14,119 bases of DNA, taken from an uncultured bacterium. Lineage in GTDB: Bacteria; SAR324; NAC60-12. The notes below the pieces were generated by a model, which did no database searches, was not told where the DNA came from, and saw nothing but the letters and a program-made list of their open reading frames with translations. The DNA lies in contig CAXGMD010000081.1 of assembly GCA_964010765.1 (NCBI GenBank), forward strand, positions 1-14,119, given 5' to 3'. The translations under genes and the position numbers were made by a program. Each line of letters begins with the position of its first letter. Positions within the stretch are counted from its first letter, which is position 1. This document shows, piece after piece, positions 1 to 14,119 of the stretch.

Positions 1-321
1 TGCACGAATTTCAGAAGCCTTGATGGTGGCTGTAACGATGATCCCTGAGCCAGGTTTCATGGAATGAATCAGACCTCGTTCTCCAAAGATCACATCTTCC
101 ACCTGCCCACCGTTCATCACCATGATGAAGACTGCATCCACTGAAGAACCCATTTCATGGGGATCAGCGACGGCATTTCCACCAAGCGCTTTAAAAGCTT
201 CCAAACGCTGGACGCTCAGATCATAGCCAAAGGTTTGGAAACCATTCTGGATCAGATTCTTGGCCATCCCGCTTCCCATGTCACCCAAGCCGATCAGACC
301 AACCTTTTGTTTGTTTGCCAT
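1..321 (-). CDS. NAD(P)-dependent beta-hydroxyacid dehydrogenase (3-hydroxyisobutyrate / tartronate-semialdehyde reductase / LtnD-like family); 5' part, truncated by the window edge
   Basis: Not in the ORF track; translated by hand from ATG at 321 on the minus strand: MANKQKVGLIGLGDMGSGMAKNLIQNGFQTFGYDLSVQRLEAFKALGG...DAVFIMVMNGGQVEDVIFGERGLIHSMKPGSGIIVTATI. It has the Rossmann GLGxMG..MA.NL motif and stays open to position 1. Confidence 0.9.
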   Translation of the reverse strand, partial: MANKQKVGLIGLGDMGSGMAKNLIQNGFQTFGYDLSVQRLEAFKALGGNAVADPHEMGSSVDAVFIMVMNGGQVEDVIFGERGLIHSMKPGSGIIVTATIKASEIRA

Positions 322-372
322 CAAATGCCAATTAACTGAAAAATTGAGACGGAGATATCTAGAAAGCGTCGA

Positions 373-401
373 ACCATACCCTGCAACCGGTTGCATGTCA
401 A
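373..401 (-). promoter_or_regulatory. sigma70-type promoter of the dehydrogenase gene
   Basis: Minus strand reads TTGACA (401-396), a 17-nt spacer, then TATGGT (378-373). Confidence 0.7.
382..395. promoter_or_regulatory. LacI-family operator
   Basis: Perfect 14-bp palindrome TGCAACCGGTTGCA with a central CG, matching the LacI/GalR/CcpA TGNAANCGNTTNCA pattern. It lies in the -35/-10 spacer of the divergent promoter, next to a LacI gene. Confidence 0.8.
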
Positions 402-405
402 CAGT

Positions 406-433
406 TTGACTTGCGAAAGAAGAGAAATATTAT
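406..433 (+). promoter_or_regulatory. sigma70-type promoter of the LacI gene
   Basis: TTGACT (406-411), 16 nt, TATTAT (428-433); back-to-back with the minus-strand -35 box. Confidence 0.55.
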
Positions 434-466
434 GGGGGGGAAATTTTGCCCCAAATCAAAGGACAG

Positions 467-1465
467 ATGTCTACAAAGTCTAGGGTCCCTACAATTTCTC
501 AAATTGCTGAACGAGCTGGTGTCGCCCGCTCTAGCGTTTCCCGGGCATTTACCAGGCCTGAGCTCTTGAGCTCAACGACTGTTTTACGGATCAAAAGAGT
601 TGCGGAAGAACTAGGTTACGTTCCAAATTCCAGTGCAAGAGCATTGAGTACTGGAAAAACAGGGAACATTGCTTTCTTGGTGCCGGATGTGTCAAACCCC
701 TATTTTCCACCGATGATTCGATCCGCACAATTAGCAGCAGAAAATTTGGATTACTGCGTATTCTTGGCTGATTTTGAAGAAAGCGGAGTGAAGGAAGAAA
801 AACTGATCGAAAGATTTGCCGGGAAAGTGGAGGGGGTCATTTTAATTTCCTCGCGAATGCCAGAAGAGCGTTTAGAAGGGTTAGCAGAAAAAATCCCAAT
901 AGTTCTGGTAAACCGTGATGTTTCGGTTATTCCAAGGGTATTGATTGATGCTGGGTCAAGTTTGAAGCAAGCGGTAAGGTTGTTAGCCCATCAGGGTCAT
1001 CAAGAAATCGCTTACTTGAGTGGGCCATCTGTGACATGGACAAATAAGCAAAGGCAGGCAGCAATTTCTGAGGTGACAAATGAACTTGGCTTACGACTCG
1101 TCATCATTCCTACTGAAAAACCCTCATTGGAATCAGGTCAAGCCGTGGTAGATCAGATGATAAAAAGCGGAGTAACAGGAGCAATTGCGTTCAATGACCT
1201 GATTGCTCACGGAATTATGACTGAATTGGATTCACGGTCCTTGGCAGTGCCAGACTCTTTCAGTATCGTTGGATGTGACAACTCAATTTCCCCTTTCACA
1301 AATCCTCCGTTAACCAGTGTATCGAATGAAACTACCGAGGCAGGAAAAATTGCCTGTGAGATGATTATGGGGGTTCTTGGTGAAATGAACTCAAAGAATG
1401 ATCAAAGCAAAGTCTTAGAAACACTACTGATTGAAAGAGAAACCATCGGACCACCATGCAAGTAA
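467..1465 (+). CDS. LacI/GalR family transcriptional regulator
   Basis: N-terminal HTH TISQIAERAGVARSSVSRAF, hinge LGYVPNSSARAL, and sugar-binding domain motifs (VPDVSNPYFP, AFNDLIAHG, VPDSFSIVGCDN, PPLTSV). ATG at 467 with AAAGGA RBS is preferred over TTG at 446. Confidence 0.95.
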   Translation: MSTKSRVPTISQIAERAGVARSSVSRAFTRPELLSSTTVLRIKRVAEELGYVPNSSARALSTGKTGNIAFLVPDVSNPYFPPMIRSAQLAAENLDYCVFLADFEESGVKEEKLIERFAGKVEGVILISSRMPEERLEGLAEKIPIVLVNRDVSVIPRVLIDAGSSLKQAVRLLAHQGHQEIAYLSGPSVTWTNKQRQAAISEVTNELGLRLVIIPTEKPSLESGQAVVDQMIKSGVTGAIAFNDLIAHGIMTELDSRSLAVPDSFSIVGCDNSISPFTNPPLTSVSNETTEAGKIACEMIMGVLGEMNSKNDQSKVLETLLIERETIGPPCK

Positions 1466-1495
1466 AACCTTAAGTGGCCCGTTCATAAAACACGT

Positions 1496-2224
1496 TTATA
1501 AGTGCTCGCTCAGAAAATCTTTGAGTTCCTCCCATGACTGTCGGTCAGCTGATTCATTGTAACCAACGGGGATCCCATATTTTTGTCCTAGCGCTGTAGT
1601 AGCTGGATTTGTGAAACCATGAAGTGCATCAGGGTAGGTTTTGATTACATAATCAGCACCGAGACGATCCATTTCTCTGCTAAATTCCTGAACATTTTCA
1701 GAAGTTACCATTGCATCCGCTTCCCCGTGACAAACCAGAATTTTTGTATGAACATCTCCTGATTCCGCCTGATGATTGGCCCCCAAAGCGCCATGGAAAC
1801 TTGCGACTGCACGAAGTGGCCAACCTTTTCTGGCTGCATGTAAGACTATTGCTCCTCCGAAACAATATCCGATTGCCCCTAATCGGTTAGCATCTACTTC
1901 AGACTGACTTTTCAGAAAGTCCAATGCGGCAAGTACTCTTGCTTCACCATCCTCCATTTTGCTGAGGACTCCATTCATCAATGAACCAGCCTCTGCTGGA
2001 TCGGATGCGATTTTACCTTCCCCATACATATCAACAGCCATTGCCACATAACCAAGCTCAGCCAATTGTTTGGTTCTGAGTTCAAGATATTCTGTGAGAC
2101 CCCACCATTCAGGGAAAACCATTACTCCTGGAAAGGAAAATTCTGCCTTTTCTGGTTTTGAAATAAAGCTCTTCATTACTGTTGAGCCAGCACTGTATGC
2201 TACCCTTGCTGATTCGATTGGCAT
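1496..2224 (-). CDS. dienelactone hydrolase family protein
   Basis: PEWWGL, nucleophile elbow GYCFGG, CHGEAD and catalytic His in YPDALHGF; AGGAGG RBS upstream. Confidence 0.92.
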   Translation of the reverse strand: MPIESARVAYSAGSTVMKSFISKPEKAEFSFPGVMVFPEWWGLTEYLELRTKQLAELGYVAMAVDMYGEGKIASDPAEAGSLMNGVLSKMEDGEARVLAALDFLKSQSEVDANRLGAIGYCFGGAIVLHAARKGWPLRAVASFHGALGANHQAESGDVHTKILVCHGEADAMVTSENVQEFSREMDRLGADYVIKTYPDALHGFTNPATTALGQKYGIPVGYNESADRQSWEELKDFLSEHL

Positions 2225-2286
2225 GGACTTCCTCCTTGAAGAGAGTTTTTAAGATTGGATAGACTTTCTGTCAGTTTTTCATCTTC

Positions 2287-2315
2287 TTGACAGACTAAAT
2301 AAATGAATTTATATT
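2287..2315 (+). promoter_or_regulatory. near-consensus sigma70 promoter for the rpoA-like gene
   Basis: TTGACA (2287-2292), 17 nt, TATATT (2310-2315). Confidence 0.7.
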
Positions 2316-2321
2316 GTAATG

Positions 2322-2484
2322 TTTATCTTCCCACACATTCCGTTAAATCCCTTACGGAGATAAACTCGCTTTCATCACGAAAGCTGAACTCAATGCAAAG
2401 CTTTTTTACACCGAACTGGCGCCCCAAACAAGTTTTGCAATGAATCGGCTTCATTTTCTTTCCGCCCTTGCCTTACGGAGAAAT
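2322..2484 (+). promoter_or_regulatory. putative structured 5' leader of rpoA-like mRNA
   Basis: Four consecutive stem-loops (2338-2359, 2368-2384, 2390-2443, 2455-2483) and an 11-nt direct repeat CCTTACGGAGA (2350-2360 and 2471-2481); the second copy contains the RBS. Confidence 0.4.
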
Positions 2485-3552
2485 ATGAGCAACCTCAAGC
2501 TTTTGTCTGAGGTCAGCCTGCCCCAGAGCCATCAAGCACCTGAAATATATGTTCAGAATTGGACCAACCTTGCGATGCCAAGCAGAATGCGGGTTGATCA
2601 CCGAACTCTCACTTCTTCCTATGGAAGATTCACGATTGAACCACTAGAGCAAGGGTACGCTGTCACTCTGGGCCATTCACTGCGCAAAACCCTACTTGTT
2701 TCCATGAATGGGAGTGCAATTGTGGCTGTGAAGATTGATGGAGTGAAAAAGTCCACAGATGAACTTAAGGGGGTTCAAGGTGGATTGATGAATTTACTAT
2801 TGAATTTAAAGGAAGTTGAGGTCAACCATCAGGATGATGGGATGATTGAGCTTGATCTCACAATTGCTCCAGGTGGTAAATTGGTGGGGAGTGACCTGGC
2901 TGCAAATGGTGAAATCAAAGTCCGCAATCCAAATAAAGAAATTATCCAACTGGAAAAGGGCGTTGGCCTACAATTGAAATTGTATGTCAACAAAGGCCGA
3001 GGATATGTAACCGCTGAAGAGAATGAGAAGCTGAAATTGCCCAAAGGAACGCTGTATCTAGATTCTTACCATTCTCCAATTCGAGAGATTCGATACGAGG
3101 TTGAAAACGCCCGCGTAGATCAGAGGACTGATTACGATCGCCTAATCTTTGAAATCTGGACTTCTGGGACAATCAGCCCCCAGGATAGTCTGGCTAGGGC
3201 GGCTTGGGTCTTAAGAAAACAGTTGGGGCTTTTCATCCATTTTGATGAAAACATTTCCGCAATCCCCATGAATCGCCAGGTCACAGAAGAGCCAGTGCCA
3301 CTGTCTCCAGACTTGTATCGTCCTGTGAGTGAGTTGGAGCTTTCAGTGCGCTCGATCAATTGCCTTCAAAATGCCAAGATTGACTTCATCGGAGAATTGG
3401 TTCAACGAAATGAAAATGAACTGCTTCAAATGAAGAACTTTGGTCGAAAATCATTGAATGAAATCAAAGCAATCCTCATTCAGATGAATCTTTCGTTGGG
3501 AATGGATATCGAAGGATTCGATCCTGACAGCCCTCCTGACAGCGATTTTTGA
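2485..3552 (+). CDS. rpoA: DNA-directed RNA polymerase subunit alpha (divergent, stand-alone copy)
   Basis: Alpha NTD motifs (FTIEPLE.G...TLG..LR, LLNLK, GRGYV, SPI..I.YEVENARV.QRTDYDRL..EIWT.GTISP) and a CTD (ELELSVRSINCL...IGELVQ...KNFGRKSLNEIK). ATG at 2485 with GGAG RBS is preferred over 2440. Confidence 0.93.
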   Translation: MSNLKLLSEVSLPQSHQAPEIYVQNWTNLAMPSRMRVDHRTLTSSYGRFTIEPLEQGYAVTLGHSLRKTLLVSMNGSAIVAVKIDGVKKSTDELKGVQGGLMNLLLNLKEVEVNHQDDGMIELDLTIAPGGKLVGSDLAANGEIKVRNPNKEIIQLEKGVGLQLKLYVNKGRGYVTAEENEKLKLPKGTLYLDSYHSPIREIRYEVENARVDQRTDYDRLIFEIWTSGTISPQDSLARAAWVLRKQLGLFIHFDENISAIPMNRQVTEEPVPLSPDLYRPVSELELSVRSINCLQNAKIDFIGELVQRNENELLQMKNFGRKSLNEIKAILIQMNLSLGMDIEGFDPDSPPDSDF

Positions 3553-3561
3553 TGAAATGAA

Positions 3562-3602
3562 TTGGAGAGGAACCAAAAGTTCTCTCATTGGGTCCTCTCC
3601 AA
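3562..3602. terminator. likely bidirectional intrinsic terminator between convergent rpoA and phytase-like genes
   Basis: TTGGAGAGGA (3562-3571) pairs perfectly with TCCTCTCCAA (3593-3602), with an inner CCAA/TTGG extension and A/T-rich flanks. Confidence 0.7.
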
Positions 3603-3622
3603 ATTTCGTTTAAATCGCCTAC

Positions 3623-5791
3623 TTAATGAATCTTGCCGATTGACCAGAAGAATGTTTCTCCCGAACTATCGTCTACCCCGTCATTATCAGTAGAAACAAA
3701 CATCTCTCCACCCTCATTGATGGCAAGTCCCTCAATCTTATCCACAACAAATCCTCCAAACTGCTTTAAATCAGGGATCAAGTCTTTCACTAATTCTTTG
3801 GAGACGACCGGTAACTTTGAGCTGTTTAGTAGTTGTGGGACCATCTCACTGGCAGGAATCCGATAGATTTTTTTCGTGATTGCGGCATCCCCAATCTGGT
3901 TATCACGTTCGATCACGTAGAAAAAATCTCCATGGGCAACAATCTCAGACATGCCCACCCAGCCTTTGCTTGGCTTGGCCTTTTTGTAGTAAACAGCCCC
4001 CCATTCCCCAGAATCCGTGTTGTAAGACACTAACTTCACATGATCTTTTGGATCATCTTGCCATTCGCGCTGAGTGACCATCCACAGTGTGTTACCAACA
4101 CGGGTAATTCCTTCAAACCCAAAGCGTTTTTCTACATTCAGCAATTGAGGAGGCAGAGAGACTTCCTTTTTGATCTCGCCTTTCGCATTTACATGGTAAA
4201 GGCCATGAGGAATCATGCGATCTGTTCTACCTTCCGATGCTACCCAAAACCCATCTTTGCCATCAGTTGTTATACCCTCAAGATCTAGTTTTTGGGCCGG
4301 ATATCCAGCACGAGTGATGGGGATTCGCTTAACAATCCGTGCTGGCTTTGAGCTTGGATCAATCACGAATATGGTGGGTTGATAACCATAAAAACTGTCG
4401 TTTACGGCATAGATCATCCCGTCAGATTTGGCAACCATTCCAGAAATGGCACCCCAACCGATCAGCTCTGAAGCACCAGCGGATGTCAAGGTAGGGTAGG
4501 TAGCTGGAGCGTCCTGATACTCATAGATCATCACATGCGCTCTCACCCCGCCATCTTCAACCAAATCAACTTCGTTGGCTGTTGCAAAAAGATTTCTCTT
4601 TGGAAGGGCAATCGCCCCTTCAGGAGAAAGTCCTGAGGGAAGCAGCTGTTTCAGCACAGGATTGCTCGGCACGCTCATGTCGTAAACCCCGACTACCGAA
4701 CCTCTTTCAGAGAGCAGGAACATGAAAGGAGTACCATCAAAAGAGGCGAATTCCATCCCTTCCGGCTCTACTCCCTTAGCATCTGAACGTTTGTCTGGAT
4801 AGTGGCCAATCTCAATCAAAGCTTGCTCAAACTTAGCTCCACTTTCATAAACGAGTGTCCCATCCCTCTTGAAGACTGTGAATCCACGACTGCCCCCATC
4901 CATATCACCTTCGTTGGCGATCGCGAACAAGTCATTGTTTAGCCACTGGATACCATCAGGTTCTCGAAGTCTATTTTTCTGCGAGCCATTAAAAATAAGA
5001 GCACCCCGTTCATCCAGAACATCAATCTTTTCAAGGTCCGTAGCTCCTGCGCTGAAATTTGAGATGATTTTCCCATCTCGATCCACCACGGTGATATGAT
5101 TGTTTTCTTGAAGGGTCAACACGGTTTCACCGAGATCGTTGATGTCTACAAATTCCGGTTCAGGATCTTCCGCTCCAATACTTGCCAAGCCTGTCAAGTT
5201 AACCCGCTTCATGGAACCACAAACGAGGTTACCATCACGAACAGAGATCATCACTAGATCACCCGCCGGCATCTGAGGAATTCTTCCATCCCCCAGGTCC
5301 TCATCTCTTTCATTTTCGATGGCTATTGAGATGAATGATCCATCAGGGGCGGAAGCAGTGCTGTCAGGTTGACCGCCCAGTTCACATCGATTGATCTCTT
5401 TTTGGGATTTCAAGTCAATCACATGAACATTACCAGAGGGATTCTTGAAGCTCTCAGAAGTGTTAACTGCCACGAAAGCAGTATTCCCAATCACTGAGAC
5501 GGCAGTAGGTTCTCCCTGCATTTTGAGATTGCCCAAAGCCTTTGGGTCAAGTGGATCTTGAATATCAATCATCCCAATGACCCCAAGCGGGCTATCAGTG
5601 TAGACAAGAATATTTCCATCAGCTGAAGCCGAAATGATCTCAGCAGAACTTTCTTGTTTGGTGTCCTCACCAGTTGCCATGTTGAGGTAAGTCGGAAAGG
5701 ATGAAATTCTGTTGAAATTTTTAGCTGCTTGGACAGCACCGGAAGTTCCCAGGGTCAAGGCGAGGGTTGCCACGAACCATTTAAAGGACAT
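3623..5791 (-). CDS. secreted alkaline-phosphatase-associated beta-propeller (choice-of-anchor-I-like) plus esterase-like-activity-of-phytase domain protein
   Basis: Sec signal peptide (MSFKWFVATLALTLGTSGAVQA), SAEII, GGQPDS, AIENE, DPEPE, EPDG, ANEGD, RSDAKGVEPEG, SPEG, and C-terminal DLEGI, VASEG, GFEGI, ERDN, KIEGL, TDNDG motifs. Confidence 0.8.
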   Translation of the reverse strand: MSFKWFVATLALTLGTSGAVQAAKNFNRISSFPTYLNMATGEDTKQESSAEIISASADGNILVYTDSPLGVIGMIDIQDPLDPKALGNLKMQGEPTAVSVIGNTAFVAVNTSESFKNPSGNVHVIDLKSQKEINRCELGGQPDSTASAPDGSFISIAIENERDEDLGDGRIPQMPAGDLVMISVRDGNLVCGSMKRVNLTGLASIGAEDPEPEFVDINDLGETVLTLQENNHITVVDRDGKIISNFSAGATDLEKIDVLDERGALIFNGSQKNRLREPDGIQWLNNDLFAIANEGDMDGGSRGFTVFKRDGTLVYESGAKFEQALIEIGHYPDKRSDAKGVEPEGMEFASFDGTPFMFLLSERGSVVGVYDMSVPSNPVLKQLLPSGLSPEGAIALPKRNLFATANEVDLVEDGGVRAHVMIYEYQDAPATYPTLTSAGASELIGWGAISGMVAKSDGMIYAVNDSFYGYQPTIFVIDPSSKPARIVKRIPITRAGYPAQKLDLEGITTDGKDGFWVASEGRTDRMIPHGLYHVNAKGEIKKEVSLPPQLLNVEKRFGFEGITRVGNTLWMVTQREWQDDPKDHVKLVSYNTDSGEWGAVYYKKAKPSKGWVGMSEIVAHGDFFYVIERDNQIGDAAITKKIYRIPASEMVPQLLNSSKLPVVSKELVKDLIPDLKQFGGFVVDKIEGLAINEGGEMFVSTDNDGVDDSSGETFFWSIGKIH

Positions 5792-5952
5792 ATGAATCTC
5801 TTGTCGAGGGTTTCGAATTCAGATTGCCTGATGGCAAATCTCAACTCTTCGTTCACTGAAGAGTTTGCTCTACGCCCGAGATTACTGGTCCATTGTTTAG
5901 TTCATGTTAGCAGTCGAACTGCTTCAGGAGTTGAAGTTGATTTTAGAAGCAA

Positions 5953-6411
5953 TTATGAGGATGAACCAAGTTCCACCATATAGATGAGGATCCAATAGCG
6001 TGCAGCCTTTCCAAGAGTCACTAGAATGAGAAAGCGAGCTCTTGAAATGCCCAAGGTCCCAGCGACAATGGTCAAAGGATCTCCGATGACAGGCAACCAG
6101 GCCAGTAGCAAGCTCCACTGCCCATATTTTTGAAACCAGCCTTCAGTTTGTGACCATGTTTGCTGAGTGATCCCCAACCACTTAGCTCCCCGCCCTCGTA
6201 GAATCCCTGCCCCAAATTCCCTGTTCAATAGGGAACCAAGCACATTTCCAAGTGTCGCCCAAAACAAGAGTTTCAATTCGGAATGAGTCCCAGAAAGCAG
6301 TAGCCCCGCAAGCAAGACCTCGGAGCTTCCTGGCAAGAGGGTGGCCGAAAGAAACGCGCTCAGAAATAAACCCCAATGTCCCCAATCGGCTAAAATTGAA
6401 TCCCAGACCAT
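5953..6411 (-). CDS. yqaA: YqaA family (DedA / SNARE-associated) membrane protein
   Basis: LFLSAFLSATLLPGSSE, ATLGNVLGS, KYGQWSLLLAWLPVIGDPLT..AG, GKAARY are the typical YqaA signature motifs. Confidence 0.88.
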   Translation of the reverse strand: MVWDSILADWGHWGLFLSAFLSATLLPGSSEVLLAGLLLSGTHSELKLLFWATLGNVLGSLLNREFGAGILRGRGAKWLGITQQTWSQTEGWFQKYGQWSLLLAWLPVIGDPLTIVAGTLGISRARFLILVTLGKAARYWILIYMVELGSSS

Positions 6412-6561
6412 GCTGCAGTTCTTATTCGAAAAATAGTTTTTTATAGCGAAGCAAATTGTAGCTTACCCCAAGTTGCTAGACAGTTGACTTCTTGATTCAA
6501 GCTGAAATCAACATTTCAAGAAAAGCCTTCCTAAAAAAGACATCTTAATCAGGAGAAATTC

Positions 6562-7749
6562 ATGGGTGCTTTAAGAGAAGTCGTAGTCGTTAGCGGAGTT
6601 CGAACTGCAATCGGTGATTACGGCGGCAGTCTCAAGGATTTTCCTTTGGTAGATCTTGCGGCATCTGTTGTAGCAGAGGCTATCAAGCGAGCTGACGTTG
6701 ACGCATCTAAAATTGGACAAGTAGTGATGGGCAATGTGATTCATACCGATCCACGGGACATGTACCTTTCCCGCTATGCAGCTGTCAAAGGAGGTATTCC
6801 GATCGAAACTCCTGCCTACACTCTGAACCGTCTTTGTGGAAGCGGTCTTCAGGCAATCGTCTGTGCAGCTCAATCAATTCTTTGCGGCGATACAGACGTT
6901 GCTCTGGGAGGAGGTGCAGAATCGATGAGCCGATCCCAATACTGGCTTCCAGGCATGAGATGGGGACAAAGAATGAATGACGGGCAAGTCATTGATGCGA
7001 TGGTTGCAGCCCTCTCTGACCCATTTGATAGTTGCCATATGGGAGTGACTGCAGAAAATGTGGCAAGCCGATGGGAAATTTCAAGAGAAGAGCAAGATCA
7101 ACTGGCTGTGGAAAGCCATCAAAGGGCCCACAGGGCTACTAAAGAAGGATACTTCAAAGGGCAGATCTTACCAATTTCGATCAAGCAAAGAAGACAGATG
7201 ATCTCTTTTGAGAAGGATGAACATATTCGCAGTGATGCCACCACTGAAAGCATGGCTAAGCTGAGAACTGTCTTCAAAGAGGACGGGAGTGTGACTGCGG
7301 GTAACGCCTCTGGTCTAAACGACGCCGCATCTGCAATCATCCTGATGGAACGTTCCAAAGCAGAAAAAGGGAGTAAAGAAATCCTGGGCCGACTTGTTGG
7401 GTATGCACACTCCGGTGTTGATCCTAAATACATGGGTATTGGGCCTGTTCCTGCGATTCAAAAATGTCTGGAGAGCACAGGGTTAACTGTCAAAGATATG
7501 GATGTGATTGAGTTGAATGAAGCCTTTGCAGCGCAAGCTTTGGCAGTAGCTCGAGATCTGAATCTACCAATGGATCGTACTAATCCCAACGGTAGTGGTA
7601 TTTCTCTGGGACATCCAATTGGGGCCACAGGCTGCTTGATCACGGTCAAACTTCTCTATGAATTGAAGAGAATTCAAGGTCGATATGGACTTGTTTCAAT
7701 GTGCATCGGAGGAGGACAAGGCATTGCTGCGATCTTCGAGAGAGTTTAA
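6562..7749 (+). CDS. bktB: acetyl-CoA C-acyltransferase (beta-ketothiolase, BktB-like)
   Basis: Catalytic NRLCGSG, NEAFAAQ, GHPIGATG and MCIGGGQG motifs; BktB-type REVVVVSGVRTAIG and GNVIHTDPRDMYLSR; AGGAG RBS. Confidence 0.9.
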   Translation: MGALREVVVVSGVRTAIGDYGGSLKDFPLVDLAASVVAEAIKRADVDASKIGQVVMGNVIHTDPRDMYLSRYAAVKGGIPIETPAYTLNRLCGSGLQAIVCAAQSILCGDTDVALGGGAESMSRSQYWLPGMRWGQRMNDGQVIDAMVAALSDPFDSCHMGVTAENVASRWEISREEQDQLAVESHQRAHRATKEGYFKGQILPISIKQRRQMISFEKDEHIRSDATTESMAKLRTVFKEDGSVTAGNASGLNDAASAIILMERSKAEKGSKEILGRLVGYAHSGVDPKYMGIGPVPAIQKCLESTGLTVKDMDVIELNEAFAAQALAVARDLNLPMDRTNPNGSGISLGHPIGATGCLITVKLLYELKRIQGRYGLVSMCIGGGQGIAAIFERV

Positions 7750-7810
7750 TTTTTTGGTCTCTAATAAATTTTGTTGCGCAAATTTGAACTTTTGAAATAA
7801 TCGCAATCAG

Positions 7811-7842
7811 GAGGGGAATTATTAAATAATTCCTCTTATTTT
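7811..7842 (+). terminator. hairpin/palindrome between bktB and kamA (bktB terminator or operator)
   Basis: Perfect 9-1-9 inverted repeat GGAATTATT-A-AATAATTCC (7815-7833), extendable with G:U pairs to 7811-7837 and followed by ATTTT. Confidence 0.45.
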
Positions 7843-7879
7843 CAGATCTTTCAATTAACTGATTTTCCAAGGAAATCGA

Positions 7880-9324
7880 ATGAAAAATACCAGTTTGACC
7901 AGTCGGCCTGGAAATGGCCTGGCTCGCAGTGAAATTCCGTTGGCTGATTTGATTCATGTTAGCGAAAAAGAGGAACCTCCATCCTCTGGCTTTCAGGCCT
8001 GTTCAAATGGCCAAACAATCTCACCATCCCTTCCTTCAACCAGCCTTAATTTTCAATTCCCATTCAAGCCCAAAAAAGTTTACAGCTTTCCTATCTCCCC
8101 ATCTTCCAAAATTTTCTACACGAACTTTTGGCCAGGAACCTCAGCTGAACAATGGAATGACTGGCAGTGGCAGTTAAAAAACAGAATTCGCTCATTGAAG
8201 GATTTGGAGCGGATTTTCGAGTTGAGTGAAGATGAGAGAGAAGCTGCTTCACAACATCGAGACTCTTTGCCTGTTGGGATCACTCCCTATTATGCCAGTT
8301 TGATGAGCAGGACTGATTCTCAGGATCCTCTGCGAAGAACGCATGTACAGGTAGGCCAGGAATTTATCAGAAGTTATGGTGAAGACGATGATCCTCTAGG
8401 GGAAGATGGCAGTACTGTCGTTGAAGGACTAGTTCACCGTTATCCTGACCGAGTTCTGTTTCTTTCAACAGGGTTTTGTTCAACGTACTGCCGTTATTGT
8501 ACCCGTTCACGCATGGTTGGCAGCACAGGGAAGTATCGTTTTGGAACCGAAAGATGGAACGCAGCCCTGAATTACCTGCGAAGTCACAAGGAGGTCAGGG
8601 ATGTTTTGCTAAGCGGTGGAGACCCACTCACACTCCCAGATGACCGACTCGATTGGTTACTGACCCAACTTCGCTCTATCAAACATATAGAATTTGTGAG
8701 AATTGGTACAAAGTGCCGATCGTCCTACCCCAGAGGATCACTAAGGATTTGGTCAAGATCCTTCGGAAGCACAAACCATGGATGAGTCTTCACTTCACCC
8801 ATCCGACTGAGCTCACTCCTGAAGTCAAAAGATCCACCGCCAGACTAGCAGATGCAGGACTTCCACTCGGGAGCCAGACTGTGCTGCTTGCTGGGATCAA
8901 TGACTCAGTAGAGACACTGAAAAACTTGTTTCATGGTTTGCTGAAGAATCGTGTTCGGCCTTACTACCTGTTCCAATGTGACCCAATCAAAGGTTCTGCA
9001 CATTTCAGAACCCCTGTCGAAAAAGGTTTGGAAATCATCAAAGGGCTACGTGGACATACAACGGGCTATGCAGTTCCAACTTTCGTGATTGATGCACCTG
9101 GTGGTGGAGGGAAAATTCCATTGCTTCCAGAGTATTTATTGGGTCGGGAGGGAGGTGATCTCGTTTTCAATAATTTCGCAGGTCATCAGCATCGGTATCC
9201 TGATCCAGATGGCACTTTGGCAGAAGATCGAATCTTCACAGCTGATAATCTTCCGAGCGAAATAGTTATGAATGGATCAGTCCACACAGACACTTATGGT
9301 GAAGGAGGTGTCCCATGCGCGTAG
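7880..9324 (+). CDS. kamA: KamA family radical SAM/PLP lysine 2,3-aminomutase-like protein, split by a -1 frameshift at about 8710 (about 481 aa when rejoined)
   Basis: ORF 7880 carries WNDWQWQLKNRI, ITPYY, DPLGED, HRYPDRVL, CSTYCRYCTR (CxxxCxxC), LSGGDPL and RIGTK. ORF 8653 continues KVPIVLPQRIT, HFTHP, SQTVLL.GIND, RPYYLFQCD, GLRGHTTG and the PLP lysine motif DAPGGGGKIP. The halves join seamlessly as RIGTKVP. Confidence 0.9.
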
Positions 9325-10364
9325 GTCTTTGTTATGATCTGCGCCAGGATTACTTAGATGCTGGATTTAGTGCAGAGCAAACCGCTGAATTTGATGCCCC
9401 TGAAACAATTGATGCCCTTGAATTTGTCTTGAGAACTAGGGGAGAGCAAGTTGAACGCATTGGCCATTTGCAGTCCCTCGTCAACAAGTTAGCAAGGGGT
9501 AAACGATGGGATTATGTCTTCAGTATCGCTGAGGGAATCTCGGGAATTGCAAGGGAAGCACAGATTCCTGCTCTTTTGGAGGGGTATGGAATCCCCTGTG
9601 TTTTCTCTGACCCAACGATTCTTTCGCTCACGCTTGACAAGGCAGTTACAAAAAGGATTATCCGAGACGCTGGAATTCCCACAGCCGATTACAGAGTTTT
9701 GAGAAATCCTGGTGATCTTGAAGAATTCTCACTTCCGTTCCCCGTTTTTGCGAAACCGCTGGCTGAAGGAACTGGCAAAGGAATTAGTGCCCATTCTTTT
9801 GTCGAGGATCTTGAAGGGTTGACTCTGCAAACCCAAAAACTTTGGCAAAAGTACTCTCAGCCTGTCTTGGTGGAACACTATCTGTCAGGCAGGGAATTCA
9901 CGGTCGGAATATTGGGGCAGGGCAAAAGAAGTCAGGTAATCGGGGTGATGGAAGTCACGTTTAAGGAATCAGCAGAATCCTTTGGCTATTCTTACGAAAA
10001 CAAGGAGCACTACGAAGCAAGAATTCAATATAGCCTAGCAGATGATGCTGAAGCAAAACGGGCAGGTGAAGTTGCTCTTCAAGCTTGGCAGGCTCTTGGT
10101 TGTCGGGATGGGGGGAGAGTAGATATTCGCTCCAATGAATTTGGGAAACCTCATTTTATTGAAGTAAATTCCTTAGCAGGATTACACCCTGAACGTTCTG
10201 ATCTGGTCATTTTAGCTGGCATGGTAGGGTTGAGTTATGCCGATTTGATCGGAAAGATTCTTGATGAATTTTTAACAGATTTGCCAAACAGAAAAATCCC
10301 TCATGGTCTACCCAGGTTGCGTCCGTTCCGCTCTCGAAGTCTGAGGTTCAGAAAAGCATTGTGA
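9315..10364 (+). CDS. Ddl-like ATP-grasp amino-acid ligase 1 (not canonical D-Ala-D-Ala ligase)
   Basis: AEG..G..RE.Q.PALLE, DK..TK, KP..EGTGKGI, E.YLSGREFTVG, GRVDIR, FIEVN motifs; lacks the Ddl N-terminal GGxSxE motif; strong GAAGGAGG RBS; start overlaps the kamA end. Confidence 0.88.
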   Translation: MRVGLCYDLRQDYLDAGFSAEQTAEFDAPETIDALEFVLRTRGEQVERIGHLQSLVNKLARGKRWDYVFSIAEGISGIAREAQIPALLEGYGIPCVFSDPTILSLTLDKAVTKRIIRDAGIPTADYRVLRNPGDLEEFSLPFPVFAKPLAEGTGKGISAHSFVEDLEGLTLQTQKLWQKYSQPVLVEHYLSGREFTVGILGQGKRSQVIGVMEVTFKESAESFGYSYENKEHYEARIQYSLADDAEAKRAGEVALQAWQALGCRDGGRVDIRSNEFGKPHFIEVNSLAGLHPERSDLVILAGMVGLSYADLIGKILDEFLTDLPNRKIPHGLPRLRPFRSRSLRFRKAL

Positions 10365-11380
10365 AAGCGCTGAGAATTGTCTTGGCTTATGGAGAGGTGG
10401 GACTAAACCCCTCTCCAGACCAACAGGACACTTTGAATCAAGTCGATTCCATTCAGTCAGTGCTCAGATCTTTTGGCCATGAAGTTCATCTGCTTGCACT
10501 GACTCTAAATCTTGGATTGGTGGACTCTTTTCTAAGAAGGATCAATCCAGATCTGGTATTCAATCTAGTCGAGTCAATTAACGGGCTTGCCACATTTGTT
10601 CCGACCGTAACAGCTTTCTTTGAAGACTTCGGGCTTCCGCATAACTGTTGTAGTAGTAGCGCACTTAGACTTTCAAGCAACAAGCTTACTAGTCGCAAGG
10701 TTCTTCAAAACGCCTGTGTCCCGCAGGCTCCCATCTTTGGAGAGACGCCCCTACTAACGAAGTCTACTCCATTATGGATTGTTAAGTCTGTTGACGAGCA
10801 TGCATCTTTTGGCATTGATCAAACATCGGTCGTGGATAGTTCCAAGGTAGCCCAAAAGATATCCTCTATAAGTGCCTCATTGGGAGGTAACTGGTTTGCC
10901 GAACAATATCTCCCAGGGAGGGAATTCAACGTTTCAATTCTTGAAACTCTTAAAGGCCCCAAAGTCTTGCCTGTAGCAAAGATCGAGTTTGAAGGGTTCG
11001 AGGGCAACGAGATCCGTTTGGTAGATTATGCCGCTAAGTGGAACACTGAAAGTGAAGCCTTCCTTCGAACACCGAGAAGATTTCCCCAAAAATGCTTCAA
11101 TTCTCAATTATTTGAACAACTTGAAGAGTTATCGCTTCGATGCTGGAACCTTTTCAGCCTGAATGGAGCTGCTCGGGTTGACTTTCGCCTTGATGAAGGG
11201 GGTCAGCCTAGAATCCTTGAGGTTAATGCCAACCCGTGTCTAAGCCCTGGTGCAGGCTTCTCAGCCTCGGCAGATCAAGCAGGAATCAGTTTCCAAGAGC
11301 TGATTGAACAGCTTGTTGAAGCTGGGCTTAGAAATTCCTCAAACTTCCATTTTCCCGTCATCACTCAGAAAAATGCTTAA
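10361..11380 (+). CDS. Ddl-like ATP-grasp amino-acid ligase 2
   Basis: LVFNLVES, NK..S, IVKS..EHASFGI, EQYLPGREFNV, DY.AKW, ARVDFR, LEVNANP motifs; GTGA start/stop overlap with ligase 1. Confidence 0.88.
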   Translation: MKALRIVLAYGEVGLNPSPDQQDTLNQVDSIQSVLRSFGHEVHLLALTLNLGLVDSFLRRINPDLVFNLVESINGLATFVPTVTAFFEDFGLPHNCCSSSALRLSSNKLTSRKVLQNACVPQAPIFGETPLLTKSTPLWIVKSVDEHASFGIDQTSVVDSSKVAQKISSISASLGGNWFAEQYLPGREFNVSILETLKGPKVLPVAKIEFEGFEGNEIRLVDYAAKWNTESEAFLRTPRRFPQKCFNSQLFEQLEELSLRCWNLFSLNGAARVDFRLDEGGQPRILEVNANPCLSPGAGFSASADQAGISFQELIEQLVEAGLRNSSNFHFPVITQKNA

Positions 11381-11425
11381 AGCCCTGATAGCAAAAAACC
11401 CCAAGGATGGACGTGGCGAAAAGTT

Positions 11426-11887
11426 TTGAATTCTGATGACGTCGGCAAGATCACCGATTTGGTTCAGGAATGTGGAAACTTTCGTGAGGATGAGATTGAA
11501 ATCGCTACTGAACTTGTTCAGGAGCATCTCAACAAAGGTGTGTCCAGCGGTTATGAGTTTCTGCTGTTAGAAAAAGCCGATCTTTTAGGGGCATTTGCTT
11601 GTTGGGGACCCATTCCAGGTTCTGTCGGAAGTTACGATCTTTATTGGCTGGCTGTTGCACCAGACTTCCAAGGTGCTGGATTCGGAACTTTGCTTTTCAA
11701 GGAGAGCATCCAGCAGATTTTTTCTCAAGGCGGTCGACAAGTTTTCATAGAGACATCAAGCCGGGATAATTATCTCTCTGCACAACGATTTTACCAGCGA
11801 CAGGGTGCTGAATTGATGGCTCGGCTGCCAGATTTTTACCAAATCGATGATGACAAGCTGATTTTCTGCGTCAGGCAATTGACCTAA
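11426..11887 (+). CDS. GNAT family N-acetyltransferase (true start uncertain; the frame is open from 11381)
   Basis: Acetyl-CoA binding motif A YDLYWLAVAPDFQGAGFGTLL and motif B IETSS...AQRFY..QG; last gene of the kamA operon. Confidence 0.88.
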   Translation: MNSDDVGKITDLVQECGNFREDEIEIATELVQEHLNKGVSSGYEFLLLEKADLLGAFACWGPIPGSVGSYDLYWLAVAPDFQGAGFGTLLFKESIQQIFSQGGRQVFIETSSRDNYLSAQRFYQRQGAELMARLPDFYQIDDDKLIFCVRQLT

Positions 11888-12228
11888 ATGCTAATGCTTG
11901 AAAACATCCGCCACAGAACACAATTTTGATTCAGGGTTAAAAGTTCCCGTTTTGAGGAAATTTAGGGATGGAGCAAAATTTTTTCAAAAGAATGAATCTC
12001 AGCCTCCTTTCAGTAGATCTCGAACTCATCTGAAATTTTTTGGCCCATAAAACGTACAGTTTATCAATTGGTCAGATAGCTTGTTTAGCTTTCCAATTCA
12101 GGTTACAAATTGATTGAGATGATTTTTCACATCTATGGCATTGACATAATTCTAGGAAAGTACGTTAAATTGTTTTTCGCATGCCATCTGGTATCAGATT
12201 TACCCCAAATGATGTAAGGGAGAGCAAC

Positions 12229-12864
12229 ATGAAACTTTATGCAGATCCGATCACGGTCAACTGTCGAAAAGTTCTCGCGGGATTCAAACTGATGGGCATT
12301 CCCTATGAACGAATCCACGTAGATTATTTTAAGTCGGAGCAATTGAATGAGGACTTCATCAAAATCAATCCAAATGCAGCTCTGCCTGCCTTAGTTGATG
12401 ACGATTTGGTATTGTGGGAGTCCAACAGCTTGTTGCAATATGCCGCAGACAAGTACGGCAAGTCGGAATTTTACCCGACTGATTTGAAAATCCGGGCTGA
12501 TATCAACAGGTGGTTACTCTGGGAGGCATCCGCATGGTTCGGGTCCTGTTACGTCTACGTGGTTGAAAATTGCGTGAAGCCCGTCTTGGATTCGAGCCCC
12601 GATCCAAAAATTCTAGAAGATCAAGACCCCAAGTTCCATAAGTTGGCTGGGATTCTTGACAATCGTCTTGGGCAAAATGAGTGGATTGCTGGAAATGGCC
12701 CGACCATCGCCGATATTGCCTGCGCTGCACCAATGCACCTTCATGGGTGGCAAAAACTGCCTTTGGATCAGCATGCAAACATTCGACGCTGGATGACCCA
12801 GAACGTGGAGCAACTTCCAGCCTGGAAAGAAACTCACGTTGGAGAGGGATTTACTCTCAGCTGA
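12229..12864 (+). CDS. glutathione S-transferase family protein
   Basis: MKLYADPITVNCRKV, NPNAALPAL, WESNSLLQY, RADINRWL and PTIADIA motifs. ATG at 12229 with AAGGGAG RBS is preferred over 12181. Confidence 0.93.
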   Translation: MKLYADPITVNCRKVLAGFKLMGIPYERIHVDYFKSEQLNEDFIKINPNAALPALVDDDLVLWESNSLLQYAADKYGKSEFYPTDLKIRADINRWLLWEASAWFGSCYVYVVENCVKPVLDSSPDPKILEDQDPKFHKLAGILDNRLGQNEWIAGNGPTIADIACAAPMHLHGWQKLPLDQHANIRRWMTQNVEQLPAWKETHVGEGFTLS

Positions 12865-12904
12865 TTTGATAATTTTCATAAAAGTCGATTACTCACGGTG
12901 AACC

Positions 12905-13753
12905 ATGCCCAACATTCCAGAATCTCCCGCTAAAGTACTGGGTCAAATCAATTACACAGTTGATAACGGTAAGGAGCCATCCTACTACTTCTATGTGCCT
13001 GAAGAGGAAGTAGAGATGAACCCGCCTGGAACCGATGTACACGATGTGGAAGTTCAAAATGGTTGGCCCATGGCTAACCAGTTTTCTGTGGATGAAATTG
13101 GATTCGAATTACACGAATTCATAGATGATTTCAGAGGTTTTCATGATGATCAACTGGTCGTCGATGGATTCTATCCACAAGTAATCGACTTTGTGAAAGA
13201 GCATACCGGGGCAAAACGAGTCGTGGTTTTTGACCATACGATTCGCAGAAGGATGTCAAAGGAGCAGATGGAAGGGAACGTCCAAGACGAAAAGTCTGTG
13301 GTCAATCGACCTGCAGTCCTCTTGGTTCATAGTGACTACACTCCTAGTTCCGGACCACAAAGAGTCCGAGATATCATGAAAGATGAGGCCGAGGAATTAC
13401 TCAAAGGACGAGTCGCATTTTTCAATGTTTGGAAACCATTCTGTGAAAAGGTGGAAGAACTTCCTTTGGCCATGTGTGATGCCAGAACTTCCACAGATGA
13501 GGACTTCCTTACAATGAAGTTGAAGTATCGGGAACGGACAGGGGAGATTTTTGTGCTACGACATTCTCCTAACCACGAGTGGTATTATTTCCCTTGGATG
13601 GAATCGAAGCATGCTATTCTTCTGAAGACCTATGACTCAGAGACTGATGGACGAGCACGATTTACTGGGCATAGCGCCTTCGAAGATCCAAATTCTCCAG
13701 CCAGCCCTCAGCAACGAGAAAGCATCGAAATTAGAACAATGGCTTTTTTCTGA
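12905..13753 (+). CDS. CmcJ/NvfI/AsaB-like Fe(II)/2-oxoglutarate-type oxidoreductase
   Basis: GFEL, FDHTIRR, VHSDYT (HxD), NVWKP, PLAMCDA, WYYFP.M, LLKTYDS, HSAFEDP (distal His) and RESIEIR are the characteristic motif series of this family. Confidence 0.85.
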   Translation: MPNIPESPAKVLGQINYTVDNGKEPSYYFYVPEEEVEMNPPGTDVHDVEVQNGWPMANQFSVDEIGFELHEFIDDFRGFHDDQLVVDGFYPQVIDFVKEHTGAKRVVVFDHTIRRRMSKEQMEGNVQDEKSVVNRPAVLLVHSDYTPSSGPQRVRDIMKDEAEELLKGRVAFFNVWKPFCEKVEELPLAMCDARTSTDEDFLTMKLKYRERTGEIFVLRHSPNHEWYYFPWMESKHAILLKTYDSETDGRARFTGHSAFEDPNSPASPQQRESIEIRTMAFF

Positions 13754-13769
13754 ACAAACTTGGGAAGCC

Positions 13770-14119
13770 TCAAGGCCTTCCCTTTACCTCAACAAAAATT
13801 GAGACGGTCTCCTCAAACTCGCTGGTACAGGCAGTAATTTTATGAGAACCTTCTTCCTCCAGTCTTACACTGTCTTTGTTCAGTTTCGTTGTTTCGCAAT
13901 TTACAAACCATTCTATTGAGTTAGATTTCCCTCTGACAGCTATCTCTAAATCTTCGCTTCTCAACCAGGCTTGATCCAGAGGATCAACAAGCAGCTTTTT
14001 GCAAGCAGCTTAATTCACATTCTCAAATCGACTGGCCAGAGTGCCTCTTTCTTTTCAAACTCTCTAAGATCCAAAGCCAATCAGGGAATTGTTCTTTGAC
14101 ACAAGGGGGATAATCGTTT
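13770..14119 (-). pseudogene. probable degraded 3' end of a penicillin-binding protein 1C (C-terminal Ig-like domain)
   Basis: Minus frame reads *AACKKLLVDPLDQAWLRSEDLEIAVRGKSNSIEWFVN...EEEGSHKITAC...VSIFVE, resembling the PBP1C C-terminal domain pattern. There is an in-frame TAA at 14012-14010, and all three minus frames contain stops within 14010-14119. Confidence 0.4.

Follow-up and report, generated by a model that had tools for sequence, protein, structure and literature searches.

Bacterial RNA polymerase (RNAP) is, in the textbook account, built on a homodimer whose alpha subunits are identical and, to our knowledge, Francisella is the only two-alpha case that has been studied experimentally. 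In Francisella the ribosomal-protein operon holds rpoA1, a non-identical gene, rpoA2, lies outside it, and it has been shown in vitro that their products, alpha1 and alpha2, heterodimerise and that both subunits are needed (Mukhamedyarov et al. 2011, PMC3294249). The Francisella RNAP structures in the PDB (6wmp, 6wmr and 6wmt) list both alpha chains, and a 2026 review of alpha-like subunits describes the bacterial homodimer with 0 occurrences of Francisella. Two rpoA genes per genome are also found in Chloroflexus spp. and Streptomyces avermitilis, where the paralogs reportedly show no drastic substitutions affecting dimerisation or beta/beta' binding and may be equivalent (PMC3294249); both SAR324 copies described below, in contrast, carry such substitutions. 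Asymmetric pairs in which only one partner presents an R45-type surface to the second-largest subunit are represented by archaeal Rpo3/Rpo11 (D/L) and eukaryotic Rpb3/Rpb11 and AC40/AC19 (PMC3294249, PMC13374769). In E. coli alpha, residues 30-55 and 65-75 are shielded by beta and residues 175-185 and 195-210 by beta'; binding to beta depends critically on R45, and beta' binding is blocked when position 200 carries an insertion (PMC3294249, section 10). All contact assignments made here use this E. coli footprinting as quoted in PMC3294249.

We analyzed a stretch of 14,119 nucleotides (the window) from the genome of an uncultured SAR324 bacterium. SAR324 are abundant, free-living bacteria of the deep ocean. 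Positions 2485-3552 of the plus strand form an open frame of 355 amino acids that encodes a complete, rpoA2-like RpoA (amino-terminal domain (NTD), linker and carboxy-terminal domain (CTD), according to domain and equivalog profiles and alignment) outside the ribosomal-protein operon; we refer to it as the orphan. All three alpha domains score above their own cut-offs (PF01193, 63.9 bits; PF01000, 62.5 bits; PF03118, 85.2 bits), as does the full protein against the rpoA equivalog TIGR02027 (303.2 bits, cut-off 227.8) and NF003513 (363.7 bits, cut-off 302), and its membership in the RpoA family stands by homology. A start at 2440 (370-aa frame) was rejected in favour of the ATG at 2485, since the orthologs P0002-P0004 all begin MSNLK and a Shine-Dalgarno GGAG, read off the sequence at 2477-2480 (+), lies 4 nt ahead of 2485. 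The gene is flanked by a dienelactone-hydrolase gene (1496-2224, minus strand) and a phytase-like gene (3623-5791, minus strand), in agreement with a preliminary description that had named a hydrolase and a phytase-like gene; with a LacI-family regulator gene further upstream (446-1465, plus strand; all three by Pfam, the two upstream neighbours for context only), the order LacI-DLH-rpoA2 is kept in 9 of 9 loci with the main orphan type (6 genomes). The same description had given the gene its own promoter and terminator. A sigma-70-like site upstream, TTGACA-17-TATATT at 2287-2315 (+), matches the consensus at 11 of 12 positions in a consensus scan; it is a pattern match alone, and the number of promoter-like sites in the scanned region (3, with 2.4 expected) is by itself not above chance. 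The rpoA2 and phytase-like genes converge on a hairpin at 3551-3610 (+; dG -25.7 kcal/mol, z -5.1; none of 200 shuffled sequences folded equally well), which is probably a bidirectional terminator for both, although its U-tract is weak and a consensus terminator scan made no call there.

Alignments of the orphan to E. coli alpha, made with HMMER (PDB u213) and with MAFFT including K-12 rpoA, reproduced the substitutions that had been listed from manual comparison, as well as the retention of K86, GRGY and R191 (within ARVDQRTD); the preliminary description had linked K86 and R191 to beta' association. In the segment that comprises helix H1 and the alpha motif (aa 52-73, Ec 29-50; 2638-2703, +), inside the beta-protected residues 30-55 (PMC3294249), G36A is found and ERGFGHTLGNALRRILLSS of E. 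coli has become EQGYAVTLGHSLRKTLLVS (R33Q, N41H, R45K, S49V). In the loop at aa 87-100 (Ec 64-77; 2743-2784, +), which overlaps the beta-protected residues 65-75, VLHEYSTKEGVQED has become the degenerate VKKSTDELKGVQGG in place of V.HEF....GV.ED. Arg45 is replaced by K and the normally conserved loop of the beta side (H66, E67, Y/F68, E76, D77) reads KSTDELKGVQGG; it is doubtful that the orphan could serve as a generic alpha able to occupy both positions of the enzyme. Ancestrally invariant residues of the beta-protected segment that are lost in the orphan only include G36A, R45K, S49A, H66K, E67S, F68T, E76G and D77G. These substitutions go beyond chance: across 30 single-copy relatives the positions they hit show 100% conservation, and 6 of them are conserved in E. 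coli and a distant outgroup as well. R45K is a conservative change, a 73%-identical orphan (P0004) still carries R45, and 9 of the 14 columns of loop Ec 64-77 are variable within the orphan clade.

The preliminary description had suggested that the orphan may be a paralog that occupies the beta' side only, or else a regulatory alpha variant, and had proposed looking for a second rpoA in the ribosomal-protein operon with complementary loss of beta'-side residues. Both were found. The same genome, in which rpoB and rpoC are single copy, carries another rpoA in the order S13-S11-rpoA-L17, beside secY and L15 and 46% identical to the orphan, which does away with the scenario of a single, relocated rpoA. 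This operon copy retains the beta face and has lost the conserved motif of the beta' side: R191 is changed to T, T196 is deleted and position 200 is Q, and the changes confined to this copy include I183V, E186K, R191T, Q194E, T196del and F203M. Over Ec186-203, a stretch that overlaps the beta'-protected residues 195-210 and takes in position 200, it reads FTQTIDEQ-EQDQLDM, as compared with ENARVxQxTDYDRLIF in relatives and in the orphan. The decay amounts to about 15 of 20 residues and one deletion. The orphan, in turn, retains ENARVDQRTDYDRLIFEIW intact; the motif corresponding to that of the operon copy reads ENARVDQRTDYDRLIF, and the conserved motif YEVENARVDQRTDYDRLIFEIW (aa 204-225, Ec 185-206; 3094-3159, +) lies in and beside the beta' footprint. 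Taken together, the alignments indicate that the two copies have degenerated in a complementary manner, the orphan on its beta face and the operon copy on its beta'-side motif. A deeper pair, consisting of P0004 and a 79%-identical protein of the operon type (P0124), shows the same pattern with partly different residues.

Statistics on the strictly predefined footprints gave weak or mixed support for this complementary loss. Conservation in the 30 single-copy relatives reaches at least 90% in 152 columns, of which 31 are changed in the orphan only, 10 in the operon copy only and 12 in both, most of the last being gap columns. The orphan had a mean BLOSUM loss of 1.86 in the beta footprint and 0.86 in the beta' footprint, and the operon copy one of 0.82 and 2.14, respectively (Mann-Whitney one-sided p = 0.0096), although the loss in the orphan is not limited to the beta footprint (mean 1.86 there versus 1.92 in the rest of the NTD). 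Fisher's test on the conserved footprint columns (6, 2; 1, 4) gave p = 0.10, and when the footprint labels were shifted circularly, 24 of the 161 shifts matched or exceeded the observed contrast. Ongoing change within the clades points to the same asymmetry. In the orphan clade, variable columns number 14 of 37 in the beta footprint versus 2 of 27 in the beta' footprint (p = 0.0076), and only 2 of 23 columns vary in Ec184-206 versus 88 of 212 in the remaining NTD. In the operon clade, the same segment is variable in 14 of 23 columns versus 41 of 212 in the remaining NTD (p = 5e-5, for a segment picked post hoc), and the comparison of beta with beta' variability was not significant (4/37 versus 7/26, p = 0.18).

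This pattern in the SAR324 genus is, in our view, best explained by an alpha heterodimer of fixed orientation, in which the operon copy sits on beta and the orphan occupies the beta' side, with a probability of roughly 0.6. A lineage-specific duplication of rpoA would have been followed by complementary loss of docking surfaces: the operon copy would have kept its beta-binding face and lost the conserved ENARVxQxTDYDxL motif of the beta'-protected region, and the orphan would have kept that motif and lost the invariant HEF/ED loop, with R45 changed to K on the beta-protected face. Given such losses, the core RNAP would most likely be assembled on an oriented pair, with the operon alpha at alpha-I (beta) and the orphan at alpha-II (beta'), and both rpoA genes would thereby be indispensable. 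The earlier proposal of a beta'-side paralog is supported in that the second rpoA and the complementary loss exist; binding, heterodimerisation, orientation and mutual dependence we infer from the protein sequences. A structural model of the NTD heterodimer gave an ipSAE of 0.71 versus 0.00 for the best of 3 controls, but alpha dimers have been solved many times, so the value may reflect those known structures and speaks for likeness only (of 157 solved complexes 116 attain the ipSAE mark, as do 2 of 215 mismatched pairs); at least 95% of the contacts agreed between runs, and the partner pLDDT was at least 83. That the heterodimer is obligate and fixed in orientation, and arose independently of Francisella as the two copies decayed in a complementary way, one in its beta and the other in its beta' docking surface, is a claim to which we give even odds.

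The likeness to Francisella extends to individual residues. In both systems R45 is retained in the operon copy, whose position 200 is altered (K200T in Francisella, Q in SAR324), and the non-operon copy is changed at R45 itself (to Q in Francisella, to K in SAR324). The SAR324 pair differs in that it belongs to another phylum and a free-living marine lineage, with an independent origin, in that the decay of the beta'-side motif of the operon copy is far larger, and in that the beta-side loss of the orphan is centred on the 64-77 loop. The dimer-interface residues (35, 38, 39, 46, 50 and 227, taken from PMC3294249) are little changed, with T46 in both copies; therefore nothing here speaks against homodimers, whereas in Francisella homodimers are disfavoured. 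Heterodimerisation and the need for both subunits, demonstrated in vitro for Francisella (PMC3294249), would be predictions for the SAR324 pair.

The largely unaltered interface makes several dimer species conceivable, and the orphan could instead be an alternative or condition-specific alpha that takes the place of one operon alpha or of both in a fraction of the RNAP, in homodimers or mixed dimers that have no fixed orientation. Its main role would then be regulatory, with a diverged CTD surface and linker recruiting different activators or promoters. The CTD of the orphan (aa 274-331; 3304-3477, +; delimited by PF03118 and a residue table) is consistent with such a role: Ec R265, N268, C269, G296, K298 and S299, which we take to be the DNA-binding residues, are identical in both copies, and the differences of the orphan cluster at Ec 276-277, 284-287, 289, 291-292 and 317-318. 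The strong sigma-70-like promoter match apart from the ribosomal operon points the same way, and up to four RNAP species were proposed for Francisella by Charity et al. 2007, as related in PMC3294249. However, the destruction in the operon copy of ENARVxQxTDYDxL, a motif that is conserved in the orphan, is hard to square with the operon copy filling both positions, and the loss of invariant beta-face residues speaks against orphan homodimers assembling with beta. We regard an alternative or condition-specific alpha as rather unlikely. In the oriented heterodimer, each CTD would be tied to one position of the enzyme, so that two non-equivalent tails are possible; because the surface of the orphan CTD differs, the two regulatory tails are probably unequal.

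Lost beta-face residues together with intact CTD DNA-binding residues would also suit an orphan that acts off the RNAP altogether, for example as a decoy for factors that bind the alpha CTD or as a DNA-binding protein. This is improbable: strong constraint acts on the entire NTD, K86 and the motif of the beta' footprint among it, the protein scores above the rpoA equivalog cut-off, and the reciprocal decay of the operon copy would be left unexplained.

Both copies are present in 7 of the 9 genomes of the genus, and two full-length alphas were found in none of 79 other genomes of the phylum (88 genomes in all). Alphas of the genus score 297-315 bits, compared with 333-377 for the full-length alphas of other genomes of the phylum, and its rpoB (1814-1818 bits) falls inside the family range of 1769-1847; both copies are thus the most divergent alphas among the 88 genomes, and the acceleration is specific to alpha, with an ordinary rpoB. 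Among 5 genomes, the orphan had an omega of 0.05-0.12 and the operon copy one of 0.012-0.039; both alphas are under strong purifying selection, which marks them as functional. Relaxed selection and lack of expression, which had been named as grounds for abandoning the idea of a specialized subunit, are both at odds with the data. Contigs from 14 metatranscriptome runs include the orphan gene, and it is covered in all 4 of the runs examined in detail, although the RNA-library contigs also span neighbouring genes and DNA carry-over is possible. Contigs of run X9, which cover the gene region only within 2407-3627, were not used for transcript boundaries, as contigs cannot show starts or ends and gaps in their coverage carry no weight. 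An apparently split orphan in one genome (G006) proved to be a run of N in the scaffold, with no frameshift.

With regard to origin, a tree that places all alpha paralogs of the genus together was 0.22 lnL better (p-AU 0.53), so a single in-lineage duplication is not rejected, and three residues common to both paralogs occur in 0 of 30 relatives. Free tree searches place the orphan clade basally in the order, on a long branch; Francisella is alike in having both alpha branches accelerated, copies placed on long basal branches by free trees, and a lineage-specific duplication that is not rejected. The operon clade has a stem length of 0.48; that of the orphan clade is 0.88, in addition to a stem of 0.52 that it shares with the copy of genome G001 (stem lengths and SH-aLRT are from a quick PMSF tree without five near-identical operon-copy rows; an earlier tree left out L049-L053, which repeat G-handle loci with identical BLAST figures, the partial L038, L040 and L048, L003, which equals L002, and the fragment L062). 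The G001 copy falls with the orphan (SH-aLRT 99, though flagged for a long branch) yet does not carry the three shared residues, mixed signals for the timing of the duplication. We did not count G001 as a single-alpha genome, since its only rpoA is also non-operon and its assembly is without L17, S11 and SecY, so that an operon copy could not have shown up there. P0125, 78% identical to the operon copy, was dropped as an assembly chimera whose N-terminal half matches another SAR324 genus (as P0037) and whose C-terminal half matches the operon copy. Horizontal acquisition of the orphan is disfavoured: among 5.8 billion proteins, identity falls from 73% to at most 52% with nothing closer, and the AU test does not reject common origin, yet the orphan is basal in the free tree. 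An artefact, namely a mis-binned foreign contig or a recently acquired or decaying copy without function, is very improbable and largely refuted: the genome is a draft of 266 contigs and the orphan branch is long and basal, but the gene and its neighbours are alike in 7 of 9 genus assemblies and in a record labelled as a single-cell assembly (L051), estimated contamination is 1.31%, composition is typical of the genome (GC 0.448 versus 0.464), and the omega values, the protein search and the AU test all speak against it.

In the literature on SAR324 rpoA and on rpoA paralogs or duplication, we found no report of a two-alpha case in SAR324, and the Francisella paper alone was relevant among the matches listed. 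The SAR324 genus probably holds a second, independent pair of this type, in which two unlike alphas each are without a different docking surface and the RNAP depends on a fixed pair. It is a case of note for its abundant, free-living ocean lineage, for the clean reciprocal decay of docking surfaces and for living intermediates, which, if the heterodimer is obligate, would be graded from the G001 copy through the P0004/P0124 pair to the main clade. In practical terms, rpoA is in use as a single-copy marker, and the orphan copy would get the genus flagged as contaminated or misplaced in trees. If the reading of an obligate heterodimer is true, the pair would be a bacterial repeat of the step that gave Rpb3/Rpb11 and archaeal D/L; unlike in those pairs, domain 2 and the CTD are present in both SAR324 copies, each a full-length bacterial alpha, no partner has shrunk, and nothing implies a requirement for Rpb10/12-type partners. 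Evolution from a homodimer to an obligate heterodimer would then be a repeatable route, as the authors of the 2011 study predicted (PMC3294249). The two unlike regulatory tails may address different activators or UP-element positions, and the genus would offer a natural system for studying the subfunctionalisation of an essential homodimer and the position-specific roles of the two alpha tails.

The frame at 2485-3552 on the forward strand of the window is stop-free, encodes 355 amino acids and carries all three Pfam domains of bacterial RNA polymerase alpha (PF01193, PF01000 and PF03118). It scored above the NCBI rpoA equivalog cut-offs (TIGR02027, 303.2 bits, cut-off 227.8; NF003513, 363.7, cut-off 302); its top relative among solved structures was the alpha subunit of PDB 7ye1, and E. 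coli alpha aligned with it across residues 13-328. Both the structure alignment and a MAFFT alignment with K-12 rpoA, in which the query number exceeds the E. coli residue number (Ec) by 23 over the first part of the N-terminal domain (NTD), contained the substitutions R33Q, N41H and R45K listed in the preliminary description, together with S49V, and the replacement of the loop VLHEYSTKEGVQED by VKKSTDELKGVQGG. The elements described there as retained (K86, GRGY and ARVDQRTD) were indeed kept, and the gene, its domains and its substitutions confirm the earlier observation of a diverged orphan rpoA.

A consensus scan placed a putative, near-consensus sigma-70-like promoter (TTGACA-17-TATATT) at 2287-2315; GGAG, read from the sequence, lies 4 nt 5' of the ATG at 2485, and the stop codon is followed by a stable hairpin (dG -25.7 kcal/mol, z -5.1). 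Pfam identifies the surrounding genes as a LacI-family regulator (446-1465), a dienelactone hydrolase (DLH; 1496-2224, minus strand) and a phytase-like gene (3623-5791, minus strand), and the order LacI-DLH-rpoA2 is conserved at all loci holding the main orphan type. The GC content of the orphan is 0.448, that of the contig 0.453 and that of the genome 0.464. At least about half of the sampled words of 2285-3620 were present in 14 metatranscriptome runs; contigs covered the orphan in all four of the runs mapped, from four studies, and one contig spanned 2112-3760. The neighbouring genes were covered too, and DNA carry-over is possible; the coverage fits transcription of the orphan.

Two features of the surroundings are recorded here for their own sake. 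The phytase-like gene, full-length in the window, is reduced in some genomes of the genus to short remnants of 37-56% identity (comparison of loci L034, L037, L049 and L051), and where this is so a VTT-domain gene comes close behind. Further along, a lysine-2,3-aminomutase-like gene seems to be broken into two ORFs that overlap in different frames, one with a partial Radical_SAM domain (7880-8785) and one with a LAM_C domain (8653-9324). Together with two D-Ala-D-Ala-ligase-like ATP-grasp genes (9315-10364 and 10361-11380) and a GNAT acetyltransferase (11426-11887), it could form a cluster for a beta-lysine-derived product (7880-11887) with a frameshift or assembly error in its first gene.

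The second rpoA envisaged in the preliminary description is present in the same assembly (3.86 Mb in 266 contigs, 92.4% complete, 1.3% contamination), on contig C58, with 46% identity to the orphan. The S11 and L17 genes flank this second rpoA, and S13, secY, L15, L30, S5, L18, L6, S8, S14 and L5 lie upstream, which makes it the canonically placed rpoA (hereafter the operon copy); rpoB and rpoC are each single-copy in this genome. In this operon (locus L003, positions 8057-8106) there is no S4 gene (rpsD) between S11 and rpoA, the gap being 48 nt.

We compared both copies with 30 single-copy relatives. Among 152 columns at least 90% conserved in these relatives, 31 were changed in the orphan only (including G36A, R45K, S49A, H66K, E67S, F68T, E76G and D77G), 10 in the operon copy only (including P30A, I183V, E186K, R191T, Q194E, deletion of T196, and F203M) and 12, mostly gap columns, in both. 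In the 74 columns whose identity extends to E. coli and to a distant outgroup, changes fall at G36, R45, S49, E67, E76, D77, G106, I115, I223 and E226 in the orphan and at P30, R191 and G279 in the operon copy. The segment Ec185-206 reads YEVENARVGQKTDYDRLIFEIW, YEVENSRVDQRTDYDRLNFELW and YEVQNARVGQQTEYDKLIFELW in three representative relatives, YEVENARVDQRTDYDRLIFEIW in the orphan and YKIFTQTIDEQ-EQDQLDMEVW in the operon copy. The complementary loss of beta'-side residues for which the preliminary description had suggested looking in the operon rpoA was thus found (R191T, the T196 deletion and the degraded Ec185-206 motif). R45 is retained in the operon copy, whose position 200, inside the degraded motif, is Q; in the orphan, position 45 is K and the 64-77 loop is degraded; K86 and positions 173 and 180 are unchanged in both. 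As a separate observation, an N-terminal NW motif that does not vary among the relatives and persists in the orphan is lost from the operon copy.

In the beta footprint, the mean BLOSUM62 loss against the relatives' consensus was 1.86 for the orphan and 0.82 for the operon copy; in the beta' footprint it was 0.86 and 2.14, respectively (Mann-Whitney one-sided p = 0.0096). Fisher's test on conserved columns inside the strict footprints gave p = 0.10, and 24 of 161 circular shifts of the footprint labels matched the observed contrast. Divergence of the orphan is not limited to the beta footprint; it extends throughout domain 2, with a mean loss of 1.86 in the footprint versus 1.92 elsewhere in the NTD. 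Variation within the two clades (8 orphan and 11 operon rows), which is independent of the stem changes, repeats their asymmetry: in the orphan clade 14 of 37 beta-footprint columns were variable versus 2 of 27 in the beta' footprint (p = 0.0076), and the segment Ec184-206, picked post hoc, was among the most conserved (2/23 versus 88/212 variable, p = 0.0014). In the operon clade the same post hoc segment had 14 of 23 columns variable versus 41 of 212 in the remaining NTD (p = 5e-5), and the beta versus beta' difference in variability was not significant (p = 0.18).

The residues of the E. coli dimer interface (35, 38, 39, 46, 50 and 227) are little changed in both copies; position 46 is T in both and position 35 is Y in the orphan. 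A predicted dimer of the two NTDs reached an ipSAE of 0.71 (best of three controls, 0.00), a mark reached by 116 of 157 solved complexes and 2 of 215 mismatched pairs, with runs agreeing in at least 95% of contacts and a partner pLDDT of at least 83. Given the many alpha dimers already solved, this value indicates likeness to known dimers only, not binding of this pair, and does not discriminate hetero- from homodimers. In the model, the interface would be formed by helices H1 and H3 together with the N-terminal tails. The degenerate segments of either copy are absent from the interface residues listed for the model, unlisted residues being uncertain only. The tail of the operon copy, the site of its lost NW motif, contacts the partner in this model.

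Both alpha types occur in 7 of 9 genomes of the genus, with the orphan truncated by a contig end in G003 and broken by a run of N in G006; genome G004 (67% complete) holds the operon type only. The remaining genome discussed here, G001, branches deeply within the genus, with an RpoB that shares 85% identity with that of the source genome (98-99% within the main clade, 72-74% to sister genera). One alpha copy was detected in it, 52% identical and also outside the operon, and as the assembly lacks L17, S11 and SecY, the presence of an operon copy in G001 is not assessable. This gene (locus L039, G001:C9:72869-76876) is flanked by a hybrid histidine kinase on one side and by a small ORF, signal peptidase II and hisS on the other. 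It has an intact beta' motif and only partial changes on the beta face (G36A, S49A, S50A, H66D and D77N); in sequence it appears to represent an early step towards the orphan type.

Among 88 genomes of the phylum scanned (E <= 1e-40), none of the 79 outside the genus had two alpha matches; 76 had one and 3 had none. In 5.8 billion proteins the orphan type formed a small family at 100, 89, 88 and 73% identity, with all further matches at <=52%, and the operon type was found at 99, 96 and 79%, followed by ordinary SAR324 alphas at <=69%. One database protein, P0125, matches the alpha of another SAR324 genus in its N-terminal half and the operon copy of this genus in its C-terminal half, and probably derives from a chimeric metagenome contig. 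Two relatives from other genera carry large ORFs (open frames of 733 and 511 aa, at G022:C28:564798-565307 and G016:C71:51400-51852), each with two tandem alpha-CTD-like domains (TIGR02027 positions ~216-298) and separate from the normal rpoA.

Nei-Gojobori estimates (10 pairs, 5 genomes) gave an omega of 0.051-0.116 for the orphan (nine pairs, dS >= 0.37; 0.21 in the closest pair) and of 0.012-0.039 for the operon copy (0.09 in the closest pair), with dN ~3 to 13 times as high in the orphan as in the operon copy; by these rates both copies are under constraint. The alphas of the genus are the lowest-scoring full-length alphas of the phylum (297-315 versus 333-377 bits) and its rpoB scores are ordinary (1814-1818 bits; family range 1769-1847, full-length matches), which argues that the acceleration is specific to alpha. 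Free tree searches (LG+G4, and a quick LG+C20 PMSF tree) placed the operon clade inside the family (stem ~0.5) and the orphan clade at an uncertain basal position (stem ~0.9); the orphan clade grouped with the G001 copy (SH-aLRT 99, with a long-branch warning), with which it shares G36A, S49A, L88V, M289L and K317D. A tree constrained to unite all 12 paralog rows of the genus was 0.22 lnL better than the free search (p-AU 0.53), so a single duplication within the lineage followed by acceleration is compatible with the data. E at Ec129, S at Ec208 and N at Ec311, common to both paralogs and in 0/30 relatives, favour recent common ancestry or gene conversion; the G001 copy lacks all three.

The closest known system is alpha1/alpha2 of Francisella. 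In E. coli, according to Mukhamedyarov et al. 2011 (PMC3294249), alpha is most strongly protected by beta at 30-55 and 65-75 and by beta' at 175-185 and 195-210; binding to beta depends critically on Arg45, and binding to beta' is impaired by K86A, by V173A and by insertions at 180 and at 200. The same paper reports that operon-encoded Francisella alpha1 keeps Arg45 and has K200T and that alpha2 has Gln at 45, concludes that in-lineage duplication and then acceleration is compatible with the data, and predicts further two-alpha cases (PMC3294249). The SAR324 pair repeats the pattern at positions 45 and 200 (R45 kept and 200 changed in the operon copy, 45 changed in the other) and resembles the Francisella pair in having two genes, in gene positions, in complementary determinants and in the acceleration of both copies. 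It differs in its independent origin, in a far more extensive beta'-side loss in the operon copy, in an almost unchanged dimer interface and in its surviving intermediates (the database proteins P0004, orphan-type, and P0124, operon-type, and the G001 copy). Our literature search found no report of a two-alpha case in SAR324, and the available part of a 2026 review of alpha-like subunits makes no mention of bacterial heterodimers. The sequence evidence supports the earlier reading of the orphan as a beta'-side paralog, and we give a probability of roughly 0.6 to an RNA polymerase in this genus that would be built on an oriented alpha heterodimer.

The C-terminal domains (CTDs) of both copies keep E261, R265, N268, C269, G296, K298 and S299, residues that we take to form the surfaces for DNA binding and sigma contact. 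Compared with the relatives, the orphan is changed in the linker and at Ec 276-277, 284-287, 289, 291-292, 317 and 318, CTD positions that presumably coincide in part with the '287' surface by which E. coli alpha contacts activators. In an oriented dimer, the alpha tails of this polymerase would differ from each other in both position and chemistry.

Follow-up and report, generated by a model that had tools for sequence, protein, structure and literature searches.

A probably pseudogenising copy of a widespread aminomutase, ATP-grasp ligase and acetyltransferase cassette in a SAR324 bacterium

Described systems closest to the locus

AblA and AblB constitute the N-epsilon-acetyl-beta-lysine pathway of methanogens and some bacteria, the Bacillus subtilis version of which is kamA-yodP. 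In the NAGGN osmolyte pathway, Ngg is a bifunctional protein that unites a GNAT with an ATP-grasp dipeptide synthase. Pyrrolysine biosynthesis employs PylB, a radical-SAM lysine mutase, together with PylC, a Ddl-like ATP-grasp ligase.

The window, the whole 14,119-nucleotide stretch of contig CAXGMD010000081.1 from an uncultured SAR324 bacterium, holds an orphan cassette in which four activities are adjacent, co-oriented and in the order kamA, lig1, lig2 and GNAT. As in AblA/AblB, a KamA-type aminomutase lies near a GNAT, the lysine-binding residues are kept and the best NCBIfam model for the aminomutase is the AblA-type lysine 2,3-aminomutase (TIGR03820). However, no AblB-type acetyltransferase adjoins the aminomutase, as two ATP-grasp ligase genes intervene, and the 153-amino acid GNAT domain has no match to the AblB model at E <= 0.001. 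The aminomutase also falls below the TIGR03820 equivalog cut-off of 525.4 bits, with 207.7 and 233.9 bits for its halves in the window and 459.8 bits for the intact allele of the sister lineage L098.

The cassette resembles Ngg in that one protein (lig2::GNAT) combines ATP-grasp ligase and GNAT domains, the product of Ngg being an N-acetylated peptide made without the ribosome or an NRPS. The domain order and ATP-grasp subfamily differ, an AsnO-type amidotransferase is absent and a radical-SAM mutase would supply a beta-amino acid. The likeness to PylB/PylC lies in radical-SAM isomerisation of lysine followed by acyl-phosphate ligation of the isomer, a succession presumed for the cassette. In contrast, its mutase belongs to the KamA family rather than to PylB, PylD is lacking, a second ligase and a GNAT are added, and the profile search listed no match to the PylC model for the cassette proteins. 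Both ligases belong to the Ddl fold family and retain its catalytic Lys, Arg, Asp, Glu and Asn, but the position of DdlB Leu282 is an invariant Asp in lig1 and an invariant Gly in lig2. A close homologue of the GNAT is the structural-genomics entry PDB 2R7H (residues 9-148, E 6.9e-33), a “putative D-alanine N-acetyltransferase of GNAT family” by name only. The sole open-access paper found to cite this entry concerns an unrelated toxin. The window has no Rfam match, and its promoter- and terminator-like sites are no more numerous than in shuffles.

Gene layout and the two lesions

The first-pass annotation described four co-oriented genes with overlapping or abutting ends. Its coordinates and overlaps are correct: every open reading frame (ORF) is on the + strand, the lig1 ATG (9315) sits 10 nt inside the end of kamA, the GTGA at 10361-10364 combines the start of lig2 with the stop of lig1, and the frame is open after 11380. 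The ORFs and their order stand, but the number of genes does not. Instead of being one continuous reading frame, kamA is split across two, with one base missing after 8708, and the GNAT is in the same frame as lig2, from which it is parted only by the TAA at 11378-11380. The unit is three genes (kamA, lig1 and lig2::GNAT) carrying two lesions, with the following features:

7880-8785, + strand: kamA 5′ ORF of the ORF list, stop at 8783-8785; the radical-SAM half spans 7880..8713
8653-9324, + strand: kamA 3′ ORF of the ORF list, TAG at 9322-9324; the PLP half spans 8713..9324, in the -1 frame
8708..8709, + strand: site of the 1-nt deletion in kamA (AGC in the intact allele, A-C in the window)
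9315..10364, + strand: lig1, an intact Ddl-family ATP-grasp ligase of 349 amino acids
10361..11380, + strand: lig2, a diverged second Ddl-family ATP-grasp ligase; the ligase half of the interrupted lig2::GNAT fusion
11378..11380, + strand: premature TAA in the linker between the domains, where intact relatives have CAA (Gln)
11381..11425, + strand: former fusion linker, in frame as before and with the same translation as in the 508-amino acid relatives
11426..11887, + strand: GNAT acetyltransferase domain, 153 amino acids from a TTG that lacks a convincing ribosome-binding site

The N-terminal part of KamA aligns to residues 12-201 of the lysine 2,3-aminomutase 2A5H (E 4.6e-52) and carries an extension of approximately 85 residues, the Cys triad of CxxxCxxC and the Arg134 equivalent. 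The C-terminal part aligns to residues 204-368 (E 2.7e-60), with the equivalents of Asp293, Asp330 and Lys337 conserved. Lys337 is the PLP lysine; judged by alignment, KamA retains the cluster motif and all of its lysine-binding residues. The KamA family model (TIGR00238, cut-off 199.2 bits) is passed by the N-terminal part alone (199.8-200.7 bits), and the intact sister allele reaches 349.1 bits. The deletion turns GGC AGC AAA GTG of the intact allele into GGT A-C AAA GTG, and a product of 481 amino acids becomes one of 301. A programmed frameshift at this point was considered but not adopted, folding of 8714-8800 having given no structure beyond shuffles (z = 0.18). The kamA of G003, a different species in the same genus, has no deletion at this site; it was set aside, as it lies on a separate, possibly chimeric contig and departs from the window in its C-terminus and in the DNA that follows.

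Both ligases pass the gathering score of 24 for Dala_Dala_lig_C (PF07478), with 92.2 bits for lig1 (E 4e-26) and 75.3 bits for lig2. The catalytic residues of the Lys, Arg-x-Asp and Glu-x-Asn motifs are invariant in lig1 (K230, R268, D270, E283, N285) and in lig2 (K226, R272, D274, E287, N289). In alignment with DdlB, the equivalents of K215, R255, D257, E270 and N272 are kept in both and that of E15 in lig1; this last residue is presumably the Glu by which Ddl holds a small amino-acid donor at its free amino group. The Ddl models themselves are failed by a wide margin: lig1 scores 110.9-111 and lig2 76.4-76.9 bits on TIGR01205 (cut-off 245.65), and 128.8 and 93 bits on NF002378 (cut-off 243). 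The true Ddl of the genome, on another contig (G000:C14), scores 335.2 bits on TIGR01205, which bears out the expectation that the cassette ligases are not the cell-wall enzyme. The ESM Atlas offers only generic “D-alanine--D-alanine ligase family” names. On the branch leading to the window, lig2 has an excess of non-synonymous change (17 non-synonymous vs 14 synonymous), including near-invariant positions.

Relatives at 95-97% identity have CAA in place of the TAA and encode a single lig2::GNAT protein of 508 amino acids. A different stop, a TAG four codons upstream of the TAA position, interrupts the same linker in G003. The two stops lie at different places within five codons of linker, with none inside the domains, a pattern more suggestive of tolerated fission than of random decay. 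The sole in-frame start of the GNAT part is the TTG at 11426; the nearest AAGGA is approximately 17 nt upstream, and no start has a good Shine–Dalgarno sequence. The only models matched by the GNAT at E <= 0.001 are rimI, N-Ac-Glu-synth and two generic models, and its best named matches are the protein N-terminal acetyltransferases RimI (1.1e-9) and Naa30.

Both lesions are real and fixed in the species-level population. They occur together in 5/5 metagenome contigs at >=99.4% identity. The base after 8708 is absent in the window, L095, L096, L097 and L100, and Logan DNA contigs from two other studies (runs X9 and X12) lack it as well. It is present in L098, which is 97.4% identical and has an intact three-gene operon of kamA (481 amino acids), lig1 (349) and lig2::GNAT (508). 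Contigs of the RNA-library runs X14 and X15, covering the cluster at 97-98% identity, also carry the base; their RNA-library origin is not proof of transcription. The exact 301-amino acid KamA product is found on 41 contigs and the exact 153-amino acid GNAT on 64, from several sources. That the frameshift and stop are assembly or sequencing errors is very unlikely: the genome is a 266-contig MAG, a type of assembly in which such errors might be suspected, but independent near-identical contigs, other studies and several sources agree on them.

Further lesions are private to single contigs: L095 has a 5-nt duplication in kamA, L097 has an additional TAG and, in its TPYY motif, a Tyr-to-Asp change, and L100 has lost 1 nt from lig1. 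Some private indels may be assembly noise, since the flanking GST gene of L100 has a 10-nt insertion. Within the frameshift clade, the segregating codons of the cluster (19 synonymous/29 non-synonymous) do not differ from those of the flanking genes (17/18; Fisher p = 0.50), so the within-clade SNP patterns give no sign of relaxed selection relative to these neighbours. The departure of the cluster from neutrality has P = 0.009 or 0.10, depending on the assumed neutral ratio.

Conservation of the cassette and the proposed pathway

Conservation of gene order had been set as a check on the earlier proposal, and it holds strongly: the order kamA > lig1 > lig2 > (optional insert) > GNAT is found in 157/157 related loci from many phyla, a set dominated by one lineage (Smithella and kin) whose members are not independent. 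The aminomutase gene is present in all 121 loci with >=1.5 kb upstream of lig1, and the GNAT in 94/95 loci with >=3.2 kb downstream of lig2. Hosts include Smithella/Syntrophaceae, Micropepsaceae, Bdellovibrionota, KSB1, Phycisphaerales, Prolixibacteraceae and Gammaproteobacteria, and lig1 is matched by 650 representative clusters at E <= 1e-30. The shared gene order is far beyond chance. Within the taxonomic order of the host, the cassette is patchy (8/41 genomes, that of the window included).

Gene fusions tie the four activities together in pairs (KamA-lig1, lig1-lig2 and lig2-GNAT). The lig2::GNAT fusion is seen in four loci and in P0001. A scan of long or odd-length matches (n=31) yielded 12 with two Ddl-type domains and three with KamA and lig1. 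The apparent lig1-lig2 fusions in L085 and L016 were discarded as ORF-caller artefacts, these being high-GC sequences with out-of-frame, Arg-rich first halves. In 5/157 loci and three long proteins, the cassette carries an inserted or fused domain of the histone-deacetylase family.

The best reading of the cassette is a ribosome-independent route to an N-acetylated beta-lysine amide or peptide, with every chemical step assigned from family membership. The KamA-type lysine 2,3-aminomutase would convert lysine to beta-lysine. The first Ddl-like ATP-grasp ligase, which is fused to KamA elsewhere, would use beta-lysine to form an amide bond at the expense of ATP, and the second ligase would add one more. 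The small GNAT, fused to the second ligase in the lineage of the window, may then N-acetylate a free amine, to give a small N-acetylated beta-lysine amide or peptide. This pathway had been proposed for the window itself. Gene order, fusions, KamA residues and the non-Ddl character of the ligases all favour it for the cassette; the copy in the window is broken.

The cassette may instead modify a macromolecule; the acceptor of beta-lysine would then be a protein carboxylate, a lipid or a cell-wall unit, and the GNAT and a deacetylase would set the acetylation state. Protein modification by ATP-grasp enzymes is well established, and RimK, LysX and D-Asp ligase are precedents for such attachment. 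The RimI and Naa30 matches of the GNAT and the histone-deacetylase-family domains speak for a macromolecular target, which we nonetheless consider improbable: the cassette loci hold no conserved gene for a candidate acceptor protein, both ligases are of the Ddl type rather than the RimK/LysX type, lig1 retains the Glu presumed to hold a small amino-acid donor, and the patchy spread within the order fits an accessory metabolite. Far less credible is the supply of beta-lysine by KamA to EpmA for EF-P modification, with the ligases as incidental neighbours. The genome does have an EpmA-like gene, just above the cut-off (290.3 vs 286.9 bits), and a separate EpmB was not found in the assembly. However, the EpmA-like gene is in 9/9 genomes of the genus and a KamA-family gene in only 2/9, kamA accompanies the ligases in every one of the 121 loci noted above, some lineages have it fused to lig1, and the intact KamA allele reaches only 262.6 bits against the EpmB cut-off of 369.3.

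State of the copy in the window and wider meaning

We somewhat favour the reading that the window contains a copy, recently or still pseudogenising, of a widespread cassette for an acetylated beta-lysine amide or peptide. The 92%-complete assembly yielded no further KamA-family gene. As the broken kamA is the only one found, this copy has most likely lost the ability to make beta-lysine, and from its sequence it is probably switched off and makes nothing.

A copy that still functions is unlikely. In that case, the TAA would do no more than split a fusion into separate genes, and either low-level -1 slippage on ACA-AAG (...IGTKVPIV...) would rescue kamA or the KamA pieces would assemble. Since lig2 and the GNAT are separate genes in most other lineages, the TAA need not inactivate anything. 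Apart from the lesions themselves, the ORFs that follow them are open and conserved, the two distinct stops of the genus fall in the linker and spare the domains, the within-clade synonymous/non-synonymous ratios of the cluster do not differ from those of its neighbours, and A-AAG is a known shift-prone context. Yet no stimulatory RNA structure follows the shift site, which also lacks a classical heptamer and has a P-site ACA that is unable to re-pair. The GNAT part is without a well-placed start, members of the clade carry extra lesions, and the intact sister allele simply has the additional base.

Searches of open-access papers and bioRxiv found no literature on the cassette or its product. 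The pseudogene-like state, the split fusion and the linked deacetylase modules are new here. On a broader and more tentative reading, to which we give somewhat less than even weight, the cassette would define an undescribed class of N-acetylated beta-lysine oligoamides, made independently of the ribosome and NRPS in hundreds of lineages, most of them anaerobic. From KamA through ligase 1 and ligase 2 to the GNAT, the enzymes would form a channelled line, which would explain fusions in that order, and acetyl groups would be cycled by GNAT-deacetylase-GNAT modules. The linker, split twice in the genus by independent nonsense codons, would represent fission in the act.

Preference for a pseudogenising copy has a practical consequence. 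As the window copy is broken in nature, the pathway is better tested from an intact allele, that of L098 or of a cultured carrier, than from a repaired window. If the proposed pathway is correct, a conserved and widespread operon makes a beta-lysine compound not found described in the open-access literature. This would be a new use of beta-lysine, in addition to those in the osmolyte acetyl-beta-lysine, in EF-P modification and in antibiotics. The paired lesions would offer a dated natural experiment on pathway loss or fission in an abundant marine lineage.

The cassette and its conserved gene order

The cassette at 7880-11887 comprises three genes that carry two lesions, a deletion in kamA and a stop codon between the second ligase and the acetyltransferase. 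The window is the entire 14,119-bp contig C81 of a metagenome-assembled genome of 266 contigs (92% complete), and its DNA occurs in marine metagenome sequencing runs. The reading frames were assigned with Pfam and NCBIfam.

Reading frames of the cassette as found in the window
7880-8785 and 8653-9324, +: kamA, KamA-family radical-SAM aminomutase split into halves in two frames
9315-10364, +: lig1, Dala_Dala_lig_C ATP-grasp ligase
10361-11380, +: lig2, Dala_Dala_lig_C ATP-grasp ligase
11426-11887, +: small GNAT acetyltransferase

The first-pass annotation had described an operon of four genes. Its gene order and overlaps stand, with the lig1 ATG at 9315 lying within the end of kamA and GTGA present at 10361, but the count of four genes does not. 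It was also right that genes for lysine fermentation, mur and efp are absent nearby: the flanking genes identified with Pfam and NCBIfam encode a thiolase, a VTT-domain membrane protein, a glutathione S-transferase (GST) and a CmcJ/NvfI-family oxidoreductase, all of other families. The last two (12181-13753, +) occur 3′ of the cassette in this genus only, namely in G003, another species of the genus, and in L098, an intact sister lineage, and lie outside the conserved unit. Further upstream, the window holds a second full-length rpoA (2440-3552, +; 303.6 bits, above the cut-off) with an N-terminal extension of approximately 40 residues. It has no ribosomal-protein context and is flanked by a dienelactone hydrolase and a phytase-like gene. 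The other rpoA of the genome scores 311.3 bits and is located on contig C58.

Orthologues of lig1 (E <= 1e-100) were found in 8 of 41 sampled genomes of the order, the window's own assembly included, and each is adjoined by a second ligase. At E <= 1e-30, lig1 matches 650 representative clusters. A total of 157 related loci were compared: 73 from species genomes, 80 from metagenomes and four from relatives. Conservation of the order kamA, lig1, lig2, GNAT had been put forward as a check on the operon, and all 157 loci are consistent with it, although the loci do not count as independent because Smithella and Syntrophaceae dominate the sample. The hosts span at least seven named groups. The plain cassette without an insert is seen in 61 loci. 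Between lig2 and GNAT, a small membrane-protein gene is present in 51 and a single gene with GNAT-like and histone-deacetylase-family parts in five. Just part of the order is visible in the other 40, most of which are cut by contig ends. Where there is room upstream, kamA is always found (121/121); where there is room downstream, GNAT is found in 94 of 95 loci, the exception being L076. The small membrane-protein insert (e.g., L023:8055-8405), seen exclusively in Smithella-like loci, encodes a hydrophobic protein of about 116 amino acids with a weak NCBIfam match, and could be a candidate transporter of the product.

Enzymes and a proposed pathway

The best NCBIfam model for the KamA of the window is the AblA-type lysine 2,3-aminomutase (the halves score 207.7 + 233.9 bits; the cut-off is 525.4), and the lysine model outscores those for glutamate and arginine. 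In the solved lysine 2,3-aminomutase, Asp293 and Asp330 bind the epsilon-ammonium of lysine. The protein retains residues equivalent to both, together with those matching Arg134 and the PLP lysine, and the Cys triad. Both ligases retain the ATP-grasp catalytic Lys, Arg-x-Asp and Glu-x-Asn. They score far under the Ddl cut-offs, and the true Ddl of the genome resides on contig C14 (335.2 bits). In the residue numbering of the D-Ala-D-Ala ligase DdlB, lig1 keeps a Glu aligned with Glu15 and has an invariant Asp at the position of Leu282, where lig2 has an invariant Gly.

In the pathway proposed here, beta-lysine derived from KamA would serve as the amino-acid donor for lig1, which would join it to a possibly cationic amine. 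A second amide bond would then be formed by lig2, and the GNAT attached to lig2 would acetylate one remaining amine. Deacetylase modules, where present, would remove or cycle the acetyl group.

Fusion proteins join neighbours in the gene order. KamA is joined to lig1 in P0077 and P0203, and lig1 to KamA in P0210; double-ligase proteins account for 12 of 31 scanned; and lig2::GNAT fusions are found at L018, L083, L084 and L098 and in P0001. Modules of a GNAT-like and a histone-deacetylase-family (PF00850) domain are located at L073:4136-5965, L085:8606-10126, L089, L102 and L103. The PF00850 module is also fused to the cassette GNAT in one chain, as GNAT-deacetylase-GNAT proteins of 754-757 amino acids (P0002-P0004). 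The combination of opposing activities in a single chain suggests that the modules act on acetyl groups of two different amines. A further protein, P0162 (980 amino acids), has leucine-rich repeats joined to a lig1-like ATP-grasp domain.

The working logic of the cassette is similar to that of AblA/AblB, of Ngg in the NAGGN pathway and of PylB/PylC. It is nevertheless distinct from AblA/AblB, as it has no AblB-type GNAT and its KamA falls under the equivalog cut-off; likewise, the ligases fall outside Ddl and KamA outside EpmB. A gene resembling EpmA (genX), with a score at or close to the cut-off (C46:26908-27831 in the window's assembly), is present in 9/9 genomes of the genus, whereas a KamA/EpmB-family gene was found in just two of the nine. 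The GNAT has a close homologue in the uncharacterised structural-genomics entry PDB 2R7H (E 6.9e-33); the one open-access paper found to cite this entry appears to concern a different subject. Full-text searches of the open-access literature found no description of the cassette.

Lesions in kamA and lig2::GNAT

The intact arrangement is seen in L098, a metagenome contig with 97.4% identity to the window across 4.3 kb: thiolase, KamA (481 aa), lig1 (349 aa), lig2::GNAT (508 aa), GST and CmcJ. When aligned, the kamA of the window lacks one base after 8708 (GGT A-C AAA GTG against the intact GGC AGC AAA GTG). The intact site reads Gly-Ser-Lys-Val and matches the solved enzyme at its RIGS...PVVLPQ strand. 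Read in one frame, 10361-11887 encodes the ligase and, after a single TAA (11378-11380), a linker of 15 codons followed by the GNAT. Relatives have CAA (Gln) in place of this TAA and an otherwise identical linker, giving one 508-aa protein. The genome uses TAA as an ordinary stop elsewhere, for instance at the end of the thiolase gene.

Both lesions are common to all five contigs of the damaged clade (the window, L095, L096, L097 and L100; 99.4-99.9% identity). The extra base is also absent from Logan DNA contigs of two further studies (X9, X12) that match the window across the 8708 site. Exact matches to the truncated 301-aa KamA product are recorded on 41 contigs and to the 153-aa GNAT on 64; the 90% clusters of both also contain the intact 481-aa and 508-aa forms. 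The lesions are therefore real and fixed in the population, not sequencing errors. The intact allele, with the extra base at 8708, is carried by contigs at 97-98% identity in salt-marsh RNA libraries (X14, X15), which do not prove transcription.

Members of the damaged clade also show private lesions: a 5-nt duplication in the kamA of L095; in L097, a second stop (TAG) located four codons 5′ of the TAA, as well as a conserved TPYY motif in which a Tyr is replaced by Asp; and a 1-nt loss in the lig1 of L100. Part of these may be assembly noise, because the GST gene beside the cassette in L100 likewise contains an insertion of 10 nt. G003 (95.5% identity) has the linker TAG and lacks the TAA; thus, at least two different nonsense codons arose within five codons of one linker. 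The evidence points to a lig2::GNAT fusion as the probable ancestral state in the genus, which nonsense codons then interrupted at two positions.

Two other loci were observed. The kamA of L195 (G003:C469) is intact at the deletion site, while its last ~35 residues and downstream DNA are unlike the window; recombination or a chimeric contig may account for this. At L094:4600-8600, in a deltaproteobacterial MAG, the entire cassette is reduced to many short fragments, an independent and much more advanced decay of the operon.

State of the window's copy

Judging from the sequence, the copy in the window has most likely been inactivated recently or is currently undergoing inactivation. No other KamA-family gene was found in the assembly (92% complete), so the broken kamA removes the presumed supply of beta-lysine. 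The shift site has no classical slippery heptamer, and folding revealed no RNA structure above expectation 3′ of it (z = 0.18). On the window's branch, lig2 has accumulated 17 non-synonymous and 14 synonymous changes, including two at near-invariant positions, where Cys replaces Gly96 and Gly replaces the Asp of the NPCLSPDAGF motif. The live rival is that the copy still works, as split genes. Both stops fall exactly within the inter-domain linker, which suggests a tolerated split and not a random one; for two independent stops, a rough uniform model gives a chance of ~(35/508)^2, about 0.5%. Segregating codons within the damaged clade number 19 synonymous and 29 non-synonymous in the cluster and 17 and 18, respectively, in the flanking genes, with no significant difference between the two (Fisher p = 0.50).

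The observed cassette is real and is an orphan pathway, to which this window adds population-fixed lesions, a split fusion and recurrent deacetylase modules.
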